From: a virus | Lineage: Duplodnaviria > Caudoviricetes | Length of the DNA: 64,000 nt | Direction: 5' to 3' (one strand) | Virus record (IMG/VR): IMGVR_UViG_3300037067_019009 | Span: 64,001 to 128,000 of that record | Shown: positions 1-64,000 of the stretch, piece after piece | How positions within the stretch are numbered: position 1 is the stretch's first letter | Layout: every line of letters starts with the position of its first letter | Position numbers and translations under genes: made by a program | The notes under the pieces: generated by a model | What the model was told of the DNA's origin: nothing | What the model saw: only the letters and a program-made list of their open reading frames with translations | Database searches by the model: none

Positions 1-157
1 GATCTATCTCACCGCGCTCAGATAGAGCTACAAAAGGCCACAGTCCCTTATTATGGCACCAAGGGCATCTGAAGTTACAGCCTTGGGTGAACAAGACACA
101 GGCTACCTCCCCTGGGTAATCTGATAAGCTGCATGGCTCGTAGCCGCCGATGAACAT
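1..157 (-). CDS. nrdG: Anaerobic ribonucleotide reductase activase (radical SAM), N-terminal part, runs off window start
   Basis: Not in ORF track; manual translation from ATG at 157: MFIGGYEPCSLSDYPGEVACVLFTQGCNFRCPWCHN (DYPG...GCNFRCPWCHN motif); downstream of nrdD. Confidence 0.9.
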   Translation of the reverse strand, partial: MFIGGYEPCSLSDYPGEVACVLFTQGCNFRCPWCHNKGLWPFVALSERGEID

Positions 158-189
158 TACAGTAATCCTACCTTCCATCTTTTGAAAAC

Positions 190-268
190 TGGGGTGGGTG
201 GCGAGATTCGAACTCACGATCTCCGGGGCCACAACCCAGCGCTCTAACCAGCTGAAGCTACACCCACC
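190..268 (-). tRNA. tRNA-His(GUG) with encoded G-1 and CCA
   Basis: Cloverleaf G-GUGGGUG...CUGGG UUGUGGC CCCGG...UUCGAAU...CACCCAC-C-CCA. Confidence 0.95.
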
Positions 269-274
269 TCGACA

Positions 275-350
275 TGGCTCCTTCGCATAGACTCGAACTA
301 CGATCCTACTAGTTAACAGCTAGCCGCTCTGCCGATTGAGCTACGAAGGA
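275..350 (-). tRNA. tRNA-Asn(GUU) with CCA
   Basis: UCCUUCG UAGCUCAAUCGGCAGAGC G GCUAG CUGUUAA CUAGU...GUUCGAGUC...CGAAGGA G CCA. Confidence 0.95.
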
Positions 351-366
351 ACATCTACTAAACGTT

Positions 367-618
367 TTACCAGTTTTTCCAGTCGGTTATGGAGTATGCC
401 TGCGCTAAGCCTCTCATCTCCAGCCTGGGCTCATAAACAGGATCATCTACATACACTTCGGAAAACCTTTTCCAGTAATATCTCCAGGCCCTATTGCATC
501 TGTTCTTATAGTACTTGCCCTCATGCAGTCCCCATCCCCAAGGATGGCGGTTCTTAGAGCCTATCAGCTTCCACTTATTTCGTCTATTGTCAGCGCGAAA
601 CCGCTGTCTGGTACACAT
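367..618 (-). CDS. Hypothetical basic protein
   Basis: GGAGG RBS before ATG; lies between nrdD and the tRNAs. Confidence 0.55.
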   Translation of the reverse strand: MCTRQRFRADNRRNKWKLIGSKNRHPWGWGLHEGKYYKNRCNRAWRYYWKRFSEVYVDDPVYEPRLEMRGLAQAYSITDWKNW

Positions 619-636
619 AATACGAACCTCCTCTAC

Positions 637-2769
637 TTAGCTCATGTCATGTGTAACCCTCCTACCCACATCTTGCAGAGTATAGTGGCTGCGAAGAGCA
701 AACTCAGCTTGCTTACCATTATTCCACTGACTTACCGGGCGCAGGTACCCAACTACGCGTGAATACACTTCTGTAGCGGCCTCACAGGTGGGGCATTTGT
801 CAACCTCGCCATCCAGATAACCATGTGTAGGACAGATAGAAAACGACGGGGTTATAGAGAAGTAAGGAAGCCTATAGTTATCGCAAACAGACCTCACGAA
901 CTTCTTTACCGCTTGTGGATCAGGCTCAGCCTCACCAAGAAACACGTGCAGACAGCTGCCGCCAGTGTAGAGTGTTTGCAGTTCATCCTGGGCATCCAGC
1001 ACCCCGAATATATCGAAAGTCGTGTCTACTGGGAGCTGCGTAGAGTTCGTATAAAACGGTTCAGGGCTTTCAGGGTACGCGAATTTTATATCCGGGTACA
1101 GCTGCTTATCCAGTCTGGCTAGCCGGTAACTGGTACCTTCCGCTGGTGTTGCCTCCAAGTTGTAAAGGCTGCCTGTCTCTTCCTGATAAACGGTAAGCTT
1201 ACCCCTCATGAAATTGAGAACCTCAACAGCAAAAAGCCGACCCTCTTCAGTCGATATATCACTTCCTAGCAGATTAATGCACGCCTCGTTCATTCCTACG
1301 AGCCCTATCGTTGAGAAGTGGTTGGTCCAGTACTTACCGAACCTCCTGAAAGTATCTCTCAAATAAAAACATGTGTATGGGTAAAGCTTCTTGCTGGTAA
1401 ACTGTTCAAGGACATCTCTTTTTATTTCGAGACTCTCTTTAGCTATATCCATAAGCTTACCTAGGCGTACAAAGAACTCCTCTTTGCTTTCAGATAGGTA
1501 GCCCAGCCTTGGCATGTTGATAGTGCAAACTCCCAGCGACCCAGTTAGGCTGTTGGCTCCGAACAGGCCACCACCTCTGCGCTCTAACTGGTCAATCCGT
1601 AGCGATAAGCGACAACACATGCTTCTCGTATCGTCCGGGGACATATCAGATCCTACAAAGTTGGCGAAATACGGAATGCCGTACTTCGCTGTAACTTCCC
1701 ACAGCTTATCTAACTCAAGGTTATTCCAATCAAAATCTTCCGTTATACTATAAGTTGGAATAGGGAAAGTAAATACTCTTCCACATGCATCCCCTTCGGC
1801 CATGACTTCTAGAAAAGCACAGTTGAGCATGGCCATTTCCTTTACAAACTCACCGTAGCATCTGTCCTTGTACTCGCCACCAATAACCACTGGCTGGCTG
1901 GCCAAATGTTCAGGGGGCTGCAAATCAAATGTCAAATTAGTGAAAGGCGTCTGAAATCCTACTCGCGTTGGTACATTTATATTAAAAATAAACTCTTGGA
2001 TCGCTTGCTTTAGTTCTTCATAACTAAGATCATCATAATACACAAACGGAGCTAGAAGCGTATCAAAGTTAGAGAAAGCAGAGGCTCCCGCTACTTCACC
2101 CTGTATAGTGTAGAAAAAGTTAACGATCTGGCCAAGAACAGCACGTAAATGTTTAGCAGGCTTAGATTCTATTTTACCGGCGGCCCCTCTAAACCCAGAG
2201 ACAAGTAGATCTTGCAAAGACCATCCGGAGCAGTAATTCGCAAGTAGACTCAAGTCGTGTATATGAAGATCGCCTCTCACATGGGCCGTCTTTACTCTCT
2301 TAGGATAAATCTTATTAAGCCAATAGGTCTCGCTTACTGTACTGGCCACATAGTTATTAAGTCCCTGCAACGAGTAGGCCATATTAGAGTTCTCTCTTAC
2401 TTTCCAATCAAGCCTTTCCAGATAGTTATCTACCAAAGCTAGATCGGACTTCTTTACAGCCTCTCGCATCTGGGCATGCTGTTCTCTATATATGATATAA
2501 GACTTGGCTGTCGCCCTAAACGGGGTAGCAAGCAGCACTTCTTCGACTATATCCTGCACCTGTTCTACCGAAGGTACCTCGTCTGTGACAGACACCTGCA
2601 TGAGAGATAGTACTTTGTTAGTCAAGGACTTAGCGATGTCGGTAGAAAACTCTCCAGATACTTTCCCAGCAGCCAGAAGAGCAGCAGTTATTTTCCTTGA
2701 ATCGAACTGGACGAGGTTACCGTCCCGCTTGCGTATTTGAGAGAATGCTGGTTTAGCATCAACGGCCAT
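637..2769 (-). CDS. nrdD: Class III anaerobic ribonucleoside-triphosphate reductase with N-terminal ATP cone
   Basis: IRKRDG...FDSRKI ATP cone; HIHDL; RSMCCRL; NLEATPAEG; CPTHG...CPTC; glycyl-radical YSRVVGYLRP. Start set at MAVDAK (ORF extends to 2823). Confidence 0.97.
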   Translation of the reverse strand: MAVDAKPAFSQIRKRDGNLVQFDSRKITAALLAAGKVSGEFSTDIAKSLTNKVLSLMQVSVTDEVPSVEQVQDIVEEVLLATPFRATAKSYIIYREQHAQMREAVKKSDLALVDNYLERLDWKVRENSNMAYSLQGLNNYVASTVSETYWLNKIYPKRVKTAHVRGDLHIHDLSLLANYCSGWSLQDLLVSGFRGAAGKIESKPAKHLRAVLGQIVNFFYTIQGEVAGASAFSNFDTLLAPFVYYDDLSYEELKQAIQEFIFNINVPTRVGFQTPFTNLTFDLQPPEHLASQPVVIGGEYKDRCYGEFVKEMAMLNCAFLEVMAEGDACGRVFTFPIPTYSITEDFDWNNLELDKLWEVTAKYGIPYFANFVGSDMSPDDTRSMCCRLSLRIDQLERRGGGLFGANSLTGSLGVCTINMPRLGYLSESKEEFFVRLGKLMDIAKESLEIKRDVLEQFTSKKLYPYTCFYLRDTFRRFGKYWTNHFSTIGLVGMNEACINLLGSDISTEEGRLFAVEVLNFMRGKLTVYQEETGSLYNLEATPAEGTSYRLARLDKQLYPDIKFAYPESPEPFYTNSTQLPVDTTFDIFGVLDAQDELQTLYTGGSCLHVFLGEAEPDPQAVKKFVRSVCDNYRLPYFSITPSFSICPTHGYLDGEVDKCPTCEAATEVYSRVVGYLRPVSQWNNGKQAEFALRSHYTLQDVGRRVTHDMS

Positions 2770-2936
2770 AAAAATAAGAAGCCCCCTATAAGTTAGTAAC
2801 AGCCGGTCTATGACCGGCCGCATACTATATTATAGGCATCATTTCCCTAAAACTAAGGAGGCTGGCTATTTTTTCTTATAATTATTTATAGTCTTGGAAC
2901 ATCCGTTACACATGTAACTCCAGCAAGCCCGTGCCG

Positions 2937-3542
2937 CTATACAAACATACGATCATAGAAAGCGAGACTATGCGTTTTATTGGGCGCGTCATTTATATAA
3001 AGATCCTTACCCTCAAACCTGGCGTACTTGAGACAGTCAGCGGAAAACCTAGTACTCTGCTTCGTCGTCAGCGAGTTACCTTCCGACATTTGTGTCCCTT
3101 TTACAGTAACTACGAATTCCTTCGTCGAGTCTACACATGCGATATTACACATGATGCCATCCATACATATGATACATGCCCTACTCACCAGGTTGCATAA
3201 CCGCCTATACTTAGCACCGAGTTTAGCATCCTCTTCCATATCCTCGAACTTGGCATTGACCCTCTCTACCAGGTTTACAAACCTAGAGATTGCACGGCTC
3301 CTGGCTAAGGCTTTGCCAATTTTCCTGTTCTTCTGATCCCCTGGGGAAAGTTTAGCTACCCCAACAGTCACGTAGGTCTTACCTTCATAGATTCCGGTGA
3401 TGGAAACTACTGTAGTACTTTCGGCATAGTCTACGAACTCACGTATCTCAGTAACCCCGATCCATTTTAGATAGTCTGGATCCGTTATAGATCCTTCCGG
3501 CAGAATGTCTTCCAGTTTATTGTTTATTAATCCTTTCCTCAT
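2937..3542 (-). CDS. Hypothetical protein
   Basis: 201-aa ORF, co-oriented, start overlaps upstream stop. Confidence 0.7.
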   Translation of the reverse strand: MRKGLINNKLEDILPEGSITDPDYLKWIGVTEIREFVDYAESTTVVSITGIYEGKTYVTVGVAKLSPGDQKNRKIGKALARSRAISRFVNLVERVNAKFEDMEEDAKLGAKYRRLCNLVSRACIICMDGIMCNIACVDSTKEFVVTVKGTQMSEGNSLTTKQSTRFSADCLKYARFEGKDLYINDAPNKTHSLAFYDRMFV

Positions 3543-3779
3543 TTACTAATCTCCTCCGTTATTTCTGAACCATCCCAGTGAAACTCCGTAGTCTCCGGGT
3601 TGCCCTCATCCACTATCTCATCATACCCGCACTGATCAAGAAGCGCCTCCGCCTCTTCCTTGCTGCCTGCATCTATACTGACTACCACATCACTCTCACG
3701 CGTGACCATTTCCCCGCGAAATAAATAAGTAGGCATAGCAATCCTCCTCTTCAACTAGCTGGCTTACCTGCACATTTCT

Positions 3780-4067
3780 CTATATGTCAAAGCGAAAATA
3801 AAGATACCCGCCATCCCCATCCTCCGCAATCAATAACGCATCACTCGGTATATCTATTTCTTCTATCTCTGTACCGTAGCGTAAAGCATCTTCCTCGCGG
3901 TAGGTAACCCAAATCACAGCTTCCGCCGGATCGTTTTCCAACGAGTCAAGCAGGCGGTCGGGTATATCTATTCTATTACCAAGTGTATCACGTTCGTACC
4001 TGATTACATCCGCGGCAGTAACTCCCTTAGAATGCGTGTACCCAGTATAAGCTCTGTACGTAATCAT
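3780..4067 (-). CDS. Hypothetical protein
   Basis: 95-aa ORF abutting neighbours. Confidence 0.6.
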   Translation of the reverse strand: MITYRAYTGYTHSKGVTAADVIRYERDTLGNRIDIPDRLLDSLENDPAEAVIWVTYREEDALRYGTEIEEIDIPSDALLIAEDGDGGYLYFRFDI

Positions 4068-4287
4068 TTAATCAGTTACCTGCTGACCAACATTGGCGGT
4101 GTTAAGTAGTTCCCTGACCTCGTCCCAGTCGGTATGCTCCTTCATCAACCTGCGTATTTCCTTCGTAAGTTGTGGTACTACTTTTCTCGCCATGGCCGCG
4201 GCGATGATAGTATCCTGCCCAGCGCATGCTTTGTCTATAGCATCTAGAGCCGCACACGTAAATCTCATCTTATCCATACAACACTCC

Positions 4288-4569
4288 CTACAAATCAAGA
4301 TCATTCAGCTTCATATCAGGATTGGAGGTCAATCTAACAACCCACTCCTGATGCCCAACTTCCGCCAGTTCTCTGGACTCATACTGCTGAACTATTATCC
4401 AAGAGCCTTTATCCCTGCTAATTCCCGTCTCCCACGTCTCTGTATCATACGCGATGCACGTATCTACTACAACCCCGCTATTAAGCTTAGTATTGAATAC
4501 GTCGTTTCTAAACGGATTACCTATTGTCATGGCCCAAAACAGCTTTAATGCGAAGGGGTCTTTATTCAC
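4288..4569 (-). CDS. Hypothetical phage protein
   Basis: 93-aa ORF coupled to the phosphoesterase gene. Confidence 0.6.
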   Translation of the reverse strand: MNKDPFALKLFWAMTIGNPFRNDVFNTKLNSGVVVDTCIAYDTETWETGISRDKGSWIIVQQYESRELAEVGHQEWVVRLTSNPDMKLNDLDL

Positions 4570-5150
4570 TACTTACTTATTTCCTTTCCAACTCCATGAG
4601 TAAGCCGGTAGTCGATATCTAGCAGCCTCTCTACCACATCCGTTAGTAGATAAGGTTTGAACTCATTGGTGTCTACTCCGACATCTATACTCCTACCATA
4701 ACCATCTAAGGTACCATGAGAATGACCGAACAAATGAAAAGACCCATAATGGCTACAGTCCCACACCCGCATAGCGTAATGGCTCATGACCAAAGGCACC
4801 GGGTACCCCTCACCAATATCTATAGATATGGTATAAAGATCATACACCATATCAAACAACCACTCATCTATCGCCTTATCATGGTTCCCCCGTATCAGTA
4901 TCTTTTTCCCGGGTGGCGATCCTGGGTACCCCATATCGGTAAAGAACTCCTGATATAAGGGGTACTCCTTTCTGGGGTTCCACCAGAAGTCACCAAGAAT
5001 GTACACGGTATCTTCTTCGGATATCGTAGAGTACCAGTTGTCCAGGATAGTTCTATTCATATCTTCTACAGAAGAAAATGGGCGCCCACAGTACTTTATA
5101 ATATTAGTATGATTGAGATGGAGATCAGCGGTTACAAAAACCTTACTCAT
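4569..5150 (-). CDS. Calcineurin-like metallophosphoesterase
   Basis: Motifs ADLH, LGDF, RGNHD, SHY, GHSHG, DVGVD. Confidence 0.92.
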   Translation of the reverse strand: MSKVFVTADLHLNHTNIIKYCGRPFSSVEDMNRTILDNWYSTISEEDTVYILGDFWWNPRKEYPLYQEFFTDMGYPGSPPGKKILIRGNHDKAIDEWLFDMVYDLYTISIDIGEGYPVPLVMSHYAMRVWDCSHYGSFHLFGHSHGTLDGYGRSIDVGVDTNEFKPYLLTDVVERLLDIDYRLTHGVGKEISK

Positions 5151-5430
5151 TTATTTTTTACTTTCCTTTACGCTTGCCTAACTCTTAGCATCGAAGGCCG
5201 CTTGTTTCCCGCACTTAGCACACGTCCAAATGTCATTCGGATTGGGCCAAGTAACTACTCCCTCGTCCCCAACAATTTCCCTTATAAAATCTCCGCTGGG
5301 AGTGACCTCCCAAGTCTCAACAACAACTGCGTTGACAAAAAACGTAGTATCTGTCCCATGCTCTGGGCAAACAGCTTTGGTTATCATAACTTTCCCCTAT
5401 ATAAACAAGAAGTTACAAACACACTACTTA

Positions 5431-5733
5431 CTATAACTTAGCTGGTGATGATTTGGCAGAGCAGTCTACCTCGGCCATACTTATAAGGAAAGCTACTTTA
5501 TCCTCAACACCGCTCGGTATGCTACCATACTCATAATAGAACCTAAGCTCCCCAAACTTCTCTTTGATTTGGTTAAGCCTGTATCCTGGAGCCAGCTTAG
5601 CTATTTCCTTATCCAACTCCAGTATTATATTATCCCAGCGCTGTGGGTAGGCCAACTCTGCTGGCCATGGATCGACAAACCTGGCTAGTACGGCAGCCAT
5701 CTTCTCAGACCTAGCACACTTTGCGCATTCCAT
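5431..5733 (-). CDS. Conserved phage protein (QIKEKFGxLRFY motif)
   Basis: QIKEKFGELRFYY motif typical of a phage hypothetical family. Confidence 0.7.
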   Translation of the reverse strand: MECAKCARSEKMAAVLARFVDPWPAELAYPQRWDNIILELDKEIAKLAPGYRLNQIKEKFGELRFYYEYGSIPSGVEDKVAFLISMAEVDCSAKSSPAKL

Positions 5734-6453
5734 TATCTGTCCCTTCTATTTTCTACTCTTTTTCCTTTCTTTATAAGTAGCAAACTAAACCTCATAAAGA
5801 AACGTTATGTAGACACAGAGCTATTAGTGCTCTTGGGTCACCCATGCTAGCTCTCTTTATAACAAAGATGAGCGCATCTTGGTCTGTTTCAAACTGGTCC
5901 GCCTCATCAAGCTTCTGTATTTCAAACTTATCATCGCATCTAAACAAGGCCCAGCCATCATTCATACTCCCACAAGCAATAAGCGGTTCTCCACCTCCCA
6001 TTACCGACCTAATTTCGTGGATTACCATCATAACTTGGTCATCGTTCATATAGATTTCTCCTAAAACCTAGTCACTGTCACAGTTGTCTTCCACAGCTGG
6101 ATTAGAAACAGTTGTAAGGTCAGTATCCCATGTCCACTCGACATCCGCAAAATTAAGCGCGTAGTCTTCGACTGCCATATCGAAAATGCCATGGCTTCTA
6201 AGAATATCACGGAAGTCGGGATCATTATAATGAAAGAAAAGGTCATGAAGATCAAACTTCTCTCCGTGTTTACCCCAATAAAACTTCCCGTACTCAGTCT
6301 GAATCCACTCAGTGACGACATGGCTAAGCGTTTCAAAGAACCGCCTATTCGAACCACAGCCTCCCTGCTCATATCCAGCAACCTTGGCGTATATTACCTT
6401 AAGACGAGGATTGTCTTCATCTCTAGTATCTGGAATAAGGTAAGCTATATTAT

Positions 6454-6825
6454 TCATCCCATATGCTCCCTATGGCCATTGAAGACCTCTTCAATCCAAT
6501 CGAACAATGAGTAAGGGATAGTGTTATCGCTAGTACTCTCGATAACCAGCACCTCTTTCTTGTCCTCAGCAAGCTTTTTTATCCAGTAATTATCTTGACA
6601 GTAATAGTTATCTGCCACTAAAGCGGTGGCTGAGATTAAGTAGGGTTTTTTGAAGCAGCCACTGAAGGAGTAACTACTAGCACTCTGCTTATTAAACAGC
6701 CCGAGTAGATCACGGAGCATTTTCTCTACTGCTTCTGGTGTCTTATCCGTTTCGCAAACGAACAACTCAGAGCTCGAGTTGGTGATAACATCCACCATAG
6801 AATCTATCGCAATAATTAGTCTCAA
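6454..6825 (-). CDS. TNSS-motif protein, type A copy 1
   Basis: DVITNSSSELFVC...ESTSDNTIPYSLFDWIE; paralog of 13614..13991. Confidence 0.8.
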   Translation of the reverse strand: MRLIIAIDSMVDVITNSSSELFVCETDKTPEAVEKMLRDLLGLFNKQSASSYSFSGCFKKPYLISATALVADNYYCQDNYWIKKLAEDKKEVLVIESTSDNTIPYSLFDWIEEVFNGHREHMG

Positions 6826-7461
6826 CTTTTTCTCCTTAGTCTATTATCTTCCACACCCGCAACCACCTAGAGTTGTTCGTCCCGGGAGCATCAAACTGCA
6901 GGCCACTTATTCCCCATGGAGAAAAATTCAAACCATACCACTGTTTAGAGAAAGTTCCGCAGTGATATGTTACACCTTCTCCTGAGTCGAGCTTGATCAG
7001 ATAATAATCGCCTATTACTATATCTGGGTGACAGCACCCTTCTCCTCTTCCAAGATCTACCTCTTCAAGTTTCACGTCCCATTTCCTATCTCTCGCACCT
7101 AACTACTCAGACTCTATCATCTTAAGAACAGCCTGTCTAACCACGGCTGGATCAAGAAACACACCATCACTATCATAGTTAAATGTTAAAGTCACTCTAG
7201 CAAAAGTGGTTCCTGCCGTATCATCTAATCCGCTAGCCCAATTCATTGCCACATCAAATTCGAGATCCACTTCCCCTTCACCAGAATCGTCTGGACCAGA
7301 CCAGCTTGGGCACTCCAAGCCTCCTCTAAATATCCAACTAGCAAGGAAATCAATATTATGGTTATCCTCTTTTATATCGGAAAGCGTCCTTGTAAGAAAA
7401 GCCTCAATTTCCGTATAGTCTAGTTCCACTAGCATCTGCCAGCCCTCCCGTAATCCTTTGA

Positions 7462-7893
7462 TTACCCATCTCGCCAGGCTTCCTGCCTGAATAGAGCAAG
7501 GAAAGCCTTTGCTATATTGTAGCTATCCTTCCCTTTTGGAGTGATGAACAACATTGTATGAGGATAGCCATATTCATTTTCTGGGTAGTTCGCCTGACTC
7601 AGGTTCGCCTTATAGGCTTCGAATTCTTCTTTCGTAGCGTCAGCCGGCAGGTCATCAAGCAGACCATCCATCCATTCCGAAAGTAAAACGTCTTCACCCT
7701 CTTCAGTGAGCTCTAAACCAAAATCGAAATAATCATCCGGGCAGCCCGGCACTCCCATGGCATTCATTATTTCCGACATAACGCTTTTGGCAGCAGCCAC
7801 GCTGCTCTGCGTTGCCCAGGTAAAAATAGTCGTAGACGAGTTTGTTATTACATCCACAACAGAAGATATAGACACCTTAATCCCTTGCGTCAT
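7462..7893 (-). CDS. TNSS-motif protein, type B copy 1
   Basis: DVITNSSTTIFTW...AAKSVMSEIMNAMGV...DDYFD; paralog of 12968..13378. Confidence 0.8.
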   Translation of the reverse strand: MTQGIKVSISSVVDVITNSSTTIFTWATQSSVAAAKSVMSEIMNAMGVPGCPDDYFDFGLELTEEGEDVLLSEWMDGLLDDLPADATKEEFEAYKANLSQANYPENEYGYPHTMLFITPKGKDSYNIAKAFLALFRQEAWRDG

Positions 7894-10070
7894 CTTATTA
7901 GCGCTCCTTATCCATCAGTGTGTAGTTCCTTTTCTCCGAGACAAACGCGGCACACCCACAAACGACACACTTACCAAGCCTCAGCCTACGATAGTCTACC
8001 AGCCGCATACCGAATTTTGTGGCACACTCTTTACACATAAGCCCTATTACTTCCGACCACCTCATCTGTTATGAACCTGCCTCTCCTCCGCCTTCAATCT
8101 GTTCCGCTATGCGCCTAGCTTCCATCTTATACTCCGCGTTGTTACATATGTAATCGTAATCTACGCAGGAGACACAGCCCGAGCCCTTGACGGTATTCAT
8201 TAGAAACCTCGCCTGCGTCTTAGCCTGGCAGTTCTCACAAACAACTGGCGTTTGGCCATAGATAGCCACCAACTCCTCCAGACGTTTTATTCTCGTCTCA
8301 TAGCACTCTCTGCTATTTGCTTCATGAGTATCATAGCTATTATGGCATACCCTACAGTATATTGGCTTTTCCATTGCGACCCTACCTTAATGACTTCTTA
8401 TACAGCTTGGGGTAGGTTTCCTTCATCCAAGCTATCCCATCTTCCGTTTGCGATACTTGAGTTGCTAACTCACAGAGAGTTCTGGTAAGAGCAGATGTAT
8501 CATAGCTAATCTCCGCTTTGCCTGTGACTACATCTTCCACATTTGAATCGAACCCGTCCTGAAGCAAACCATCGATATCAGTAATCGCGCATTTCGCTAT
8601 CGTCACTGATTCCTCGACTACTTTAGGTATTTTCTCTATAGCATCCATTAGACCCTGGACCGGAAAGTTATACTCTATTGCTGATTCTACTGCTTCTAGT
8701 TCTTCGATTGGTGCAGAATCATACCAATCCCGCGCATCTCGCAGCGCCTGTTCTACGATAGCTAACTTCATAGTTTCACCACCTCTCTTTTAACTATTCA
8801 ACCACCTGCGTAGATTTCGTACGTGTACAGCACATAGCACTACTACAGATAGTAAGAGCCCCCACTGTCTTGTATTTACTGTGTAGATGCCCCATAATAC
8901 TTGACTGCCTAAACCGGATATTGGACCAGCGATAGTTTTATTTCCCATCAACCACATGTTTAAGATAGTACTTACTGATAGCACCCATGTCATTTCACTT
9001 CTCCTGTGCCTACTTCTCAGCACACATCATATTACCGGCACCTATAGCATCAGCTCCTCGGAAACGTCTCCATTCACTGCAATGTGCAGTATATTGCCGG
9101 ACTCGAATCCAACTACCTCGTAACATATATCAGTCATCAGACCTCCTCCAGTGATAGCTGTAGATAAGTAGTCTAACAGTAACTCTAGCCCACTTTCTAC
9201 AACGCGAAGCGGTACTCTTACTACCCTGTCTATGCGTGCATTAAAATCTACTGCGTCCAGAAGCTGCTTAGTCGTGAGTGGGGCTTCTAGTATGCTATAA
9301 CCGGCCTCCGTTTCCTTCAAGACTCCAGAAAAATCTATAGCCTCAATCGCTTCCAGCACCATACGTCCTAACTCATCGGCTATTTCCCTTCGTCTTTTTT
9401 CATGCGGGCATATCATGCGTACACCTTCCCGTAAGCACCTTTAACAATGTGCTTTACGTTGGTTTTCCTCTCTTTTTACCTTCACTTGTTTAAGCGCTTC
9501 CGCTTTAGTTGCAAATAACTTATCTTCCTTACAGGTGTCCAATTTACCATTATCACAATCGAAAAATTTATAAAATACCTGCCCAAGAGCATTATAAGTT
9601 ACACTCACTAGTTCGACCTTGGTTAGCTTCCAGTCATTAAATATACTTTTCACTCCACATGTTTTGCATGGTTTATCATAAACCACTATCGGTTGTAACC
9701 ACCAGACTTTTGTCCGTGGATTGCATATATTGAATTTAAGTTCGGGTTTGATAATTGTCACTAGTCTACCTCCACAACTTTAGTTCGCTTTGAGGAACCA
9801 TATCCTCTAAGCTAATTATAGTGACCGGATAAGCTCCTTCGGCGGAAGGCTCGCAGTCTATAAAAGTGACTTCAGTCTCAGAGTCTTCCAGTTCTTCCCT
9901 CCAATACTTATGCACTACATCCTTCGGGAGCGGGAAGTCCTCATCTAGTGGTGAAACCTCCAGCACCTCCTCTTGGAATCTGCATACCGCAAGGCAAAAA
10001 ACTTCTGGAAGATGATGGCCCTTGGACCAGTAACCCCCAGGCTCCCCAGACAAGCAGAACATATCTATAT

Positions 10071-10994
10071 TTAGTTCGTAAGGCTCTTGATAGCCCTCAG
10101 GATACACACCCATAACCCACTTCCTTTATCTTGAGATATAATTCTACTAAGAGACCCATACCTCTCTTCCAAGCAGCTCAGCAGAAGCCCATGGATCTTA
10201 TCTACATCCGGCGAATACTGAAGTTTGGAGCTAAGGTAGAGAGCCTCTAGTTCGATTTCCCGTCTCTTGAAGTGGGCTTCTATGTCTTCAGCGGCCCACT
10301 CCCCACGCCTGATACTTTTCAGCTGCTCGCGATTCCTCTCCAGGTCCAAGTCTCCTTCTTCCAGTATCTGCTCTGCCTCAGCTATAAGGCGAATCACATG
10401 GTAACCAAACTTGACATCGTATCCGTACTCCTCTATCATCTCTCTCCGCTTGCTGCCTGGCTCAGGATTCTTGCTTTTCATCTTAGAAACCTGGCTGTAA
10501 GCGTAACCTTTAAATGTATGCCAGACTTTCTTTGACAGAAATAGCTTCCTATTTTTTCTCACCATCTTCCCTACTTTAGAAGTGTAAAGCAGACAGCGGT
10601 CTGGTACAAATAAGGAGTCTATCATATTGGGGTTACCGTTCATGGTAAGGAGAAAATATTTGCCGATATTGTAAATTGCGAAGTCATGTTCTACGTGTGT
10701 GTCTGGGTGGATGATATGTTGGGGATTATACTGCTCGAAGGAAGGGCCGTAGGGGCCGAATCCCTGGACCTCTTTTCTGAGGCTCGGGAACAGGTAGTCT
10801 AGCGGAGGCGTAGCAAATCCGTAGATATCCCGGTCGCTCCCGCCGGAGGATACCGCGTAAGCCTCACTGCCCATGATGACTTCGTAATCCAGGCCATCAT
10901 AGATGAAGGGTGGCGGGGTCGCTAGCAGTTGGCTATCGATAAACTTACGAACAATACTCGACATGCCTTCCTCACTAATCCTCGTAATCTTCAA
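10071..10994 (-). CDS. Pol-beta superfamily nucleotidyltransferase (RlaP/YcgL-like)
   Basis: GSEAY...SDRDIYG, GNPNMIDSLF, FKGYAYSQ, GYDVKFGYHVIRL. Confidence 0.88.
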   Translation of the reverse strand: MKITRISEEGMSSIVRKFIDSQLLATPPPFIYDGLDYEVIMGSEAYAVSSGGSDRDIYGFATPPLDYLFPSLRKEVQGFGPYGPSFEQYNPQHIIHPDTHVEHDFAIYNIGKYFLLTMNGNPNMIDSLFVPDRCLLYTSKVGKMVRKNRKLFLSKKVWHTFKGYAYSQVSKMKSKNPEPGSKRREMIEEYGYDVKFGYHVIRLIAEAEQILEEGDLDLERNREQLKSIRRGEWAAEDIEAHFKRREIELEALYLSSKLQYSPDVDKIHGLLLSCLEERYGSLSRIISQDKGSGLWVCILRAIKSLTN

Positions 10995-12086
10995 TACCTA
11001 CTAGAGTATAGATATCGATCCACTTCTTACCACAAGCAAAGCATTCAGATCTGCCTGAAGCTGTATCTCCATCCGCCTCCAAGGGAGAAATGCCAGTGAC
11101 ATCCTCCGATAGGCAGTATGGGCACCTGAGTCCGCGGCTTTTCAGGTAATTCTTTTTTTGTTCCTCTGTAAGCATCCATTTCCTCCCTTACTATCTGGTG
11201 TAGTCACAATGCTATAAACAATCCATGGATACACCACGTATGTACGCCATGATTCCGGAACCACTATATAGATATCTCTTTTACAATGGTGGCATACTAA
11301 GTAGGCAGATTCACTGGGGTGGCGCTTAGCCCCGAGCTCTGCGGCGTTCTTAGCCTCTGGGAGGCTAAGAAAAGTCGGGAGCTTGCTCAGACTGTAAGAC
11401 ATACCTTCCCTCTATTCTACGCTCAATAATCTCTGCCGGCACTCCAGAACCTGCTAGGAAGCATGAAAGCTTCTACTACCTCGTTATTCTCGACATCAGT
11501 TTTCGTAGCGGGAAAACGTTTACCACAGCGTCGGCACTGCCACTCATAAAAATCCAGGTTGCCTTCAGCATCAAAAGTATGGTAGCTTGGAAGTGGAGCG
11601 ACACTGCCGCCTCCTCCACAGCGTGCAAAACACATATTCCCCCATGCCACCTGGAAGCTACTCGCCACTAGATGTATCATCGCCAGATCGTGATCGCACC
11701 CGAACCTTTGTAACACACTATTGAGTATCCGCTTTATCGCTTCCATCACCACTACCCCACGGCAGTCCGACACGCCGTAACTACAAACGTCCTATCACAA
11801 AAGCTACAAGTGGCTGTCTCTAAGACTTGTAGCTCTCTGTTGTAAGTCCCACACACCGGACATGTCCATGTATAGACTGAGGCTACCATGTCCACACCTA
11901 AACATACCAACTTCTCCGGAGCATAGCAACCCATCGCAGACGCTATCTCCTCTATTGTATCTTTGCCTCTCGCCTTATTTGGATTTAGCCTGGCCGTGCC
12001 ATCATCCCCGATATCCAAATAGAGCAGCTTATGGATAGTTCCCAGTATACGTACCAACTCATCTTTAGATGGGTCTCTGAACTCCT

Positions 12087-12983
12087 TCATATCGATATTC
12101 CTCTCTTACCTAACCATGAGTAGACATCTTCTCCAGCATTTATAGAGAAGCTGGATGGATAGACTTTCATCTCAACCAGGTCTATAAACTGGCTCATTAG
12201 CTCAGGCTCGTATAGAGATAGCTGGAGCCAGCTCGTGTGCTTTTTCAGTTCCTCATAGAAGTTAGCGCCAAACGCTATCTTCGATAACTGGTCCTTGCTC
12301 ATGTTCTTAAGGACGGAAAATAGATAGGTATTATCTATGTCTTTGTGAGGAGCCCTTCCTTGGTTGCCATATGGCAACAGGACAAAGTAGTCCACGGTGG
12401 TAAACCACGCGTTAAATATGTCCAGGAAGTAGTCGATACTTTCCTTATCCGATATTATCAGATGGAAATTGAGCTTAATCTCAGCGTCACTAAACTTCTT
12501 AGCGGCACTCTCCCAGTAATCCTTGAGATGTGGGTGGCACGATATGGCTACCCCGCCACAATAGGTTTTCATAGCCGCCACCAACTCATCTGTCACAGAC
12601 ATACCGTTAGTCGTACAGTTCGGCACTATACCGAAGCCATGCAAAAGCTCTAAAACCTTAACAAAATCTGGATGTTCGGTGGGCTCCCCACCTCCAAGGG
12701 CACACTGAAATGGACGCTGATTATCATCCATACCCCCAAATATCTTGGAGAGCTTCTCTAAGATGTTATCCGCGTGCTGGCTGGTATCTCTGGAGTCCGT
12801 ATAGCATTGCCCACAATTCCCATGGCACTTTGATGTCAGCTTAATATCGTAAAACTCAGGAAATTTAAGCTCGGTAATAGGCTTACTTACATCCAGCGCC
12901 AGTCTGATGGTCTTGCCTCCACAGAAGATACCTCTGTAATTAGCTTCCTTTTCAGTTCTAACCCGTATCATATTTCCTCGCAC
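12087..12983 (-). CDS. Radical SAM protein
   Basis: CHGNCGQCY (CxxxCxxC), ALGGGEPT, TTNG; overlaps the TNSS type B gene. Confidence 0.93.
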   Translation of the reverse strand: MRGNMIRVRTEKEANYRGIFCGGKTIRLALDVSKPITELKFPEFYDIKLTSKCHGNCGQCYTDSRDTSQHADNILEKLSKIFGGMDDNQRPFQCALGGGEPTEHPDFVKVLELLHGFGIVPNCTTNGMSVTDELVAAMKTYCGGVAISCHPHLKDYWESAAKKFSDAEIKLNFHLIISDKESIDYFLDIFNAWFTTVDYFVLLPYGNQGRAPHKDIDNTYLFSVLKNMSKDQLSKIAFGANFYEELKKHTSWLQLSLYEPELMSQFIDLVEMKVYPSSFSINAGEDVYSWLGKRGISI

Positions 12984-13378
12984 TCATCAATATCGAAGAT
13001 TTGTAGCATACTATTTTCTAGATCGATTGGTAGTCCGCATTTAGTCGTGACTACTAGCAGTGTGCCTGGAGGTGGGCCACCCTCACTGAACGCCATGTCT
13101 ACAGCTTCTCGGTCAAACCCCCGGCTTTCTACTATCCTGTCTATGACCGCTTCTGAAACTTCCCCGGCTAGCGCCTGACGTACCCTATCTTCCCACCCCG
13201 GACGAGTCTCCAGGCTGATATCGAAGTAGTCATCAACGCTGCCAGTCACTCCTAACGCATGCATTATCTCTTCCAACATGGATTTAGCAGCTTTTACAGC
13301 TGTTTCTCTAGGCCATGAGAAGATCTCAGTAGATGAGTTCGTTATAAGATCCACAATGCTATGAACAAGTATCTTCAA
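12968..13378 (-). CDS. TNSS-motif protein, type B copy 2
   Basis: DLITNSSTEIFSW...AAKSMLEEIMHALGV...DDYFD. Confidence 0.8.
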   Translation of the reverse strand: MKILVHSIVDLITNSSTEIFSWPRETAVKAAKSMLEEIMHALGVTGSVDDYFDISLETRPGWEDRVRQALAGEVSEAVIDRIVESRGFDREAVDMAFSEGGPPPGTLLVVTTKCGLPIDLENSMLQIFDIDECEEI

Positions 13379-13613
13379 AGCTTTCTCTCCTTTACAGCAG
13401 TATCATGTATATCAACGAGGACATCATACGATGCTCCCTCGAAGTGCCCATAGTCTCTCGGCTCTGTACATATTTTTAACTCCAGGCAGACATCACACTC
13501 TGTCTCATAGAACGTGGCAACACCATGTACAAGAACGGCCGTATGTCCTTTGGCGGCCGAAGCACATTCCTCGCAAATCACTGAAGGATACCACTCGTTA
13601 CTCATACCCTCTC

Positions 13614-13991
13614 CTACCCTTGATGGCTGCGGCATGCATTGAACAGCCGCTCTATCCAATCAAACATCTCATAGGGGATGGTGTTATCAGATTCACTCTC
13701 TATAATAAGAACCTGCTCATCCTTCTCCTCTACCCGCTTAGCCAGACTGGCCTTATAGCTACTGCCTAAGTAGTAATAGTCCAGAATAAACCGTAAAGAT
13801 TCCATCTTCGGCTCTTTAAATACCTGCTCGAATGCGTAATCGGTCTCAAACTGCCTATTATATAGATACAGCAGCCCAACTAAAAGCTGCCTGACTACAC
13901 CCACCGGTTTATCGGTATCGCAGATAAACAACTCCGAACTGGAGTTGGTTATTACGTCTACTATGGAGTTTATGCACATAAGTAATTTCAT
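13614..13991 (-). CDS. TNSS-motif protein, type A copy 2
   Basis: DVITNSSSELFIC...ESESDNTIPYEMFDWIE. Confidence 0.8.
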   Translation of the reverse strand: MKLLMCINSIVDVITNSSSELFICDTDKPVGVVRQLLVGLLYLYNRQFETDYAFEQVFKEPKMESLRFILDYYYLGSSYKASLAKRVEEKDEQVLIIESESDNTIPYEMFDWIERLFNACRSHQG

Positions 13992-14554
13992 GTACTCCCC
14001 CTAACTGGCTCCTTCGCTATTATAAGTCTACCACGCCTACTTACACTGTCAAAATATACTGATACTTCTCCCAAATAGTAAGAAGTCTTAAGGTAGTTCT
14101 GCCAACCTCTGGCCGTGTGTATACCTATACCATCACCTGACCGCTTATATCTACCCGATGAAAGCCGCTTAGTACTCCCCTCATGAATAAGGAAATACGC
14201 AGTCCCACTATCTTTTAACACCATCGCGGCCTTATGAATAATACCAAGCCCAATGCTAGACTCTTTAATGACATTAAGCACGTTATTAACAGTAACTGTA
14301 TCTACCGGCCCTTCGGATAACTTACTAACTATAGCAGCATTATGCTCTAGACTGCAGTTAAACGGGTCATAGACTAAATTTTCTACACCCTTTTTATTCA
14401 AGTATTCAGTCCCTGCATCGAATCGCCCGCCACCAATATCAAGATTACGAGTCCCTGGCTTGAACTCTACCAGCTTAAACGTCGCAGCTATTTGGTTTAG
14501 TGTTGTACCAGCGGAGCTTATAGCCTGATAGGGTAACTGCACACGTCCGCCCAT
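13988..14554 (-). CDS. Class I SAM-dependent methyltransferase-like protein
   Basis: NLDIGGGRFD motif I, VYDPF, VNNVLNVI. Confidence 0.75.
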   Translation of the reverse strand: MGGRVQLPYQAISSAGTTLNQIAATFKLVEFKPGTRNLDIGGGRFDAGTEYLNKKGVENLVYDPFNCSLEHNAAIVSKLSEGPVDTVTVNNVLNVIKESSIGLGIIHKAAMVLKDSGTAYFLIHEGSTKRLSSGRYKRSGDGIGIHTARGWQNYLKTSYYLGEVSVYFDSVSRRGRLIIAKEPVRGST

Positions 14555-14589
14555 CTGTTTAAGTGATTAACCTTTCTTATGGAGGTAGA

Positions 14590-15075
14590 ATGTGCCGGTA
14601 ATACTTCAAGGCGTACTCTCCGGTTGCGCGACTACAGTTTCAAGGCCCGATAATGATTGTTTAATCTCCTCCCACACTCAGTAGGACATGTTTCATGGGC
14701 CTTAACCGGCACATACTCTATACTATGTATCATACACTTTCCAATGCGCTACGTGCACCGTATTAGTCTTACGGCTTACTCGCGAGACTTTGTCTCACTA
14801 CATAAGCTGAATAGTAAAACTAAGCCTGTCATGATCTTTGATTACACGCTACCACTGGCCACTATGCATGAACTTGTACAGATATACTAGGGTTTCCTGC
14901 ACGCTTTTTCCACTCCCGCCCCACCAGTACAGACTAACCCTATGTGATTCTACCCCCTTGTGAGACTCCGTCTCACTATATAGGCTGAGTGACAAGACTC
15001 AGCCGTAAGTAAAGCAGTGGTCTGTGGATTCCCATCTTAAATGGCAGTGCCGTTAGCAGACGTACTTTACAAGTA
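14590..15075 (-). ncRNA. Candidate structured non-coding RNA (about 490 nt)
   Basis: No credible ORF; 10-bp stem AUGUGCCGGU/ACCGGCACAU, AAGGCCC/GGGCCUU, two 45-nt double-hairpin copies at 14782-14826 and 14960-15004. Confidence 0.45.
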
Positions 15076-15081
15076 TAAAGG

Positions 15082-15984
15082 CTACGAAAAAGTCTTAAAT
15101 ACCCTGTTAAGAATCGAGTTGAATTTATTTACATCTACATCTATGGCAATGTCTATGTTGCCCGGCTCGTTTATAAACTTGACATAGCCATTGTCTCCAA
15201 CCTCCGCGCGTACCCCTCTGATATAGTCGCATACGGTCGGATCTATAATGGTAGCTAACGCAAGCGGGTCGTGCATGTAGGTGAAGGCACCATAGTTTGT
15301 GGACATATAAGACAGCGTCATGCCCCCAAGGAATTCCATGTATTCCGAAGACATATTGTCTGCTACTTGTTGGTAGGCTACGGCCACCTTCTTAGTAACG
15401 TTCAAGCCTACTGATACGATAGGGATTTCAGTCCGCTCGTACACTATCTTAGTCGCCATAGGGTCGAGTCTGACGTTATGCTCCTTTACTGGTACTCCCC
15501 ACCTAGTAAAGCTTGCTCCCATTATGTACAACTTAGAGATACACTTATGCAGGTCGGGAACATAACTTACCCAGTCTGCTACATTAGTCAGCGGGCCTAT
15601 TGCAAGCACATCTACGGGATCTATCTCCGTAGTTTTGCTGAACATATGCAGCGCACTTTCATAATGAGCACCATACCGAGGCACTTCCCGCATGTTTACT
15701 TTAACATAATCGGTTTCCCTACCATTCCAGTAGATAGGATAGCCGGGAGTCATCGGATCTCCACTCCCCCTGGCTACTGGTATGTTTCTGTTGGCCAGAT
15801 AGATAAGCCTACGAAGAACGCGCTCTCTTATATCCAAGAACCCGTGAACTAAGGTAATGCCTTCGATAGAAATCTCCGGAGACGCCATAGCCAATGAGAT
15901 TGCCCATGCGTCATCTACATCAGTCCCTATATCTGTGTCTATAATAACTCTTCTCATACAGCACAGTACCTTCCACACACACAA
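15082..15984 (-). CDS. Nucleoside hydrolase (IUNH family)
   Basis: IIDTDIGTDVDDA, AIGPLTNVA, EHNV..DP, MHDPLA; true start probably MRRVIID. Confidence 0.93.
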   Translation of the reverse strand: MCVWKVLCCMRRVIIDTDIGTDVDDAWAISLAMASPEISIEGITLVHGFLDIRERVLRRLIYLANRNIPVARGSGDPMTPGYPIYWNGRETDYVKVNMREVPRYGAHYESALHMFSKTTEIDPVDVLAIGPLTNVADWVSYVPDLHKCISKLYIMGASFTRWGVPVKEHNVRLDPMATKIVYERTEIPIVSVGLNVTKKVAVAYQQVADNMSSEYMEFLGGMTLSYMSTNYGAFTYMHDPLALATIIDPTVCDYIRGVRAEVGDNGYVKFINEPGNIDIAIDVDVNKFNSILNRVFKTFS

Positions 15985-16216
15985 GCGACACGCTCTCGTG
16001 CGGCCGTCATTAGCAGCTCCTGCGCAAAGTCCGGATATTTATCACTGAGTAGCGGTATTATACACTCCGGACTACTCAAGATCTCATCCATCTCACAGAA
16101 TGAAAGCGATGGGAGCTCCTCCTCTACACCCGCGCATTTAACTACAAGCGTATAGGTGCATTCCTCAGGAGACTCTACCAGCTCATCTGAAGAAACTACC
16201 CTGGGAAAAATATTTA

Positions 16217-18310
16217 TCATTTTACCACACCCTCAGTTACACTTTTAATTACAGATATGCATCTATTCAAATTGTCTTTAAGCGTAGCATCCGCGCTAAT
16301 CAACCCATCCTCAACTGTACCCATCTCTTTCTGCCAGCTGGAGTAGGTGGCGTAACACTTCCTATAAATATCAGCGAGACGCTGGCAGTTATTACATGTA
16401 CAGCCTGTGACCTTAGTATCAAATACTTCCGGCATTTCCTTCAGAGTCTTCTTAGCCAATAGTGACCGCAGTTGTAAACACAGAGTCTCAGCTACACCTT
16501 CTCCAGTCCTCTCAGTAACCAGTATAGCCGTAGGACTCATTGGGGTATTGCCACAGCCTTCGCATGTAAGATCACCACAGTGGTACAACTTACGAGTATT
16601 AAGTAACTTAGTAACACACTCAGACATATTGCAGAATAGAGAATTTTTAGATAGGGCAGCCACCCCTCCGACCCTTTCCTCATGGGTTATGCCAGTAAAC
16701 TGCGCCCAATCTTCAGACACTCCTAACTTGTGACACAGTGCCATCCTCATCGCTATCGTTTGGGCCGGAGTGAAACCCACAACCCGCTCGTCACTATCCC
16801 TCGAAGACTGAGGACAGTACGCTAGGCCTGTATACAAGTCCATAGACGTTATGCGCCCTATGGGTTTTGGTATCTTCTCCATATCTACGACGATCTGTTT
16901 ATGCGAGGGTTTGTTGCCCGCAATCTGCAGCTCTGGATATGAAGTGTTGCCGGAACATATTAGATAACCACTGACTCCAAAATCTATGCTGTTCCTGATT
17001 GCACTTATTATACTACCAGCGTATCCGGTGTCAATTACAACAGCTCCTCTTGGAACCTCTAACCTCCACCATTTCCTCACTGCCGTATCGGTTACCCCAG
17101 AACTGCTGCACACGTTCCTGGATACTAAGAAATATCTAACATCCAACCCCTCTTCCTTAAGCCTCCAGAATACAGGCTCCGCGTCGCGACCGAGTATAAC
17201 GGTCGGTCTGCCTTTAGCGGCTCTAGAAACAGCATCTGCAGCTCTTGCAGTTATGTCAGCGGTGGAAGAAAGATCGATACCGCTATCTTTGGTGATCATA
17301 TAGATGAAAGACATCGTATCTGCTGCTCCAGATGAGCACATATTATAGTCTTTCCTCATCTTCTGGCGGTTTTTCTTTATAGACTCTGCCTGAAGCGCCT
17401 TAATCTTTTCAGCAAGCTCCGTCATTCCAGAGCGGACTGCCGCGGATAGAGTGCCTTCGGTCACCTTAGCTCCAGCCGACAATAGTTGCATCGCCAAATC
17501 GCCTTGCCCACTATTCATAGCACAGGCTAAAAGTGGCTGATTCGATTTACTTGCATCGGCACCGGCATCTAGCAGCAGTTTAGCTTTATCGAAGTAGCCC
17601 TGAATTACTGCTATATCTAAAATAGTTTTCCCGCCTGAATCGGTGGAATCTATAATATCTTTGCTGGCGTTACTTAGGAACTTCTTAAACACTCCCATCT
17701 GCTGGTTCAGCGAAATCCGTAGAAGCGTAGTATTGTTGACCTTAGTACCAGGAGACACTCCGTGCGTGATAGCATAATCCCAAATTTGTGCATCAGTTGT
17801 GAGACTAAGAAAATGATATCCATGTTTACTGATACCATCCACATTTTCCCCAGCCTCTACGGAAGCCGCCACTATACCAAGCGTCAACAAGCATACGGAG
17901 TTAAGCATTTCCCACCAGCAGTAGGCGCCTTTGTACACCCCATTTGGGCTGAATGCTGGTGACCCTATGATAGTAAGTAGGGCCGCTTCCCTGACTTTCA
18001 ATGAGATGTTAAGGTCCGGCGAGCAGACAGCCGTAGCCAGATCCCAAGTATTGTCATCCGGCCCGCGCATATAATAGGGGCCACCATCTTTAAGGAGCTT
18101 GGATAGTAAATTTGGCCGGTTAGCAACTACAGCAGCGCCTGCCAGAGTGTCGGCGTTATACAAAACCTGACTCGTATCATCTACCCCGACCCAATCCTCA
18201 CTGGAAATGAGTTGGCCTTTCCTTATCTTCCAGTAAAGCTCATAAGCAGGAGGCTTAATCTCCCCTACCCAAAAGCACTCAGGATCATACATCCCTGAAC
18301 CCTCCAACAA
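16217..18310 (-). CDS. Ankyrin-repeat protein with a C-terminal enzymatic-looking domain and Cys cluster
   Basis: GKTILDIAVIQGYFDKAKLLLDAGAD-type ankyrin repeats; ILGRDA and VIDTGYAGSI motifs; C-terminal HCGDLTCEGC/CTCNNC. Confidence 0.7.
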   Translation of the reverse strand: MLEGSGMYDPECFWVGEIKPPAYELYWKIRKGQLISSEDWVGVDDTSQVLYNADTLAGAAVVANRPNLLSKLLKDGGPYYMRGPDDNTWDLATAVCSPDLNISLKVREAALLTIIGSPAFSPNGVYKGAYCWWEMLNSVCLLTLGIVAASVEAGENVDGISKHGYHFLSLTTDAQIWDYAITHGVSPGTKVNNTTLLRISLNQQMGVFKKFLSNASKDIIDSTDSGGKTILDIAVIQGYFDKAKLLLDAGADASKSNQPLLACAMNSGQGDLAMQLLSAGAKVTEGTLSAAVRSGMTELAEKIKALQAESIKKNRQKMRKDYNMCSSGAADTMSFIYMITKDSGIDLSSTADITARAADAVSRAAKGRPTVILGRDAEPVFWRLKEEGLDVRYFLVSRNVCSSSGVTDTAVRKWWRLEVPRGAVVIDTGYAGSIISAIRNSIDFGVSGYLICSGNTSYPELQIAGNKPSHKQIVVDMEKIPKPIGRITSMDLYTGLAYCPQSSRDSDERVVGFTPAQTIAMRMALCHKLGVSEDWAQFTGITHEERVGGVAALSKNSLFCNMSECVTKLLNTRKLYHCGDLTCEGCGNTPMSPTAILVTERTGEGVAETLCLQLRSLLAKKTLKEMPEVFDTKVTGCTCNNCQRLADIYRKCYATYSSWQKEMGTVEDGLISADATLKDNLNRCISVIKSVTEGVVK

Positions 18311-18385
18311 AAATTGTATATATGTACCAAAAGTTTACTGGGGGATAGCAACTCTATCCCCCCGAGTAATAGCTAACGGGATTGC

Positions 18386-18565
18386 CTAGTCGGCAATAAC
18401 ATTAGCGGTTGCGGCAGATGCCGCCTGGATGAGCTCCAGAGCTGCGGCGGGCGACACTCTCGTTCGTACTCGAGTGTTACCTGCCTTCAGGGTTACTGTC
18501 ACCTCTCCTGGCCTGCTCTCGCTAGGCCTGAATCCGAGATACCCAGTTTCCGTCTGTACTCTCAT
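18386..18565 (-). CDS. Small protein (59 aa), not in ORF track
   Basis: GAGGAGG RBS, MRVQTETGYLGFRPSE..., followed by a GC hairpin at 18340-18362. Confidence 0.6.
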   Translation of the reverse strand: MRVQTETGYLGFRPSESRPGEVTVTLKAGNTRVRTRVSPAAALELIQAASAATANVIAD

Positions 18566-18623
18566 TTCGTTTTCCTCCTCTAGAGTAGGTTTGGGTTCCT
18601 TGTCTGCAAATTACAGACAAGCT

Positions 18624-19421
18624 TTAAAAACTTTGTCCGTTCCTCAGTGCAGCCAACCACCACGCATCATAGTCTCCACTATCGTCTACTGAAACCGACA
18701 GATCATCCAGGCACTTTGGTGGTTTTCCCTCAGGCTTTTTCCCGGTCCTGACGGCCCGCACAAATTTACTCAGTAGATCGAAATCTAACGAATTAAACGA
18801 CTTACTTACGCCGGTAGCCACCAGAAACGCTTTAGCATAAGGTAGAAAATCTACCACGTTCCATGGCGTAAGTCCACTTGCTATAGCAAGCGGGACATCC
18901 CCCAGGACATCCGACATGTTCTTTATTTTCTCCACCGATGGGGCCGAGCCGGTCCCCTTGCCCGAGGTAGTTGGAACTTCCATATACTTCGCCGATTCCG
19001 CGGCAAGCCAACTCTCACTAGTCGATAAAGGCTGGTACTTGAATGCACACCCACCAAAAAGTATACCTTGCCAGGGAATCTTTTTGCGGAACTTCACGAG
19101 TTCCTTCGCATAGGGTTGATCCATGTCCTTCTGAGATACGATATGAGTATCACACCATATCCCTCCCAACCACTCGGGAGCATAGTACATGGCCTCATGC
19201 GGCATAAGATGCAGATAGTTAGCGCCTATCCACATCCCGGGCATGGCTTTGTGGAGACTCCATGCTATATCGCTCAAGTGTGGGCCATTTATCAGGAACA
19301 CCCCATCCGCCCCAGCACTCATAGCTATCTTTGCGTTCACCATGGCCTGCCCCTCAGACGCGACATGAATGACTGGAAGTATAACGTGTTCTCTGCCAAA
19401 AGTTTCGTAAAGCTTATTCAT
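18624..19421 (-). CDS. BtpA/SgcQ family TIM-barrel protein
   Basis: ILPVIHV, GADGVFLIN, GGCAFKY, TTSGKGTG, AIASGLT, LVATG. Confidence 0.8.
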   Translation of the reverse strand: MNKLYETFGREHVILPVIHVASEGQAMVNAKIAMSAGADGVFLINGPHLSDIAWSLHKAMPGMWIGANYLHLMPHEAMYYAPEWLGGIWCDTHIVSQKDMDQPYAKELVKFRKKIPWQGILFGGCAFKYQPLSTSESWLAAESAKYMEVPTTSGKGTGSAPSVEKIKNMSDVLGDVPLAIASGLTPWNVVDFLPYAKAFLVATGVSKSFNSLDFDLLSKFVRAVRTGKKPEGKPPKCLDDLSVSVDDSGDYDAWWLAALRNGQSF

Positions 19422-19950
19422 CTAGAACACTCTCCCAATCGCCAGGAATATAAATTATTACACTAGGCCCATGACTCATAAAAACTACCTCGTCTCCAAC
19501 GGTAACATCAGTATCATAACCATTTCTCCATGCTACGATATTCTTCCCACCCAGCGTGTGCTCTCTCATGAACCCACCCTCCGGTGTGTCCTTACCAGCT
19601 TTCACCCAGGTATTCACCTTACCAGGCAGGGACTCTCCGCCAGATGGACTGTTTTGTTCTAAGTCCTCCGGCGCTATGCCCATTATTGTCTGCAAGATCT
19701 TTCCAGTGGCATCAGGGCACTCGATAACGCTCAAGCCGGCCAGCTTGTCCCTGAATATAGAAAGCTCTTCCAACATTCCGTTTGTAATTTCGGGTTCTGT
19801 TTCTTTAGCAAGAATTACAGGCATTTCATCCTCAACATCTTCGGTATAAGGGATAGAATACAACAGCTCACCACCATCCGGCCCAATGCTTGTCGCCCAC
19901 TTCATAAGGTAATTACTGTGAAGTATCCCACTTGCAGTCTTCATATCCAC
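19414..19950 (-). CDS. Hypothetical protein
   Basis: 178-aa ORF overlapping neighbours. Confidence 0.6.
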   Translation of the reverse strand: MDMKTASGILHSNYLMKWATSIGPDGGELLYSIPYTEDVEDEMPVILAKETEPEITNGMLEELSIFRDKLAGLSVIECPDATGKILQTIMGIAPEDLEQNSPSGGESLPGKVNTWVKAGKDTPEGGFMREHTLGGKNIVAWRNGYDTDVTVGDEVVFMSHGPSVIIYIPGDWESVLDE

Positions 19951-20637
19951 TACAATATGGCCTTTTTCTTTCTTCCCAGGCTCCCCAGATCGTACTCGCC
20001 TTGAGAAAGTATCTGATTTCTCACAGCGTCGTCTTTACAGTTGATGGCGGCGTCCTTATAGACTGTGTGTTTATGTTTAGATACACCAGAGACTACTACT
20101 TCGCTACCATTTAGTACCACATAAATATATCTATGCACTACACCATCCAGGAGGTGGGGGGTATCGAGTTTACCAACAAGCAACTGAACCATTTTCATAC
20201 TTCCTTCTTGTACTTAAATTCCAACAGTCCTTTACTGATGTCTGTATTTTTCTTATCTATCACCAGGAACAAATCATGGGTATTATCCCTTATCCACTTC
20301 GAATCCCTACCCTCAGTCCTGCAAAGCCTCCGCAAATCACGTGCTGGAAGTAATCTCGAGGACACAAAGGCATCACCAACCTGTGGTAAGTAAGCCACGT
20401 AAGAAAAGTTTAATACAGATTTGGCGTTGCGAATCATTCTACTTTCTTCGTCTATCCCATACCAAAGCAGTAGGTTCAGCAACATGTCTATCGCTCCCGT
20501 GACATTATCAATCCACTTCGGGGCTTGGCAATACAGTTTCATCAGTATATCGTAAGTGACGAAGGACTTCTCGAGAGAATGCTCCTTCTTCCAAGCGTCA
20601 AATAACTCAACTCTATAGTCTTGCTCATCGGCAGCCA

Positions 20638-21255
20638 TCATTTCACCTCAACCAAAGCTTTAGAGGAGGGTTTCTCCCGTGCACTTTTAAGCCGCTTAGC
20701 TTTTATATAGTCTCTTATGATCTTCACTGCGGCCTCGACCTCGGCGTCGGAAGATATGCCTGCCTCCCCCACATTCAGTATAATCGCCCCAGGCATATAT
20801 AATATATTTGGATCATGTGCTTTTTCTACCACGTTATCCCTTTCCCCACTAAGGGAATAGAAATCTCCATGGTAAGGCCGATAGTACGCCGTATACCCAG
20901 CTGCACGGAGCCTCCTGACCATTTCCGGGCCACTGCGATTATTCATGGAATGTATTGTGAACACGCAATCCTTCAAGTGAGAGGGTTTCTTTTTTATCAG
21001 CCACTCCACCACCTCCATGCCATCGCCTTTCCTGCCACTCGCCGGATATATGCTATCCTCCAGATCGTGGTCCAGAAACACCTCCCTCCATATATATTTC
21101 TCCAGGGCACTTATACAGGCTGGGGCCGTCTTGACCCACCAGGCACTAGGGTGAGCCCAAAGAAACTTCCTAGCCCTGCGCTCGTAGTCATCCAAAATCA
21201 GCGTAGCAACTATCTTACTCAACTGGCAGCCTCCTACCTCCCAGCTTATGGCCAC
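20638..21255 (-). CDS. Cyclic-phosphate-processing receiver (cREC)-like protein
   Basis: LILDD..R, VFLDHDL, DGMEVVEWL, IHSMN motifs. Confidence 0.8.
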   Translation of the reverse strand: MAISWEVGGCQLSKIVATLILDDYERRARKFLWAHPSAWWVKTAPACISALEKYIWREVFLDHDLEDSIYPASGRKGDGMEVVEWLIKKKPSHLKDCVFTIHSMNNRSGPEMVRRLRAAGYTAYYRPYHGDFYSLSGERDNVVEKAHDPNILYMPGAIILNVGEAGISSDAEVEAAVKIIRDYIKAKRLKSAREKPSSKALVEVK

Positions 21256-21408
21256 TGGGGCAGTACACTGCGTTTTCCATTCGGTAGTGTATTTTCATTA
21301 AACTCATCCCTTCTAAGATTACTAGCAGCTATGATTGCATTATGATATAATATGGTGGGGCATAGTAATGACTAAACACAGAGCCTACACATGCCCCCGC
21401 ATCTATGT

Positions 21409-21870
21409 TTAGAACAACTTAGCTACCCCTATGTAGCCGCTCCATCCATACCCTCTAGGAGCATAGCCGATACCGACATTCAACACATTGGCTACCCGCT
21501 CTAGGGTGATAGATCCACCGACACCACCGTCTACTCCATCATCTAAGAACCCGATGATGTCCAGATTAACTGTGGCAACCCCGCCAACTATCGGAGGGGC
21601 GTTGAACGCAAACAGCGGGTAGTTACCCACTACCGCCAGGCCATTCAAATCCGATTTCTCGAATGACTGTAAATACACGACTCGTGTATCCAACTTATCC
21701 AGCAACGCACCGATAGAATCGAGTGGAGCGTCACTAGCAGGTGCTTCCTCAGTGACAGTAACTGCCATGGCAGACATCCTGCTGGACAGGTATAAAACGT
21801 CCGCACCAGCGTTAATCGTCATAGACGTACACGCAAGCAATAAGCTTACAAGTAGAATAATCTTTTTCAA
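21409..21870 (-). CDS. Secreted protein, possible outer-membrane beta-barrel
   Basis: MKK signal peptide, Gly-rich amphipathic strands, C-terminal Phe. Confidence 0.6.
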   Translation of the reverse strand: MKKIILLVSLLLACTSMTINAGADVLYLSSRMSAMAVTVTEEAPASDAPLDSIGALLDKLDTRVVYLQSFEKSDLNGLAVVGNYPLFAFNAPPIVGGVATVNLDIIGFLDDGVDGGVGGSITLERVANVLNVGIGYAPRGYGWSGYIGVAKLF

Positions 21871-21900
21871 TAATTCACCTCCTTACACCGTAGATTCGAA

Positions 21901-22122
21901 TCACTTCTTCGCGACGACAGCGAGCTTAAGCACACTGCCTATACAGCCGATAAGCCAAAAACCGGCGTAAGTTACCCAATAGGTAATCTCCTTACCACCA
22001 AAATAAGGAATAACCACATTCCATAAAAACATGATGACCCCAGATATGAGAAACCCCCAGACGATAGCCGCCACCAGCAGGCCTGCTATTGCTCCTACGA
22101 TAGCACTAATACTTCTTTTTAT
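21901..22122 (-). CDS. Small membrane protein (73 aa) with apparent ATA start
   Basis: Open hydrophobic frame IKRSISAIVGAIAGLLVAAIVWGFL...; GGAGGTG RBS; ATA overlaps the upstream TAA. Confidence 0.5.
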   Translation of the reverse strand: MKRSISAIVGAIAGLLVAAIVWGFLISGVIMFLWNVVIPYFGGKEITYWVTYAGFWLIGCIGSVLKLAVVAKK

Positions 22123-22625
22123 TTGATCACCTCCCTCACCAGCGCAAATAAGGCCATAAAAATCACTACCATGAACGCAGATGGTTCCGGCGTTACATAT
22201 GTAACAGCTAACTGCATACTGGGACTAGCAGCCACGGAGTTTTTACCGTTATGTAACTGCCACCCCGGGCCCGCGCCGGTAATCATAGCTTCGTGCATCC
22301 ATAGGCCCGATACATAAACGTCCACTTGCCCCAATCCTACGAAGCAGATACTATTCCAGACATAGGAACGGTAGTCTAGTGGAGCTACATAATCGGCCAA
22401 ATAATATCCGACTGGCCCTGTAGAGCTATCCTTATATAGAGCTACATCCCACCCAGGCAATGCAGGTAGATCAGTGCAACTGTCATATCCATCGGTAGAA
22501 CATGGAAAGCTGCGAAGCAGCAGCGTTGATGATCTATAATTGAACTCAAAATACACATCGCTCCATGCGTCATGCATGCAAGAACCCAGTATTACCAAAA
22601 ATATCATTACGAACAGCGTCTTCAT
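22119..22625 (-). CDS. PEP-CTERM sorting-domain protein
   Basis: N-terminal signal peptide; C-terminal TPEPSA + transmembrane helix + basic tail. Confidence 0.8.
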   Translation of the reverse strand: MKTLFVMIFLVILGSCMHDAWSDVYFEFNYRSSTLLLRSFPCSTDGYDSCTDLPALPGWDVALYKDSSTGPVGYYLADYVAPLDYRSYVWNSICFVGLGQVDVYVSGLWMHEAMITGAGPGWQLHNGKNSVAASPSMQLAVTYVTPEPSAFMVVIFMALFALVREVIK

Positions 22626-22637
22626 ATATCTTAGCCC

Positions 22638-23618
22638 CTATGTATTATAGGCAAGCGAGCCTTTGTATTCTAATATAGATTTCCACGCGTACTTAGCGAC
22701 AGCCGCATTCGTAGCCTCATCGCCAATCTTCAGTTCTGGCGGTATCGGCCACTCGAAAAGGTCCTCCATAAGGATTTCCAATTCCTCACTGGGTTCCGAG
22801 GCTATCTGCCATATAAGCAGATCCATATTCATATAACTTTGCCCAAGGAAGACAAAGTCTTCTGGATTAGTCTTGAAATCCCACTTCACCACACTCTTAT
22901 TCTCTTTAGGCTTATCGGCTGCATGCTTAGTGTCTTTGCTACTCGTAGCCTCTGCAGTAGCAGTCTTTGCCGGAATTGAAGAAACGCCAGACTCAGCGTG
23001 ATAAGTAGAGTAATCTTTTACATTCTCATCGAAGGTCTTAGACATCATTGCCGTCACGCTGGGGGGCGTCTGCACATCGATGAACCAAGACACGTCTTCT
23101 ATCTTCACTCCAGCATCATAAAGGTAAATAGTTGATGACATCGCATTCGTCACCCTAGAGACTATAGAATGAATAAAGAGCGGACCGGTCTCGTCCGTAA
23201 ATATAGCCAGCATCTCCAGATCGTCTTTAGTAGGGGCAAGACTATGATCAGAGTGTATAGTCACCAGCATCTTGAGCATATCAGGCGTAGTGCCAGACGG
23301 AAGCTGCTTCATGAACGAGGATATATCCACATCCGATACTGAGGCACTCTGGTACTTCCTCGTTTGCGGAAATAGAAACAAATCTTTGACATATATATCC
23401 CCACCCACGACCTCTACTGACCCAAGCATACCAACAACACTCTTGGTCACAAGTTCAACAATAGCGTTCAGCTTGCCGTAAGCTAACGGAGACATATAAA
23501 TAACTGGAAGTTCGGTGAGCAGTTTCACCCTGGGCCCATAGCCAGACGGCAGTATAGAATTAGCTGGTTGAACCGGGGGCTCCTTCTCAGAACTATAAGA
23601 ATAACCACCATTCGACAT
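22638..23618 (-). CDS. JAB/MPN-domain paralog, probably catalytically inactive
   Basis: Aligns by eye with 28338..29192 (P.I...P.A..K..AIVEL), but HSD replaces HSH and the catalytic Glu position is Val. Confidence 0.7.
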   Translation of the reverse strand: MSNGGYSYSSEKEPPVQPANSILPSGYGPRVKLLTELPVIYMSPLAYGKLNAIVELVTKSVVGMLGSVEVVGGDIYVKDLFLFPQTRKYQSASVSDVDISSFMKQLPSGTTPDMLKMLVTIHSDHSLAPTKDDLEMLAIFTDETGPLFIHSIVSRVTNAMSSTIYLYDAGVKIEDVSWFIDVQTPPSVTAMMSKTFDENVKDYSTYHAESGVSSIPAKTATAEATSSKDTKHAADKPKENKSVVKWDFKTNPEDFVFLGQSYMNMDLLIWQIASEPSEELEILMEDLFEWPIPPELKIGDEATNAAVAKYAWKSILEYKGSLAYNT

Positions 23619-23623
23619 TTAAA

Positions 23624-24481
23624 TTACCTCACTACTAGAAGTTTTGGCTCCGGGCTGGTAGTATCCTTGGCCCTAGAGAACTCCTCCTCAAATAACTCAT
23701 AGTATTCTTTACGCAAATAGGAGAGTACGGCCTTCTTCACGGCATGTACTTTCGCCGTGGCCGTCTTCCCATCTATTTCCAACTCCGCCGCCACGTCAGA
23801 CGCACGGCAGTCCTGGCCCATGATAGCCGCCACTACTTGTAGTTCCTCTGGAAGGTGGCTGATAGCCTCATAAATCGCTGCCGCCTTAGCACGGTCGACA
23901 CAAATATCATGGATATCCGGCCCCTCCTCTATGGGCTGTTGGGCGCTCGACTTGGTTTGTATCTGGTCCGGAGTGGCTAACGTAAGTGCGGAGTACTTCA
24001 CGGCAAACTCATCCGTGGCCATACCCATATAACCGGCCAGCTCAGCACAGGTAGGTGGTCTTCCGAGCCTCTGATGTAGTATAGCCGCCGTACCAGCGAT
24101 ATCAGCCTCCATCTTTTTCGCCATCCCCTGGCGGCGCTTCCCAAGCAGCCCCCAGAACTCAGAACGCCGCTGCCCGATAGCTCTCCGCAGCACGCCTATG
24201 ACGAAGTTTTTAGCACTGGAGTACTTGTTGGAAGGCAGAGTGTCTACCGCTTTCGATAGTGTTGCCACCGCCGCCTGCGTTAGATCCTTACGCGTTATAT
24301 CATGCGCAGCCACTACAGCAGCCCGCTGGATGGATACTTCTATATAAGGAGCAGCCTCCTCTAAGAACTTGAGCTTGCTGGCGCGTGCTGTTTCGATGTC
24401 TCCCGAATCCCTTGCGCATATGAAAGCTTCTAGTGCATTATCCAACTTACCACCCAACTCATTACTACCTAACTTAGACAT
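23624..24481 (-). CDS. Sigma-70 family factor, degenerate
   Basis: Region 2 DLTQAAVATLSKAV, region 3 LHQRLGRPPTCAELA, region 4 AISHLPEELQ...DVAAELEI; start set at MSKLG. Confidence 0.8.
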   Translation of the reverse strand: MSKLGSNELGGKLDNALEAFICARDSGDIETARASKLKFLEEAAPYIEVSIQRAAVVAAHDITRKDLTQAAVATLSKAVDTLPSNKYSSAKNFVIGVLRRAIGQRRSEFWGLLGKRRQGMAKKMEADIAGTAAILHQRLGRPPTCAELAGYMGMATDEFAVKYSALTLATPDQIQTKSSAQQPIEEGPDIHDICVDRAKAAAIYEAISHLPEELQVVAAIMGQDCRASDVAAELEIDGKTATAKVHAVKKAVLSYLRKEYYELFEEEFSRAKDTTSPEPKLLVVR

Positions 24482-24754
24482 CGCGTAACTCCTTGACCAC
24501 AATGGGTTTCCTGCGTGCAGCCAACGCCGCGGCGTATAGCTTACTAGAACCTGATCTACCGGAGTGAACAAAAACATCAGCGGAAGCTTCCGTAAGTTCT
24601 ATAACCCCAATCTCCTGATCCAGTTCTTCGAGTTGTCTCTCTTCAAGTTCAGTAAGATCTTCAAAAGCTGTCCCCATAATCCCTCCGTCCTAAGTGGGCG
24701 GGGGCTAAGAGTCTAGCCCCCACTATCAGTAGATTAAAAATCTACTCAACACCC

Positions 24755-25153
24755 CTAAAATGGGTTGCTGACCGCCGCTGGTTCAGGCGCTGGCTCAGAT
24801 TCTACCACTTCTTCAGTCGCAGACCCGGACTTGCGCTTATCGAGGAATGTGACCTCATCAGCAACCACATTTGTGTAGGTGGTCTTCGTCTGCGTAGACG
24901 GATCTGGAACCGTTCTTACCTCTATGCGACCGACAACCGCAACCAGCGAGCCCTTAGCGGTATAGTTGGCCATGTTCTCGGCTGTCTTCCTCCATGCCAT
25001 GCATCGGATGAAGTCAGTTTCCCGTTTGCCATCGACCACGTAATTGCGATCCACGGCTATTGTGAATGGGAGCTTTGCCACTCCACCTTCCGTATAGGAA
25101 AGATCGGGGTCGGCAGTCAGCCTACCTACAAGCACTACGTTATTTAACATCAT
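24755..25153 (-). CDS. ssb: Single-stranded DNA-binding protein
   Basis: LNNVVLVGRLTADP, TDFIRC.AW, KGSLVAVVGRI, C-terminal PF. Confidence 0.96.
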   Translation of the reverse strand: MMLNNVVLVGRLTADPDLSYTEGGVAKLPFTIAVDRNYVVDGKRETDFIRCMAWRKTAENMANYTAKGSLVAVVGRIEVRTVPDPSTQTKTTYTNVVADEVTFLDKRKSGSATEEVVESEPAPEPAAVSNPF

Positions 25154-25175
25154 TTCTCACCTCCTTCACTTATAA

Positions 25176-25556
25176 CTAGACATACTTATTATAATTTGAC
25201 CCCCACCCACTACCGGCCTTAGTGACGCTATAGTGGTGCAGTACCTCCAGTGGGGCCTTACAGCAGGGACAAAGAATGTATTCTGTCCCAGTATTAGCTT
25301 CTGGTACGATCTTACCACCACAACAAGGACAAGTCTCCAGTGAGATCTTCTCACTACAACGAGGGCATCTGGCTGCGGTGGTATCGGCGCTCTTTGGTTT
25401 TCTGCCCAACTGGACGAAGATCCATGTAGAGAACCAAAGTGCCAGGGCTGCCACTGCGATCACTAACAAATACCCAAGCAGAGGTAGAATAGCAGTAGCC
25501 ACTATAATGATGACTAAGGCGTAAAACAAAAACCTCATATTATAAAGTCTTGGCAA
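25176..25556 (-). CDS. Membrane-anchored zinc-ribbon protein
   Basis: N-terminal hydrophobic segments; CPRC/CPCC/CPCC motifs. Confidence 0.65.
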   Translation of the reverse strand: MPRLYNMRFLFYALVIIIVATAILPLLGYLLVIAVAALALWFSTWIFVQLGRKPKSADTTAARCPRCSEKISLETCPCCGGKIVPEANTGTEYILCPCCKAPLEVLHHYSVTKAGSGWGSNYNKYV

Positions 25557-26367
25557 GTTTATCTAACACTTCGAGCTCGATTGGCTCTTTCTTGGACTCC
25601 TCGCCACCCTCCTCCCTCAACGTCAGAAAACCATTCGGTAGTCCCGTTTCTTCCACCAAGGCTATATACTCAGTCAACGGCATCTGAAGGCTGGAGATAA
25701 CGACTGAGGCAGATTGTACCTTAGTCCCTATAAGCTCCGCAAGCTTCTCGGCGGTAGGACCGTACGCTACCACCTCTTTCCCTGACGCCTGCATTACCAA
25801 CACAATATCCGGGACCCGCATCTGAACCCTGAGGTAATCACTTATAGAGATCACCCTATCCGATGACATAACATTACTCCTTTCACTTTTGCTAGCTATA
25901 TAGGCTTCTATCTCAGTAGTCTTATCCATCTTCTCCATGCTCTCTCGCAGAGCTTGAAGCATAAGCTTATACACTATTGGATTGGGATTCGGCTCCGACT
26001 CCATATCCAGAGGCGTTATTCCCATACCCGCCTCGGCTATGGCTTTCGTTACCGCCGTTGCGCGTGATTTACCATTCGGAGAACTAACAAGTAAGTAGTC
26101 TGCTTTAGCCGCAAGTGCCGTGCGTATATGTATCGCCATTCTCTCAGCGACAGCCACAGACATAGCTACCTTGCTCTCTTGCTGAGTATATGCCTCAGCA
26201 TTTGAAAACATGGCAAATGCCGTCTGTCTTACAGCCGCCCAGTTAGCATCAGGAATCTTAGAACCTGGGTCTTCTATCAATAGCACCCAGATACCCCCAC
26301 TAATCGTGGAGGACTCCTCGCTGAGCAGCCATACAAGGTCGGCATGACTCATGCTAAGAACTTCCAT
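25540..26367 (-). CDS. Degenerate tyrosine-phosphatase-like plus MutS domain I-like fusion
   Basis: LLVSSPNGKSRA resembles HCxxGxSRS with Cys lost; PDIVLVMQ...AYGPTAEKLAELIG resembles MutS-I. Confidence 0.45.
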   Translation of the reverse strand: MEVLSMSHADLVWLLSEESSTISGGIWVLLIEDPGSKIPDANWAAVRQTAFAMFSNAEAYTQQESKVAMSVAVAERMAIHIRTALAAKADYLLVSSPNGKSRATAVTKAIAEAGMGITPLDMESEPNPNPIVYKLMLQALRESMEKMDKTTEIEAYIASKSERSNVMSSDRVISISDYLRVQMRVPDIVLVMQASGKEVVAYGPTAEKLAELIGTKVQSASVVISSLQMPLTEYIALVEETGLPNGFLTLREEGGEESKKEPIELEVLDKLAKTL

Positions 26368-26953
26368 TTCTAGCCTCCATTATCTGGCGGATCTCAGACT
26401 CCGATAATGGCGTAAACATCTCAGCCTTACCGATGAACTCTGACCCATCGTCTTTATCTATCAACCAGAAATATCCATCCTCGCGGGTTTCTGTCACCTC
26501 GACCAGCCTAGCCTTAGGCCAGCCAGGTTCCTTATACAGCCCATAAGCCGAGGGGACTGCTTCATTGGAAGACGATACTAGTGCCTCGCCAAGAGTCTTC
26601 GCCTCTTCCGTCGGCATGATATAATTAGCTATGCAGGTATCACCGCGCATCACATTGACCCCGACATCACCACTGTCCTCGGTGTAAGGAACGAGGTGGA
26701 TATCCTCATCTCTATTAAGCTGTGCCTCTATCCCAGGAAACAGCGCACGACCCATCTCGGACGCCACATCACTCGGCTGCGTCAATATAAACTGGATCTG
26801 CCCGGACGCCAGCTGCCGGAACGTCAAAACTTGTATGGGTGTCTCACACCAGGACACCAACGCCTGTATTAGATGCGCTCTTTCCTCCGGGGATAAATGA
26901 ATCCCAATCACGGGGTACACCCCGTCCCTTGCCTCCAATGTCCTGACCTCCAT
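26354..26953 (-). CDS. Hypothetical protein
   Basis: 199-aa ORF. Confidence 0.65.
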   Translation of the reverse strand: MEVRTLEARDGVYPVIGIHLSPEERAHLIQALVSWCETPIQVLTFRQLASGQIQFILTQPSDVASEMGRALFPGIEAQLNRDEDIHLVPYTEDSGDVGVNVMRGDTCIANYIMPTEEAKTLGEALVSSSNEAVPSAYGLYKEPGWPKARLVEVTETREDGYFWLIDKDDGSEFIGKAEMFTPLSESEIRQIMEARNGSS

Positions 26954-27403
26954 TGATTATTTCGTTCGCTTGCCTATTGTAGCATTTATAAGCTCAGCCG
27001 CCGCAAGCAAGCAGGCTACAAATTAGAAATAAGATCGCCCCAGTCAACACCCGAATCCACTATAGGCATATCTGATAATACCAAAGCGTCCAAACCATGC
27101 TTCCATCTAGTCGGTGTAAGCAAACTGAAGTAGTTATAAGCAGGCATGAGCTGTTTATCTTCAAATATGACTACATCTCCAGGCTTCACGTAATGTACGT
27201 TCTGTGCAGTTCGTGGAGAAATGACAAGCTGCTGTGGAAAAAACAAACCGTTACTATCTCTAAGAGCTATATAATAAGTCAACATTTGTTTACCTTCCGG
27301 GTGCTATGGGTATAACGAAGACAAACACCCCCGAACCCACTCGGGGGTGCATATTACTCCATATTAAGTTTTATATTATGTTGTATATTTAGTCAGGGGT
27401 TTC

Positions 27404-27619
27404 CTAGCAGGCGCCCTTGACTTTTTTTGCCGCGACGATTGTATCACCATTGCGCACCTGAACCACTTCTTCGTCTGCGACTGGTTCGCCGTTCAGCTTC
27501 AAGTCGTAGCCACCCCAGTCGAATCCGGCTGAGTTCAGCGCGTCCGCGACAGTCATCCCCTCCTCGGGCTCAACGTCGTAGACGGAGTTCTCCGCCCCGA
27601 TTGCAGCGATTGTAATCAT
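27404..27619 (-). CDS. Ubiquitin-like (beta-grasp, ThiS/MoaD-type) protein ending KKVKGAC
   Basis: GMTVADAL...LKLNGE...VRNGDTI; GAGGAGG RBS; last gene of the E2-JAB-E1 operon. Confidence 0.88.
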   Translation of the reverse strand: MITIAAIGAENSVYDVEPEEGMTVADALNSAGFDWGGYDLKLNGEPVADEEVVQVRNGDTIVAAKKVKGAC

Positions 27620-27657
27620 AGTTTTTCCTCCTCGTAACATTAGCTAACGTTATAGCC

Positions 27658-28329
27658 TCAGAACTTACTCGAGACTATGAGTGGCGGCGACGCGGAAAGG
27701 AGTAGTTCGTTTTCCACGCTACTCCCTTTGAGCCACCGCATAAGTTGCCATGTGGCATAGCTTACCACAAGAGCAGCAGTAGGGGCTATAGATATTACCG
27801 CCCCACAGGCTGAAGTCTCAGCCTCATCGTCAGAGCATAGCGTTTTTTCCCACGCACTACACTCTGATAGCGAATTAGGATTGAAGGCATAGACACGCCC
27901 AATCATCGCACCCATCCTAGTTTCTATCACCAGTTTGGTTGACACGGACATCTTCAGGGACGATTCATATATCCCTCTACGTCCAGAGTTACCATCCATA
28001 GAATCGATGGCCAGGAAGACTACCTCCCCAAATGTATTGGGGCCTTCTACCTTCTCAAACCTACTCTCTATCTCGACACCCGACCCCCGATAAACCATAT
28101 CCTTAACGGCTTCCACCTTAGGGATCCCGACGTGTTCCAGCATGAACATCTGGTTCGGCAGGTTATGGTCCTCAACAATATCATGGTCCCAGACACGGAT
28201 CTTAGTTGCTCCGACTTTGGCTAACTGCCAACAAAGGCCGGAACCAATAGCGCCTGCCCCCACTACATCGATCCTTACATTGCGGATGAGTGAGGGATTA
28301 AAAACTTCTTGCTGTCGCATGAATTCCAT
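27658..28329 (-). CDS. E1/ThiF-like adenylating enzyme
   Basis: VVGAGAIGS, DHDIVEDHNLPNQ, PKVEA, AIDS, ETSACG (candidate catalytic Cys). Confidence 0.93.
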   Translation of the reverse strand: MEFMRQQEVFNPSLIRNVRIDVVGAGAIGSGLCWQLAKVGATKIRVWDHDIVEDHNLPNQMFMLEHVGIPKVEAVKDMVYRGSGVEIESRFEKVEGPNTFGEVVFLAIDSMDGNSGRRGIYESSLKMSVSTKLVIETRMGAMIGRVYAFNPNSLSECSAWEKTLCSDDEAETSACGAVISIAPTAALVVSYATWQLMRWLKGSSVENELLLSASPPLIVSSKF

Positions 28330-28337
28330 AAATGCTA

Positions 28338-29192
28338 CTACCTCTTAGGCAATTTCTGCTGGTTAATGACATCTTCTACGCTTTCCGAGTCACCACCAAC
28401 CAGCGGCACCGACGACTGTACTGCCGAACCGGATGGTCGCCCTAACAGCGACCGCACTACATCAGGGCTGAGAGGATCGTCATAACCGTCCTCACCTGGC
28501 TGATAATCAGTATCATCGTACGTAGCTTTACTGCTCCTATTACCATTAAAGTAGCCACCACGATAACTATCAGCTCTGGCTGGAGCCTTCTTAACTTTCT
28601 CGGAGACTTCCTTTGCCAACCCCTCCTTATCTAGCATTTCAGGTAGATAGGGAAACCACCTTACATCTCGGAAAATGAGATTATCCGAGGCCCTGTATAC
28701 TGTCCACTCCATATGCCCTTTCTTGTTGCAGATGAGCCGTATGGAGAATGGCTTACCGGTGGCTATGAACTCCGAAAACGTCTTGCAGTCCTCAGCGCTG
28801 GGGTTGGTAGACATGTCCACATGGCTGTGCCCCCATCCCCTAAGCTTAAGTATTATGTCACGCCCTCCAGGGGTGCTAAGCAGCTCCTCCGCCAAAGCGA
28901 CCTGCCCATCCGTGGTATGCTCCACCTCAGCCGGTCCCGCCTCCTGTCCGACTAGGAAGGCACCGGTTATTATATAATCGGTCCCCGCCTCCTCCACTGA
29001 GCAGTACCATGAAACCTCCTCGTCAGCTAGCTCGACAATGGCTCCCATCTTTACTAAGGCCTCTGGCTTTACGAAGATTCTAGGCGTGTCTCCAGAGTAT
29101 AGAATCTCCGTTTTGGCTTCGTGTGGAATAAACGTGATCGGGTCGTAGTCTACTCTCAACTCTTTCTCCACCTGATTGAATCTAGTCTTCAT
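28338..29192 (-). CDS. JAB/MPN metallo-isopeptidase
   Basis: EEVSWY...GWGHSHVDMSTNPSAED (E-HxH-S-D); start set at MKTRFNQ. Confidence 0.9.
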   Translation of the reverse strand: MKTRFNQVEKELRVDYDPITFIPHEAKTEILYSGDTPRIFVKPEALVKMGAIVELADEEVSWYCSVEEAGTDYIITGAFLVGQEAGPAEVEHTTDGQVALAEELLSTPGGRDIILKLRGWGHSHVDMSTNPSAEDCKTFSEFIATGKPFSIRLICNKKGHMEWTVYRASDNLIFRDVRWFPYLPEMLDKEGLAKEVSEKVKKAPARADSYRGGYFNGNRSSKATYDDTDYQPGEDGYDDPLSPDVVRSLLGRPSGSAVQSSVPLVGGDSESVEDVINQQKLPKR

Positions 29193-30666
29193 CTTCTTCA
29201 TCTTCTTCGTTTTCCTCTTCGTCCTCTTCATCGTCCTCGTCTTCCGCGTCTAGATCTTCGCCATCCCACTCTATAAGCTCCCCAGTATCAGTGACTCTCG
29301 GCCAGCGATTAACGTACTGCCCGGCATCGTCAGACACATTGACCGACGATAGAAAACTTATCAGTAGAGATACCAGCACCGCGTCCTCTCTGGAAGCCAT
29401 CAGCTCCGAAACGGATATTTCTATATTGCCGAAGCAAGCATCCCCGTCAAGAAAGACATGTGGCGCCTGACATGGACTACTTTGATAAGCTCTGACCTGT
29501 CGATCCTTATTATAGAACCGGATCGGACCCTCATCATAATAATCTATCACTATCGTAAACCGCCCGAGCTCATGTGTATAACCAGTTCTTACGTCCTTTA
29601 CCCTGATGGTGTCGGTATGCACCATTAGGACATCTCCAATATAGAAGGCTGATTTCACTCCAGCTATCCGATGGATCTTATCAATCATCGAAATGGTTCG
29701 GTCGGTACCTTCCAATACTCTCTTATACAGCGAAGCCAGTTCCTTCTCCGCTTGTATTCTGTTCGAGACTATTCGTATATAGCGCTCTTTGCATGACCGT
29801 TCCTCTCTTTTGTGGGCCTCTGCTACCTCTATCGCGTGTTGCACTGAGTAAGACATTCTCTTAGTTTCCAGTGCCTTGAGCCACTCCTCCGAGGGAGCAA
29901 ACATACGCTCACATAACTTCTTGAACAGCTCTAATTTATCTCTCTTCTTTGCCATATGCTCGGCTAAGGCCAGGATAAACTCCATATAAAGGGGTATTAC
30001 CACAGCTGTGGTCCCGCAAAGTAGGTTGAGATGTACCATACACGCATTTTGGTATATATCCGCCACTATATCAGGTTCATCGGAGTCCGAGTCACTCCAG
30101 AGGTGCTCCACACCCTTATCAGTATCCGCGGAAAACGCTCTAGTGTCTTGCGGAATCATGCCCCAGACAGCATTATCAATGATCCTACATGGACGCTGAA
30201 ACACACTGTTACACTCCAAAAGCCCAGTGCCTATATGGACGACAAACTTTCCTCTATGCTGCAGATCGTTCCTCGGAACTGCACATTCCATATTCCAGTT
30301 GGAGATAACTACAGACTGCTCTACAATAGGCGCAAGTATAGCAGACGTCAGCGTTTTCACGACTACTTCTACCGAGTCGGGTAAGCTCCGTGTTATATAT
30401 GTCTCGTACTCCTGGACATCCGCCTCTCCAGCTGAGCTGTTAGGGATCGCTCTATAGTGAGCCCTCACCAGCCTCTCATAATCTGGAATAGGGGTACACT
30501 CTACAAACTCATTGGACGTCGCCACCATAAGTTTTCTCACATCCTCCATAGTGCGCATCAACACCCCATCAGTTGTTGAGCCATCCTCATTACCGATTGA
30601 CCAAAGTAGCCCCTGTAGACCTATCCTCAATACATCGGACTTATCTATTCCCGGCACAAATATCAT
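29182..30666 (-). CDS. Prokaryotic E2-like protein with coiled coil and acidic tail
   Basis: C-terminal QAPHVFLDGDACFGN (PH...CxG E2 motif); operon context. Confidence 0.75.
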   Translation of the reverse strand: MIFVPGIDKSDVLRIGLQGLLWSIGNEDGSTTDGVLMRTMEDVRKLMVATSNEFVECTPIPDYERLVRAHYRAIPNSSAGEADVQEYETYITRSLPDSVEVVVKTLTSAILAPIVEQSVVISNWNMECAVPRNDLQHRGKFVVHIGTGLLECNSVFQRPCRIIDNAVWGMIPQDTRAFSADTDKGVEHLWSDSDSDEPDIVADIYQNACMVHLNLLCGTTAVVIPLYMEFILALAEHMAKKRDKLELFKKLCERMFAPSEEWLKALETKRMSYSVQHAIEVAEAHKREERSCKERYIRIVSNRIQAEKELASLYKRVLEGTDRTISMIDKIHRIAGVKSAFYIGDVLMVHTDTIRVKDVRTGYTHELGRFTIVIDYYDEGPIRFYNKDRQVRAYQSSPCQAPHVFLDGDACFGNIEISVSELMASREDAVLVSLLISFLSSVNVSDDAGQYVNRWPRVTDTGELIEWDGEDLDAEDEDDEEDEEENEEDEEDED

Positions 30667-30690
30667 TATATTACCATCCTTTCTGAACCA

Positions 30691-31227
30691 CTATTCGCTT
30701 AAATCTACGAGCATAACATCTGTAGTTCCAGACATCAGTAAACGAACAGGTATGCCTAGCTTACTGGTTATAGATTTAACCAATCCGATTGTCTTATGTG
30801 GGTACATGGCTGCACCCTGCCCTAAAACAAAACTTCTATCCCCAATATCAACCATAGATACCACGCGCTGCAAAGAATCAGAGCCAACCAATCCATCGTA
30901 GCTAAACAGATCATCTACAGAAATACTGCCTTTAGTAGTGACATATAACCATACCTCAACTACATCTTTCCCCACCAAAGCGAAGTATTTTCCAGCGTAC
31001 TCCGCTATTACTATGGGGTGTCCGACCATTGCCTCACATACCTTTTGGGGTCTCTCTCCAAGACCAACGAGCGCTAACTTATTGGCGTTATCAGACAGAT
31101 TTACAGGACACAGAACCCCACCAGTTACGCCAGAATATACATAAGTAAATACAGAACTTCCTTTGCCTGGTTTTATAATCTCCGGGATATCTGTTATCTC
31201 AAAAGATTGCCATTTATTATTGCTCAT
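30691..31227 (-). CDS. Hypothetical protein upstream of the E2 gene
   Basis: 178-aa ORF, co-oriented with short spacers. Confidence 0.65.
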   Translation of the reverse strand: MSNNKWQSFEITDIPEIIKPGKGSSVFTYVYSGVTGGVLCPVNLSDNANKLALVGLGERPQKVCEAMVGHPIVIAEYAGKYFALVGKDVVEVWLYVTTKGSISVDDLFSYDGLVGSDSLQRVVSMVDIGDRSFVLGQGAAMYPHKTIGLVKSITSKLGIPVRLLMSGTTDVMLVDLSE

Positions 31228-32312
31228 TACTGGCTTTAACCTCCATAGCTACCAGTTACATATGTAACATAATACGTGCAATCGACATGCCAAGGATAAA
31301 CCATTACCAAAGCATCGTTATAGATACCATGTACATCAAACAAGGGATCTATAGATTTAAATTCCACAGTCTCGCATACTACTCCCGGAAGATAGCTTTC
31401 TTGATCACTATAAAACCTCGAATCCAGAACCGCTTCCGGCTTTCCGCGAACGATCAGATAGAAATCTACGTCGGCTTCCTGGTTAGTGAACCTTACTGTC
31501 GTTCCAGCAGGCAGATGCTGAAACGCCTCCCAAGATATTCTGTACGGAAACTTCTTGTATCTATCTGGAACAATCTTATAATCCTCGTTATGAGCCACGG
31601 CTTATCACCTTTCTTGCTATGACTGTATCTTTATCAGACACTAGAAGCAATCTTTTAACTTCTTCCACTCCCGTAAACCACAAAAAACTGGGTGTAATTA
31701 AGATAAGACAGCCAAGCAAGTTAGTGCCTTCAATACTTTATATTCATCCACCAACTTTTCCTCGCTTCACCTACTAACTAGCCTACCTGCGTCCAGCCGT
31801 GTTCCCTGGCATAGTTATCCAGAGCCTCTTGCACTGCATGGAACCCACGCTTGTCTTTACCTATTCTTATCGGAAAAGTGTTATTACAGCATGGACAACA
31901 CTTCCACACTTTATAGGTGTCATCCAAATCTCTACCGACTGTATATTTGTAACCCTCGTCATCCTTCCACGACATCCCACAAACCTCCTCACCATGTCTC
32001 GCTGACTTCAACTGCTACAGATATCGGCATGTAATCATCGAGTCCATACCAAAGAGATACTCGCGGGCAATCTGACCTTCGCTTGGGCTCAAACACTACC
32101 ATTGTTGCGCCAATACCGCTAACGTTTACCGGTCTAGCTATTACTGTGTCTAAATGTCCATCACGAACGTTAGCCATTACGCCGCCGCCAGGGCAGTGCC
32201 TGAATAAAACACCAACATAATAAGTGGCAGTCGAGAGCAATATTACTTGAACTAGTATTACTGCCAGGGGCAACACCACCTTATCAACATAACGCCGCAT
32301 ACCGTACTCCTC

Positions 32313-32969
32313 CTACTGAGATTTGCTCAGCTCTATGTACAAGTTAACGTACTTCCTATATTCCTCTATCTTCTCGGCAGATAAGCGGTAATCACGCGCT
32401 ATCTCTTCTCCCTTTTCTAACCAGTCTTCTACAGAAAGAACACGACATCCTATCTTTATCCACCCAGGAGCAGGTATACAAAACGAGTATGAACTCCCCT
32501 GTATATAGAGAGGAGATCCACCCCAGCTTCCTTCATACACTACAGCATCACTGTGCACTTTAGCATTCCCTCGTAATATAGCAGTGCCATAAACCATAGC
32601 ATTGCCATATACGTAGGCAGTGTCACATACTTCAGCGTGGCCAAACACTTTAGCGTATTGGCATACCTTAGCGCTGCCATGTATTTCAGCATGACCATAG
32701 ATCTGAGCACTATCAGAAACTAAGGCGCCGCCGAACACTTTAGCATCATTACGCACTATGGAATTATCATGCACTTGCGCATAATCATATACCATAGCAT
32801 CTGGTCCAATATACGCTGTATCACTGACTAATGCCGTGTTTTGTACCCAGCCATCACCATTTGGGTGGTGATGCCACGTCTCTTCCGTGGCATCGGGAAA
32901 TCGTTCTTGTAATTCTTTTAAGGTCATGCCAGTCTCCCGTGGCATATATCGCATTTTATTCATATGCAT
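32313..32969 (-). CDS. Left-handed beta-helix (hexapeptide repeat) protein
   Basis: Repeated AxVY(G/D)x hexapeptides, GDGWV, IKIGC. Confidence 0.85.
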   Translation of the reverse strand: MHMNKMRYMPRETGMTLKELQERFPDATEETWHHHPNGDGWVQNTALVSDTAYIGPDAMVYDYAQVHDNSIVRNDAKVFGGALVSDSAQIYGHAEIHGSAKVCQYAKVFGHAEVCDTAYVYGNAMVYGTAILRGNAKVHSDAVVYEGSWGGSPLYIQGSSYSFCIPAPGWIKIGCRVLSVEDWLEKGEEIARDYRLSAEKIEEYRKYVNLYIELSKSQ

Positions 32970-32971
32970 AT

Positions 32972-33228
32972 CTTAGGTTATAGGTGTGCTACTACGCTAA
33001 AGACTCCAACGGCTTCGCCTGGCTTCTTACCTTCAGACCTCGCAACGGCTAGAGGATCTTTCACCGTACCAGGTATTGTATACTACCATGGGTATACACG
33101 CAGGATACATCCGTTTTCGAGCCTGCGCTGACTTTTAACCAGGATACCTTATTCGCTTTGTACCTGGACTCCACTTGTCACTCTTTAAAGGATGGCTGCC
33201 TCTAAGCCCACCTCCCTAATAACCTAAG
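32972..33228 (-). ncRNA. 23S rRNA L11-binding-domain (H43/H44) mimic with 182-nt insert
   Basis: GGAGGUGGGCUUAGAGGCAGCCAUCCUUUAAAGAGUG [insert] CGUAGUAGCACAC, closed by CUUAGGUUAU/AUAACCUAAG. Confidence 0.8.
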
Positions 33229-33494
33229 TCTTATTAGTGTAATCATCAATCATACGGTCTAGTGCTTTCTCAGCCTTCCTCATCTGCTTTTTAGTGGGCT
33301 TCTTCGGAAGACTATCCAGCGCCCTGATGAACTTCTCCGCTTTCCTCAGCTGTTCGACGGATAGTGGCCTTTTCTTACCAGAAGTCCACACGAATCCGCA
33401 TGCACAGCATGTGTACTTGGGTCTCCCATCCAGGGCGGAGGATGCTTTGATGCCTCTATGCAAGCACCTCGGGCAGCTCAACCCACATCTCCAC

Positions 33495-34634
33495 TTATGG
33501 ATCGTCATGCTCGCTCTCCGAGTAGTCATTTATCACAAGGATAAAACTGGTGATAGCACTAGCCACTATAGTGAGAAGAAAAGTAACTATGATCATCCAT
33601 GTAGGAGGCTCCACTGAGAGATAACTAAACTGCCGAAAATCCTTACGTATGGGTCCTCTAGTCTTAGATACCTCCAAAGTCAACCACTTAGCTAAAGCGA
33701 CCGGGTCAAACCTATTCATGCATGATACAAGTTGCTTCGTCCGGGCCTTCAGCACCTCCTGTTCCGTCCAGGATACTACTTTGCACCAACTCACATGATC
33801 GCCTTTCCCCAGGCCAACGATCACGATAAATTCGTTCTTATTTCCACCCTTCCAGTAAGCTTCCTGGTCGAGTGCAGCCGCATAGGGTTTGTCATGAAAA
33901 ATAAGCAGCCAAACTCTGACCTTCTTACTGGCACCATATCTGGAATTAAGTATCTGAAGCTGCCTTTCGGCCTCGACCCGGCCGCTATTCAGGCGTCCGA
34001 GTATGACGGGGCATGTATACCCATTAGGTTCTGGGTAATCGAAGAGATGAAAAGTCTTAGGATTCACTGACCGGAAGTTAAGAATGCTGGAAGATGCCTG
34101 TACCATATTCACATAACTACGCAAATCTACTGTAGGTTCAAGGGACTTATCGTCACCACCCCAGTAAGTGACAAAACAGTCTCCATCATTACTATGGTAA
34201 TCCCTACTTAGTTCTACGAACTGCTTGTTCCCGAACTTTCTAACGAGCCGGAGAAAAGCCAACTCATTCACATTTCTGGTAGCCCCATTAGAATCTGTAA
34301 TTACCCAGTAAGGCTCGTGATCATCTACATCATAAGCATGCTGGTAACCTACCAGAATCAGGTTACCTTTCGAGTCAGTAACATATATTGGGTGTTGGCA
34401 TGAAACTCTCTCATCCCATGCTTCGAAGTATTCCGCTTTCTGAACATACCCTCCCCAGTACTCGATATCGCGCGTCTGTACCGACTCCGACACTGTCACA
34501 CAGATGACTATCAGGATAAAAGCAACCACGAACGGTACGGCGTATTCCCACCAGACCATCCTCCGCTTGAACCATTTGTACAGCACAAACATAGTGATGA
34601 ATGGTATAACGAGCGAAAACCACACAAGCGTCAT
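33495..34634 (-). CDS. Membrane protein with large soluble domain (TPM-like)
   Basis: Two N-terminal TMs, one C-terminal TM, YWKGGNKNE motif; follows the LemA-like gene. Confidence 0.65.
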   Translation of the reverse strand: MTLVWFSLVIPFITMFVLYKWFKRRMVWWEYAVPFVVAFILIVICVTVSESVQTRDIEYWGGYVQKAEYFEAWDERVSCQHPIYVTDSKGNLILVGYQHAYDVDDHEPYWVITDSNGATRNVNELAFLRLVRKFGNKQFVELSRDYHSNDGDCFVTYWGGDDKSLEPTVDLRSYVNMVQASSSILNFRSVNPKTFHLFDYPEPNGYTCPVILGRLNSGRVEAERQLQILNSRYGASKKVRVWLLIFHDKPYAAALDQEAYWKGGNKNEFIVIVGLGKGDHVSWCKVVSWTEQEVLKARTKQLVSCMNRFDPVALAKWLTLEVSKTRGPIRKDFRQFSYLSVEPPTWMIIVTFLLTIVASAITSFILVINDYSESEHDDP

Positions 34635-34639
34635 TGAGA

Positions 34640-35179
34640 TTACCTCCTCAGCGAAACATCATTTTCTACGCCGGTCTCGAAGGTATCCTCGGTCTTAGCG
34701 GACGTGACAATCTTCACTTTGATTTCAGGTCGCGTGGCTAGGAACGTACTGCCAGGCCACTTAGTCCTCAGTTTATCATGCTCCGCCTTCATATCGAGGA
34801 GCTCCTTCTGCTCTCGATTAAAAGCTTCCCGCATACCTTCTACCGTAGACATGAGATCCTTATAAACTGAGGCGTCCAACGTCGGGTTGTGCTCCTTTAT
34901 CCAGTTAAAAACCACACCAGACGTGTTCTTATACCTTTCATTCATGCCTCCTATGAACACTTCATAGAAGTCATCTTTGTAGTTCGCCGTTATATCAGCT
35001 TTCTGCGCTATTACCTTCCAGGCTTTATCAAAAGTAGCCTGATTGGACTTCTGTTTCGCCAGTATGGACATACGCAAGTCTATCTCACGGTTAGAGTAGC
35101 TGACATAACCCATGAATATTATAACCGCGAGCACAAGTATGCCTATGGCAGCGATAGGACCGATGGATTTACTAAACAA
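34640..35179 (-). CDS. LemA-like membrane-anchored helical protein
   Basis: N-terminal TM, then helical-bundle pattern ending KWPGSTFL. Confidence 0.55.
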   Translation of the reverse strand: MFSKSIGPIAAIGILVLAVIIFMGYVSYSNREIDLRMSILAKQKSNQATFDKAWKVIAQKADITANYKDDFYEVFIGGMNERYKNTSGVVFNWIKEHNPTLDASVYKDLMSTVEGMREAFNREQKELLDMKAEHDKLRTKWPGSTFLATRPEIKVKIVTSAKTEDTFETGVENDVSLRR

Positions 35180-35248
35180 TCTTATTACCTCCGTACAACA
35201 TAATTGCTGAAGGAGGGGATAGGATATAAAGTCTATCCCCTCATGCTA

Positions 35249-36013
35249 TCAGAACATGAGTGGCTGACTTGGTGCTTGGCCGGCGATTACCTTACTCTGG
35301 CTGGAGATAGATTTGGAGATGAACTCCGCTAGTTTAGCGAACGTAGTCCTCTCCGCGTCCTCAACGGCAATGAACTTGGAGAACCCGGCCTGAGCATGAA
35401 ACTCATCCAGCTTAAGCTTTACTTCTGAGTTGGCTACGTTGACACCGACGAGAACCGATATCATACCACTCATTGCTTCCTTCTTAGAAATAGCTTCAAA
35501 CGCGGCCTTCACCGAGCTCATCCCTAAAGTTCCGGCGCAGTTCAGGCCATCAGTAATCACTACCGTGAAACCATTCACGTCAAAATCGCTTGCGACTAGC
35601 GTAGCACCATAGCTGGCCGCGGCTTCTATCGCCCCAGTCGTGGCGTCGTAAAGTGCAGTCTGCCCTCCGGTCTTCTTCAGGCATCCGATGTAGTCCCCTA
35701 GATTTATAGAGGACAGCAGCTTGAACCCATGGATCTCGCGTACTTTACTGTCGAATGCCACTACCCGAACCAGTAAATTGTCAGCCCTCGGATCTCGCTG
35801 GCACGCGGCGACAGCTTCCTGGACGGCTTTTTCCATGTAGTCCCTAAACGGCTCCGTAGAACCAGATTCATCTACCACTATGGTGGCGAGGGTGTATTCA
35901 CACGCACCTAGAGCGCTCAGTCGGGTACCAGTGTACCCGAAGTTGTTTTGAGCAGTAACCAACTGCTCCATATCATCTTGTTGAACTATATCCGGCATAA
36001 TTCCTCCCATCAA
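35249..36013 (-). CDS. vWA (TerY-like) domain protein
   Basis: MIDAS VVDESGS, GGQTALYDA, VITDG. Confidence 0.9.
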   Translation of the reverse strand: MMGGIMPDIVQQDDMEQLVTAQNNFGYTGTRLSALGACEYTLATIVVDESGSTEPFRDYMEKAVQEAVAACQRDPRADNLLVRVVAFDSKVREIHGFKLLSSINLGDYIGCLKKTGGQTALYDATTGAIEAAASYGATLVASDFDVNGFTVVITDGLNCAGTLGMSSVKAAFEAISKKEAMSGMISVLVGVNVANSEVKLKLDEFHAQAGFSKFIAVEDAERTTFAKLAEFISKSISSQSKVIAGQAPSQPLMF

Positions 36014-36027
36014 AAACTAAAACTTTA

Positions 36028-36840
36028 CTACTTCAGAAACTCCTCGGTAGTAGAAAGCTGCATTCCTCGTGCAGTCATGCTGGAAACGAACTGGTCGCCC
36101 AGGTCCTCGAATCCACTTACCGAAGAACTGGCATCCGTGAGAAGAACTAGCTTTTTAATGTTCTCCTCACCGAAGTTGTCAGCGATGTCCTTCACTGTGT
36201 TGGCAAGGCAGTGCGAAAGGGCTTCTCCAGCTACCGCCACTATATCCGCGTTGCTAAGCACGTCGATGAGTTGGGTATTCAGCTGCGTGCTGGCATCCTT
36301 CGGATCCGGCACCTCGGCTTGTACAGCTGAGTAATGTTCCGTGAATACGTTACTGCCTTTAGTAACGAAGTCGACGCTCTTGAAACGTGCCTTTTCCCAC
36401 AGAGTTATAGCGTTGTGGAATTCCGGAACGAGGGCATGCCCCCATGATCCTATTAGACAGTGCGGTGGCCATATGCAGAGTACGTATCTGCCATTCGTCT
36501 CCAACGCCTTCACATAAGCTAGCGCCCTATTGTAGAGCGATGGCATAGTAGTAGTCCACCTACCACTCTCCACATCTCCGGCGGTGATGAGCGTGAATGG
36601 GGCAGGGTTGTTTCCAGCCGAATCCTTCCAGTAAGCTGGATGTGCAATGTCGATAATCCGGTGGCTATCCATTGTCACGTGAATATCGTCGATTCTACTC
36701 TGAAGACGGCCTACCATAGCGGCTAACCGCTTCATATCGTCTTCGGCGGACGGGACTACAAGAGCGCCTACCTCTCCTCCTGGCCCCTTTGCCACACAGA
36801 AATCGTTCTGGGGATCGATTACTAATAACTCAAGTCTCAC
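36028..36840 (-). CDS. Isochorismatase/nicotinamidase-family cysteine hydrolase
   Basis: VIDPQNDF, MDSH, WPPHC, TKGS, ALSHC (D-K-C triad and metal ligands). Confidence 0.92.
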   Translation of the reverse strand: MRLELLVIDPQNDFCVAKGPGGEVGALVVPSAEDDMKRLAAMVGRLQSRIDDIHVTMDSHRIIDIAHPAYWKDSAGNNPAPFTLITAGDVESGRWTTTMPSLYNRALAYVKALETNGRYVLCIWPPHCLIGSWGHALVPEFHNAITLWEKARFKSVDFVTKGSNVFTEHYSAVQAEVPDPKDASTQLNTQLIDVLSNADIVAVAGEALSHCLANTVKDIADNFGEENIKKLVLLTDASSSVSGFEDLGDQFVSSMTARGMQLSTTEEFLK

Positions 36841-36854
36841 TTCGGTTGTCCTTT

Positions 36855-38519
36855 CTACTGTTTCATTGATAATTTATACAGTCTATTAGCCTGAATGGCC
36901 ATCAACGTATTACCATCGGCTACCAGTTGCATATCGGCGGAAAACGCCGGGTCTGAAAATCTTCTAGTTCCTGTGCTTCCCTTCCTCGAAGAGAATAGCA
37001 CAATGTCGGTTCCTTCTACCATCACTACAGCCACTCCGCTATCGAGTACAGCCATACTTATTCCAGTATAAGTTATATCCTCATGCTTTATAATGTCATA
37101 AGAGGAGTAGTCATTGGAAAACCGGAATATGAACATATCATATACGGATTGTTTTTCTCCAACCACAGCCAGAACTCCACGCTCGAACTTGGCATCAACT
37201 ACCTTATAGCCCTTCAGTTCAGGTATCTTGACATTATAGGTACATCCGGCCTTGGGTAAAATCGTAGCGAACCACATGCCCAAAGCATCTTGCATAGCCA
37301 CTCCATCAAACATAGTAGTAGACTTAGATGTCACGTTAGCAACCATCGTAGCCGCTGGGAATACACTTGGGTACAACTCCTTAAGTTCAATATGGAGTAG
37401 CTTATTACCCTGCTTAACATACACATCACCTCCGTAGCTGAACATATCATCCACATCAAGAATCATGGGTATTTCTCTCGGAGAATCGATGCCTGCCATT
37501 TTCAGCATGTCCTGCTTCCATACAGCCACACGCTTACCGGAGGTTGTCCTGGCTATATGGAAATCCCCGCCCCCAAACACCCTCTTTGCTCCACTATAAG
37601 TACCAGTCGAGGTGATGGCCAAACCACACCTATAGCTTATTATATTAGAGCTATACTCATGCACCAGCTCCATATTAATAAGCCCTGCGGTTACTATAGG
37701 CTTGCTTACAATCGTGGTAAATACGATAGCCTCTATGCCCTCCGGAGGAGGAATACGTTCTCCCCCTTCCAACACCCGCAGGTACCACTGAAAATACCCG
37801 GAAGGTATTACGTCAAATGGTTGACATACTGGCGGAACAGACACATCTTTGTTAAGGACCGATAGATTGGCCAGCATCCTTTCGTCTAAGCCACTTACTC
37901 TCGGATGGCTGCCTTTATAAGGATGTATCCCAGTGAACATCTGAAAGGATACTATCGCAAAAGAAAACCAATCGGTTCCTTCGTTGAATACACCTGGCTT
38001 AGAGTGCCTATCTCGCACACTCTCCATGAGCACAGGAGCCGCGTAATGTGGACACCCGTAAGAATCTACATCTATGAAATAAATGGTATCGAATTTTGAG
38101 CTGACAAGAAAGTTCATCTCATTTAAATCTACAAGGAGTATACTGCAGTCATGAATGCCTTGCACTCCGGTACGCTTGCGATGTACTAGTTTGTTAATTA
38201 TCTCCGGGGTGATACCATGCTTAGTCCTGAAAACTGCAGGAAACAATTTGCAGAGCGGGTAAGAATCCTTGATGTACCGCATAGTGTAGCCGATTGGCTC
38301 ACCACTGCCGCTGAGCAGAATATCTTCCGGCTTGATAACATCCGGGTTAGTAATCCTGGAAAGCTCCCTGATCTTGCCAACAGGAATCATCTTGCTTGGA
38401 TCATGATAGATTTTGTAAGCTTCAAACCCACGGACATATATCGAGCCTTCCCCACCAGTTGCAATAAAGTCATTCTGCGTTAGTGTGACTTTACTTTTAC
38501 CCTGCACGTATACATCCAT
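36855..38519 (-). CDS. Ser/Thr protein kinase with beta-rich C-terminus
   Basis: GGEGSIY, AYKIY, VDLNEMNFLV, IDVDS, DWFSFA. Confidence 0.9.
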   Translation of the reverse strand: MDVYVQGKSKVTLTQNDFIATGGEGSIYVRGFEAYKIYHDPSKMIPVGKIRELSRITNPDVIKPEDILLSGSGEPIGYTMRYIKDSYPLCKLFPAVFRTKHGITPEIINKLVHRKRTGVQGIHDCSILLVDLNEMNFLVSSKFDTIYFIDVDSYGCPHYAAPVLMESVRDRHSKPGVFNEGTDWFSFAIVSFQMFTGIHPYKGSHPRVSGLDERMLANLSVLNKDVSVPPVCQPFDVIPSGYFQWYLRVLEGGERIPPPEGIEAIVFTTIVSKPIVTAGLINMELVHEYSSNIISYRCGLAITSTGTYSGAKRVFGGGDFHIARTTSGKRVAVWKQDMLKMAGIDSPREIPMILDVDDMFSYGGDVYVKQGNKLLHIELKELYPSVFPAATMVANVTSKSTTMFDGVAMQDALGMWFATILPKAGCTYNVKIPELKGYKVVDAKFERGVLAVVGEKQSVYDMFIFRFSNDYSSYDIIKHEDITYTGISMAVLDSGVAVVMVEGTDIVLFSSRKGSTGTRRFSDPAFSADMQLVADGNTLMAIQANRLYKLSMKQ

Positions 38520-38531
38520 ATCAGTAGCCCC

Positions 38532-39359
38532 TTACAATATCACAGCGGCGATGGAAAGATCATCATAATGATTCCATCCAAGTTCCCTATACTCTCTCTC
38601 GAACCCCTGGAATCTACGCTGTAGAAACTCCCCCGTCATAGACTTAAACTTGAACAGTTTAGCTACGACTTCATGCACCGGTACCCTGCCTCCTGATCGT
38701 AAGAAGCTGGCTAAGCCATCGCTGGCGACCGCTGCCCAGTCGTAGTTCCCTTCGCTGAGATCTACATAGTAACTCCCCGGCTCCATGAAACTTATCGTCT
38801 CGCCTGAAACCTGGCCGGACTCCGATATGAGATAGTCATAAACGCATAATTCCCAGCCATCAGGAACATATGCTAGTCTAGACTTATCGAACTCATATAC
38901 CACATAATAGGGGTAGCTGTTCTCATAGATAAGTTCTACTACCCTGATCTCGCCGGACTTCATTCCGAGGGTTATAACACCATCTCCATAGGCACAGGCC
39001 TCTAACTGGCCGATTCCAGACCCTCGTAGGGATGCCTTTAGTGTAAGTAACGTAGCATCCATACACTCCGAGGGAAGTCTGGGGAAATTCGAGGTCAGAG
39101 TTAATAACGTATTCTTTGCCACTCGCGACAATTCTTCCGGCCTTATATTATTATCCACACCATAACTTCCAATGTATAAAGCCAGAGCTCTGGCTCCTAT
39201 ATCGGTCATAGGAGAGCCGGAACACCCATCGGATATAATGGCAAGCCCCACCTCATCATCGGGAGTACGAGGATGGCCACAATAAGTATACGCATAATCT
39301 TGACATATTTTATGGCTATTCCCTATTCGGAAGAAACAATCACTATGCACAATTAACAC
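38532..39359 (-). CDS. PP2C-type protein phosphatase
   Basis: CQDYA, ISDGCSGS, YGDG, ASDGL, DDLS. Confidence 0.92.
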   Translation of the reverse strand: MLIVHSDCFFRIGNSHKICQDYAYTYCGHPRTPDDEVGLAIISDGCSGSPMTDIGARALALYIGSYGVDNNIRPEELSRVAKNTLLTLTSNFPRLPSECMDATLLTLKASLRGSGIGQLEACAYGDGVITLGMKSGEIRVVELIYENSYPYYVVYEFDKSRLAYVPDGWELCVYDYLISESGQVSGETISFMEPGSYYVDLSEGNYDWAAVASDGLASFLRSGGRVPVHEVVAKLFKFKSMTGEFLQRRFQGFEREYRELGWNHYDDLSIAAVIL

Positions 39360-39636
39360 CTTTCGGAGATGATACTTACGAATTACAAACCTAGAGAAGG
39401 TGGGAAGGTCTAAATGCTAGTACATAGCACTTCCTAATGGACCTCCCACCCCACTACAGCAGTGTAGTCTGCTGTCGACTGCAGTGTTTATGGTGCACAC
39501 TACCAAAACCGCCTCCATGTTTCGTCAGGAGGCCCATCGGTGATACGGCCATACAACCGTGACGCCATTTAGCTCGCGCCCTAGCCAGTTGCCTATATTA
39601 GGGTAAGGCAACATCTCAACTAGCCACTACTTATGT

Positions 39637-39709
39637 TATTCCCGCTTAGACTCGAACTAAGATCTTCCTCGTTACAAACGAGGGTGTTACCTACTTACAC
39701 CACGGGAAT
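39637..39709 (-). tRNA. tRNA-Thr(UGU)-like, atypical, no CCA
   Basis: AUUCCCG UG GUGU AAGUAGGUA ACAC CCUCG UUUGUAA CGAGG...CUUAG UUCGAGU CUAAG CGGGAAU A; one nucleotide short at the D/anticodon junction. Confidence 0.65.
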
Positions 39710-39746
39710 AGCCTGCAGCTGACGTCTAAGCTGCATACCCCCAGTG

Positions 39747-40274
39747 CTATACAAGCAAAAGGGATTTGGTGAAGTTCCACTTATCAGTCGGAACCTCTTT
39801 AACATTTACAGAATCGTAGTCTAAAAGGATCTCTCCACCAGTGTAGAGATCCTTTACTCTATCTACCTTTGCTTTAGCCCTTTTAGAAAGCTCAATGGAG
39901 GAGAAGTAACCCGCTACATTATGCTCCCTAACTAAAACTTTGTCAAGCCTTTGGCCCCTCCACCTGTCGTGGAGAACGAAGTTTATCAAAGGTATGCCTT
40001 GAAAGCAGGCCCGACTCACCTGCTTTCTAGAGGAACAATCGAGAAGAACCACATTAAGTCCTCTGGCTATGCAGTACAGAAAATTATAATCCAGATCTTC
40101 TATAATCTGGCTCCATCTAGATTGCTCGCACAAGGTGGACTGAATACGTACACAACCCCTAGCTAACCCGGCTTTAGGATGAGACATGCCATGAAATAGA
40201 TTTACAAAATATATAGGCTTCGGTCGTATGGAAGTGAGGAATTCCTGAAACCTTTTATCTGAGGCTGTGGTCAC
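39747..40274 (-). CDS. Hypothetical protein
   Basis: 175-aa ORF downstream of Ro60. Confidence 0.65.
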   Translation of the reverse strand: MTTASDKRFQEFLTSIRPKPIYFVNLFHGMSHPKAGLARGCVRIQSTLCEQSRWSQIIEDLDYNFLYCIARGLNVVLLDCSSRKQVSRACFQGIPLINFVLHDRWRGQRLDKVLVREHNVAGYFSSIELSKRAKAKVDRVKDLYTGGEILLDYDSVNVKEVPTDKWNFTKSLLLV

Positions 40275-40471
40275 TTTTTACCAAACTTTCCGCTAATCCT
40301 GCTTAGTATTTTATGAAGTCGCAACTTTGGTACAATCGTCCTGCACCACCACTTCACCGCATTGGATAGTCTAGAATTGTTATCTCTTTTTCCAATATTT
40401 AATTCACTCCTCCGGTACTATTTGAAGTTGGATTGAATATCCAATATATGGGGTTCAATCGAATGATCTAC

Positions 40472-42142
40472 TTATATGTTTCCCAAAGCGAATTGGGAAA
40501 TAAGATTTGGAGTAGCGGTATCAAACCCCACCAAATCTAGCATCCCAGAGTCATCCGGGTCTGCGATAGAGAACCCATTGCTTACCATCCCTACCACTAC
40601 GGATCTGGCGTTAGGGTTGATCTTCTTCCGGTACTCAGCGAGAGCCTGGGTGGGATGAATCTTTCCAGCCCAAGTCTCGCTATCCGTGTACACAACGAAT
40701 AAATCTATATTTAGATTGTTCTTTAATGCGTATAAAATAGGCAAAGAGCAATCTGTGCCACCGGCATCCAGTCCCTCTATATATTGGCATACGTCGCTTA
40801 TCCGTTGCTTACTACTGATATCAAGAGCAGAGACACTAGGAATACGACGATTAGTAGAGTCGGCTGTAAAACCTGTCACGACGACGTTCTTCTCAACAGC
40901 CTGGGTAACTAAAGCCATCGCAGCAGAACCAACTCTTGGAGTCAGTCCTGGGCAACCAGCAATGTTCACCCAAGTCATCGACGCAGATAAATCAAGAGCC
41001 AGCATTATATTTTTTCCGGTTGGCTCAACGTTTCCAAATGCAGTGTAGAATGCTCTATTGAGCGCGTCCACTACCTGTGTTACTGGCGTCCAGCTCCCAC
41101 TGCCCCTTACTCCCATCCCTGATCCGTATGTCAGAAGCGCCTTGAGTACATCTATAGGATGGACTCTACTCTTCCTGATCATCTCAACATCTGATAGCTT
41201 ATCTACCACGAAGTTGATAATGTCGAACTTCCCTGGAGCTAATAACCCACTCTTACTAAAGTTGCCCAGGTTCCTGAGTATTGCATGAAAAGGCATCTCC
41301 TGCAACAACTCCAGCTGCACATCCGGATCGCTCTTGAACTGAGAAGGTATGCACTCATGTGGAAGATTATAATCCTTAATTAAAGATATTATACCTTTCT
41401 TCCCGTCTTCAGTTTTAGCTTGCTCGAACGCGTAAATTATCTTAGCTGGAGTACCAGCAAACGTTTTTGCATCCAAGCCCTCGCGCACAACCCCGCGCTT
41501 CTTGTCTTCCCATCCATTAGTGCCATGTGTACACCACTGAAGGATGTTAGAGAAGAGATCGGAGTCCGCTTTAACATGAGATAGCCTGAGCAAATCTCTA
41601 TGGCTCCACCCATCACGCTGCTGGTACTTAGTAACTTGCAGTGACAAGGCACCGGCCGACTTACCTAAGTACCAATCCGCAACAGCGTTCTTCAGTAGGC
41701 GCCCCCATCCGCGAAGGTTAGTAACGTATTCAGCGAAGTGGAATAAGTGAGTTCCGATCCTGCAGACTTGGGGCAAAGCCGCAGCAGCTGCTTTCTTTGT
41801 TTCCACATCTCCAAAACTCATACACGCGGCGAGGGCGAAGATACAAGGGTCATTCTTTGGCGCTCGTCCAGCCTGAGAGATATCGACTATCTCTTTAACC
41901 AACTCGACGCCACTTGCCCTAATTACATTCTCCATAGCAGCAAAACTCTTCAGAGTCATATCTTTCTCTGTAGCATAATAGCTGCCACCCTCAGTGCCGA
42001 GGATCAAGAACCTCTTCACCTTCATCCACTCACTCACTTCGAATGAGTATCCCCCTGCCTGATTCTCCACCATCGACTTACCTGGAATAGGCTGGGTTTG
42101 CGGAGTTTTCTTTACAGACACATGCTTACTGTAGTTAGTCAT
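40472..42142 (-). CDS. rsr: Ro60/Rsr TROVE-domain RNA-binding protein with vWA domain
   Basis: NQAGGY, RFLILGTEGGSYY, VCRIGTHLF, KYQQRDGWSHRDLLRLSH, RVHP, ALDLSASM, GGTDC, TDSET, GFD. Confidence 0.97.
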   Translation of the reverse strand: MTNYSKHVSVKKTPQTQPIPGKSMVENQAGGYSFEVSEWMKVKRFLILGTEGGSYYATEKDMTLKSFAAMENVIRASGVELVKEIVDISQAGRAPKNDPCIFALAACMSFGDVETKKAAAAALPQVCRIGTHLFHFAEYVTNLRGWGRLLKNAVADWYLGKSAGALSLQVTKYQQRDGWSHRDLLRLSHVKADSDLFSNILQWCTHGTNGWEDKKRGVVREGLDAKTFAGTPAKIIYAFEQAKTEDGKKGIISLIKDYNLPHECIPSQFKSDPDVQLELLQEMPFHAILRNLGNFSKSGLLAPGKFDIINFVVDKLSDVEMIRKSRVHPIDVLKALLTYGSGMGVRGSGSWTPVTQVVDALNRAFYTAFGNVEPTGKNIMLALDLSASMTWVNIAGCPGLTPRVGSAAMALVTQAVEKNVVVTGFTADSTNRRIPSVSALDISSKQRISDVCQYIEGLDAGGTDCSLPILYALKNNLNIDLFVVYTDSETWAGKIHPTQALAEYRKKINPNARSVVVGMVSNGFSIADPDDSGMLDLVGFDTATPNLISQFALGNI

Positions 42143-42188
42143 TTGCTTTTGGTTCCTCTGGTCCTAGTCAGGACAAATCATTTGTAGT

Positions 42189-42325
42189 TGGGTGGTGGTG
42201 GGACTCGAACCCACACGTCCTTTCGGACAGCTGTTGCTGATAACCCTAACTGTCGGCTCTTAATAGAGAGCTAGTATTCGCTAGGATGTATATACGGCCG
42301 CGTCTGCCATTACGCCACACCACCC
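42189..42325 (-). ncRNA. tRNA-Y hybrid: class II tRNA body with a permuted Y-RNA module in place of the anticodon loop
   Basis: GGUGGUG/CACCACC acceptor, D arm, GUCCGAAAGGAC variable arm, GUGGG UUCGAGU CCCAC T arm; insert AUCCUAGC..CUAGCUCU-loop-AGAGCCGA..GUUAGGGU UAUC. Confidence 0.8.
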
Positions 42326-42350
42326 GTATTTGAAACACGGATACATATAG

Positions 42351-42426
42351 AATATGCTGAGCAAGTAAGATAGCTATGGGGGTGATCATTGGCAGTGATA
42401 ACCATAGCCAATCGGCTCAGCATATT
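42351..42426 (-). ncRNA. Mini Y RNA (third in transcript)
   Basis: GCUGAGCCGAUUGGCUAUGGUUAUC...CCAUAGCUAUCUUACUUGCUCAGC: bulged-C lower stem, upper stem, UUAUC. Confidence 0.85.
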
Positions 42427-42437
42427 ACTAATAGTTC

Positions 42438-42500
42438 TGCCGGACAAGTAGATTGGTGACGATGTTGTCCTTATGATAACCGTCACCATTCGGCCCGGCA
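42438..42500 (-). ncRNA. Mini Y RNA (second in transcript)
   Basis: UGCCGGGCCGAAUGGUGACGGUUAUC...CGUCACCAAUCUACUUGUCCGGCA. Confidence 0.85.
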
Positions 42501-42506
42501 CATATC

Positions 42507-42579
42507 TTCCACCGAACAAACAAATTGGTCATGGAGCGATCAGTACAAGTGATAACCATGACCTAACGGCTCGGCGGAA
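42507..42579 (-). ncRNA. Mini Y RNA (first in transcript)
   Basis: CCGCCGAGCCGUUAGGUCAUGGUUAUC...CCAUGACCAAUUUGUUUGUUCGGUGG. Confidence 0.8.
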
Positions 42580-42590
42580 CAACCTAAACA

Positions 42591-42619
42591 ATTATATGTT
42601 ATTTATGTTTACTTGTCAA
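42591..42619 (-). promoter_or_regulatory. Perfect sigma70 consensus promoter for the Y array and rsr
   Basis: TTGACA-17 nt-TATAAT on the minus strand. Confidence 0.9.
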
Positions 42620-42635
42620 GAGCGATTTATTTATG

Positions 42636-42912
42636 ATTTGGTAGTGGGCTGGATTCCCCACTCAGCTCCTACACAGCTTTTTCGACATCTCACTAGAGTT
42701 ATACTCACTAGATTATAATCCCAGCACAATGCCTCTCACGAACTTCGATACTGTATTAGTGATATACAGTTACGTTCTCCGCTGCACTTTTTGCGGCAGG
42801 TAATAGGGATACTTTTGGGCTCTTCACTCAAGAGGCAGGCCCAGTGTATCTAATACCCCATCTCCGACACCATTCTGCCTTACCTAGCGCTGCCACGCTA
42901 CCACTACCAAAT
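42636..42912 (-). ncRNA. Candidate structured RNA closed by a 12-bp terminal stem
   Basis: AUUUGGUAGUGG/CCACUACCAAAU; D-arm-like UA-GCG-UGGCAG-CGC after the 5' strand; several internal hairpins. Confidence 0.5.
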
Positions 42913-44143
42913 ACTTATAAACTGGCTCATAGCGCCTTTCTTTACCTGCACCATCTAGGTATAGATCGGTTACACATGTAACCGCTTATCTTATTCAGGT
43001 GGAAAATCCATGTCATTCATCTGCTCGACGGTCCATCCAGGCTCCAAAAGTATTTTTTTGGAGTCCCGATCATTTTGTGGGGGAATTATAAGCAGCCTTC
43101 TGCCACCAGACTGAACAATATTTATTGTTTTCCTCGAAATAGTGTGCAACTGATACAGTATCTTACCCTGTTCATCACGCACTATGGTATACTCATCCGG
43201 GTAAACACTAAAGTGCATTTTATTAAAAAGCATCGTTCGAGAGACTACTAACACACCTATCGAAAAGGCAACTAACCCAATCACACTCATCACTTTAATT
43301 ATAGTCTGCACAACCTCATCCTCCTAACTTCGTATATTAGATAATACCTGCACCCCGCAAAGGTAAAATTACTGCCGTATGCAGCCCTGCCAGTAAGCCT
43401 GCCCAGAAAACGCCACCACTGCGCTTACAGCGAGCAGCGTGCATAAAACTACCACAATTATATCTATTATCATGCACGCAAAAAGCCTCTTCTTTATATC
43501 CCTATACACTTCTCTGGAACTGTGGATAAAGCCTAAAACAGGAAGCATTACCATTGCCACATGTATCCAAACAATAGCCAATCTTACTTCCTCCTTCCTT
43601 CAAGAAAACTATTCGAGAGATATGGATTCTTATTTAACCAAGCTTTTAACCTTATTATAGAGTGTGTACTGAGCTTCACACCAAATTCACTATGGCCATA
43701 GACATCTATGAAGCTCGTGTACCAGTCACTACCTAACCTGCTAAACCGCAAACGATTGTTGTTGGCATCCTTGATTTCCACATATGACACCTCACTATCT
43801 ACCTGCGTTTCAGTACCCTCCATTGCGTTATGCTCTCTCGAAATCTCCCCAGCCAGGTTTCTATTACTAGCTCTTGGCCGGGAAATTACTATGAGATAAA
43901 TCCACCAGTTAGCAATCAGAGCCAGCAAAAGCACCACTCTGAGAGTATTACTATCCGCATCACTGAGAGTCCCGAGAAGAACCGTAGAGGATAAGAACAT
44001 GAATGCCGTTACTATATATTTAAACATACTCTTTTTCTTCCTACCTTAGCGGTTCTACTTTAACGAAGTAACACCATTTTTCACCACGCATCAAATCTGA
44101 GCATTCACGACACGGCAATTGACTGCACAAAGCATATGCGTGC

Positions 44144-44785
44144 TTACAATCTGTGCATTTGTGCATACCCCTCGCCGTGCGCCTTATGCTTCTCATATCC
44201 CTCATTCATTACCTTGTTCTCCTTTGCAGCAGATTTGGCTGTGTCAACAGGTTCCTCCGCCATCGTAATGACGGGCATATCCCTCCCTATTAATATCGTC
44301 AAGTCTTTCAATTTTACAGGTGTATTGATAGGCTCATCTCCATCTCGGTCAAAGTGAACAGATGCATTCTCGGTCTGTATACAAACACCTACAACTGTTC
44401 CCTTCCCCCAAGTGGAATGTTTAACTCGATCACCTTTCCTGGCTGCAGCAGGAACATCCTCGATACTTAGTTGCTTTTTAGCTGGCTCCCAGCAGTGGTA
44501 TAGAGTTCCTGGGTCTATTGTTTGTTCCAACTCAATTCCATCAACACCGCCACACTTTTCGAAATTTACACAAGAGATACAACTCCTTGTTTCCATTTCT
44601 GCTAGCGTAGCTGCCTCGTTCCAGAATGCCTGTTTCTTGCCGATCATGCTACGGAGCGCATCCAAAGCTCTCTCTTCGGTACTACCAGCCGCACCCCTCA
44701 CAGAAACATCCATATCGTTTTCCAAACAGGCGACATACTTATCTTCCTTCGATCCCTGACTACATTTATAAACTATAACTCTCAC
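44144..44785 (-). CDS. Hypothetical protein with SH3-like segment
   Basis: GDRVKHSTWGKGTVV motif. Confidence 0.6.
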   Translation of the reverse strand: MRVIVYKCSQGSKEDKYVACLENDMDVSVRGAAGSTEERALDALRSMIGKKQAFWNEAATLAEMETRSCISCVNFEKCGGVDGIELEQTIDPGTLYHCWEPAKKQLSIEDVPAAARKGDRVKHSTWGKGTVVGVCIQTENASVHFDRDGDEPINTPVKLKDLTILIGRDMPVITMAEEPVDTAKSAAKENKVMNEGYEKHKAHGEGYAQMHRL

Positions 44786-46093
44786 AGCACTATCCCTTCA
44801 ACGCCACCAGCTCCCTGGATGCATTCTTGGCACAACGTTTACAAAGACTACTTGCATCTACTTCACTAGCTTCATCGATAGATCCATCGAGAATCTTACC
44901 GCATTTGAGCCAGTAGCCATTAAGCGACCGCCTCGCAGGCACATGCCACCTAGCACAGTTATCATTCCGTACAAACCCATGGGGGTGTGTTATTCTTGAA
45001 GTCTGATTGCTTTCCACCTTCGCACTCCTTATTTTCTCTTAACATACATATCTAAGAAGTCATAGGCCCACCTTAGTGCAATTATAGTTATTACACAGGC
45101 CACTTTGGAACCACTTGATACCTCACCCCAGACTGCTATGAGGACGAGAGTAAGAACAGAAACTATATAGTTTATTCGATACATCACGTTCTTTCCTTCC
45201 ACGATAGTAGGATTAGCATCTCCAAATTGGTAATTGTAGTATATTACCTAGAGTGTTTTTAATTGTCTCATCAGTCACGTCAACCCCAGATGCGTCAAGA
45301 ATTGTGAGTTCCAGCCCATCTTTTCCCCCTAGGATAGTATACTGATGCTCCGACTTAGGAACAAAAGTCTCTGGAACTGCAATCAAACCGACAATCGCAA
45401 AGAGCTTTCTACCATCATTGGTCGGGGCTTCCCCGTATTCCCTGAAAAATACTTGTCCGGTGACTCTATCTTTCAACAATTTCATCATCTTTCTCCTATG
45501 AAAGCCCGTATTACTGGTAGTCCAAGCTTAACTTCCAGAATCGTGAGCATTTCTCACCCTCCAAGTATCTTCTCCAAAGGAACCAGGAATCTTATTAAAC
45601 TCATAGCTCCTTCCTACCTGCAGACCTTCCCAGAGTCCCCAATCACTGTTGTAGAACCTCAGAGTCTGCGTACTATTTTTAGAACTTATAGAAACTAAGA
45701 ATACCTTCCTAGTGCCAAGGTCGCTTTCAAAGGACGTAGTTTTACTAACAACCGTGCCTGTTATCCAAGTGGAATACTTCTTGTCGGCGACCGCACAGAA
45801 CATAATAAATACAACTAAAGCAGCCATGATCATATATGTGGTAGGTACCTCAGCGATCTGCTTGTGCAGGAACTTCAGAACGGATCCCAAATACTTCATC
45901 TTCTATCAAATAACCTTTCATACGGAAACAATAAAATAAACCCAACGATATAAGAACCAACCGACCACAGCGAAAGGCTCGGATACTTATCTGAAGGAAA
46001 GAATGATAGAATAACACCAGCTATGATAGACAAAACGGAAAGCAGGCACACTCCTTTTTCTATAAGGGGAAGGTCCGCATACTTTAGGCTATG

Positions 46094-46163
46094 CCAGAAC
46101 ACATCAACAAAACTGTAGTACTTAAAGTCGTACCAAAACACATCAACAAAACTGTAGTACTTA
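46094..46163. repeat. 39-bp-period duplication inside CDS 45896..46369
   Basis: CCA(G/A)AACACATCAACAAAACTGTAGTACTTA twice; encodes KYYSFVDVFW twice. Confidence 0.9.
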
Positions 46164-46676
46164 CTACGGAACCAACCAACCTTCGGATAGCCTTCAGCAT
46201 GGAAGAACTTCTTAAGTTCGTAATATAAACGAACTCTTCCCTCTTCTGGAATAGCTGACGCCTCAGTAACACCGTGCAACTTCAGGTGACGCTGCAAAAT
46301 GCGAACAGCTCCACCAGCTATAGGCTGCCGTACTTTCAGTGCTCTCCCCTTCGCAAGAATACTTTGCATAAACCTACTCCGTAGCTAACGACATATCTGT
46401 AGCAAGTTCCACTTTTTGCTCAGGACACAGCGTTACTGGCCTTAGCTGTCTTCCCTGTAGTTTCGACTCGAATTCCAAATGCCTATCAACGAGAAAGGCA
46501 AGCTTATCTGCCTTCTCCACTACCTTACCATAGTCCTCAGAAACGGGGATAGGAAAATCATCTGTCTTTATAGGAAGACCAGTCACCCATTCTACAGTAT
46601 TAGTTGCAGCAATAGTTCCCATAATTTCACCTCCCTGGCTCAACATATCACACTCAAACCCCCCCCACCATAACTT

Positions 46677-47141
46677 TTATTGGTAGTTAGATGTTTGAAT
46701 AATCCCAAACTTATGGAAATATCTAAGCGGCCTCCACTTATGACCATTTACATAGAACCCCCACTTATGATAAGGCCTACCACAGAATATCACAGTCCAT
46801 GCTCCCTCCTTTGGAATGTCCAAGTAGTGAAGGTCGGTTGCCTTCATTCTACGCGGCTTCCAGGTGGTAGCCTCGAATGTACCATTAGGAGTCACATTTT
46901 TATAGTGCCCCCTGATAATTACAGATAGTAAATCGCAGGAATGGTCATGAAAGAATCTTCTGTCATCACTTTTTATCCAGTGATGTAGTCTTATTGAGAA
47001 ACCAAACAGAACCAGAGTCCACCTTATAAGATATGGACACTCCGAGTAACCGAGCCTCTCGGCCCAACGGATCTGGAAGATCTTGCCAAAAGATTTTGTA
47101 TTAGAACTCCCAGTAGACATGGTACTCCTACTCCTCTTCAT
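46677..47141 (-). CDS. Cupin-like phage protein
   Basis: PYLIRW, RLHHW..SD...HDH, later His ligand. Confidence 0.65.
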   Translation of the reverse strand: MKRSRSTMSTGSSNTKSFGKIFQIRWAERLGYSECPYLIRWTLVLFGFSIRLHHWIKSDDRRFFHDHSCDLLSVIIRGHYKNVTPNGTFEATTWKPRRMKATDLHYLDIPKEGAWTVIFCGRPYHKWGFYVNGHKWRPLRYFHKFGIIQTSNYQ

Positions 47142-47218
47142 CTAGGAAACAAAGTGGGAACTGAAGAGAGTTGTAGCACGGATCATCGATTCCAAAGGAG
47201 ATCTACCCTCTGGAATAG

Positions 47219-47295
47219 TCGGCGGGTAAGGATTTGAACCCCAGTCCTCCTACTAGTACATTACTGTAGACACTCTACCACTGAGCTACCCGCCG
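47219..47295 (-). ncRNA. tRNA-like RNA with enlarged 12-nt anticodon loop
   Basis: CGGCGGG UA GCUC AGUGGUA GAGU G UCUAC [AGUAAUGUACUA] GUAGG AGGAC UGGGG UUCAAAU CCUUA CCCGCCG A. Confidence 0.7.
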
Positions 47296-48813
47296 GTGTT
47301 TAAACTGCCCCTACTCATATGCTCCCCATAAAACCTTCAGCTCTTAACGGCGGCGTAATTTCCCACCTTTACCCAGAAGGGAACCATTTTCCTGAAGCCC
47401 CCAGTTTGAAGCTTGCACGGTATAAACACACAATACGCAGTGCTGCTACTGACTCCGACACTTATGATCTTCGTGCCGGGATATCCAAGCACCATCGTGT
47501 CACTTACTTCAATGATCTTTACAAGCTCGCAGTCTTGCTTAAGTAGCAACCTTCTTATCGCTACTTCTACTTTTGTGATCCACATTGCTAATTTCATTTT
47601 ATTTGTCCTTTTCATTATAGGCCGTACTTGTCGTAATATGCCCGCAAAAGAAAAACTTATAGTAGACTCCTACCTTCAAATCGATAAACCTTCGTCTTGG
47701 CATAGCACTTCAACCCTTTTTGTAAATCATATCCCTATAGCCTTTACTTAGCTTTCCTACTTTAACTTTTCCATGTGTTTATCCGCAATGACTTGAGGAT
47801 AATTACTAGACACGCTTATGGTTCTATTACATACTCCAACTCGGAGTCTGCCTTCTACAAAAGCATCCATGAATGATTTCTCGAATTCGTTCTCGGGTAT
47901 AATATTTATAAAAGCCGCTGTGGGATCAACTAGATTTTGCGAAAAGGTAACTTTCACTATATATTCCTTCTTACTTCTTACCACTCCAACTTATTTCCCA
48001 CTGAACTTTAAACCAAGTCCAGGGCTTATACCAACAACATCTACCAACTCTCCTAGCAGACACAGCTATAAACCTCGGGGAGGGTACGCCATCCTTCGGG
48101 CAGACTACAGGAACATTACCTCGACTAAAAACCGTCTTACATTGTGGACATTGCTCACAAAACTCGAACTTCCCCATGGTTGTGCCCCTCAGCGAGTTAT
48201 ATAATTATACGTACACGCTCTAGTTATAGAATAAGTATTGTAGATTTTGTCCTGCTACACGACATATACAGTGATGTCATCCGAATGCTGCCCCGCTGCT
48301 GCTGGTCGTTGACTACAAAAGTAGTAGGATATCCTCCCACAACTCATCAGCATCTAGTTCCCCTGTGTTCGGTTGACAGGACAAATATAAAGACAAGACA
48401 ACAAGCTATCTTGAAGGATATATTCTCGGGAGTTACATGCAAAGTAAACCCAATCCTCAACATGCTTACCCACAGGGGTGTTTCCATATTGGGAATGTCA
48501 AGATAACTACTCTACCCACAACCTTGCTCTACTGCCTTGCCTATTGATCCACCAGGAGATCATCCCTTGCAGTATCAATCTCTACTACTAGGCTACTAGA
48601 CCATTATTCTGCCACCGCAGAAAAATTAGCAATAAATAGAACAAAGACGACCAGTAGAATCTCACTGGTACCATAGTTTCCATCACAGGCGGTGGTAATA
48701 CAAGCTATAGCGGAGCCAAGGGCTCCTACTAAATCTATAATAGCAACAACTGATTTCATAACATCATACCTTCCATTCATCTAATAGAATAGACTAGCTA
48801 TAAATATAAGCCA

Positions 48814-48905
48814 TCAGCGGGGAAGGACTCGAACCCCCGACCTTGCACATGTTACAGTGCTTTCTCCTTAAATAGGAGTCGCTCTACCAACTGAGCTACC
48901 CGCTG
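48814..48905 (-). ncRNA. tRNA-like RNA with two hairpins in place of the anticodon arm
   Basis: CAGCGGG UA GCUC AGUUGGUA GAGC..CUCCU AUUUA AGGAG..GCAC UGUAACAU GUGC..GGGGG UUCGAGU CCUUC CCCGCUG A. Confidence 0.7.
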
Positions 48906-49644
48906 ACGAAACATCAAGTAAGTTATAGGCTTTCCCTCAATCCGTGACCTTACACTTTTGGTAAATCCGACGCTGACGCTCTAGGTTTTGCGCAAGATTA
49001 TGCTCTGTAAGACTCGGAATACCAAGAAACTCCCTGACACACTTCCTCTTACAGTCCATACAGTCATGTAGACTCGAAAAGCAGCAGAATTTATCGAAGC
49101 CTCCGGCATATGCGGCAAGCATCGAAGTAAGCATCTCGGCAGCGTCCTCAGGATCAAGAAATTCATATCCTACCGGGAGGCTAATATGCATACGCTGATA
49201 TATAGTCCAGTAATCCTTATTATGTTCCGGATGTGGAATGACATAACTATACCGGAACCAAGGGTCATCGTTTCGCTTATTAACACACTCGGGAATTAAA
49301 GAGATGCATACTTCCGGCATCCAGGAGGATTGTGTAATCACAATGCGCTCAGAATGTGGAACGATATCTATAATATAAAAGAAGCGGTCCTTATCATTAC
49401 CAGCGAATTGAAGTACATACTTCTTACCAGTACTGGCCTGATTAAATTCGCAAACAGCTTCTTTAATAGGAGCAATAAGCTTATCATGCAGAGCTTTCTG
49501 CTGGCTTTGAGCCTCCTCTAATTCCACAACTTTCTGCTTCTCAACACCTTGTATAAAGGACCTGGCCCTGTTTACGATACCAATTACTTCATTCATCTTG
49601 CCCATGCACTTACCCCACTTGTAGATACGCTCGCAAAAGAAGAT

Positions 49645-49871
49645 TCAGCCGGGTAGGGATTTGAACCCTCGACCTCCCGCACGTAAGTAAGATTACATAG
49701 CTATTAACTTTTTCTCAGGACATGTTGTGCGTTGGCGCCTATGGCACTCAGTACCATGCCGCTTACAAGCAGCATATATTGTCGATACTCGCAAGTTAGT
49801 TATGTTCTCTCTGCTCATGGATGTTAACCCCACATGAACAACAGGCGCTCTGTCCGCTGAGCTACCGGCTG
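49645..49871 (-). ncRNA. tRNA-like RNA with 160-nt structured insert at the anticodon
   Basis: CAGCCGG UA GCUC AGCGGACA GAGC G CCUGU [49840-49681] GCGGG AGGUC GAGGG UUCAAAU CCCU..CCGGCUG A. Confidence 0.75.
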
Positions 49872-50219
49872 ATAATTACTACTTAGAAACTGGGGTACTA
49901 TACTCTTTAAAGAACTTATATCTTAGCGGTATAGAGTTTTCACTACACCACATGCAGCCTCTATTCTTACCACTATCTTCTTGTACATCGCCCAATTATG
50001 AAATATAACAATAACATCACTACTATTGCTGGTACCGCTCCAATTATTTGGCCGGGACCATAATAAAAAGGGCCGCTACCACTATCCAATGATCTAGCAG
50101 CTTCCGCATGTTGACGTACCGTACACCCATCTTCAAGTACTACCATAGGATACAGCATAGCACTAAATAACAGACTAACCCCTATAATAATGATAACCAC
50201 AAATGCATGCTCTAGCATT

Positions 50220-50726
50220 CTATTCATTGCATATCCTTACTATTTCCTCAGCAACTTTATCGAAAGCTATCTCTTTCTGTTCCTTCGTTATCATATCGCG
50301 CAGCGTAACGATACCTTTCGCAACTTCATCATCGCCGATGATGAGCACGAACTTGGCTCCGTATTTATCCGCGAGCTTCATCTGCGATTTCAAGCTTCTG
50401 CCGGTAAAATCGGTCTCCGCTGATATATTATTCGCCCACAAATCAAGAAGTAGCGTAACAACAGCCTCTTTAGCACCTTCTCCAACAATCGCAGCATAAA
50501 CACACAACTCCTCATTCGCTAACATCTTAGCACTCGCTGCAAGCTTAGTGCATTCAAGTCCTGCTACCCCGCAGATTATATTTTCCAGATCAGAAGGTTT
50601 CACTTCTCCCTCATAGACATACCTACCAATTATCTCAGCCAATTCTGCCTCTAAGGAATGTCTTACTTCTTTACCTAAGTCGTTATATAACCCAAACTCA
50701 TCAAACAAGGGCTTAAACTCTACCAT
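50220..50726 (-). CDS. Protein with C-terminal HisRS-type anticodon-binding domain
   Basis: SLKSQMKLADKYGAKFVLIIGDDEVAKGIVTLRDM...EQ; start set at MVEFKP after GGGAGG. Confidence 0.8.
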   Translation of the reverse strand: MVEFKPLFDEFGLYNDLGKEVRHSLEAELAEIIGRYVYEGEVKPSDLENIICGVAGLECTKLAASAKMLANEELCVYAAIVGEGAKEAVVTLLLDLWANNISAETDFTGRSLKSQMKLADKYGAKFVLIIGDDEVAKGIVTLRDMITKEQKEIAFDKVAEEIVRICNE

Positions 50727-51023
50727 GGGGCCTCCCACAAGATAGGCTGGTCTAGAGGGTCTATCTAAACCAGCCTCTAACATATAGAAAGCGGATCTTA
50801 GATTAACACAAATACACAGTCCTGGCCGAGACGACCACTTGAACAGTAGTAGTATGCATTCTACTATCTGCTCTTGGGGCAATAGTCATCTGCCGCTGCA
50901 CTGTCGGCGGGGCATTACATGCGAAAGCCACGGCTATTATTATTAGCATAATGGCCAGCAAGACCATCATAGTCGGCTTAAAGAAACTTCTAAACCACAT
51001 TTTAGCACCTCCTACATCTACAT

Positions 51024-51052
51024 ACTATATTATTCAGCCGGTAAAGCGGCAA
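51024..51052 (-). promoter_or_regulatory. Sigma70-like promoter TTGCCG-17-TATAGT (a similar TTGCGC-17-TATAGT lies near 55684-55712)
   Basis: Intergenic, correct spacing, shared TATAGT -10. Confidence 0.55.
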
Positions 51053-52271
51053 GTATGTTATTATACCCTACGATCTGCACATAAACTCCACTATCAATCT
51101 GGTAGAGCCCGCAGTTTCAAATATATCAGATATCTCCACGGAAGAGGCTATAGCACGCAATTTCACACCACCAGTACTACCCCCATCAAATTCCATAGAC
51201 GTTGTTAGTAGCTGTAGAGTCTCACCACTCGATAGTGTTTCTCCGGGCTTCAATACTACATCTATAGCAAATCTCTGTACTACCGCGCCATCTGCTAAAG
51301 TCATCAACATTTGATTTCCTTGCTTTCCTTCTCAACTGCTACTCTACTTTCCTCTTTGATCTTAAACCTTAATGGAAAGTAGCCTTTTTCATCTGGCTTT
51401 GTTCTGCCCACTACGTCTTTTTTATATATAATCTTTGTCCATTCGACATCAACAAATTCTGTAGTTAAAATTAAATAATTGCCCCTCGTCACTACCGCCT
51501 CACTACCTATATCAGCCAATAGCATACCATTTGCATTTATAAGAATAACCTTATCTCCTGCTCTAAACTCAGGCATCCTCCCCCGCGTCCTTCCTAATGA
51601 GTTTGGTTAGATGCTCGCTTGTTGCAAAACCGTCGCTGTCATGATTGAACCAATTTGAACGAAGCTCCCGTGCCATACCAACATCTTCATTTTTAACCGC
51701 TCCATTAGATAACACCCAATGAGCATCAATGACTCCATTGCTCTCTAATATCTGAAGTAATGTTATAGGTGTATCCTGTCCATAAACATGATCTTTACCT
51801 AATCTATTTTCAAGCTTTCGGTATCCAGGGAGACAAGCACCGTGTTCTCGCAGTATCCTAAACGTCGTGGTTATCATCGCCGTTCGCCTCCTCGGCCTTC
51901 TCCACGGCTTCCTGCACATGTTGGATGAGGCTCTGGTGCTGGTAACTGACCCACTTCTGATCAGCTACTGCTTTAACCAGCGCCTTACTTGCCTCTAGCA
52001 AATCCGACGCGGCTTTATTATTGGTAGTTATGCGCATCTGATTTGACTCATCTGTCTGCGCAGTAAATATCAGTGGTGATTGGACTATGCGGCCCGCCAT
52101 ATCTAGGGCGTTGACATCGTAGCCACCCATATCTTTATCGGCCAAATCGCTGTATATCGCATCGAAGACCTCTTTCCACATCTCCCTGTAGGCTTTTAGC
52201 AACTCTACTGCAATGGGCGATAATTTCTTTCTCATTCCCACTTCCAACATATTAACCAATAATCCTTGTTC

Positions 52272-53150
52272 CTAGAAAATCAGGGATCCTTTATCTTCCC
52301 ACCTACTGTATAATCTACCATCCTCACGGATAATTAGGTACCTATAACTATCATCACGAGGGGACATGCAATCACCAATGGCCAGAACTGATATACCATT
52401 TATACTATACCTCATGTTTCCATTCATCTCCTCCTCTAATGGAGAACATCGGTGTTTGATGTCATCAAGTAGATTCCTCCACTGCTTCTCTGTAACTCCA
52501 TTCTTCAGTACCCACTCTCTTTGTGGGCAATCGTAGTCAAGAGCATGAAGGCGTTTGAAAGTGATCTGATCTGCTCCAAGACTAGCTGCTCTGGAAAGAT
52601 AGCCTAAGAAGTCCGAGTATTGATGCAGCGAGAAGTTATCTAGCTGTATCATATTATATGACAAACGAAGTATGAAACCCCACTTCTTAATAAGGTCACA
52701 AATATCCAGTAAAGGAGTAGGTACCCTTTCCGGACGTCCTATAATCTTATCATTTACCACGTCACTCCATGGATCACAGACGGATAGAGAAACAGTAGAT
52801 ACCCCCAGTGCCTTTAGAGCTTTCAGCACACCTCTATTAGAAAATAGAAGACTGCCTGTCGTCTGGATTTCTATCTTATGAAATCCTGCCACCCCTAGAA
52901 GGTCGTGGTACCCCGCCAACCTAAGTAAGAACTTTATATTTTGCAGAGGCTCGCCATTTGCGGTAAGCACCATCGTATCGCAACCATACTCCTTAGCATA
53001 AGCCATTCGGCGTATATACGAAGTACCTTCGTTTCTGGAAGTACTTTCCCAATCGGCTATAGAGTTTCTCCCATTCCCTACCACGCAAAATGGGCAGTGG
53101 TTAACACACTTAGCGGTAGGAACTACGATCTGTAGGGTTTGTCCATGCAT
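52272..53150 (-). CDS. Radical SAM protein
   Basis: CVNHCPFC, ANGEP, EIQTTG, DGRLYSRW..KGSLIF. Confidence 0.9.
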   Translation of the reverse strand: MHGQTLQIVVPTAKCVNHCPFCVVGNGRNSIADWESTSRNEGTSYIRRMAYAKEYGCDTMVLTANGEPLQNIKFLLRLAGYHDLLGVAGFHKIEIQTTGSLLFSNRGVLKALKALGVSTVSLSVCDPWSDVVNDKIIGRPERVPTPLLDICDLIKKWGFILRLSYNMIQLDNFSLHQYSDFLGYLSRAASLGADQITFKRLHALDYDCPQREWVLKNGVTEKQWRNLLDDIKHRCSPLEEEMNGNMRYSINGISVLAIGDCMSPRDDSYRYLIIREDGRLYSRWEDKGSLIF

Positions 53151-56063
53151 ATTTCTTTCCCCTTAACATAAAGGTTTACTGCGAGCTTGCAAGGTACTTT
53201 ATACCTTCAATTACAGCAAGAGTAAGCTGGGCCTTATCTTTTGGCACAGCTATATCGGTATTCTCTTCAGGAAACAAGTCCTTTATAAGTAGTTCAGCTA
53301 CCTTTTCGGCCACAAAGTTCATAGTGGGAGGGCTATCTGTATTCCTACAGTCTATGTAATAAGCATATCCAGTCCACCTCTGGAAAATATCCGCACTACC
53401 ATAATCTATAGGGCCAGGCTTTGAAAAGTCTGTAGAAACAGCATATACCCTTTGTGGTTCACCTTTACATTCACTAACCATAAAAGCTACCTTAACTTCA
53501 CCACGCATCCTTATCTGTGCTTGGATATCACCCTTGTGACTCATAATACATAGGAGACCATCTATAAGCAGCTGCTTAAGCAGAAAGTCTCTGTACTTTC
53601 TCATTTTTTTCGTCATAGTAAGTTCCCTCGCGTAATTGCGCATTTCATACAGCTTGAAGCAAAGATGTATTTTCTTCCCGGAATATATCCCTAACCATAT
53701 CTCTCCAATCTGGGCCGAACTTCTCCTCGAGTACCTCAATAAAACTGGTGGGCAATACTCGCATATCCTCTATTGAAACCGCCACCACATCCACCCCATG
53801 GAGATGTCTATTAACATTCAACATATCGATTAAAAGCTCTTCTACCTTTATTGGATCGCACCCTCTAGCCCTACGGTACTCTGGATAATCGAGCTGAGGT
53901 ATCCCATCCAGGCACACAGCTTTGAGTTTCTTACCCGGTAATATATCCATGGCAATAGCCTTGGCATGAGTAATACACATCGCGGTAACACAGATTCGCA
54001 CCGAAACTTTGGTAAGGATATCGGTAACTTTCATCTTATAGCGATCATACGGTGGGAAGTGAAATCTGCAGACTTTACCATTAGCCCAACCTGACCTATC
54101 ATGAGGTGACGCTCTAAAGCCTTTTTGTTCCCTAATGGTCTCTGTTTCCTGATAAGGATGTACTTTAGTATCACACACAGCACAAAGGCGACTTAGAGGG
54201 GGCTCGGCAGGGTACTTTAGATCAACCATCCAATGGAACCCACACACATGGCAACCATACATCAGATACTTGCCTGTACTTATATTAGCCATAGACATAG
54301 TAATATACCTTAGATTACTCCTCCATATACTTAGAGCTTAGCCGCGATCCCTCTATCTCAGATTCAAGCTCCACAATCCGTATACGAGCGGCTGCAAGTT
54401 CTTTGCCCTGCTCGTAATACCACTTCTCTAAGTCATCCCAACTAACTTGGCCACAATGCAGCCTCCTTTGAAACTGCTCGAATGTCTCTTCTTCAGCCAT
54501 CTCTTTTCCCCGATCCCATTTATTAGGTGTATTATGTCTCCAGCCCGATATGGGAAGCGTAATACTCACCAGCCATCCCACCTAGGGAGGCAACCGTGTT
54601 AAGAGCGGTTTCAACACTGATAAGAGACTGTAATTAAGTATTCACTTTCTGTAATAAGACCACGGTTGCAAAGATCCCTCATAAGAATGAAGGTCATATG
54701 TGTGACAAGTTCACCATTAAGGAACTTGACAAATTTAGCAAGTTCCTCCTCATCATAATCATCTACCTTACAACATTCAGCGTGGAATTTATAATATTCA
54801 TCATTGCGCAAGTCTTCATCAGCGACTATATTATAGTTACTTAGACCATAAACTTCCTTGATAAAATCATTCCAGTCGGCATAATCGATTACTCGGAACG
54901 TTCTATTTGTATATTTTAGCTTTGGCATTCGTTCTCCTCCACTGAACCAGATGATCACTATATGATTACCGGTAAAAAGCCAAGTGCCAAAAGCCTCCCG
55001 AAAATCAATAGTTGCTATACTACTCAATCTCAGATGCTGGGAAAATTATGGGTCTACTCGCTCGCAGTCTTGTCTTGTTCCACAATCCCTACAATGAAAT
55101 ACTACCACCCCACCACTGGGACTAACCTCTATCGTAGCATTTAACGAGCTACATATGCGGCATACCACATCTTGAGACACCACATCTGAAACATTATCCA
55201 GGTGTAACTGATAGTTCTCGGAATAATAGCTCGTACCCTTCATCAGAGCCCGGGCGTTCTCTTTTAGTCCTGTCACAATCGCCTCAGAAATATCCATTAC
55301 ACTTCCTCATTAATAGGAGGTTGGCCAAGCCTTACATAGCCCAGCCAACCTCTGTGCGGGATAACCGCACTATCACACCTAGCGAGGGTGGTGATATCTT
55401 GCTTATGAATCTTTAATATCGAAGTCCCAGTGACCTTCGATATCTCTAACTCTCAGTTTTCCACATATAGAGCATCTTTCATATATTCTTGTCATTTCCA
55501 TCTCTATTCCCAGCAGGTTTTCCCCAACACCATGGTAGTACTTAAGTACCTTATACTTGTGCCCTATGTTCATGAAACACACTTCGGCACTTCCTTTCTT
55601 TGAGTAACGAGGAGCCAACATGTACAAAAAAGGGGCATGGTTCCAGCCCCTCACCAACATAGGCCGGAACCATACCACAAGTAACTATATATTATATACC
55701 GCTTAGGCGCAAGCTGCCTAGCTTAACCCTAATCGCCTTATCACCAAAGTTACCACTTCTTCTTGTTGGGCCTCAAGAACCTTGTTTCTTGTAGACTCAT
55801 CAAGATCTTTTACTGTATCATATATCAGCGCAGCCTTCTTATCAACCTCATGAGAATGAATCTCATTACCCACCACTGAGACCGCGCTTTTAACATGGCC
55901 CAACGCTGAGGAGACAAACTCCTTAGTCTTTCCCTTAGCATCCCTCACTGCTTCAGGTAAGTCTATCTCCCTGGAAGTCTTTATCGCTTCGACACCATAC
56001 TTTGCCGCAGCAGCAAGCAGGGCTGTTCCCAGTAGAAAACTGAGCATCTGTATTTCCTTTCTA

Positions 56064-58076
56064 TTAGAAGATCATACCTCTTAGCTCTTCCAATTCCTTC
56101 ACTACTTTATCTGGCGTTTGCCGAGTCTCCTCGGCACAGGATACCATCCCCTCTGCGTTCATCACACAGGTATCGATATACCCGATCCTGCGACCAGATG
56201 CCTTCATCCTGTTCGGGTCGGATAGTCGCTTTCCTATCTGGCCAACGATACCGCCCACCACATCCGGATCCTGCCGATGCCTGCCTACCCGTAGGTAGCC
56301 TGCTGGGAATCTCCCGAGAGCTTTGGCCTTAGGGCCTTCGTACCTTGTCCCCAACTCCGTCTTCAGGGAAACGTCTCTGTGCCAGGCATTCGACTCCAAG
56401 ATCTCACAAGTCAGGGTATCGTCCGAGTACCCATACTCCTGAGCTACGTTGACGATATCGGACTCTTTCAGTGGGGCATTGTGGTTGACCACCATTCCAC
56501 CGAGATCCTTGGCTATTTTATTCAGAGCCAGTGTTAATCCTATTAGCTTTAGGCTGCCATGCTTCTTAGCTGATGTAATATCGAACACCACATCAGCCTG
56601 CTGTATAGAGCCATCGCTCCACTTAACCCACGGCATTGCGTTATCCGGGAGTATGTTTGCCACTCCCTTGAACGCGTCTGCCTCTGACTGAAGTTTCATT
56701 CCGGTCGCCGGAAGTATCTCCTCTTTCCCGGCAAACTCCCGGTAGAGAATCTCCTCACCGACTGGCCGTGGAATTACCAACCTCTCTATCTCAGCCGACT
56801 CGTACCTATGAGAAGGTATTTGAGCCGGTATCACGGGCCAGGACTTAGATCTCGCAAGCCATCCAGTAAACCTCCGGTACCCATTGCTGCTTGCTGGACC
56901 ATACTTTAGATCCCATTCTATCTCGCTGGCTCCAGTGGCCATTGCCGCCTTTTTGCGGGCATTCAGATTCGAGGCCGAGGCTGCTAGCCACTCTTTCCAC
57001 AACCTTATTCTCGCTGCGGTCTTTTCATCCACTCTCGCCTTCACAAAGATGGATTCCTTAGGAGATCTCACCTGTAAAGACACTTCGTCGCCATCTCTGA
57101 CCATCCTGCTATTTCTGCCGCATGAGTGGATCCCTCCGCGGCAGTTCACTAGTCCATCTATGCCATGAGTATGTATAACCTCATGCTCAACTGTCAGTCT
57201 CTTGGCAGCTGACTCTGAGACGATTACTGAGTCATTCAAGACTCCCACAGGATTCCCTTCCGAGTCTATCCAGCTCATGCCGACGCAGATCAGATTTACC
57301 ATATCCGGATAGATATGGTTTCCTTCTACCTTCACCAGAGGCTCCTCCGCCCCAACGATCTTTCTCAGATGGGTCAGCCCTCTAGCTGTTTTCCATCTGG
57401 TTGGATTCAGTAGCCAAGCCAGTGGCTGAACCGAGACGTATATCGGATATCCGTATTCATCTACACAATCAGCAGACGTACCCGGATTGCCCGGCTGTGT
57501 CGCGCATAGTTTCGAGACGCTATTGTTCTCGAGGAACTGGAGGAATATCTTCCTCTGTGCTAGTAACACATCGTTCCTCATCACCCCGGGGATGAATGGG
57601 ACTTCAGTCTTGCTGTCCAAGATGATGGTCCTTCTCTGTGCCTCGGTCTCGAAGCGCGTCTCGACCTCATCCCAGGCTCCCTCCTCGGTATACATCTCCG
57701 AGAGGGTTCTATTCGCCAAAGCAGACAGTGCTCTAGCTCCTATCTCAGCCGGAAGCCTAACTATTCTTCCCAGTTCGGCTGGAGAATCTCTCTTTATTCG
57801 GAACATGAGATAATCTTCCAACGTTCCGAAGGCTCTTACAAGCGGATTAAAAATCTCTCCGGACTCATCTGGGACGAAAGTAACTGATACTGCCGGCCTG
57901 AATACCGGTGTAGACCCGGTCGGAAGTAGTATTCGCTCACCTATCACTGGGAGCTTGGTGACAATATCTCCCAGCATAGCGAACATCGACTCTCCCTCTC
58001 TTACGACTAACAACTCTTCCGACTTCTTAAACGAAGTCTCACTTGCGCCTGTTACACGTGTAATTACCTCATTCAT
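56064..58076 (-). CDS. RNA polymerase beta-like DPBB subunit, highly divergent
   Basis: LNDSVIVSES (cf. FEDSILVS); GMKLQSEADAFKGVANILPDNAMPW..SDG..ADVVF (cf. GDKMAGRHGNKGV...DMP...G.PVDIVL). Confidence 0.8.
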   Translation of the reverse strand: MNEVITRVTGASETSFKKSEELLVVREGESMFAMLGDIVTKLPVIGERILLPTGSTPVFRPAVSVTFVPDESGEIFNPLVRAFGTLEDYLMFRIKRDSPAELGRIVRLPAEIGARALSALANRTLSEMYTEEGAWDEVETRFETEAQRRTIILDSKTEVPFIPGVMRNDVLLAQRKIFLQFLENNSVSKLCATQPGNPGTSADCVDEYGYPIYVSVQPLAWLLNPTRWKTARGLTHLRKIVGAEEPLVKVEGNHIYPDMVNLICVGMSWIDSEGNPVGVLNDSVIVSESAAKRLTVEHEVIHTHGIDGLVNCRGGIHSCGRNSRMVRDGDEVSLQVRSPKESIFVKARVDEKTAARIRLWKEWLAASASNLNARKKAAMATGASEIEWDLKYGPASSNGYRRFTGWLARSKSWPVIPAQIPSHRYESAEIERLVIPRPVGEEILYREFAGKEEILPATGMKLQSEADAFKGVANILPDNAMPWVKWSDGSIQQADVVFDITSAKKHGSLKLIGLTLALNKIAKDLGGMVVNHNAPLKESDIVNVAQEYGYSDDTLTCEILESNAWHRDVSLKTELGTRYEGPKAKALGRFPAGYLRVGRHRQDPDVVGGIVGQIGKRLSDPNRMKASGRRIGYIDTCVMNAEGMVSCAEETRQTPDKVVKELEELRGMIF

Positions 58077-58080
58077 CCTA

Positions 58081-59451
58081 TCAACCCTCGCTAGCTATAA
58101 GTGTATTTTGAAACCACTCGGCCATAGTGGTTTCTTCCGGCACAGACTGCATGAATTCCCAAACCGGCGGGTTCATGCTATTTCCATGTAGAATTGCGAA
58201 CGCTAGATTATGGTTCGCTTTCTCTCTTATATCACCTCCCTCGAGTATCTCATACATCGCTCTAAAAGTCGCTGTATCCAGCCCCTGTTTAGACAGGCTG
58301 GACTCCACCTTTTCCCAGGAATATCCCGGGAGACCTCTGAGGAGTCCATACAACCCTCTTGGGTCAGACTGGTTATTGTGCTTTTTATCAAAGCACAGCT
58401 CAATCGCGGCCGTCATCGCCGATGACCATGATTGATAGTCGATGGGACAGTTCTCTATCATATCTATGACTGCGAACCCAGCATAGTATATGAGTGAGAG
58501 ATTCGAGATCCATAATTTCTGCTCTATGGCGTCTACCACCGAGCTCAGCGGATCGACTTGAAGGTCCTCATGATCTTTCCACGTCATGGCCTGCGGCGTA
58601 ACCGCCATGGGTTGTAAGTTACCCATGGCAACTATCTTATGCCAAGCCAATTCCGACTTGGCTTCCCTGCTCCTTGGAATTATTATTGAGGGGGTATCTC
58701 CATCACAGTCCCCCTCCACGAGATCCATCTGGCTCATTACCCTGTCCCCCATCTTGAATATAGATGGTGAGACGAAGATCACAAAGTCCTGGCCCGGAAC
58801 TTCCCGCACGGTGCATGACTTCGCTCCAGTAGTGGGCCATCTGGAGAATATACCATAATCTCCATCTCCCACTATATTTCTTCTCTTTATAGTGGAAGTT
58901 CTTCCATGCTCATCCACGAAGGTTATGGACTTTTTATTATTCATACGATCCATTACCTTAGTGGAGAGCCCGATCTCTCCCGGCTTAAGAGCAGAGAAAT
59001 CTCCACTCTTGAACCTGCCGTATTTAAAAGAGGAGTGGTTTATGTGTGGGATGGCCACTAGAGCTCCCGACACCGTAACCCTCAACCGGCCAACCTTCTC
59101 CTGCAGCGACTTGGCCACGGCAGCCTTATAAGCAGCCAGGAACCTCTTCATCCCGCGCTCAACAACCGTACGGTTGTTACTATGTACCCCTCGTACCACT
59201 TCATTCAGGGAGATTAGGATGGGAGTCAGAATTATATTCCCGCTGGAGTCTCTGCTAGCCCCCATCTTGATAGAAGGAGGAAGAACGATATGGTCTATCT
59301 TGTGGCCACCAGGAAAAACGCCACCCAGATCATAATCAAACTCCAAAGGAATACAAGTAGTAGTCTGGAAGGACTCTATAATGGTGTCCTTCAATGGAAA
59401 ACTCCGGCTGACCAAACCGGTTCCATCAAACAGTTCCAAAGGTCTTAACAT
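58081..59451 (-). CDS. RNA polymerase beta'-like catalytic DPBB subunit, highly divergent
   Basis: RVTVSGALV...LKPGEIGLS, SRWPT (RxP), EGDCDGDTPSIIIPRSREAKSEL (cf. NADFDGDQMAVHVPL..EA). Confidence 0.85.
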   Translation of the reverse strand: MLRPLELFDGTGLVSRSFPLKDTIIESFQTTTCIPLEFDYDLGGVFPGGHKIDHIVLPPSIKMGASRDSSGNIILTPILISLNEVVRGVHSNNRTVVERGMKRFLAAYKAAVAKSLQEKVGRLRVTVSGALVAIPHINHSSFKYGRFKSGDFSALKPGEIGLSTKVMDRMNNKKSITFVDEHGRTSTIKRRNIVGDGDYGIFSRWPTTGAKSCTVREVPGQDFVIFVSPSIFKMGDRVMSQMDLVEGDCDGDTPSIIIPRSREAKSELAWHKIVAMGNLQPMAVTPQAMTWKDHEDLQVDPLSSVVDAIEQKLWISNLSLIYYAGFAVIDMIENCPIDYQSWSSAMTAAIELCFDKKHNNQSDPRGLYGLLRGLPGYSWEKVESSLSKQGLDTATFRAMYEILEGGDIREKANHNLAFAILHGNSMNPPVWEFMQSVPEETTMAEWFQNTLIASEG

Positions 59452-60089
59452 GTCACACCTCGCTATAGTGATTTGGAATCGGAACCAATTTACATAGGCA
59501 CTACCTCCGCAACCCTACACCTATGAAGTCTTATTGTACCACATATCACTTGGTTACAGCTGCCACATTATTATCGCTAACCATCGATCTCACTTTCCTC
59601 TCTATAGGGCATGACCATAACCACCCTCAGACCAAGCCGACGCAGTATCTTACGAAGCTCTGCTATGCTATCCGCCTCAATAGGATGAGACCCATCATGA
59701 ACATGCAAATGAGTGTCAATGGTAAATGGCCGCCACTTACCATGACGATCTTCCTTAATATAGACGCTGACCTTACAACCAAAAGGACGTGTATCATATA
59801 CATCAACCATATGTATAACCTCGCTCCCTATCTTCTGCCATCGTTGGCTCAAAGAAACGCGTGTTGAGATTATCGGTAATAAGGTCATGATCTTCGAACG
59901 CGGCCTCCATGTCTTTCCACACGCCAAGCGTCTCAAGATACACATCGAGTTCGGCCACAGGTACGGAATCATCCCCAGTCAGCACCTCACCTATAGTGTG
60001 AGTGTTGAATCTACTGGATTCCACCTCCACCCCAGTCTCCTTATATTTGAGTTTCATCTCATATCCTTTCAGGAAATCTAATCCTTCAG

Positions 60090-60755
60090 TTAAGAGTCCG
60101 TTCCAAAGCAGACCTCAAAGTCTGTTACCTTCGGCTCCTCTGGCCTGTTCGCCAGATAGGAAAGCAGATGCTCAAGCGCATGGTCACTGATATAGTGGTC
60201 ACTTACACGACCAACAGTAGTCGATAAGTAATGATCACTTACCAACCTCCCCCAATACACTTCTTTTGCGCTGGAGATCCAGGAAACAAAACGCCGCCCA
60301 CTAATAGACAGGAAATCCCCATCCTGATCTCGTCGTAGATCCTTAAGTATATCAGGCTTACATATAGCAAACACCGATCTTACTCTCCCAAGATGTACTG
60401 GTATCTCCACATGGGACTTATAATACCAATCCACTTCCTGATCTCTTTTCAGCCCATACTCTCGAGCATCCTGCACCCAAGGGTCTCCCTTAGGAAACAT
60501 TTTGAACTTACTATAAACCGAACTGCCCTCGAAACTCATTTTCAGTAACCGTTCCCAGAATGGAGGAACAAGTAAGGAACCCCGCCCCATACTATCTAGA
60601 ACGATATCTGCTAGTGATAGCAGGTATTTGTCACCACGACGTACATTGTCACATAGAGCAGGATCATCCCTGCTTTCCCACAGGTAACTTATTGCCTCAC
60701 AAAGAGGCATCATCTTAATTTCATTGGTAACAGAACTCTCCACTGATAGTTCCAT
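60090..60755 (-). CDS. Hypothetical protein
   Basis: 221-aa ORF with GGAGG RBS. Confidence 0.7.
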   Translation of the reverse strand: MELSVESSVTNEIKMMPLCEAISYLWESRDDPALCDNVRRGDKYLLSLADIVLDSMGRGSLLVPPFWERLLKMSFEGSSVYSKFKMFPKGDPWVQDAREYGLKRDQEVDWYYKSHVEIPVHLGRVRSVFAICKPDILKDLRRDQDGDFLSISGRRFVSWISSAKEVYWGRLVSDHYLSTTVGRVSDHYISDHALEHLLSYLANRPEEPKVTDFEVCFGTDS

Positions 60756-60792
60756 ATTAGTTAACCTCCTGAGAAGCCCAACTCGGTCTAGT

Positions 60793-60876
60793 ATTTACTA
60801 AGACTTACCAAAAGTCTACCAAATAGCTGCTAAATATCTATTGAATATTTACCGAAGGTCTACCAAAAGTCTACCA
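60793..60876. repeat. Degenerate 11-bp tandem repeat (about 8 units, GTCTACCAAAA-like)
   Basis: acttaccaaaa gtctaccaaat agctgctaaat atctattgaat atttaccgaag gtctaccaaaa gtctacca. Confidence 0.75.
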
Positions 60877-61029
60877 CTCCTCCCATCCACACTCACATGC
60901 ATACGCATATGTGACCTGATACTATCCAATTCTCTCCTCATCTGTGTCTTATCCCCCCTGCACCCCCCTCCGGGGGGATATGTGAAAGTCTCTTAACATA
61001 GCTTTCTTCTGTACTGGGGTCAAAACCTG

Positions 61030-61248
61030 TGTTTCACGCTCAGCCCCACTCAGAAACCCTATTGTTTGACAGTCATATCCAGTTCATAGACTCATCAACT
61101 AGAATGCAGTTGGCCTGTTACACGCTCAAAATCATGTGTTACACGCTGTAACACCCCATAAAAGTCGCTACATTACCGGGGTCAAAACGAGCCTCGTCCC
61201 CGTTACACGCTGTTACACGCCAGAGCTCGTTCATCAATGTGTGAAACA
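61030..61248. repeat. Cluster of TGTT(A/T)CACG half-sites
   Basis: At 61030, 61116, 61137, 61202, 61211, and an inverted variant GTGTGAAACA at 61239. Confidence 0.75.
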
Positions 61249-61484
61249 TATGTTAGGTTCTTAAGCCTGTGTTACCAGAATTACTAGGGTATTCCCCCTC
61301 GTAGATTCAAAGTCATTGGGTCGTGTAGTCAAAGACTCCACTTCGTAGAATCAAATTTTAATCTACGAACAGCCCAATGTGCTTGTATCTTCGATACAAA
61401 GAGTCCGCTGTCTGCGCAGTCTTTGAACATACGTATATGAGCGGGGATAGAGGGAATACCCTTGATGCAATTGTCTCTCTGGTT

Positions 61485-62207
61485 TTAGGACTTTTTGCCT
61501 CCAGACTTGACCGTCTCCTTGGCGGTAGGCTTCTCGGTCGTCTCTCCCACCGCGGCGGGAGCAGTTGTCTTACTTTCTTCCGCCGTTCCAGCTTCAGTCG
61601 GAGCCTGATACGGCGTGTACGTTAGGCCGAGCCCTTCGTGGTCTATCGGCAGAGCGTAGGCGAAGTGTTCAGACGCCATCTTAGCCATAGAGCCCATTGA
61701 CAGACTCGCGATTGCTCGCGGGCCCGCTGCTCTCCTGACCACCGTGACTGTTTCCTGCGTGACCGGGTCTTTACGGTCCTCCGTCCACTCAGGCCACTCA
61801 GAGGTAGCTTTTACCCACCGCTCTCCTCCGGCATCGATGCGCTGCCCAGCCACTGAGGCGCCTCCCCCAGCTAGGAGAGTGATCCCATAGAAGGTGCCGA
61901 TCATCGGGAGTTGTATCGTTACTGATGCCGATCTTACTTCCCCATCATCGGCGGTGTTAACGTTGTAGAAGAGCTGTCCGAACACCTCCGCGTACATCTC
62001 CGTTCCGTCCACGTCCACCCGCATCAGGTGCTCTGGCCGAATGTTTTCCGGGGAATCCAGAAGAACTCTCTTGCCTTCCGAATCCCGCCTGCACATCTCC
62101 GCGTAGTGCGTAGACCTTTTTACAAGCCCTGCTTCAAACGCGGTGAGGCCGCTCCTTTTTAGCGACCCTTCCTCTGGCGCTACCGTCGTAGTTTTAATCT
62201 GTTGCAT
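61485..62207 (-). CDS. Hypothetical protein with low-complexity C-terminus
   Basis: 240-aa GC-rich ORF, AAGGA RBS. Confidence 0.75.
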   Translation of the reverse strand: MQQIKTTTVAPEEGSLKRSGLTAFEAGLVKRSTHYAEMCRRDSEGKRVLLDSPENIRPEHLMRVDVDGTEMYAEVFGQLFYNVNTADDGEVRSASVTIQLPMIGTFYGITLLAGGGASVAGQRIDAGGERWVKATSEWPEWTEDRKDPVTQETVTVVRRAAGPRAIASLSMGSMAKMASEHFAYALPIDHEGLGLTYTPYQAPTEAGTAEESKTTAPAAVGETTEKPTAKETVKSGGKKS

Positions 62208-62428
62208 TTCAAACCATCCTTTCTTTCATGAACTCGATATTGAGTCCATGTATCTTTATTCGCCCGACCATGTCAGAACTCACGGCTGAGCAGTTACCCT
62301 CATCCGCCGAAGGCGTAGCGCTATCTTTATTGGCGTTCCCCTCCGGCTGATGAACACACACCTCCAGGTTTATTATCCGCCGAAGGCGGGGCTAGTTTGT
62401 ATATATCTAGCCCCACCAAGTAACATTA

Positions 62429-63250
62429 CTATCTCAAGTTACCTCTTATCTCTGAAGGCAGGAGATTATAGATAAGTCTCCTATGACAATTTACACCCTC
62501 GCTTTCCCAACAAAGTAAGACCAGGTGATTAGTATTCAGTTCCTTAGCGGCCTTTGTTACTAAATCACCAAGCTTCTCGGATAGGTTCCTTCCTGGAATC
62601 CCGGATAACTTTCCTTCAAGCTCAGCTTTGTATCTAACGGCATAGGCTTCCCAAGAGATACTAGCAGTTTTATAATCTGCAAGCAAGCACCTACTAGGGG
62701 TAAGCAGATGTATTGTTTTTCCAACGAAATCCGCCGGGCTAGACCTTGCTATAGATACACCAACAGCACCATCGGGAACTTTCATTTTGAAGCTGGCTGT
62801 GCTTACCAGCAACGCTCCACTGCCTCCTTTCATTGCAGCATAAGCAGCCATATCCACCTGTTCGTTACCTTTAATCCCAGAGTGGCCAGGAACCCACCGC
62901 CACTCTATGTCTACACCACTCGACCGAACCTTAGCGGCGTAATCGGAAGTGTAAACATTCTTTGCTCTCCATTCTCCCCTAACCCACTTTGACAAGCCTT
63001 CATAGTCGTGGTATAGTGTTACATATGTAACACCTAGTGCCACTAACCTGTCGAGGGCTCTCATCACGGCTGTGCACTCACCAGCCACATTACGCTGTGA
63101 TTTGAAGCCCTCCTCAACATCATTCCCGTGAGCAGATACAACTCTCGTGTCGGGGAACACTATCTTGTACGCCCAACCGACATCAATAACATTGTCATGG
63201 GTATGCGCACTGCCATCCACGTAGACTTCAACTACGCTTTCCATAAACAT
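62429..63250 (-). CDS. Ribonuclease HI fused to a DUF488-like domain
   Basis: VYVDGS, RNVAGE, HDYEG, WVPGHSG..GNEQVD; C-terminal SIARSSP...LLCWE...CHR. Confidence 0.88.
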   Translation of the reverse strand: MFMESVVEVYVDGSAHTHDNVIDVGWAYKIVFPDTRVVSAHGNDVEEGFKSQRNVAGECTAVMRALDRLVALGVTYVTLYHDYEGLSKWVRGEWRAKNVYTSDYAAKVRSSGVDIEWRWVPGHSGIKGNEQVDMAAYAAMKGGSGALLVSTASFKMKVPDGAVGVSIARSSPADFVGKTIHLLTPSRCLLADYKTASISWEAYAVRYKAELEGKLSGIPGRNLSEKLGDLVTKAAKELNTNHLVLLCWESEGVNCHRRLIYNLLPSEIRGNLR

Positions 63251-63578
63251 CTCCTTTCAACTCAGTTTATTACGTTCCCATATCTACGAGAACACCTCAG
63301 GTAATTTAGTAAAGCCATGCACCTGGCCTGTAGAACTTCATCAAACGGTTCTATTACGAACTTATCTTTAGTCAGGGTATCAAACCCTAAATGAGCGGCC
63401 TCCTTACATATCATGTCGATCTCATGCTGAGCAGCAGCCTCGCTCTCGTACTTAACAAGGCCCTGCTCTGGGCATTCACAATCTTCCTCAGTATACCAGT
63501 AGAGTAATCCCATGAATGTCCCCTGGAAGATACCGTACTCAGTATGTCTTATCTGGTAAGCCATAAACATCTCCTTTC

Positions 63579-64000
63579 TTACTGTGGTGGCAACAAAGCC
63601 ACGCGCTCACCAAACCTAGAAAACACCCCAGTCATCAAGGGCTTGATAGTCTTTTCCCAGTTCAAGCCTCCCAACCCACACCCAAGAGCGGGTATCGCCA
63701 GTCGCATCTCTGGATGAGTCTCCAGAGTTTTAGCCAGCCCGTAGCACGCAGCCGTTATTCTGGCCACCGTAGACTTATCTCTCCAGTCTCCCTTCGTAGG
63801 GACGCAAATTACTCTATATCCCTCATGAACCATTAGAGACTGACCAGACTTAAGACTAAGCCCATAGGACTTGGCTAAGTTCTGGAACCTGATCTTTGCT
63901 TGGAGCGCCAAGCCGGCACCCATAACAGCCTCACCATTACTCTTAACACATTCGTTGGTAGGAATAACGATGTGATAACCGGAACTATAGTAATCCCAGA
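63579..64000 (-). CDS. Macro domain (ADP-ribose processing) protein, 5' end outside window
   Basis: IVIPTN...GEAVMGAGLA, PTKGDWR, IPALGCGLGGLNW. Confidence 0.88.
   Translation of the reverse strand, partial: WDYYSSGYHIVIPTNECVKSNGEAVMGAGLALQAKIRFQNLAKSYGLSLKSGQSLMVHEGYRVICVPTKGDWRDKSTVARITAACYGLAKTLETHPEMRLAIPALGCGLGGLNWEKTIKPLMTGVFSRFGERVALLPPQ

Follow-up and report, generated by a model that had tools for sequence, protein, structure and literature searches.

The window, meaning the whole 64-kb stretch of DNA analysed here, lies in a 212,668-bp virus record (CheckV, 84% complete). In a gap between two minus-strand ORFs, this uncultured 212-kb phage carries a putative noncoding RNA of 257 nt, both ends of which make up a self-closed copy of the uL11-binding site of 23S rRNA. 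In the bacterial ribosome this site, the GTPase-associated centre (GAC), consists of the H42 tip, H43 and H44 (E. coli 1051-1108) and is a 58-nt domain that binds uL11 and thiostrepton (PMC1802607). The element occurs once in the 212,668-bp record, and its neighbours and parts are as follows, with rRNA positions in E. coli numbering.

33224-33529, minus strand: ORF of 101 aa
32972-33228, minus strand: whole GAC-mimic RNA element, 257 nt, self-closed, between the ORFs 33224-33529 and 32313-32969
33215-33228, minus strand: closing stem, 5' strand, H42-like, counterpart of about 1042-1055, with a single bulged U (direct reading)
33189-33213, minus strand: copy of H43 (1057-1081) with loop UUAGAGGCA (Rfam LSU match and family covariation)
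33180-33188, minus strand: junction UUAAA (U1082:A1086 turn) and G1087, A1088, G1089 and U1090, the 5' strand of lower H44
32998-33179, minus strand: insert of 182 nt between U1090 and G1091 (family frame)
32985-32997, minus strand: upper H44 hairpin GC-GUAGUA-GC (1091-1100), then A1101, C1102 and A1103
32972-32984, minus strand: closing stem, 3' strand, equivalent to 1104-1116 (direct reading)
32313-32969, minus strand: ORF of 218 aa, 3' of the element, encoding a hexapeptide-repeat / beta-solenoid protein

Read along the minus strand, the order is CUUAGGUUAUUAGG (14 nt), GAGGUGGGCUUAGAGGCAGCCAUCCUUUAAAGAGU, the 182-nt insert (33179 to 32998), GCGUAGUAGCACA and CCUAUAACCUAAG (13 nt). GAGGUGGGCUUAGAGGCAGCCAUCCUUUAAAGAGU corresponds to G1056 to U1090 and GCGUAGUAGCACA to G1091 to A1103. 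CCUAUAACCUAAG pairs with CUUAGGUUAUUAGG over 13 bp with one bulged U, so that the closing stem is CUUAGGUUA-U-UAGG with CCUA-UAACCUAAG. All the sequences quoted for the minus strand of 32972-33228 in the original prediction are present, and the closing stem that it described is real, but its count of 10 bp plus UAGG/CCUA used one A twice. The length of 182 nt that it gave for the insert is correct; the boundary (33178-32997) is ambiguous by one G, and the frame of the family described below places it at 33179-32998. The equivalents of A1067 (33203, in the H43 loop) and A1095 (32993, in upper H44) are retained, as had been noted. In the ORF downstream, the likelier start as read from the sequence is 32927, which is preceded by a GGGAGA Shine-Dalgarno. 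On the minus strand around the element, the scans predicted neither a sigma-70-type promoter nor an intrinsic terminator.

The resemblance to 23S rRNA was quantified with the Rfam bacterial LSU model (RF02541). The 5' half matched positions 1097-1144 of the model, the H43 region, with 16.9 bits (E=0.0045 in a 501-nt search). These were the sole matching positions, and the score compares with a gathering score of 50, so the element is not a full-length 23S rRNA with a contiguous H44. A 27-nt family pattern had a single occurrence in the window, and 100 dinucleotide shuffles yielded none, even when three mismatches were allowed. After removal of the insert, the 58-nt core was compared with two real 23S loci, an E. 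coli-type locus (L084, LSU rRNA according to Rfam) and a Paenibacillus-type locus (L008), and was identical at 43/58 and 45/58 positions, respectively. Over 1056-1103, identity rose to 40/48 and 42/48 (83-88%). The E. coli GAC sequence quoted in the original prediction agrees with the E. coli-type locus. It had also stated that no other rRNA surrounds the element, and Rfam found no rRNA gene elsewhere in the 64-kb window.

The phage element and the bacterial GAC are alike in the helices, in the hairpin loops with A1067 and A1095, and in the tertiary positions, which comprise U1060/A1088, 1082:1086, and G1071 and C1072 with the pairs 1091-1092/1099-1100. They differ in three respects. The phage element is free-standing and virus-encoded, and a generic closing stem replaces the continuation into H42 and the rest of 23S rRNA. 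Its H44 is a three-way junction, with a helix inserted at 1090|1091 and a UUUR linker. Position 1101 is A in the phage element, whereas it is U in real 23S rRNA.

Relatives of the element were then collected from cultured phages, viral contigs and bacterial assemblies. A blastn search of phage records with the H43 half matched unannotated DNA of eight phages, namely Cronobacter phage GAP32, Xanthomonas phages XaC1 and XacN1, Aeromonas phage 4_4572, and Pseudomonas phages UNO-G1W1, pf16, Milchi and Astolliot. Seven of them were read (Astolliot being the exception); in each, a gap of 106-222 nt leads to the H44 half and a closing stem that differs in sequence. Scans of IMG/VR returned 93 stretches with the 5' half and at least 120 with the 3' half. 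A1101 and the UUUR linker of the family set the 3' half pattern apart from real 23S rRNA, in which it is absent. When 185,579 species genomes were scanned, this pattern gave 106 matches, 40 of which were whole elements, mostly on MAG contigs from many phyla, plus isolates such as Flintibacter muris. The other 66 were without the 5' half and were discarded as chance matches of an 18-nt pattern. The resulting set comprises at least 172 non-identical members (8 cultured phages, at least about 124 IMG/VR contigs and 40 bacterial-assembly contigs), and the split layout of closing stem, H43 and interrupted H44 is common to all 172. The original prediction had proposed a search for both halves and the closing stem, co-occurring around variable inserts in other phages, and this is the arrangement found in the 172 members.

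Contiguous real rRNA was found at three of the collected loci (L008, L038 and L084), each with an uninterrupted GAC and rRNA on both sides; all others had the split layout. L008 is Paenibacillus phage Pd_22F (MZ092003.1), in which an uninterrupted real 23S lies in unannotated DNA at about 82.9-85.2 kb. Staphylococcus phage records OR845016.1 and OR850018.1 likewise contain uninterrupted, unannotated real 23S. The real 23S in these three phage records is host contamination or captured host DNA and lies outside the mimic family. Among the true members, Milchi (L005:1529-1660) and UNO-G1W1 (L003:1573-1680) have short 'hypothetical protein' CDSs annotated across the element on the opposite strand in their GenBank records, which probably represent gene-calling errors over an RNA gene that had gone unrecognised. 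The family is absent from Rfam 15. A full-text search found no published description; its coverage is slight for subscription journals, so a prior description is possible.

Covariation was evaluated in an alignment of 48 sequences against shuffled and slid-partner controls. Paired cells reached 90.8%, compared with 68.7% in shuffles (0 of 500 as high), and the covariation score was 0.574, compared with 0.150 for shuffled alignments and 0.09-0.17 for slid partners. Both sides had changed in 17 of the 26 pairs. This signal backs the closing stem, H43, the 1082:1086 pair and the third helix at the base of the insert. In the closing stem, all four Watson-Crick types occur at each position, the pairs of 1047-1055 with 1104-1112 all covary, and 9/9 scored pairs vary on both sides, which makes the sequence of this stem arbitrary.

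The core was examined further in the 3'-anchored set of 109 members, in which the 5' half is not forced to be constant. Pair 1058:1080 was UA in 44, GC in 32, AU in 22 and CG in 6 members. Pair 1057:1081 was AU in 99 and CG in 9, and pair 1064:1074 was CG in 102 and AU in 6. The turn pair 1082:1086 was UA in 71, CG in 25 and AU in 10. U1060 with A1088 was kept in 108/109. G1071, C1072 and the pairs 1091-1092/1099-1100 are near-invariant in the family. A1101, which can pair with U1090, is a family signature (67/70 members) and is present in the window, whereas position 1101 is U in the real 23S loci and in the Rfam consensus. The window copy conforms to the family consensus in its H43, its 1082:1086 turn and its U1060 with A1088. 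It differs from the consensus at 5/50 core positions, each a site of known variability (1058:1080, which is G:C in the window, 1061, 1070 and 1096).

These patterns come from a real structured RNA with the GAC fold, of which we are nearly certain. We regard the fold as established, together with the family, the selection acting on it and its association with phages. A selected, free-standing phage RNA that copies the GAC was the central claim of the original prediction, and it is borne out by compensatory changes in each helix across 172 non-identical relatives. Random decay of the H43 and H44 residues in homologues, named in advance as the outcome that would speak for a dead rRNA fragment, is clearly absent. 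Three readings would deny that the element is an RNA of its own kind and would see in it a captured piece of rRNA in decay, a piece of rRNA split by an intron or intervening sequence, or a leader that regulates the downstream gene in cis; even taken together, they are highly improbable. For decay, the compensatory changes and the near-invariant tertiary positions over 172 members are decisive counter-evidence. Capture from a host was assessed in Flintibacter muris, whose own 23S GAC (L305:1560-1615) departs from the usual sequence (GCCACUCAUUAAAAGAG, one nucleotide more near 1078 and A at 1083). The copy in its prophage keeps the family consensus, with C1082:G1086. Because the prophage copy is consensus while the host GAC is idiosyncratic, the mimic copies are not recent captures of host rRNA.

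The insert divides the core at the same place throughout the family, invariably at U1090|G1091. It opens with a stem of its own, in which base pairs 1, 2 and 3 form in 132/132, 130/132 and 121/132 members, respectively, as GC, AU, UA or CG, and it ends in a linker that is UUUG or UUUA in 127/132. With this opening stem and linker, H44 becomes a three-way junction, and the third helix is a defining feature of the family. No insert-free member was present among the 5'-anchored matches. Pairing of the UUUR linker with A1084-A1086 was considered and rejected, as the linker stays constant when 1086 changes. Past its base, the insert is hypervariable in sequence, with 76 clusters among 132 members, and its size ranges from 27 to 369 nt (median about 140). 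The smallest inserts are plain 7-bp hairpins of 27-29 nt, and about 37 members share a class-A 3' module, CACCCCGGAAACGGUAAGG.

The window insert has the features of the family, namely the U1090|G1091 position, its own stem and the UUUR linker, here UUUA (32998-33001) at its 3' end. Its basal stem pairs the trinucleotide GAC (33177-33179) with GUC (33002-33004), followed by an internal loop and then GUGG with CCGU; the 3 bp before the internal loop are fewer than in most members. The insert is a singleton. Its base alone resembles those of L110, L073 and L020, and blastn and nhmmer found no similarity to other inserts past this basal module, so that the interior is unique to this phage. Its similarity to real rRNA is at chance level. 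Close relatives of the window version were sought with a viral-contig pattern that ran from the 5' half into the insert, with a metagenome pattern, and with the neighbouring 379-aa protein as query, and none was found. The insert had been called rich in hairpins, a description that thermodynamics does not support: folding energy was no better than that of shuffles for the insert (z=-0.15) or for the whole element (z=-1.27).

An interrupted rRNA fragment would draw some support from the flanks of the insert, which are U and G in 7/8 of the first-read members, as in group I introns. Against it, Rfam gave no match even at E up to 10 (group I, RF00028, included), inserts of 27 nt are too short for self-splicing, and the last base of the window insert is A, not G, if U1090 is taken as the upstream boundary. 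A spliced intron, which the original prediction had entertained through a comparison of spliced and unspliced forms, is thus disfavoured by the hypervariable or minimal inserts and by the lack of any Rfam intron match.

The same inserts bear on the possibility that the GAC fold, perhaps locked by uL11, serves as a nuclease-resistant handle and that the activity resides in the variable insert. Such a scaffold would account for insertion at one permissive position, for inserts that are often long, and for the modules that some of them carry (CACCCCGGAAACGGUAAGG in about 37 members, a sarcin-ricin-type hairpin in a few). We nevertheless regard it as very unlikely. The 132 inserts fall into 76 unrelated clusters, that of the window is a singleton with no detectable relative, and the smallest members have only a 7-bp hairpin of 27-29 nt to offer as cargo. 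The GAC is also conserved far beyond the needs of a handle, down to its tertiary pairs and the loops of both hairpins. A uL11-stabilised cargo domain, as suggested earlier, is disfavoured on the same counts, as the insert falls into 76 clusters among 132 members and can be a bare hairpin of 27-29 nt.

The genomic setting was surveyed next. A tRNA gene lies within 300 nt of the element in 78/132 members and is on the same strand every time, which fits a stable RNA that is made and processed with tRNAs. The window has no tRNA gene within 3 kb of the element, and the nearest (39635-39710) is 6.4 kb away. The phage has six tRNA genes in all, among which ARAGORN reports a tRNA-Ile with anticodon AAU (47218-47295, minus strand) and an unusually long tRNA-Lys(UUU) of 94 nt (48813-48906, minus strand). 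The window copy is a typical member of the family, unusual solely in its tRNA-free setting and its unique insert. Across the 172 loci, no neighbouring protein family recurs (maximum 7/172), and the top neighbour clusters are unrelated (TerD, SSB, AAA and YunG-like). Within the window, a 554-aa ORF (36855-38519, minus strand) gave a weak, sub-threshold Pkinase match (E=3e-4; 20.6 bits, with the cut-off at 31.7).

This survey also bears on a cis-regulatory leader, a reading suggested by the position of the element directly upstream of a same-strand ORF. In the family, the element is followed by tRNAs or by unrelated ORFs, and no gene recurs there, which argues against it. Two known RNA classes were considered and rejected separately. 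For a ribosomal-protein leader (L10_leader, RF00557), Rfam gave no match, the downstream ORF encodes a hexapeptide/beta-solenoid protein, and no L11 or L12 gene was found in the genome. For a Y RNA or YrlA, Rfam gave no match, the Ro60 gene of the phage is 7 kb away, and TROVE occurs in 4/50 member records. The Ro60 orthologue itself (40472-42142, minus strand) is well supported (TROVE, E=1e-38; Ro60 vWA domain, E=1e-54).

Possible partners were sought in 50 member records, a sample of carriers only. Ribosomal_L11 was found in 0/50, an L12-like domain in 4/50 (2 above the cut-off) and Ro60 (TROVE) in 4/50, and in this carrier sample none of them was associated with the element. In the genome of the window phage, no RelA_SpoT, uL11 or L12 was found. 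Since uL11 is encoded neither by the member records nor by the phage, any uL11 bound must be that of the host, and any protein partner is most likely a host protein.

Two individual members lie beside genes of RNA repair. In the Flintibacter muris DSM 110149 prophage (L273), the element is located between a tail-fibre gene and an RNA-repair enzyme, a 730-aa kinase-phosphatase-RNA-ligase (phrog_8238, E=3e-225; 2522-4714, plus strand) whose gene starts 1.2 kb downstream of the element. In XacN1, an annotated 2'-5' RNA ligase (L007:829-1479) lies immediately upstream of the element. RNA-repair neighbours did not recur across the 172-locus survey.

Some inserts contain a second piece of the ribosomal factor-binding site. 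A hairpin of the sarcin-ricin loop (SRL) type occurs in 2-3 of 132 inserts, against about 0.1 expected by chance. It reads AGUACGGGAGGAA in L028 and AGUACGAGAGGAAC in L170, each with a closed stem, and both are long members (inserts of 313 and 301 nt, respectively). Some lineages thus imitate the other half of the factor-binding site too (GAC and SRL). The window phage does not: its insert has no SRL-type motif, and elsewhere in its genome the partial matches are at chance level.

Taken as a whole, the data are best explained by a stable, trans-acting imitation of the GAC that works off the ribosome and titrates a host component that binds the GAC, a reading to which we assign a probability of about 0.55. 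The element would be the gene for a stable, trans-acting noncoding RNA of a large phage family. Its ends would fold into a self-contained GAC, with the H42 tip, H43, H44 and the tertiary pairs, and a third helix would leave the 5' strand of H44. In the window phage, the RNA would probably be cut from a long minus-strand transcript, and in most relatives it would probably be made and processed together with tRNAs. It would then imitate the structure of the GAC away from the ribosome. The most likely direct ligand would be host uL11, for which the RNA contact surface is intact, and in some lineages translational GTPases may bind too. The predicted outcome is titration of a GAC-binding host component during infection, with the RNA acting as a sponge or a decoy. 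We infer that the RNA is transcribed and processed, binds uL11 and has a physiological effect.

The contact surfaces of uL11 on 23S rRNA are known in detail. The C-terminal domain interface comprises 1058-1060, 1062-1065, 1075-1083 and 1088, and the N-terminal domain interface comprises 1059-1064, 1068-1070 and 1095-1098 (PMC1802607). The 58-nt domain has a compact fold that the C-terminal domain of L11 stabilises (PMC1802607). In the family, the uL11 contact positions are 83-100% conserved or covarying, and the insertion point 1090|1091 is outside both lists. Judging from these conserved contact nucleotides, uL11 binding by the element is somewhat more probable than the reading as a whole. 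The H42-like stem is a plain helix, with neither conserved sequence nor irregularity, and would therefore be unlikely to bind uL10. The H43 loop is more variable, with A1067 replaced by G in about 11% of members and G1068 by A in about 22%. Variation of this extent exceeds that expected in real 23S rRNA, and the contacts of the H43 loop may accordingly be less important in the phage RNA.

The target could also be something other than uL11. The RNA might be a decoy for a translational GTPase or stringent factor (EF-G, IF2, RF3 or RelA), or for a host immune effector or toxin with the GAC of 23S rRNA as the site that it reads, modifies or cleaves, so that the RNA would protect or retune host ribosomes. 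We consider this improbable, with several observations in its favour. A few relatives (L028 and L170) add an SRL-type hairpin, the other half of the factor-binding site, and EF-G reportedly binds isolated GAC and SRL oligoribonucleotides, going by the title of Munishkin and Wool 1997 (cited in PMC3496166). The family is frequent in tRNA arrays, and one role proposed for such arrays in phages is the replacement of host RNAs hit by defence nucleases; RNA-repair genes also adjoin two copies (L273 and XacN1). On the other side, neither the insert nor the genome of the window phage has a convincing SRL, and members with an SRL are a small minority. The loop positions touched by factors, A1067 and G1068, are somewhat relaxed in the family, and to our knowledge no defence system that targets the GAC has been described.

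Under the favoured reading, in which a host component that binds the GAC is titrated, the candidate roles would be titration of uL11, by which RelA activation would be lost, titration of a factor, or a decoy for a ribosome-directed defence. We rate any specific physiological role as less likely than not.

Several known systems resemble the phage RNA in part. Synthetic GAC and SRL oligoribonucleotides and 58-nt fragments keep the isolated fold and, going by the title of Munishkin and Wool 1997, reportedly bind EF-G off the ribosome. By analogy, they would be a laboratory precedent for the proposed action of the phage RNA. They are man-made and have no biological role, whereas the phage RNAs are natural and selected and always carry an extra helix. 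Bacterial 23S intervening sequences (H25, H45) are also extra helices, variable in length and sequence, that enter a conserved rRNA helix at one set position. They lie at other helices, in full-length rRNA genes, and are excised by RNase III, whereas the carrier here is a mini-domain of about 75 nt.

Ribosomal-protein autoregulatory leaders that mimic rRNA sites, such as the L10 leader RF00557 (surveyed in PMC3616713), are likewise off-ribosome RNAs that imitate an rRNA site to bind a ribosomal protein, as the phage RNA is predicted to do. Those leaders are cis-acting 5' UTRs of cellular operons with a loose resemblance to rRNA, whereas the phage element is a near-exact copy, is unlinked to any ribosomal-protein gene, and is found in phages, usually among tRNA genes. 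Other phage RNA mimics and decoys include a pseudo-ToxI antitoxin RNA (PMC3475682), tRNA-like Y RNAs such as YrlA (PMC4201824) and phage tRNA arrays. These are also small structured RNAs that imitate a host RNA, often together with tRNA genes, but the imitated object here is a functional centre of rRNA. We found no published example of a virus-encoded, free-standing natural copy of an rRNA functional centre.

Herein, we describe a phage RNA family that imitates the docking site of translation factors, as the GAC alone in most lineages and as the GAC plus the sarcin-ricin loop in a few. In a broader interpretation that is rather doubtful at present, large phages would carry a transferable RNA gene that imitates this docking site and captures the host reader, which would be a new class of viral countermeasure. 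Candidate readers are uL11, a translational GTPase, a stringent factor or a ribosome-directed immune effector. At minimum, an abundant family of structured RNAs is lacking in Rfam and in phage annotations. Should the inference be correct, the family would make titration of uL11 or EF-G in vivo testable in the cultured phages pf16, UNO-G1W1, GAP32 and XacN1, together with the questions of whether the stringent response limits large phages and whether defence systems that read the GAC exist. The 1090|1091 position is a naturally validated insertion point for engineering a uL11-GAC module. If the inferred role is right, phage evolution has produced a free-standing copy of a functional ribosomal centre that now extends over hosts of several phyla; this would represent a new device for host take-over or anti-defence and a natural experiment on the GAC off the ribosome.

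What the first reader, a model, noticed from the sequence alone, without database searches (positions are those of the whole stretch)
42189..42325. 'Inside-out' YrlA: a tRNA whose anticodon loop is replaced by a circularly permuted Y-RNA Ro-binding module
Seen: an intact class II tRNA body (7-bp acceptor, D arm, GAAA-capped variable arm, canonical UUCGAGU T loop, G-1:C73-like pair, no CCA). In place of the anticodon it carries AUCCUAGC-GAAUA-CUAGCUCU-[CUAUUA]-AGAGCCGACA-GUUAGGGU-UAUC. This is the same bulged-C lower stem, upper stem and UUAUC as the neighbouring Y RNAs, but the 3' strand comes first and the stem is closed by a loop. Known: bacterial YrlA RNAs have free Y-stem ends and a permuted tRNA domain with a loop-closed acceptor. 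Inference: this RNA is the opposite permutation, either an evolutionary intermediate between tRNA and YrlA or a Ro tether whose free acceptor end could engage RNase P, CCA-adding enzyme or a synthetase. It sits 47 nt upstream of rsr. An alternative fold with downstream CCCAACU...UUUGUCCU (about 42170-42192) could make it a switch.
Basis: partly seen in the sequence, partly recalled or inferred. Interest (0 to 1): 0.92.

Follow-up and report, generated by a model that had tools for sequence, protein, structure and literature searches.

The report
tRNA-shaped Y RNA beside phage Ro60
Just upstream of a jumbo phage's Ro60 gene lies a small RNA gene built like a complete tRNA whose anticodon end is replaced by a hairpin-closed Ro60-binding module; this reverses the wiring of the published bacterial YrlA Y RNAs, recurs in over 130 copies in phages and bacteria, and bears on how Y RNAs arose from tRNAs.

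Summary
Window 42189-42325 (minus strand) encodes a 137-nt RNA with an open 7-bp acceptor stem (8 bp with G-1:C73), a D arm, a GAAA-capped extra arm and a canonical T arm. At the anticodon position it carries the Y-RNA helix in rotated order: S2b, ACUA, S1b, 6-nt loop, S1a, bulged C, GA, S2a, UUAUC. It sits in one operon behind a perfect sigma-70 promoter, after three minimal Y RNAs and before rsr (Ro60).

It belongs to a family. Covariance models found 21 units in 12 phage contigs and 111 further units in 53 of 80 bacterial rsr loci. All three key helices covary, with 94% of cells paired against 36-50% when partners are slid.

Published YrlAs are described as circularly permuted tRNAs with loop-closed acceptor stems. 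In arrays, the Rfam YrlA model reads these units only below threshold and out of register. G-1:C73, the tRNA-His signature, occurs in 43% of units against 4% of neighbouring tRNAs.

Ro60 binding, RNase P/CCA maturation and any charging are inferred, not shown. The proposed switch has no support. I found no published description. This scan had already noted the same layout on other DNA.

The parts
42591..42619 (-). Sigma-70 promoter TTGACA-17-TATAAT driving the Y RNA/rsr operon
   Evidence: 12 of 12 consensus matches. No minus-strand terminator-like site lies between it and rsr.
42508..42578 (-). Minimal Y RNA 1: a hairpin with free-ended lower stem, GAGC-C-GU, upper stem, GGUUAUCA and a 7-nt apical loop
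   Evidence: RNAfold -28.9 kcal/mol; sequence read.
42436..42502 (-). Minimal Y RNA 2 (GGGC-C-GAAUGG ... GGUUAUCA ... ACUUGUCC)
   Evidence: RNAfold -28.8 kcal/mol; contains GCCGAAUG, which fits the GNCGAAN0-1G motif of Chen 2014.
42351..42426 (-). Minimal Y RNA 3 (12-bp lower stem, GAGC-C-GA opposite ACUUGCUC, GGUUAUCA)
   Evidence: RNAfold -28.3 kcal/mol.
42324..42340 (-). 7-bp leader hairpin CCGUGUU-UCA-AAUACGG whose last two G are G-1 and G+1 of the tRNA-like RNA
   Evidence: Read; a shortened form (5 of the 7 pairs) appears in the MFE folds.
42189..42325 (-). The tRNA-shaped Y RNA, whole unit (G-1 at 42325, C73 at 42190)
   Evidence: Model R1 179 bits, model R2 102.8 bits. It is the only such unit in the 212-kb phage record.
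42318..42324 (-). Acceptor stem 5' strand GGUGGUG
   Evidence: Pairs 7/7 with 42191-42197. This helix is 99-100% paired, with compensatory changes in all 7 pairs across the family.
42300..42315 (-). D arm GCGU-AAUGGCAG-ACGC (A14, A15 and GG present)
   Evidence: Helix 2 is 97-99% paired. The best D-region match among 570 ARAGORN tRNAs of the fetched loci is a tRNA-Leu.
42280..42287 (-). S2b: the 3'-strand equivalent of the Y-RNA upper stem (AUCCUAGC), placed first in this RNA
   Evidence: 8 bp with 42243-42250. Helix 3 is 86-87% paired, and all 8 pairs show compensatory changes.
42256..42271 (-). Lower stem S1 closed by a loop: GCUCU-CUAUUA-AGAGC
   Evidence: Helix 4 is 94-97% paired. The closing loop has a median of 4 nt in 111 units and is sometimes a recognisable tetraloop such as UUCG, GAAA or CUUG.
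42239..42255 (-). Bulged C, GA, linker, S2a (GUUAGGGU) and UAUC: the conserved Y-RNA 5'-strand signature
   Evidence: Same string as in the three neighbouring Y RNAs and conserved in the family alignment.
42217..42238 (-). Two small hairpins in the variable region (AGC-AACA-GCU and GUCC-GAAA-GGAC)
   Evidence: This region is heterogeneous across the family.
42191..42214 (-). T arm GUGGG-UUCGAGU-CCCAC and acceptor 3' strand CACCACC
   Evidence: Helix 7/8 is 99.5-100% paired.
40472..42142 (-). rsr (Ro60 orthologue), 556 aa
   Evidence: Pfam TROVE 1e-38 and vWA_Ro60 9.9e-55.

Best explanation
This is a Y RNA (a Ro60 partner RNA) of the YrlA kind, wired as an ordinary tRNA and not as a circularly permuted one.

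Inferred transcription. One transcript starts at the perfect promoter and carries three minimal Y RNAs, this RNA and the rsr mRNA.

Shown. The RNA has an L-shape-competent tRNA body with open ends. At the anticodon end it carries the conserved bulged Y-RNA helix, closed by a hairpin loop.

Inferred mechanism.
1. The hairpin-closed helix is the docking site for the phage Ro60 ring.
2. The tRNA-like elbow and free acceptor end are presented to a tRNA-recognising partner.
3. The ends are made by the host tRNA maturation enzymes. RNase P probably leaves an 8-bp stem because of G-1:C73. A 3' nuclease and the CCA-adding enzyme would finish the 3' end. These steps also release the upstream Y RNAs and the rsr message.

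Evolution (inferred). A permuted YrlA corresponds to the 3' half of one such unit joined to the 5' half of the next unit in a tandem array. The two layouts can therefore interconvert.
For: - Anatomy and context.
- Family: models R1 and R2 find 21 units in 12 IMG/VR rsr loci and 111 units in 53 of 80 bacterial rsr loci that were not used to build the model.
- Covariation in the phage set: 94.4% of cells paired against 64.4% shuffled and 36-48% slid.
- Covariation in the bacterial set: 94.3% paired against 71.5% shuffled and 36-50% slid.
- In both sets 0 of 500 shuffles reach the observed value, and every helix has compensatory pairs.
- Register in arrays: own-unit S2 pairing is 7.03/8 against 5.29/8 across units (22 cases against 1), and own acceptor pairing is 7.0/7 against 6.17/7.
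- The Y signature (S1a, bulged C, GA ... UUAUC, and CUUG before S1b) is conserved across the alignment.
- Units lie on the rsr strand in all but one locus.
- Rfam's tRNA model scores homologous units at 40-59 bits.
- Established knowledge: Ro60 binds this helix in Y RNAs; YrlA tRNA-like domains fold as tRNA; M. smegmatis YrlA is cut by RNase P and receives CCA (PMC4201824; 10.1101/312249).
Against: - No transcript, end-mapping, binding or processing data exist for this RNA or any relative.
- In the window's copy the 3' strand reads ACUA-G where the family consensus is ACUU-G. The G.U pair next to the bulged C is therefore lost, and the Ro site is slightly off consensus.
- The effector is unknown.
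- The phage record (84% complete) has no RtcB or CCA-adding enzyme of its own, so maturation would depend on the host.
- In arrays, adjacent units share enough sequence that cross-unit pairing is not excluded (acceptor 6.17/7, S1 4.34/5).
Confidence: 0.72

Rival explanations
1. It is a working class II tRNA gene (Leu-like) interrupted by an intron-like insert. The insert is removed to give a decoding tRNA, like the unexplained inserts in tRNA genes of huge phages.
For: - The tRNA body is intact.
- The same phage has other tRNA genes with extra RNA in or beside the anticodon arm: 47218-47296, 48813-48906 and 49644-49872 (earlier notes e1-5643004, e1-5642985).
- The best D-region match is a tRNA-Leu.
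Against: - The insert carries the same conserved Y-RNA signature as the three neighbouring Y RNAs.
- Its helices are kept by compensatory changes in 132 units that sit by rsr.
- Removing the module from the window's copy leaves GCCGU/ACAGC with a C.A mismatch and a 14-nt loop, so no anticodon loop remains.
- At 45-60 nt the insert is far too short for a group I intron.
- Only 19 of 116 units have a 4-bp stem with a 7-nt loop after UUAUC.
Confidence: 0.05
2. Its main role is as a processing signal. The tRNA shape recruits RNase P and a 3' nuclease to cut the polycistronic transcript, releasing the Y RNAs and the rsr mRNA. The Ro-like module is a by-product.
For: - One promoter and no terminator before rsr.
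- The unit lies exactly between the Y RNAs and rsr.
- tRNA-like punctuation is a known principle; lncRNA 3' ends made by RNase P are cited in 10.1101/312249.
Against: - An ordinary tRNA would serve this purpose.
- The Ro module is conserved and covaries.
- Many loci carry 2-4 such units in a row or place them downstream of rsr, which punctuation alone does not require.
- This role is compatible with the best explanation and does not replace it.
Confidence: 0.1
3. It is a decoy or sensor for tRNA-directed enzymes. Examples are host anticodon nucleases or other tRNA-targeting defences, or HisRS through G-1:C73. Ro60 would guard it or report on it.
For: - G-1:C73 occurs in 38 of 89 units against 7 of 170 ordinary tRNAs of the same loci, p = 2.7e-14.
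- A subset of units has anticodon-loop-like CUNNNAA hairpins.
- Rsr is linked to the RtcB repair operon, which responds to damaged tRNAs (PMC7790460, abstract seen).
Against: - Purely inferential.
- G-1:C73 is absent from more than half of the units.
- The anticodon-like hairpin is present in only 16% of units.
- The window's copy has no 7-nt loop.
Confidence: 0.1
4. It is an artefact of register: a canonical permuted YrlA array read one half-unit out of phase.
For: This does happen. In Gordonia phage Cashline two canonical YrlAs (lower stems of 8 and 12 bp from free ends; acceptor stems closed by GCGA and UUCG) gave a false 49.5-bit hit of my model across their junction.
Against: - The window has a single unit. 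No T arm lies upstream and no D arm downstream.
- Its neighbours are complete hairpins, and rsr starts 46 nt after it.
- Its S1 is closed by a 6-nt loop.
Confidence: 0.02

Closest known systems
YrlA (Y RNA-like A; Rfam RF02553; Chen et al. 2014, PMC4201824; structure in Wang et al. 2018, 10.1101/312249)
   Same: Encoded beside rsr on the same strand. It has the same parts in the same circular order: lower stem, bulged C-GA, upper stem, UUAUC, small hairpin or variable loop, T arm, acceptor stem, D arm, upper-stem 3' strand, CUUG, lower-stem 3' strand. The tRNA tertiary-contact nucleotides are kept.
   Different: The chain is opened at the acceptor stem, whereas YrlA is opened at the lower stem. 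The acceptor ends are therefore free and the Ro helix is loop-closed. The Rfam YrlA model gives no hit on the window. On arrays of such units it gives only 27-39 bits (gathering score 69), in a shifted register.
[quoted passage not shown] 2014)
   Same: A Y RNA whose tRNA-like domain has a 7-bp acceptor stem with free, tRNA-like ends that tRNA enzymes recognise.
   Different: That RNA becomes two pieces held together by pairing and still has free lower-stem ends. This one is a single chain with a closed lower stem and is born with the tRNA order.
D. radiodurans Yrn1 and metazoan Y RNAs (and nematode sbRNAs, RF01656)
   Same: The bulged-C helix with GGUUAUC after the upper stem; the neighbouring minimal Y RNAs have this plain hairpin form. 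The sbRNA model hits such hairpins in locus L093 at 42.8 bits, above its gathering score of 38.
   Different: In those RNAs the 5' and 3' ends form the Ro-binding stem. In Yrn1 the Ro stem takes the acceptor position.
One-piece versus circularly permuted (two-piece) tmRNA genes (RF00023 / RF04321)
   Same: A tRNA-like RNA family that exists in both a standard and a circularly permuted gene order. Both tmRNA forms were seen in the fetched loci.
   Different: A different RNA, partner protein and function. It is an analogy for the topology only.
'Enigmatic' inserts in tRNA genes of huge phages (named from earlier scan notes e1-5643004/e1-5642985, citing Devoto et al. 2019; I did not read that paper)
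   Same: An intact tRNA body with extra RNA at the anticodon end, in a large phage.
   Different: Here the insert is identifiable. It is conserved, covaries, and is tied to rsr.

Membership tests
YrlA (RF02553) | Encoded close to rsr on the same strand | tested here: met
   46 nt upstream of rsr on the minus strand.
YrlA (RF02553) | Ro60-binding helix with the GNCGAAN0-1G 5'-strand motif | tested here: inconclusive
   GCCGACAG has GNCGA but not the second A. The 3' strand reads ACUA-G where the family has ACUU-G. The helices are present and covary.
YrlA (RF02553) | tRNA-like domain with D and T arms and tertiary-contact nucleotides | tested here: met
   U8, A14, A15:U48, GG in the D loop, UUCGAGU T loop and G53:C61 are read from the sequence.
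YrlA (RF02553) | Order: free-ended Ro stem, then T arm, loop-closed acceptor stem, D arm | tested here: not met
   The order is acceptor 5' strand, D arm, Ro module (loop-closed), T arm, acceptor 3' strand.
YrlA (RF02553) | Score at or above the Rfam gathering score (69 bits) | tested here: not met
   No Rfam match at E <= 10 in 41900-43000.
YrlA (RF02553) | Bound by Rsr/Ro60 in vivo | not testable with these tools
   Needs pull-down or EMSA.
tRNA (RF00005) | Acceptor, D and T arms in cloverleaf order | tested here: met
   Homologous units score 40-59 bits with the Rfam tRNA model.
tRNA (RF00005) | 5-bp anticodon stem with a 7-nt loop | tested here: not met
   None in the window's copy. ARAGORN does not call it and the Rfam tRNA model does not match it.
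Metazoan-type Y RNA | 5' and 3' ends pair to form the Ro-binding lower stem | tested here: not met
   The lower stem is a local hairpin closed by CUAUUA.

The most novel reading that the evidence does not exclude
These RNAs are matured like tRNA-His, with RNase P leaving G-1 and CCA then added. Some are charged by a synthetase that needs no anticodon, such as HisRS acting through G-1:C73. Phage and bacterial Ro60 rings would then carry an aminoacylatable, or at least CCA-ended, tRNA handle. That handle could plug Ro60 into the translation or tRNA-surveillance machinery, or act as bait for tRNA-targeting defences. The unpermuted form would be the ancestor from which permuted YrlAs arose in tandem arrays.
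Probability: 0.12. Interest if true: 0.88.

Novelty: new variant of a known kind. Interest (0 to 1): 0.68.

Why it matters
Bacterial Y RNAs are described in print as circularly permuted tRNA mimics without a free CCA end, and their origin is proposed to be dimeric tRNA transcripts (10.1101/312249). A large, covarying family with the unpermuted order changes that picture in four ways.
1. It supplies a concrete link between tRNAs and YrlAs. A permuted YrlA is what results from joining the back half of one unit to the front half of the next.
2. It may explain why Chen et al. found few YrlAs in delta-proteobacteria and cyanobacteria. Many units found here come from Myxococcota.
3. It means genome annotation will miss these genes or call them odd tRNAs.
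4. It gives Ro60 RNPs a free tRNA-type acceptor end. RNase P processing, CCA addition and possible charging become directly testable.

The effector that the YrlA tRNA domain recruits is a long-standing open question.

Tried and rejected
- Rfam on the region at E <= 10: no match. ARAGORN: not called.
- nhmmer with the 137-nt sequence found only one weak full-length relative, L033. Structure-aware models were needed.
- MAFFT alone mis-aligned the insert.
- Anticodon-arm idea. I considered that the hairpin after UUAUC is a kept anticodon arm. Only 19 of 116 units have a 4-bp stem with a 7-nt loop (13 of them read CUNNNAA), and MFE loops vary from 3 to 12 nt. I rejected it as a family feature and kept it as a side note.
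- Switch idea. The leader fold keeps the tRNA-like structure, and the downstream bases form their own hairpin.
- Named phages. Bxz1 and Cashline carry canonical YrlAs. In Boopy, Zooman, Beuffert, Sollertia and Atu_ph07 the hits I inspected were not bona fide units; a 140-nt hit in Zooman at record 96754-96893 was not inspected. The Atu_ph07 hits are tRNAs with unrelated inserts. No cultured system with this RNA was found here.
- No RtcB or CCA-adding enzyme in the phage record.
- Two reviews could not be read (PMC10870794 and PMC6047535), and the supplements of Chen 2014 are not held. Prior mention of this layout cannot be fully excluded.

Full report
WHAT IS THERE

The window is part of a 212,668-bp IMG/VR virus record, a jumbo phage estimated 84% complete. 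The feature lies on the minus strand. Reading 5' to 3' from 42619:
- A perfect sigma-70 promoter, TTGACA-17-TATAAT, at 42619-42591 (12 of 12 matches).
- Three hairpins of about 70 nt at 42578-42508, 42502-42436 and 42426-42351.
- A 7-bp leader hairpin.
- The 137-nt element at 42325-42189.
- After 46 nt, a 556-aa ORF at 42142-40472. It is a Ro60 orthologue: Pfam TROVE 1e-38 and vWA_Ro60 9.9e-55.

No minus-strand terminator-like site lies between the promoter and rsr.

ANATOMY OF THE ELEMENT

The order of parts is:
- G-1
- acceptor GGUGGUG
- U8 G9
- D arm GCGU-AAUGGCAG-ACGC
- G26
- an 11-nt linker
- S2b AUCCUAGC
- GAAUACUA
- S1b GCUCU
- loop CUAUUA
- S1a AGAGC
- C-GA-CA
- S2a GUUAGGGU
- UAUC
- two small hairpins, AGC-AACA-GCU and GUCC-GAAA-GGAC
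- T arm GUGGG-UUCGAGU-CCCAC
- acceptor CACCACC
- C73, followed by AAC

The string GAGCCGA..GG(G)UUAUC also forms the 5' strand of the three upstream hairpins. There its partners lie downstream; here they lie upstream, and the lower stem is closed by a loop.

The fold is more stable than shuffles (-52.1 kcal/mol, z = -2.95). The MFE fold of the whole 451-nt leader keeps the three hairpins, the 8-bp acceptor stem, S2, S1, the small hairpins and the T arm. RNAfold mis-pairs the D-arm region in that fold.

The neighbouring hairpins look strikingly like vertebrate Y RNAs (GnnC-C-GA ... GGUUAUC ... CUUG). That comparison rests on my recollection of human Y RNA sequences.

IT IS A FAMILY

- A scan for tRNA-like bodies with 7/7 acceptor pairing around a long insert, run on 80 phage loci that encode relatives of this Ro60, found many units with the same layout.
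- A covariance model built from the window's sequence alone (R1) retrieved 16 more units.
- The model built from those 17 (R2) retrieved 21 units in 12 phage loci at 56-103 bits.
- On that alignment 94.4% of cells pair, against 64.4% after shuffling and 36-48% when partners are slid. The acceptor stem is 100% paired, S2 86% and S1 94%, and every pair of those three helices shows compensatory changes.
- I then fetched 80 rsr loci from bacterial genomes. These are mostly MAGs of Chloroflexota, Armatimonadota and Myxococcota, several on contigs of 2-8 Mb.
- R2 found 111 units there at 51 bits or more, in 53 loci, all but one locus on the rsr strand.
- None of these was used to build the model. 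Again 94.3% of cells pair, against 71.5% shuffled and 36-50% slid. The acceptor stem is 99% paired, S1 96.7% and S2 87.2%.
- These alignments are fitted to the model, which favours pairing, but the slid controls share that bias.

WHICH REGISTER IS RIGHT?

Tandem canonical YrlAs can imitate this layout. In Gordonia phage Cashline two canonical YrlAs gave a 49.5-bit false hit across their junction. Their lower stems are 8 and 12 bp formed from free ends, and their acceptor stems are closed by GCGA and UUCG. Bxz1 also has the published canonical form. I therefore tested the register directly.
- The loop closing S1 has a median of 4 nt (86 of 111 are 8 nt or shorter) and is sometimes a recognisable tetraloop such as UUCG, GAAA or CUUG.
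- For 35 adjacent unit pairs, own-unit S2 pairing is 7.03/8 against 5.29/8 across units (own better in 22, worse in 1).
- Own acceptor pairing is 7.0/7 against 6.17/7 across units.
- The window has a single unit in the whole phage record. No spare T or D arm lies nearby, so only the unpermuted reading is possible there.
- The substantial cross-unit complementarity shows how easily the two layouts could interconvert in arrays.

COMPARISON WITH WHAT IS KNOWN

- Chen et al. 2014 (PMC4201824) describe YrlAs next to rsr in 254 bacteria and 22 phages. The order is Ro 5' strand, V, T arm, loop-closed 'AS', D arm, Ro 3' strand.
- Wang et al. [quoted passage not shown] They relay the proposal that YrlAs arose from dimeric tRNA transcripts.
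- M. smegmatis YrlA is the exception: it is cut by RNase P and receives CCA.
- The Thermus phage paper (PMC12135203) describes plain hairpin Yrls.
- Four full-text searches found no description of the unpermuted layout. Two reviews and the Chen supplements could not be read.
- The Rfam YrlA model gives nothing on the window.
- On arrays it gives only 27-39 bits against a gathering score of 69, running from the T arm of one unit to the D arm of the next. Examples are L110 1476-1629 and L050 2054-2173 and 2188-2321. Rfam's tRNA model meanwhile scores the units themselves at 40-59 bits.
- Chen et al. noted few YrlAs in delta-proteobacteria and cyanobacteria, some with 'longer acceptor stems'. Many of my units are from Myxococcota. 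I infer that the unpermuted form is what those groups carry. This was not checked against their supplement.

AN EXTRA FEATURE

- Position -1 pairs with 73 in 72% of the 111 units, against 40.5% after shuffling (0 of 500 shuffles).
- An independent scan gives G-1:C73 in 38 of 89 units against 7 of 170 ordinary tRNAs from the same loci (odds ratio 17, p = 2.7e-14).
- The window's copy has G-1:C73.
- From established knowledge of bacterial tRNA-His, this pair makes RNase P leave G-1 and is the main HisRS identity element.
- Whether these RNAs are cut that way or charged is untested.

MECHANISM

Shown: the sequence architecture, its conservation, its covariation and its linkage to rsr.

Inferred:
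- Ro60 docks on the loop-closed bulged helix.
- The tRNA-like L presents a free acceptor end.
- Host RNase P, a 3' nuclease and the CCA-adding enzyme mature it and thereby also cut the operon transcript. The phage record has no CCA enzyme and no RtcB.
- The effector is some tRNA-recognising factor, as proposed for YrlA.

The window's copy deviates slightly from the family consensus beside the bulged C: it reads ACUA-G where the family has ACUU-G.

RIVALS

- An intron-bearing tRNA is unlikely. The insert is the conserved part, and no anticodon loop remains after its removal.
- A pure processing signal does not explain the conserved module, though processing is probably part of the function.
- A decoy or sensor role is possible but unsupported.

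EARLIER NOTES OF THIS SCAN

The same unpermuted layout was already noted on other DNA: cyanobacteria (e1-3076673, e1-3884203) and phages (e1-2307158, e1-5368840, e1-5595812). I did not use their data. My phage and bacterial sets are independent and agree with them.

VERDICT

The element is real, conserved and apparently undescribed in print. It is a new wiring of a known RNA class, not a new class.

Noticed in passing
window 42351-42578 (-): Three minimal Y RNAs lacking a tRNA domain share one promoter with the tRNA-shaped unit. Their 5' strands (GAGCCGAUUGGCUAUGGUUAUCA and relatives) closely resemble vertebrate Y RNA 5' strands as I recall them. Y1 and Y3 end in a 4-bp stem with a 7-nt loop (CUUGUAC, CUGCCAA).
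   Followed up: partly
A7 / loci L089-L168; window 42325 and 42190: G-1:C73, the tRNA-His signature, is present in 43% of tRNA-shaped Y units against 4% of ordinary tRNAs in the same loci (p = 2.7e-14). U-1:A73 is the second commonest pair, so an eighth acceptor pair is favoured.
   Followed up: yes
L050:2261-2390, L075:1646-1781, L032:2480-2607, L022:1662-1789 and others: In a minority of units (19 of 116) the hairpin after UUAUC is a 4-bp stem with a 7-nt loop, mostly CUNNNAA, and so looks like an anticodon loop. Bxz1's canonical YrlA has AUUGCAA at the same place.
   Followed up: partly
L083:2170-2470 (Gordonia phage Cashline, MW534378.1): Two tandem canonical YrlA genes lie upstream of the Ro-like gene and are not annotated in the GenBank record. 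The Rfam YrlA model scores one of them at only 42 bits (gathering score 69).
   Followed up: partly
L093:1070-1141, 1782-1883, 1905-1974, 2376-2457: Minimal Y hairpins interleaved with tRNA-shaped units in a Chthonomonadaceae contig match the Rfam nematode stem-bulge RNA family RF01656. Two exceed its gathering score (42.8 and 40.7 bits against 38).
   Followed up: no
window 49644-49872 (-), 48813-48906 (-), 47218-47296 (-): Three other tRNA genes of this phage have extra RNA at the anticodon end or variable region: a roughly 150-nt insert, a 20-nt insertion before the T arm, and a 12-nt anticodon loop. None carries the Y-RNA signature.
   Followed up: no
L028:2107-2204, L038:1648-1744, L065:5152-5246: tRNA genes of 95-98 nt with an unusually long extra arm lie next to phage rsr genes. 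One has a CCCUAAA loop, which might read an amber codon.
   Followed up: no
L169:1501-1621, L173:1501-1608 (Agrobacterium phage Atu_ph07): Two tRNA genes carry 30-45-nt inserts at the anticodon position, lack the Y-RNA signature, and lie far from the phage's Ro60-like gene. That gene is annotated as 'Clp protease-like protein'.
   Followed up: partly
L043:5136-5289, L031:4668-4791: Variant units in which the D arm appears replaced by a GAAA-capped 5-bp hairpin while the Ro module and T arm are kept.
   Followed up: no

Follow-up and report, generated by a model that had tools for sequence, protein, structure and literature searches.

In the present study, we found that the Ro60 gene of an uncultured phage is preceded by three short hairpins that belong to a large family of elements lying beside Ro60 genes in phages and bacteria. 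Judging from their sequence and predicted structure, these hairpins are probably (about 80%) Ro60-binding Y RNAs of the hairpin type. Particles of Ro60 and Y RNA constitute a conserved machine for RNA surveillance and are also a major autoantigen in humans. The stretch of DNA analyzed here, which is called the window, covers 64 kb (bases 64001-128000) of a 212,668-bp IMG/VR virus record. This record was estimated to be 84% complete and encodes a large terminase. The minus strand is the coding strand for all of the genes around the Y RNA/Ro60 locus, and the features recognized along it in the 5' to 3' direction are given below (R1 is the first covariance model, built from the units of a pattern finder).

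42591..42619, minus strand: sigma-70 promoter TTGACA-17-TATAAT, 12/12 consensus positions
42507..42579, minus strand: U1, predicted hairpin-type Y RNA, 73 nt; fold -30.5 kcal/mol, z -4.0; R1 47 bits
42438..42500, minus strand: U2, predicted hairpin-type Y RNA, 63 nt; fold z -4.0; R1 61 bits
42351..42426, minus strand: U3, predicted hairpin-type Y RNA, 76 nt; fold z -4.9; R1 54.4 bits
42190..42324, minus strand: predicted tRNA-shaped Y RNA; Rfam tRNA model 35 bits, with a 67-nt insert at the anticodon position
40472..42142, minus strand: Ro60, 556 aa, complete; Pfam TROVE 1e-38, vWA_Ro60 9.9e-55

The order is therefore promoter, U1, U2, U3, tRNA-shaped RNA, a short leader and Ro60; the leader contains a GAGGA ribosome-binding site that is followed by the Ro60 start codon. 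The hairpins lie 209-437 nt upstream of this start on the same strand. From the promoter to the gene, the cassette spans approximately 2.15 kb and would comprise one Ro60 and four Y RNAs with at least three apical types. The Ro60 open reading frame corresponds to the RNA-binding protein of PHROG 850 (6e-71), and its matches in the PDB include Ro60 (9nen, 1.7e-123), Xenopus laevis Ro60 (1yvp, 2.5e-118) and Deinococcus radiodurans Rsr (2nvo, 4.6e-114). At the DNA level, the search of isolated phages gave just short and weak Ro60 matches, in Gordonia and Streptomyces phages, and at the protein level the search with Ro60 gave 357 phage records with an identity of up to 46%. Agrobacterium phage Atu_ph07 (L164, MF403008.1 93591-95246) has a Ro60 homologue that covers 93% of the query at 39% identity and carries the annotation 'Clp protease-like protein'; no Y RNA model match at E <=1 was obtained in the 2 kb flanking it on each side.

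The preliminary description of this DNA had placed a TTGACA-17-TATAAT promoter immediately upstream of the array, and this was confirmed by the agreement at 42619-42591. The predicted start of transcription lies at about 42585-42584, which is 5-6 nt ahead of U1. In the 64-kb window, perfect promoter matches numbered 2 against an expectation of 0.05. The other one (TTGACA-N16-TATAAT, 17007-17034, minus strand) is located within a 697-aa open reading frame (16217-18310) that has no PHROG match. Near-consensus sigma-70 promoters were also enriched upstream of the first unit in relatives of the locus. Promoters with at least 10/12 consensus positions were present within 120 nt upstream of the first unit in 13/47 viral and 9/63 bacterial relatives, vs 7/550 control segments, and one relative (L069) has another perfect promoter. 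Predictions for the minus strand from 42590 to 40472 yielded neither an internal promoter nor a terminator. The layout together with this negative prediction is consistent with one transcript that runs from the promoter through Ro60.

Some further observations were made around the promoter and elsewhere in the window. Upstream of the Y/Ro promoter, a stretch of about 370 nt (window 42636-42912, minus strand) contains no open reading frame longer than 81 aa and no Rfam match. A second promoter-like site, GTGAGA-16-TATAAT with 10/12 consensus positions, is also found upstream of the Y/Ro promoter (42739-42712, minus strand). At 47218-47295 and 48813-48906 (minus strand) there are tRNA genes with oversized anticodon or variable regions, which consist of a 12-nt insert at the anticodon loop and a 20-nt extra arm. 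In addition, an NrdD-like anaerobic ribonucleotide reductase is encoded at 637-2823 (minus strand; PHROG 487, 2.6e-93), which hints at an anaerobic or microaerobic host.

The three units had been put at 63-76 nt by the preliminary description, and they were confirmed as hairpins of 73, 63 and 76 nt on the minus strand. Their folds gave z values of -4.0, -4.0 and -4.9 for U1, U2 and U3 against dinucleotide shuffles, and 0/200 shuffles were as stable. The lower stem of each unit has a bulged C (GNC-C-GA facing UUG). In every copy, the N of GNCG and the G of the 3' UUG form a base pair; the C after the N is left unpaired, and a G.U and an A-U pair come next. The internal loop has 2-3 nt on the 5' strand vs 6-8 nt on the 3' strand, the upper stem is 8 bp in each unit, and the loop of 17-22 nt opens with UUAUCA (GGUUAUCA). 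The spacing from the bulged C to UUAUC is 13 nt in all three units. Both G(A/G)GCCG and GGUUAUCA are present in U1-U3 and also in the fourth, tRNA-like element. The 3' motifs are UUUGUU (U1), CUUGUC (U2) and CUUGCU (U3), with YUUGY as the common form; the pattern G(A/G)GCCG ... GGUUAUCA ... (C/U)UUG(C/U) reported earlier was thus recovered in all three units. U2 is closest to the consensus, with GGGC-C-GAAU, GGUUAUCA and ACUUGUCC, and its loop contains GGACAAC. U3 has a 12-bp lower stem. The most divergent copy is U1, which has GAGC-C-GUUA where the others are CGAA-like, and UUUGUU on the 3' strand.

Alignment of the three copies to the R1 model gave six compensatory pairs, three in the lower and three in the upper stem, and four pairs that differ by wobble-compatible single changes; no pair was broken. 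One upper-stem pair is G-C, U-A and C-G across the copies. Since the stems vary at six compensatory pairs and none is broken, the internal covariation that had been claimed for this array is real. The Rfam tRNA model and the T-loop motif (GTTCRA) gave no tRNA signal in U1-U3. The tRNA model matched 42324-42190 only, in agreement with the earlier statement that these units lack a tRNA-like domain. Furthermore, no Rfam family was found for U1-U3, neither at gathering thresholds over the whole window nor at E 10 over 42000-43000 and 42345-42585.

To place the hairpins among their relatives, loci were collected by means of the Ro60 protein. They comprised 80 viral loci (33-50% identity) and 80 bacterial loci (46-54%), the latter mainly from Chloroflexota, Verrucomicrobiota and Armatimonadota. 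In 1.09 Mb, a pattern finder that requires GNCG, UUAYC and both stems detected 117 units on the Ro60 strand vs 3 on the other strand; U1-U3 were its only units in the window. With 45 of the units, RNAalifold recovered the two-helix structure, with compensatory changes at 16/17 pairs. The R1 model gave 189 matches in the 160 Ro60 loci, of which 188 were on the Ro60 strand (81/81 in the viral and 107/108 in the bacterial set). Among the non-redundant matches, 161 were upstream of Ro60 and 12 were downstream; in relatives, the nearest unit often ends 65-135 nt ahead of the Ro60 start. One relative (L045) has two strong hairpin units downstream of Ro60 (4746-4807 and 4824-4891; 62.9 and 53.3 bits) and a third unit upstream. 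Since it has units on both sides, the position of a unit relative to Ro60 is not fixed.

At least one R1 match was present in 44/65 non-redundant viral and 68/80 bacterial loci, and at least two were present in 17 viral and 29 bacterial loci of these sets. At least three were found in 3 viral and 9 bacterial loci, which is 12/145 of the related loci, and contiguous triplets like that of the window occur in an Anaerolinea MAG (L090) and in L138. The array proposed by the preliminary description was therefore upheld and the singularity that it implied was not, because relatives commonly carry two to four units in an array. Three hairpins with a tRNA-shaped RNA are at the high end of array sizes and are not unique.

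Covariation in the family was counted on model-fitted alignments whose seeds had been picked for pairing ability, so the following figures lean towards structure: 92.5-93.3% of the cells pair, vs 64-73% after shuffling and 27-51% with the partners slid, and the covariation score is 0.57-0.77 vs 0.20-0.26. The bias in strand and position and the slid controls, which are independent of how the seeds were picked, mitigate this leaning without removing it. The signal is cleanest at the N of GNCG, where the viral loci have C-G in 42 cases and U-A in 21, with no wobble, and the bacterial loci have C-G in 99 and U-A in 5. This exchange of C-G and U-A establishes the pairing that bulges the next C.

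A second covariance model, R2, was built from bacterial loci only, and the sequences of the window were excluded from it. In the 64-kb window, R2 detected U2 with 45.2 bits (E 3e-8), U3 with 41.2 bits (E 2.6e-7) and U1 marginally, with 18.1 bits (E 0.059). There were no further R2 matches elsewhere in the window or in the 212-kb phage record. Structural alignment of the units with homologous loci, the kind of check that had been suggested, gave real covariation, and a model made from bacteria alone recovers the three units. The motifs are also conserved beside related TROVE genes, with the signature present on the Ro60 strand in most of the 160 loci. These units are members of a large Ro60-adjacent family of phages and bacteria, which has no Rfam entry. 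U1 may be a weak binder or may be decaying, because it is off the CGAA consensus and reaches only 18 bits with the independent model R2.

The UUAYC motif was tested with candidates that had been selected on the Ro-binding helix and the upper stem alone. This selection gave 163 candidates on the Ro60 strand vs 70 on the opposite strand, the latter being an estimate of background. The motif is located at the top of the upper stem in 86 candidates on the Ro60 strand vs 1 on the opposite strand, and from this contrast we conclude that essentially every genuine unit has UUAYC. Rare variants such as UUCUC were seen. The distance from the bulged C to the first U of UUAYC is 13 nt in 142/152 members of the family.

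The loops of the family have a median of 22 nt and are A-rich and G-poor. Two recurrent classes were observed. The class UUAUCA-N-UGAY accounts for 17/129 loops vs 2.0 expected; it includes U1 and U3, whose loops are of the form UUAUCAC..UGAUC, and it is also present in the Ro60-proximal unit of many Verrucomicrobiota. The class GACAA accounts for 12/129 loops vs 3.5 expected and includes U2. That these classes exceed expectation argues for selection on the loops. The four different Ro ligands proposed earlier reduce to two hairpin loop classes (U1 and U3; U2) and one tRNA-like module. A third helix between UUAUC and the distal loop was considered and rejected as a feature of the family, since at least 4 bp were found in 19/132 loops vs 16 ± 3.5 in shuffled ones; U1 and U3 are able to form AUCA/UGAU. 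The loops were also considered as antisense guides to the phage. In the 212-kb phage genome, their longest perfect match is 9-11 nt vs a shuffled mean of about 10.8, and the suggested complementarity to phage RNAs did not exceed chance. In the literature, nothing relevant was found on cryo-EM contacts of Ro60-Y RNA complexes to UUAUC.

The fourth element (42324-42190) has the arm order of a native tRNA, with a 7-bp acceptor stem, a D arm, the Y module, a small hairpin and a T arm. The Y module, GAGCCGACA...GGGUUAUCA, replaces the anticodon loop, and its lower stem is closed by a hexaloop. In comparison with canonical YrlA the wiring is opposite, because the element ends at the acceptor stem and carries the Y core in the anticodon position. 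Canonical YrlA wiring was seen in L011, L023, L067, L072, L076 and mycobacteriophage Bxz1. The native tRNA order is apparently shared by the closest Ro60 relative, L001/L054 (L001 about 2560-2710).

Phage Ro60 genes with neighboring Y RNAs have been described before, in 22 phages in 2014 (PMC4201824) and biochemically for phage phiLo in 2025 (PMC12135203). Among the known hairpin Y RNAs are YrlB of Salmonella Typhimurium and Mycobacterium smegmatis and Yrn2 of D. radiodurans (Chen et al. 2014, PMC4201824). U1-U3 resemble them in being short, in having no full tRNA-like domain and in lying beside rsr/Ro60 together with a tRNA-like Y RNA. Chen et al. found relatives of YrlB within Salmonella serovars only (PMC4201824), whereas the family described here spans many phyla and phages and keeps both strands and UUAYC; YrlB and Yrn2 were compared by description only. 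In the Thermus phage phiLo, Ro60 is preceded by the hairpins Yrl1 and Yrl2, which were found through CGAA in a stem-bulge-stem context (PMC12135203, NAR 2025). The phiLo Ro60 binds both of them and forms ternary complexes with the host PNPase in vitro (PMC12135203). Our units are likewise stem-bulge-stem hairpins upstream of a phage Ro60, with CGAA in U2, CGAU in U3 and CGUU in U1. Unlike the two elements of phiLo, with which the comparison is by description only, the present locus has three hairpins and a tRNA-shaped RNA, and neither a UUAUC motif nor family-wide covariation is described in the phiLo report (PMC12135203).

The 5' motif through which YrlA binds Ro is GNCGAAN0-1G (Chen et al. 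2014, PMC4201824). U2 has it exactly (GCCGAAUG), U3 has it with one departure (GCCGAUUG) and U1 with two (GCCGUUAG). YrlA has D, T and acceptor-like arms, whereas U1-U3 have none. The R2 model aligns the canonical YrlAs of Bxz1 and of Gordonia phage Cashline, in which the tRNA-like domain appears as a large insertion after GGUUACC, and a conserved UA has been described at the junction of the YrlA core and its tRNA-like domain (YrlA structure, bioRxiv 10.1101/312249). Because R2 aligns YrlAs, we regard the core as common to both kinds of RNA, capped by a tRNA-like apical module in YrlA and by a plain loop in the hairpins. Among the long matches at Ro60 loci, 13/28 contain the T-loop motif.

The Ro locus of the Bxz1 cluster of mycobacteriophages, gp220, is known from Pedulla 2003, in so far as that report is cited in PMC4201824. 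In Bxz1, the unannotated gap of 484 nt between gp219 and gp220 contains a hairpin, a YrlA and a second hairpin according to R2 (L162 1600-1944; AY129337.1 about 129843-130187), as follows.

L162 1600-1672: hairpin, 73 nt (model R2)
L162 1698-1840: YrlA, 143 nt (model R2)
L162 1875-1944: hairpin, 70 nt (model R2)

Two of these three elements have GGUUACC, and the third, the 70-nt hairpin, has GGUUAUC. Bxz1 is like the present phage in being large and tRNA-rich, with tandem Y RNA elements ahead of Ro60. Its tRNA-like element differs from that of the window in having the canonical YrlA topology, and its Ro60 is about 40% identical.

Metazoan Y RNAs are Pol III transcripts with an oligo-U tail that binds La. 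The hairpins have several features in common with these RNAs and with nematode sbRNAs, namely the lower helix with a bulged C, the upper stem and the loop that opens with UUAUC. In vertebrates, the Ro60 site is a helix with a single bulged cytidine, and the loops of both sbRNAs and vertebrate Y RNAs begin with a conserved UUAUC (PMC4726728, PMC4450293). Bacterial Y RNAs have been called highly divergent and non-homologous with the vertebrate clades (PMC4726728). As references, we used the published 5' parts of human Y4 (PMC7012775) and mouse Y1 (PMC4597359). The spacing of 13 nt between the bulged C and UUAUC is identical in both 5' fragments. Ungapped identity to the human Y4 fragment is 20/31 for U2, 19/31 for U3 and 16/31 for U1, and the range for the human Y4 and mouse Y1 fragments together is 14-20/31; random 31-mers have a mean identity of 25% and a 99.9th percentile of 52%. 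The likeness to vertebrate Y RNAs that had been noticed before was therefore supported, both by this spacing and by 16-20/31 identical positions in published 5' fragments.

There are also clear differences. The Rfam Y_RNA model (RF00019) did not match U1-U3 at E <=10. Unlike metazoan Y RNAs, the units have no oligo-U tail of the Pol III type, and no run of U occurs in the sequences after them (GAUAUG, GAACUAUUAGU and CUAUAUGUAUCC). Their loops are much shorter, and they form a polycistronic array behind a sigma-70 promoter. In the literature searched, a scope that excludes two Wolin-lab reviews (PMC10870794, PMC6542706), we found no paper in which UUAUC is tied to bacterial or phage Y RNAs. 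On the whole, it is conceivable, at somewhat less than even odds, that the hairpins and their approximately 190 relatives are directly homologous to the Y RNAs of animals and the sbRNAs of nematodes. If this is true, UUAUC would be a determinant of ancient origin within the Ro60-Y RNP itself, acting for instance as a kink or as a contact to Ro60 or to an effector, and would not be a signal of DNA replication that is specific to eukaryotes. Ro60 and Y RNA would have moved between animals, bacteria and phages as one unit. Published claims of non-homology, and of conservation of the 5' strand only in bacterial Y RNAs, would then need revision.

We propose that the DNA with the promoter and the small RNAs is the front half, without coding function, of an operon for a Ro60 ribonucleoprotein of the phage. 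The strong sigma-70 promoter would give one RNA that contains three hairpin Y RNAs, the tRNA-shaped Y RNA and the Ro60 mRNA. The helix with the bulged C is the site recognized on the outer surface of Ro60 in animals and in Deinococcus, and by this precedent the lower helix of each unit would dock on the outer surface of the phage Ro60. Cleavage of the precursor probably releases the individual RNAs. The tRNA-shaped element may be processed by RNase P and 3' trimming, endonucleases may cut the short AU-rich spacers, and bound Ro60 would halt exonucleolytic trimming. This processing is suggested by analogy with M. smegmatis, where a single precursor encoded upstream of rsr gives rise to both YrlA and YrlB (PMC4201824).

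The resulting Ro60-Y RNPs would gate the cavity of Ro60, and the loop would tether a host effector that binds single-stranded RNA during infection. A phage-encoded effector was considered and rejected. In the phage record, estimated to be 84% complete, the search for a PNPase/RNase PH domain, RtcB or a CCA-adding enzyme found none, so any effector would be host-encoded. RYPER of Deinococcus and Salmonella is a precedent for a tether between Ro60, Y RNA and PNPase. On the basis of this precedent and of the phiLo Ro60-Yrl-PNPase complexes formed in vitro (PMC12135203), PNPase is the most plausible candidate for the tethered effector, and we put it forward only tentatively. The roles in PNPase targeting, RNA repair and decoy function that were proposed in the preliminary description are speculative.

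Other explanations of the hairpins were also weighed. Rather than giving rise to separate small RNAs, they could act in cis, as binding sites for Ro60 within the 5' leader of its mRNA, and so allow Ro60 to exert feedback on the stability or translation of that mRNA. The hairpins do share a predicted transcript with Ro60 with no predicted terminator between them, and the short distance of 65-135 nt from the nearest unit to the Ro60 start in many relatives would suit such a function. Against it, twelve non-redundant units are situated downstream of Ro60, for instance two in L045, and the tRNA-shaped element, a natural site of RNase P processing, lies between the array and the mRNA. Moreover, the equivalents in M. 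smegmatis, D. radiodurans and S. Typhimurium are discrete RNAs bound by Ro60 (PMC4201824). Hence, regulation in cis appears unlikely.

The array could also act as a decoy or sponge that titrates host Ro60 or effectors binding Y RNA, instead of serving the phage Ro60. Several copies behind a very strong promoter would fit a sponge, and Ro60 homologues of about 50% identity are present in Chloroflexota, Verrucomicrobiota and Armatimonadota, among which the host could be. An intact phage Ro60 directly downstream of the array speaks against this idea, and the same arrays occur beside the cell's own Ro60 in bacterial chromosomes, where a decoy would be senseless; we consider it highly improbable. 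The lack of an Rfam family might suggest that the hairpins have nothing to do with Ro60 and either arose by chance or represent generic intergenic repeats, such as REP-like elements or attenuators. This explanation is effectively refuted by the E values of the independent model R2 (3e-8 and 2.6e-7), the bias of strand and position towards Ro60 in 160 loci, the abundant compensatory changes and the lack of further copies in the 212-kb phage. The reading as hairpin-type Y RNAs that bind Ro60 is accordingly the one that we prefer.

We could not find an earlier description, in the literature searched, of the family-level signature or of the close likeness to animal Y RNAs, and these are the new aspects of this study. 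The family model finds Y RNAs beside most of the Ro60 genes examined, including unannotated ones in well-studied mycobacteriophages. The cassette permits a side-by-side test of how the apical module affects the partners of Ro60. Furthermore, the UUAUC motif of animal Y RNAs and sbRNAs accompanies Ro60 in prokaryotes and in their viruses as well, and its function can therefore be tested in simple systems.

What the first reader, a model, noticed from the sequence alone, without database searches (positions are those of the whole stretch)
49645..49871. tRNA scaffold carrying a 160-nt structured cargo in the anticodon arm
Seen: complete 5' and 3' tRNA halves with a paired anticodon stem flank 160 nt containing several helices (UGUUCAUG/CAUGAGCA, GCUGCUU/AAGCGGC, AUGGUAC/GUGCCAU, ACAUA.CUA/UAG.UAUGU). 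The insert is short for a typical group I intron and no anticodon is obvious. Inference: a natural tRNA-scaffold expression device (RNase P/Z-processed, nuclease-protected) for a functional RNA, or an unusual intron. It parallels the tRNA-Y hybrid.
Basis: partly seen in the sequence, partly recalled or inferred. Interest (0 to 1): 0.75.

Follow-up and report, generated by a model that had tools for sequence, protein, structure and literature searches.

The report
Phage tRNA gene with orphan insert
A jumbo-phage tRNA gene with a fully intact tRNA body is interrupted at the edge of its anticodon loop by a 153-160-base insert that matches no known intron, ribozyme or RNA family, adding a relative-less example to the unexplained "enigmatic introns" of large-phage tRNAs.

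Summary
On the minus strand (49871-49645) lie two complete tRNA halves with every conserved core nucleotide intact. They are separated by 160 nt.

Three corrections:
- An anticodon is visible. The last 7 nt before the 3' stem strand read CUUACGU. Removing 153 nt gives a 76-nt tRNA-Val(UAC) that ARAGORN accepts.
- The insert folds no better than shuffled sequence (z = -1.4).
- The body has an Arg-type D arm and one bulged A in the T stem.

The insert matches no Rfam family. It fails the group I splice-site rules, has no BHB motif, no Ro60/Y-RNA site, no second copy in the genome and no relative in any collection searched. The same sequence occurs 100% identical in two other assemblies, so it is not an artefact.

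Best reading (about 0.4): an intervening sequence of the unexplained large-phage kind (Devoto et al.; noted by this scan in over 230 other genomes). It would be removed by proteins to give the phage's only Val tRNA, for its commonest Val codon. The phage encodes an Rnl2-type ligase.

Expression could not be tested.

The parts
49841..49871 (-). tRNA 5' half: acceptor strand C1-G7, U8 A9, D arm (GCUC-AGCGGACA-GAGC, Arg-type), G26, anticodon-stem 5' strand CCUGU (27-31)
   Evidence: The D-arm type is Arg in 52 of 53 bacterial tRNAs sharing the 22-mer and in nearly all IMG/VR carriers of the pattern.
49688..49840 (-). Insert proper (153 nt if the loop CUUACGU is kept; the boundary can slide by 1 nt because of U repeats). 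No family match; single copy.
49812..49840 (-). Hairpin H1 (UGUUCAUG / CAUGAGCA, 13-nt loop), abutting the anticodon-stem 5' strand with no spacer
   Evidence: mean pair probability 0.95
49797..49811 (-). 5' strand of the long-range closing helix (GAGA, ACAUA, CUA)
   Evidence: P 0.75-0.97
49689..49703 (-). 3' strand of the closing helix (UAG, UAUGU, UCUU)
49743..49775 (-). Two adjacent local hairpins (AUGCUGCU-UGUA-AGCGGCAU and GGUAC-UGA-GUGCC). They are present in the unconstrained MFE but compete with other pairings.
49681..49687 (-). Anticodon-loop-like heptamer CUUACGU (C32 U33 U34 A35 C36 G37 U38), contiguous with the 3' stem strand
   Evidence: Only loops CUUACGU and UUUACGU pass ARAGORN at 110% threshold.
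49645..49680 (-). tRNA 3' half: GCGGG (39-43), AGGUC, T arm with bulged A at 49654, acceptor CCGGCUG, discriminator A73. No encoded CCA.
49693..49833 (-). 46-codon ORF inside the insert (probably chance)
   Evidence: Weak SD compared with the phage's AGGA/GGAG sites; no Pfam hit.
48937..49605 (-). Downstream 222-aa gene of unknown function, starting 40 nt after the tRNA 3' end
   Evidence: No family and no fold match; its homologues sit in unrelated contexts that lack the element.
50220..50882 (-). Upstream gene with a stand-alone HisRS-like anticodon-binding domain

Best explanation
This is a phage tRNA gene carrying an intervening sequence of an unclassified, non-self-splicing kind. The gene is transcribed with its neighbours and trimmed at its ends like any tRNA. 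The 153-nt insert sits between positions 31/32 or 32/33, at the 5' edge of the anticodon loop. It folds into a self-contained domain: one hairpin plus a module closed by a 12-bp helix. Protein nucleases cut it out and an RNA ligase rejoins the halves; the phage's own Rnl2-type enzyme is a candidate. The product is a 76-nt tRNA with the loop CUUACGU, that is tRNA-Val(UAC), which would read GUA. Shown: the anatomy, the absence of ribozyme hallmarks, the codon fit and the ligase gene. Inferred: transcription, excision, the enzymes and the decoding role.
For: The tRNA core is intact: 21 of 21 conserved positions and 21 of 21 stem pairs. A complete canonical 7-nt loop with U33, R37 and anticodon UAC is kept next to the 3' stem. 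Only excisions that restore it pass ARAGORN at a stricter threshold. After excision A35, C36, A73 and G45 are present; these are ValRS identity elements (established knowledge). GUA is the phage's commonest Val codon at 34%. The 212-kb record has no other Val tRNA. Its other tRNAs (Pro-UGG, Thr-UGU, Lys-UUU) also read A-ending codons. An Rnl2-type RNA ligase is encoded at genome 56640-57125. The cloverleaf-compatible fold costs only 4.6 kcal/mol more than the free MFE, and the insert closes on itself. There is precedent: 'enigmatic introns' in tRNAs of Lak megaphages, said to be probably common in large phages (bioRxiv 10.1101/356790). The element is identical in independent assemblies.
Against: There is no RNA evidence. 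No endonuclease was identified, and neither RtcB nor an EndA-type enzyme was found in the record, which is 84% complete. The insertion site, 31/32 or 32/33, is not a known position for bacterial tRNA introns. The body is Arg-type while the anticodon is Val. The T stem has a bulged A, unusual for an elongator tRNA. A heptamer with Y32, U33 and R37 arises by chance about 1 time in 16. No relatives exist, so neither conservation nor presence/absence polymorphism can be shown.
Confidence: 0.4

Rival explanations
1. Stable tRNA-scaffolded non-coding RNA. The tRNA body serves as a processing and stability handle: RNase P/Z trimming and nuclease resistance. The 160-nt domain in place of the anticodon loop is the functional part. 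The RNA works unspliced, perhaps as a tRNA mimic or as a partner of a phage RNA-binding protein.
For: The same phage has a tRNA body carrying a Y-RNA module in its anticodon position next to Ro60. About 25 such hybrids lie upstream of Ro60 genes in other phages, so natural tRNA scaffolds do exist in this phage group. All three tRNA-like genes at 47-50 kb have aberrant anticodon arms. The bulged T stem and the Arg/Val identity clash argue against a normal decoder. H1 and the closing helix are robust. A stand-alone anticodon-binding domain is encoded just upstream.
Against: The insert lacks the Ro60 site (GNCGAA with a bulged C) and the GGUUAUC motif. It matches no family. Its folding is no better than shuffles. 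It has no relative or second copy. It lies 7.5 kb from Ro60. This reading does not explain why a canonical anticodon heptamer is kept.
Confidence: 0.27
2. Disabled gene. A tRNA (Arg-type by descent) was hit by an insertion or illegitimate recombination in its anticodon loop. It is now non-functional, and the helices in the insert are chance.
For: The insert is an orphan with no excess structure (z -1.4). Its complementarity to the tRNA 5' half is at chance level. The T stem has a bulged A. The identity is mixed. Distant relatives of the neighbouring gene lack the element.
Against: Every tertiary-interaction nucleotide and stem pair of the body is intact. The phage genome is tightly packed. No terminal repeats, target duplication or second copy point to a mobile DNA element. 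A canonical loop is retained. Interrupted tRNAs recur widely in large phages.
Confidence: 0.25
3. Highly reduced self-splicing group I (or other ribozyme) intron.
For: Group I introns are the only introns known in bacterial tRNA anticodon loops, and the 5' exon can end in U.
Against: No Rfam hit at E <= 10 for any intron or ribozyme family. No pairing of a U-ending 5' exon with a G-ending intron restores a 7-nt loop (sequence). After the closing helix only 14 nt remain, so there is no room for P8/P7'. At 153-160 nt it is below the smallest natural group I introns (~200 nt, own knowledge).
Confidence: 0.05

Closest known systems
'Enigmatic' introns in tRNA genes of Lak megaphages and other huge phages (Devoto et al., bioRxiv 10.1101/356790; Nat Microbiol 2019)
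   Same: A large-phage tRNA gene whose otherwise intact body is interrupted near the anticodon by an insert that Rfam cannot classify. The removal mechanism is unknown.
   Different: Lak introns are conserved across cohorts, show presence/absence variants, and at least one is itself tRNA-shaped. This insert has no relatives, is not tRNA-shaped, does not end in CCA, is longer (153-160 nt) and sits at 31/32-32/33.
Group I introns in bacterial tRNA anticodon loops (cyanobacterial tRNA-Leu(UAA), Azoarcus tRNA-Ile, Agrobacterium tRNA-Arg)
   Same: An intervening RNA within the anticodon loop of a bacterial-type tRNA.
   Different: There is no covariance-model match and no U/omega-G splice-site solution. 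The P3-P9 core is absent and the size is below the known minimum.
Ro60-linked tRNA-like Y RNAs: YrlA (Chen et al. 2014, PMC4201824) and the tRNA-Y hybrids of this phage group
   Same: A tRNA body combined with a foreign RNA module. The same phage encodes Ro60, Y RNAs and one such hybrid.
   Different: YrlA is circularly permuted, with a closed acceptor stem. The hybrids carry a 20-90-nt module holding the Ro60 site next to the Ro60 gene. This element has normal tRNA ends, no Ro60 site and lies 7.5 kb away.
Engineered tRNA scaffolds for recombinant RNA (Ponchon and Dardel approach; e.g. PMC3753655)
   Same: The cargo replaces the anticodon loop on a retained anticodon stem. The acceptor, D and T arms are kept for processing and stability.
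   Different: That is a laboratory design. Here no function of the 'cargo' and no accumulation of the chimera have been shown, and a natural anticodon heptamer remains.

Membership tests
tRNA (Rfam RF00005 / ARAGORN) | Cloverleaf with conserved core nucleotides and a 7-nt anticodon loop | tested here: met
   Met only after in-silico removal of 153 nt: ARAGORN calls tRNA-Val(UAC) up to the 110% threshold, with 21/21 core positions and 21/21 pairs. The unspliced gene fails RF00005 and default ARAGORN. One bulged A in the T stem.
Group I intron | Match to group I covariance models (conserved P3-P9 core) | tested here: not met
   No hit at E <= 10 in a 501-nt permissive cmscan. By inspection there is no room for P8/P7' after the only long-range helix.
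Group I intron | 5' exon ends in U, intron ends in G, and ligation restores a 7-nt anticodon loop | tested here: not met
   All combinations of U-ending 5' exons and G-ending introns give loops of 5, 8 or 16 nt (sequence).
Group I intron | Self-splicing with guanosine and Mg2+ | not testable with these tools
   Needs an in-vitro transcript.
Archaeal/eukaryal protein-spliced tRNA intron | Bulge-helix-bulge motif at the exon-intron junctions; splicing endonuclease available | tested here: not met
   No 3-4-3 BHB can be drawn at the junctions (sequence). PF01974 is absent from the phage record. The position is not 37/38.
YrlA / Y RNA | Ro60-binding stem (GNCGAA, bulged C); for YrlA, permuted tRNA-like domain; location beside Ro60 | tested here: not met
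   The motif is absent. There is no significant similarity to the phage's own Y RNAs or hybrid. The topology is unpermuted (for the definition). The element lies 7.5 kb from Ro60.
tmRNA | tRNA-Ala-like acceptor with G3.U70, no D stem, tag reading frame, pseudoknots | tested here: not met
   ARAGORN tmRNA mode is negative. Rfam tmRNA matches only the 15-nt T loop. The element has G3-C70 and a full D arm.
'Enigmatic' large-phage tRNA introns (Devoto et al.) | Insert inside an otherwise intact tRNA gene of a large phage, not classifiable by Rfam | tested here: met
   212.7-kb virus record.
'Enigmatic' large-phage tRNA introns (Devoto et al.) | Conservation of the insert and intron-plus/intron-minus alleles among related phages | tested here: inconclusive
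   No related phage carrying the tRNA was found. The only other copies are 100% identical.
Natural tRNA scaffold (stable chimera) | Accumulation of the full-length chimeric RNA and a function of the inserted module | not testable with these tools
No family match or conservation is available for the module.

The most novel reading that the evidence does not exclude
The insert is removed by a protein-only cut-and-rejoin pathway not described for bacteria or their viruses. Host or phage RNases recognise the three-way junction formed by the anticodon stem, hairpin H1 and the closing helix, and the phage Rnl2-type ligase reseals the anticodon loop. Alternatively, the RNA is a genuine natural tRNA-scaffolded functional RNA of a new family.
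Probability: 0.35. Interest if true: 0.75.

Novelty: new variant of a known kind. Interest (0 to 1): 0.45.

Why it matters
Bacteria and their viruses are thought to have only self-splicing introns in tRNA genes. A 153-nt insert with none of the ribozyme hallmarks, in what would be the phage's only tRNA for its commonest valine codon, implies one of two things: an undescribed protein-based tRNA splicing route, or a natural use of the tRNA fold as a carrier for another RNA. Either would be new biology and could be tested with one Northern blot or RT-PCR. The weakness of this instance is that it has no relatives, so nothing can yet be said about selection on the insert. Other examples of the phenomenon that do have comparative data are better entry points.

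Tried and rejected
- **Known families:** Rfam gathering and permissive scans found nothing but tRNA T-loop fragments.
- **Relation to Y RNAs, the tRNA-Y hybrid, the 182-nt insert of the 23S-like element and the 94-nt tRNA-Lys:** local alignments are at chance level. Shared k-mers are trivial. A covariance model of the insert finds no second copy in the genome.
- **'Guide' pairing between the insert and the tRNA D arm or anticodon stem:** 72% of shuffled inserts do as well, so rejected.
- **Homologue hunts, all empty.**
  - blastn against 50,697 phage records gave tRNA parts only.
  - The junction 18-mer in IMG/VR gave two chance hits in coding DNA.
  - The T-arm 23-mer gave ordinary tRNAs.
  - The D-arm...T-loop architecture pattern gave tandem tRNAs and unrelated small expansions.
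  - Neighbour-gene searches in IMG/VR and JGI metagenomes found nothing.
  - The 25-mer of the 5' half in metagenomes found nothing.
  - BLAST and the covariance model over 25 whole jumbo-phage records and 85 loci found nothing.
- **Relatives of the 222-aa neighbour (48% identity):** they lack the element and share no synteny.
no insert-level similarity, and nothing alike in the 40-kb CcrColossus stretch (around the hit) that was examined.
- **Homing-endonuclease idea for the 222-aa neighbour:** no Pfam or PHROG family. The AlphaFold model (pLDDT 70) has no PDB match at E <= 0.001, and the Atlas gives no family.
- **Small ORF in the insert:** weak ribosome site and no family.
- **Promoter and terminator scan:** at background level, with no shared upstream motif among the RNA genes.
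- **ARAGORN's own intron call** (tRNA-Tyr(GUA) plus a 135-nt intron): rejected because its anticodon stem and variable arm pair poorly.

Full report
**Where it is.** The window is bases 64001-128000 of a 212,668-bp IMG/VR virus record, about 84% complete: a jumbo phage with almost all genes on the minus strand. The finding lies on the minus strand in a 367-nt gap between an 84-codon ORF (49973-50227) and a 222-codon gene (48937-49605).

**Checking the observation.** Read 5'->3' on the minus strand, the element starts with the acceptor strand CAGCCGG. It continues with U8 A9, a D arm GCUC-AGCGGACA-GAGC, G26 and CCUGU. Then come 160 nt. It ends with GCGGG, the variable loop AGGUC, the T arm GAGGG-UUCAAAU-CCCU[A]C, CCGGCUG and A73.
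- All 21 conserved or tertiary-interaction positions checked are canonical (U8, A14, G15:C48, G18, G19, A21, G26:A44, the 9-12-23, 10-25-45 and 13-22-46 triples, G53:C61, U54:A58, U55, C56).
- All 21 stem pairs are Watson-Crick or G.U.
- The one defect is an A bulged from the 3' strand of the T stem. Ordinary phage tRNAs with the same T arm read CCCUC there.
- Default ARAGORN and the Rfam tRNA model miss the gene.
- ARAGORN's intron mode gives a poor tRNA-Tyr model with a 135-nt intron.
- When the middle is cut out in silico so that 7 nt remain, ARAGORN calls a 76-nt tRNA at its default threshold for every boundary. Only the two boundaries that give CUUACGU or UUUACGU still pass at 110%.

So an anticodon is visible: the heptamer next to the 3' stem strand is a canonical loop (C32 U33 UAC G37 U38). 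The insert proper is 153 nt, at position 31/32 or 32/33. An overlapping-window note from this scan reached the same tRNA-Val(UAC) reading.

- With the cloverleaf enforced, the fold costs 4.6 kcal/mol more than the free MFE.
- Hairpin H1 starts directly after the anticodon-stem strand (P 0.95). A 12-bp interrupted helix (GAGA/ACAUA/CUA with UAG/UAUGU/UCUU, P 0.75-0.97) closes the rest.
- That leaves ACUUACGU as the only single-stranded link back to the stem. The inner ~90 nt are ambiguous.
- The energies are not unusual: z = -1.39 for the insert and -2.13 for the whole element.
- The apparent pairing between an insert segment and the tRNA D arm is at chance level.

The helices are real features of the sequence but not statistical evidence of a structured RNA.

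**What the insert is not.**
- No Rfam family reaches E <= 10, whether intron, ribozyme or other.
- Group I rules fail: no U-ending exon and G-ending intron restore a 7-nt loop, and there is no room for a P3-P9 core.
- No bulge-helix-bulge motif can be drawn, and the phage has no EndA-type endonuclease.
- It is not a tmRNA.
- It is not a Y RNA, although the phage encodes Ro60 (TROVE plus Ro60 vWA domains), three minimal Y RNAs and a tRNA-Y hybrid just upstream of it. The insert lacks the bulged-C GNCGAA site and the GGUUAUC motif, and shows no significant similarity to them.
- It is single-copy and unrelated to the 182-nt insert in the phage's 23S-like element.
- The 46-codon ORF inside it has a weak ribosome site and no family.

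**Comparative data.** Every route came back empty. These were GenBank phages, IMG/VR, JGI metagenomes, 25 whole Ro60-bearing jumbo-phage records and 85 loci. They were searched by BLAST, by patterns and by a covariance model that recovers itself at E = 3.7e-44. The exact neighbouring protein occurs on other contigs. Two of them (one ENA, one Logan assembly) are 100% identical over 1.7 kb including the element, and a third (88 kb) has the same 368-nt spacing. The interrupted form is therefore real DNA, not a mis-assembly, but there is no variation to analyse. More distant relatives of that protein (48% identity) sit in other contexts without the element.

**Identity of the tRNA.** The 22-nt 5' part is shared exactly with 53 bacterial tRNAs, 52 of them tRNA-Arg. 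In IMG/VR the D-arm pattern is carried almost only by tRNA-Arg genes. The body is therefore Arg-type by descent. After excision, however, the anticodon is UAC with A35, C36, A73 and G45. These are ValRS determinants by established knowledge, and the C35 that ArgRS needs is missing.

**Context bearing on function.**
- The record has only six ordinary tRNAs, none for Val.
- GUA is the commonest Val codon at 34%, and the other tRNAs with U34 read A-ending codons.
- An Rnl2-type RNA ligase is encoded at genome 56640-57125; RtcB is absent.
- The gene upstream of the 84-codon ORF is a stand-alone HisRS-like anticodon-binding domain.
- The 222-aa downstream gene has no family or fold match and shows no sign of being a homing endonuclease.
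- The two neighbouring tRNA-like genes are also aberrant in the anticodon arm.
- In Ro60-bearing phages, tRNA bodies carrying a permuted Y module in place of the anticodon loop are common.

**Weighing the readings.** The retained canonical loop, the Val identity set, the codon fit, the ligase and the precedent of unexplained introns in large-phage tRNAs favour an intervening sequence that is removed by proteins; I put this at about 0.4. The precedent is Devoto et al.; this scan has also noted interrupted phage tRNAs in at least 234 other genomes. The tRNA-scaffold reading (about 0.27) draws on the real tRNA-Y hybrids in the same phage group, the bulged T stem and the Arg/Val clash, but nothing marks the insert as a functional module. 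A disabled gene (about 0.25) fits the lack of relatives and of excess structure, but not the flawless tRNA core. A reduced group I intron is unlikely (about 0.05).

**Verdict.** This is a new, relative-less variant of a known but unexplained phenomenon. Interest is moderate: the biology behind such inserts is open and testable, but this instance offers no comparative handle.

Noticed in passing
window 48813-48906 (-): A 94-nt tRNA-Lys(UUU)-like gene with a long variable arm (GCAC-UGUAACAU-GUGC), which no bacterial tRNA-Lys has. Its anticodon loop is UAUUUAA, with A instead of U at position 33, and it has an A27.A43 mismatch. It could be an anticodon-nuclease-resistant variant (concept in PMC10264068) or a tRNA mimic.
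   Followed up: partly
window 47218-47295 (-): The 'tRNA-Ile(AAU)' has C.C and A.A mismatches in its anticodon stem. AUA makes up 52% of the phage's Ile codons, so its real decoding role is unclear.
   Followed up: partly
window 42189-42325 (-) and loci L003, L024, L032, L034, L035, L042, L044, L051, L052, L056, L077: tRNA bodies carrying a permuted Y-RNA module (CUUGYCC...GGGCCGA...GGUUAUC) in place of the anticodon loop lie just upstream of Ro60 genes in many phage contigs. Unlike canonical YrlA they keep normal tRNA ends.
   Followed up: partly
window 32972-33228 (-): A stretch matching the bacterial LSU rRNA model at positions 1097-1144 (the GTPase-associated centre, E = 0.0036) is followed by a 182-nt insert with no Rfam match. 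That insert is unrelated to the tRNA insert.
   Followed up: partly
window 50220-50882 (-): A stand-alone HisRS-like anticodon-binding domain protein (168-220 aa; 38-39% identity to HisRS C-terminal domains) with an uncharacterised N-terminal part.
   Followed up: partly
genome G000:C1:56640-57125 (-), outside the window: An Rnl2-type RNA ligase gene (PF09414, E = 2.3e-16). No RtcB or splicing endonuclease was found in the record.
   Followed up: no
whole phage genome: Codon usage is skewed to codons that are rare in many bacteria: GUA is 34% of Val, AUA 52% of Ile, and AGA+AGG 59% of Arg. Yet no tRNA-Arg was found, and no tRNA-Ile with an AUA-reading anticodon.
   Followed up: no
L230:7631-7745 (+) (Kordia sp. 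chromosome): A bacterial tRNA-like gene with an Arg-type D arm and normal acceptor and T arms, but a ~45-nt expansion between the anticodon and T arms. ARAGORN does not call it; Rfam tRNA gives 27 bits.
   Followed up: no
L133:253-500 (+) and L118 (same sequence): Two adjacent tRNA-like genes in a >110-kb phage contig, each with a ~44-nt expansion in the anticodon region.
   Followed up: no

Follow-up and report, generated by a model that had tools for sequence, protein, structure and literature searches.

Two-barrel RNA polymerases are, to our knowledge, the only universal transcription enzymes. Reduced versions (YonO, crAss gp66, P23-45 and AR9/phiKZ) have each shown which parts are needed. 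The locus described here, from an uncultured phage (213-kb record, approximately 84% complete), raises the question of whether two small adjacent genes make up such an enzyme and, if so, of what type. The pair probably encodes the catalytic core of a much reduced cellular-type, non-virion DNA-dependent RNA polymerase for middle/late genes. Positions are those of the window, the whole 64,000-nucleotide stretch of the record which was analysed, unless genome positions are stated.

Gene pair and junction

The first-pass annotation had described two open reading frames of 456 and 670 aa, 4 nt apart. The coordinates were re-verified, and both genes are on the minus strand.

58081..59451, minus strand: beta'-like subunit gene, 456 aa, 50.6 kDa
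56064..58076, minus strand: beta-like subunit gene, 670 aa, 74.2 kDa, a compact, unsplit beta/Rpb2
58077..58089, minus strand: gene junction, reading GAGGG-TTGA-tagg-ATG

The two subunits sum to 1,126 aa (50.6 + 74.2 kDa), and ribosome-binding sites are present for both genes. At the junction the Shine-Dalgarno sequence GAGGG (58089-58085) lies inside the 3' end of the beta'-like gene and is followed by the stop codon TGA (58083-58081) and a 4-nt spacer (58080-58077), a layout which suggests that translation of the two genes may be coupled. In two relatives the pair is similarly tight, with 4 nt between the genes in L011 and 18 nt in L014. A contig from an independent 2018 landfill metagenome spans 57431-58441, including the junction, and matches without a single difference or gap. 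Identical DNA was thus obtained in two independent studies, and the split into two genes is not an assembly frameshift.

The sequence motifs on which the pair had been called a polymerase were all located at verified coordinates: SGALV, LKPGEIGL, RWP, GDCDGD and P..REA in the 456-aa protein, and LNDSVIVS, GMKLQSEADAFKGV, MPWVKWSDGSIQQADVV and H600 in RVGRHRQ in the 670-aa protein. They are invariant or nearly so across homologues of only 18-49% identity, and are therefore not due to chance. Together with structural matches and conservation, they bear out the earlier assignment of both proteins as double-psi-barrel RNA polymerase subunits, beta' followed by beta. The predicted models of the two chains are confident and specific.

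The beta'-like subunit

The 456-aa protein consists of an N-terminal region, a switch-2-like stretch, a Mg-binding double-psi barrel and a C-terminal helical domain.

59053..59091, minus strand: switch-2-like motif GRLRVTVSGALVA, residues 121-133, just before the barrel
58606..59085, minus strand: double-psi beta-barrel of the beta'-like subunit, residues ~123-282
58834..58842, minus strand: R204-W-P206, invariant barrel Arg and Pro, equivalents of Rpb1 R446/P448
58696..58713, minus strand: catalytic Asp triad G247-D-C-D-G-D252, Mg2+ site
58099..58551, minus strand: C-terminal helical domain, residues 301-451, from the secondary structure of the model

The stretch GRLR...SGALVA is a candidate equivalent of switch 2, judging by eye from an alignment of GRLRVTVSGALVA with the bacterial beta' sequence. 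Five of its residues (G121, R122, R124, S128 and G129) are invariant in four split homologues, and S128 is retained in 13 of 14 sequences, fused forms included. The other basis for the equation is PMC2919709, in which switch 2 is linked to DNA-templated transcription and the invariant residue set of the beta'/Rpb1 barrel is defined. No counterpart was recognised for the funnel motifs, which also typify DNA-dependent enzymes (PMC2919709). The barrel has the features which mark the superfamily, ie a double-psi fold with a DxDxD Mg triad and, upstream, the invariant Arg and Pro. R204 and P206 are conserved in all 14 split and fused sequences, as are D248 and D250, while D252 is present in 13 of the 14. 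In hhalign alignments GDCDGD falls in register with DNDGD of YonO and GDYDG of AR9. The Cys in DxDGD had been singled out as a special feature, which did not hold: the x position is C, N, L, F or T across the family, and the residue was rejected as a sign of special chemistry.

The C-terminal domain contains a 31-residue helix (301-331), in which Q311-K312 is invariant in 14/14 sequences, and the motif ELCFDKKHN at 351-359. The long helix may correspond to the bridge helix. By sequence, no bridge-helix or trigger-loop homologue was detected in the domain, and hhalign found no similarity between alignment A3 and the AR9 beta'-C subunit. Loose structural alignments do reach C-terminal regions of Rpb1 (model range 123..456). 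AR9 beta'-N (7s00_d) aligns structurally to model residues 2-286 only, and in the ESM Atlas the protein adjoins phage beta'-N-type clusters of 329-473 aa. Taken alone, the beta' assignment is without significant sequence support (AR9 gp270, hhalign E 0.06; no Pfam match).

The beta-like subunit

The main features of the 670-aa protein are as follows.

57216..57239, minus strand: LNDSVIVS, residues 280-287
56796..57134, minus strand: helical insertion in the beta barrel, residues ~315-427, family-specific, mostly helical, partly disordered
56661..56702, minus strand: GMKLQSEADAFKGV, residues 459-472, compare GDKxxxRHGNKGV
56271..56291, minus strand: RVGRHRQ, late conserved strand with H600 and Q602, residues 596-602

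This second barrel carries the superfamily's invariant Asp together with its pair of basic residues (Rpb2 D837, K979, K987 type). D282 is the fourth invariant carboxylate, equivalent to Rpb2 D837 and E. coli beta D814; the four closest homologues all have it, as do most of 29 representatives. The Asn preceding it in LNDSVIVS stands where cellular enzymes have Glu. K461 and K470 are the predicted catalytic or NTP-binding lysines of the barrel and are conserved wherever the sequences cover them. RVGRHRQ does not vary among the four closest homologues, and H600 and Q602 are retained in most of the 29. The best sequence match of the protein is AR9 beta (hhalign 95.7% over 56 columns), the LNDSVIVS stretch aligning to AR9 LEDAIVISESAAKKL and the GMKLQSEADAFKGV stretch to AR9 beta GSKITGRYGNKGV.

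Model residues ~257-604 align to the DPBB domains and to the hybrid-binding region of beta/Rpb2, and the beta/Rpb2 architecture beyond the barrel is also shared. Structural alignment with cellular beta begins at residue ~15 of the protein, and with AR9/phiKZ only at residue 205. The insertion lies at about the position of the cellular beta flap insert and its modelled fold is not an SBHM; helices are predicted at 351-409, with low pLDDT at 315-349 and 414-424. It is missing from the fused relatives (their alignment to the A2 profile omits positions 284 to 426) and shortened in P0008.

Split and fused relatives

The family is rare: 1.84 billion proteins yielded 29 representatives, every one of which comes from metagenomes and is unnamed or 'hypothetical'. 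About ten are single chains of 930-1045 aa which run from beta' to beta, contain the two modules and nothing else, and have DxDGD at ~206-269. No match to either protein or to the fused relatives was found in Pfam, PHROGs or NCBIfam, and the curated Pfam Rpb1/Rpb2 models recognised neither phage protein; PF00562 was passed by a single distant family member, P0033. Among PDB sequences, phmmer with either protein gave nothing meaningful and the A1 profile gave nothing. Searches of 50,697 GenBank phages with the locus, P0005 or the fused P0020 (blastn/tblastn) gave no match. Scanning IMG/VR for patterns from the beta' alignment revealed no relatives, and the family gained no further members when the word index was searched again with the A1 profile. 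The A1 profile was also without a match in the SPbeta, 0305phi8-36, AR9, phiKZ and ME3 genomes. The suggestion that this is a distinct lineage left as hypothetical proved correct. The family escapes Pfam, PHROGs, NCBIfam and COG-style screens; polymerase surveys therefore miss it, and the ~200-kb phages which carry it are wrongly scored as polymerase-less. The tree of split and fused forms is unrooted, with the outliers P0033, P0026 and P0023 on very long branches, and therefore does not show which of fusion and fission came first.

Genome context

The polymerase genes lie within a minus-strand block of small genes and genes for replication and nucleotide metabolism; the structural block is apart, on the plus strand. 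Two genes in the vicinity recur in relatives.

62429..63250, minus strand: RNase H-DUF488 fusion gene (Pfam RNase_H E 1e-11, DUF488-N3a E 5e-10)
61485..62207, minus strand: 240-aa protein, no assigned function, no Pfam or NCBIfam match

Homologues of the RNase H-DUF488 protein are encoded upstream of the polymerase in L014, L015 and L011 (45%, 34% and 30.5% identity, respectively), in L015 directly before the fused polymerase gene. A homologue of the 240-aa protein lies beside the polymerase in L014 (5321-5935; BLASTP 28% identity, E 3e-7), and one may speculate that it is an accessory factor.

The same phage encodes a divergent sigma70-family factor (23624-24577). A candidate late-promoter motif, ACTTGCCTATAATA, contains TATAAT and occurs at genome positions 16796, 17499, 135728, 182168 and 199752. 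The sigma factor and the TATAAT in this motif mean that host RNA polymerase with the phage sigma could drive late genes, which may then not be targets of the two-gene polymerase.

Neither polymerase protein has a paralogue in the genome, which also gave no match to PF04997, PF00562, PF00623 or PF04998; these Pfam negatives are weak because known phage proteins also escape the models. No match was found to PF00940 (T7-type RNA polymerase), a model which was silent in all 14 reference genomes as well, so that this negative carries no information. The giant plus-strand open reading frames (2101, 1821, 2306 and 1624 aa) matched nuclease or endolysin/peptidase families in PHROGs, or nothing, and no polymerase family. 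As the record is only ~84% complete, it may lack genes for additional subunits or for a virion polymerase.

Proposed function and alternative explanations

The 456-aa protein would supply the Mg2+-binding triad D248/D250/D252, R204/P206 and the switch-2-like stretch, and the 670-aa protein D282 and the lysines K461 and K470. The two barrels are expected to pack face to face to give one active site, as in all two-barrel polymerases. That the two proteins act as one enzyme is suggested by the relatives which carry both parts in the same order in one chain of 930-1045 aa. The enzyme would be made after infection and would transcribe middle and/or late phage genes. The position of its genes in the minus-strand replication block, away from the plus-strand structural block, points to a non-virion enzyme, with a role like that of YonO and of the non-virion polymerases of phiKZ and AR9.

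Alternatively, the pair could be part of a phiKZ/AR9-style multi-piece polymerase, its other subunits being encoded elsewhere and too divergent to detect. We regard this as unlikely, while giving it more credence than any other alternative. The missing parts would be a beta'-C subunit, with the bridge helix and trigger loop, and a specificity subunit like AR9 gp226 or phiKZ gp68. AR9 beta is indeed the best sequence match, but the 670-aa protein spans the N-terminal beta region, unlike beta-C of AR9/phiKZ. The neighbours of the 456-aa protein in the ESM Atlas, the alignment of AR9 beta'-N which ends at model residue 286 and the lack of bridge-helix homology in the C-terminal domain are all in keeping with a missing beta'-C, as is the incompleteness of the record; against this, the fused relatives hold only these two modules, PF04998 detects beta'-C of AR9 and phiKZ yet finds nothing in this genome, and neither protein has a paralogue in it. 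These last negatives carry little weight, since known proteins themselves escape Pfam.

A transcribing enzyme is also favoured over one for replication, making primers or origin R-loops or acting on RNA templates together with the neighbouring RNase H, which we consider improbable. In four loci the polymerase is closely preceded by an RNase H gene, which adjoins the fused gene in L015, but RNase H is common in phage replication modules and the adjacency may be incidental. The replication and nucleotide-metabolism block is a natural place for such an enzyme, and the phage sigma factor could serve gene expression through the host polymerase; the fold, however, is of the transcription beta/beta' type, with a switch-2-like motif of the kind linked to DNA-templated transcription (PMC2919709), and PolD-type and RdRP-type enzymes were not among the close structural matches of the two models. 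A split YonO-like or QDE-1-like polymerase (RNA-interference-type clade) is very improbable. YonO-like enzymes are reported from jumbo phages of group 3, 0305phi8-36 among them (Iyer et al. 2021), relatives of the present pair have DNDGD as in YonO, and no Glu precedes D282, a trait shared with YonO/RdRP-type enzymes (PMC2919709). The beta-like barrel is first in YonO, however, with DNDGD at 533-537 of 839, an order which is not seen in the family; similarity beyond the catalytic motif was negligible (hhalign probability 0.14% for A3 and 0.08% for A4), and the family profiles had no match in the SPbeta and 0305phi8-36 genomes. The enzyme is of the cellular (multisubunit) type, not YonO-like. 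Least credible of all is that the genes are inactive relics, or chance open reading frames with polymerase-like motifs. Neither protein is recognised by a curated family, but catalytic residues are conserved over 14-29 sequences of 18-49% identity, the two chains are modelled with confidence and specificity, each gene has a ribosome-binding site, and the DNA was recovered identically in two studies.

Implications

If the pair is the core of a transcribing enzyme, the family could represent the smallest polymerase in the cellular beta/beta' lineage to be self-sufficient: ~930-1,130 residues, in two chains or in one running from beta' to beta, capable of promoter-specific transcription without alpha, omega, sigma, a separate beta'-C or a specificity subunit. 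We put this forward tentatively, as a possibility which is rather doubtful. Were it true, the two barrels could be joined covalently whichever comes first, a finding relevant to how the ancestral two-barrel enzyme came together. The compact single-chain forms, if active, may be of interest as small orthogonal transcription systems.

Comparison with known polymerases

E. coli beta and beta' together have ~2,750 aa, so that the phage pair, at 1,126 aa, is about one third to 40% of that size. The gene order is beta' then beta, whereas in the cellular core it is beta then beta'. Compared to the cellular core, the pair is without Zn-binding motifs, without the SBHM flap (in place of which there is the helical insert) and without any trigger loop that could be recognised, and it has Asn instead of Glu ahead of D282.

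The LEF-9 motif is presumably NTDCDGD, ie the same DCDGD as in the 456-aa protein. In design the pair resembles LEF-9 + LEF-8 of baculoviruses and nudiviruses, a small beta'-like (~500 aa) and a larger beta-like subunit with little beyond two barrels, switch 2 and funnel (PMC2919709), and LEF-8-type proteins of nudiviruses and baculoviruses are among the BFVD structural matches. The LEF enzyme differs in being from insect viruses, in its likely eukaryotic ancestry and in having two more subunits (LEF-4 and p47), and no sequence relationship to LEF-8/LEF-9 was detected.

The non-virion polymerases of AR9 and phiKZ consist of beta-N, beta-C, beta'-N, beta'-C and a fifth subunit (PDB 7s00, 7ogp); their genes are dispersed, and phages of the phiKZ type have two polymerase sets (PMC7598289, PMC5449584). 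Here there are two adjacent genes, a single set, one unsplit compact beta and fused relatives, and the 670-aa protein covers the beta-N region in addition to that of AR9/phiKZ beta-C. The AR9/phiKZ plan of N and C splitting plus a fifth subunit was not found, low-sensitivity searches giving no further pieces in the genome, and the family profiles had no match in the phiKZ genome. A sigma factor is reported to be absent from group-1 jumbo phages (Iyer et al. 2021), whereas the present phage has a sigma-like factor. The mReC are metagenomic Caudoviricetes with beta and beta' homologues (Weinheimer & Aylward 2020, PMC7481178), as is the case here. Their definition was a match to the COG0085/COG0086 HMMs (E<=1e-5), and they are easily aligned to cellular enzymes (PMC7481178); the present pair, unlike them, matched no cellular RNA polymerase model.

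In being small and having two double-psi barrels, the enzyme resembles YonO of SPbeta, which transcribes late phage genes (PMC5467207), phi14:2 gp66 (crAss-like), P23-45 gp64/gp96 and QDE-1. The fused relatives, at 930-1045 aa, are similar in size to these single-chain polymerases, but run from beta' to beta, opposite to the order described for YonO, QDE-1, crAss gp66 and P23-45. What is new here is thus a reduced core of the cellular type, natural split and fused states which are suited to assembly tests, and a reversed order in the fused chain.

The gene pair and its subunits

The viral record totals 212,668 bp, of which the window is bases 64001-128000, and is about 84% complete (CheckV). 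The two genes under study are:

window 59451..58081, minus strand, beta'-like gene, ORF of 456 aa
window 58076..56064, minus strand, beta-like gene, ORF of 670 aa

Their junction reads GAGGG-TTGA-tagg-ATG, with the Shine-Dalgarno sequence of the beta-like gene inside the 3' end of the beta'-like gene, followed by a 4-nt spacer. The beta'-like gene has a separate ribosome-binding site, GAGGTG. Coordinates and junction thus agree with the first-pass annotation, which had described ORFs of these lengths 4 nt apart, and every beta' and beta motif that it named was found, at verified coordinates. A contig from an independent landfill metagenome (2018) spans the junction (window 57431-58441) with 0 differences and 0 gaps, which rules out an assembly frameshift as the source of the two genes. 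By eye, an extended -10-like sequence, TGgTACAAT, is seen about 80 nt before the start codon of the beta'-like gene (window 59533-59541, minus). It was not listed by a consensus promoter scan since no -35 is present, and could be a host-type promoter of the polymerase operon.

Neither protein had a match in Pfam, PHROGs or NCBIfam, and phmmer against PDB sequences returned nothing for either. The AlphaFold2 model of the 456-aa protein (pLDDT 75) gave 357 Foldseek matches at E<=1e-3, and all 50 among the matches listed were RNAP largest subunits. In the ESM Atlas, where placement is alignment-free, the 456-aa protein has as neighbours phage clusters of 329-473 aa, with PF00623 in 71-97% of their members. 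Sequence comparison with AR9 gp270 found the right register (NRNPT/SRWPT, GDYDG/GDCDG) at a weak E of 0.06. A conserved GRLR...SGALVA stretch precedes the barrel and by eye resembles switch 2, a feature tied to DNA-templated enzymes (2010 review, PMC2919709). The C-terminal domain is helical, with an invariant K357 and a 31-residue helix containing the invariant Q311-K312. That helix may be the bridge helix; sequence support for this identity was looked for and none was found.

The model of the 670-aa protein (pLDDT 78, pTM 0.70) gave at least 440 Foldseek matches at E<=1e-3, the best at E 8.5e-13, and 50 of the 50 among the matches listed were RNA polymerase second-largest subunits. Since cellular beta aligns from residue ~15, whereas the beta-C chains of AR9 and phiKZ align to residues 205-615 only, the 670-aa protein is a compact but unsplit beta. 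The best PDB match of the beta-like profile is AR9 nvRNAP chain 7s00_C, and in whole reference phage genomes the profile detects only the AR9 beta gene (E 7e-4). When a 29-sequence beta alignment was compared with AR9 beta by hhalign, the loop with the two lysines was matched at a probability of 95.7% (E 1e-8). The fused forms lack a helical insert that the 670-aa protein has at residues ~315-427, roughly at the position of the cellular beta barrel flap.

Conservation and the split and fused forms

Eight residues are invariant across all two-barrel polymerases (Ruprich-Robert & Thuriaux, PMC2919709), and all eight are present here: R204, P206, D248, D250, D252, D282, K461 and K470. Of 14 beta'-type sequences, all keep R204, P206, D248 and D250, and 13 keep D252; K461 and K470 are kept in every beta-type sequence covering them, and D282 in most. 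The proposed double-psi-barrel RNAP in beta'-then-beta order is supported, as a possibly minimal enzyme. The cysteine of DCDGD, which had been named among the marks of a possible distinct lineage, is an ordinary variant, because within the family C, N, L, F and T all occur between the first two aspartates. By homology, D282 and the two lysines would face the Asp triad at the barrel interface once the two chains assemble, and the pair would polymerise RNA on a DNA template.

The family is small. Among 5.8 billion clustered proteins only three relatives of each protein were found; when 1.84 billion representatives were searched exhaustively by HMMER, the beta-like profile gave 29 members. Neither GenBank phages nor a pattern scan of IMG/VR yielded a relative. 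All ten members checked are metagenomic and are without a name or 'hypothetical', as had been predicted; one is in NCBI (MHB1455589.1, from an Armatimonadota MAG). A distant member, P0033, matches Pfam RNA_pol_Rpb2_6 (E 5e-15).

In ten representatives, which are 930-1045 aa long, the beta' profile aligns at ~150-440, a region that includes DxDGD at 206-269, and the beta profile follows at ~480-990. By BLAST both window proteins match the single ORF of the related locus L015. Other split pairs are found at L011 (541 + 597 aa, 4-nt gap, on a 203-kb contig) and L014 (458 + 698 aa). The two window proteins and their fused relatives are thus one enzyme in two states. The contigs with split forms reach 203-226 kb; those with fused forms resemble phages or mobile elements and also carry SSB, SNF2 helicase, HTH and PD-(D/E)xK genes. 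An unrooted maximum-likelihood tree built from the beta parts has a branch with support 99/95 of which the ten fused forms make up one side, so a single fusion or fission event is sufficient.

Genome context and candidate late promoter

The polymerase genes lie within a minus-strand block of ~100 kb containing DNA polymerase A, helicases, NrdD, GroEL, tRNAs and many small ORFs; the plus strand carries terminase, portal, sheath and giant tail proteins. This location, away from the structural genes, points to a non-virion enzyme that would transcribe middle or late genes. A replication-related function is a minor alternative, kept alive by an RNase H gene that lies upstream in each of the four polymerase loci examined and in the window is fused to DUF488. 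The RNase H-DUF488(N3a) fusion, or one half of it, lies just upstream at:

window 62429-63250, minus strand
L014 4289-5098
L015 4090-4527
L011 2945-3400

No further polymerase was detected in the viral record, which is incomplete, by searches of low sensitivity that are not informative for T7-type enzymes. Elsewhere on the minus strand of the window, the 554-aa ORF at 36855-38519 has a weak match to a protein-kinase domain, below cut-off (E 3e-4), and the 697-aa ORF at 16217-18310 contains ankyrin repeats (E 1e-6).

A sharp motif, ACTTGCCTATAATA(tA..GTG), occurs upstream of genes in the plus-strand structural block. At <=2 mismatches it has nine sites, where shuffles have 1.7, and a conserved -35 element is absent. 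Five perfect copies, all intergenic and 4-61 nt before genes, lie outside the window; a 1-mismatch copy and the gene of a sigma-like protein, listed after them, lie inside it:

G000:C1 (full viral record) 16796-16809, plus strand, perfect copy
G000:C1 17499-17512, plus strand, perfect copy
G000:C1 135728-135741, plus strand, perfect copy
G000:C1 182168-182181, plus strand, perfect copy
G000:C1 199752-199765, plus strand, perfect copy
window 22643-22656, minus strand, 1-mismatch copy, 17 nt upstream of ORF window 22119-22625
window 23624-24577, minus strand, divergent sigma70-family candidate, 317 aa, sub-threshold domain matches

The motif could be the promoter of the phage polymerase. Host RNAP with a phage sigma would be an equally good reader, because the motif contains TATAAT and the phage encodes a candidate divergent sigma70-family protein. 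That protein matches the SigB/F/G subfamily over residues 95-290 (E 3.4e-6), Sigma70_r3 (E 1.3e-3) and Sigma70_r2 (E 0.02), all below curated cut-offs. Sigma factors have been reported in jumbo phages without RNAP and none in the phiKZ group (Iyer et al. 2021); a sigma and a polymerase in one phage would be unusual.

Comparison with known polymerases

YonO-like enzymes are reported in 0305phi8-36 and c-st (Iyer et al. 2021). A YonO-like identity was rejected: hhalign aligned YonO with beta' over no more than the 18 residues of the metal motif (probability 0.14%) and with beta not at all, and neither profile matched the SPbeta or 0305phi8-36 genomes. The mReC phage polymerases are defined by COG0085/COG0086 HMM matches (PMC7481178), which the window proteins would not give. 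The Foldseek search in BFVD also showed a resemblance of the beta-like model to A0A172Q0S6, a 798-aa 'uncharacterized protein' of Acinetobacter phage vB_AbaM_ME3 (E 2.7e-10, TMq 0.37). The ME3 genome gave no match to the beta' or beta profiles or PF00623; a further divergent polymerase may lie unannotated in this cultured 235-kb phage. In AR9 (KU878088 225343-227520) the nvRNAP beta'-N gene gp270 is split by an intron with an HNH homing endonuclease (gp271), the break falling immediately after GDYDG of the catalytic motif.

In the single-chain enzymes with described structures (QDE-1, phi14:2 gp66, P23-45 gp64 and P23-45 gp96) a beta-like barrel is followed by a connector and then a beta'-like barrel (10.1101/2022.12.01.518664). 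YonO has its DNDGD at 533-537 of 839, and Orf6 of a yeast plasmid is fused in the order Rpb2::Rpb1 (PMC2919709). Compared with all of these the window family is reversed, ie beta' then beta, both as genes and as fusions, an arrangement of which a literature search found no description. The earlier proposal of a distinct two-barrel lineage is supported: the family belongs to the two-barrel RNA polymerases as a drastically reduced enzyme of the cellular type, in beta'-then-beta order and in both split and fused form.
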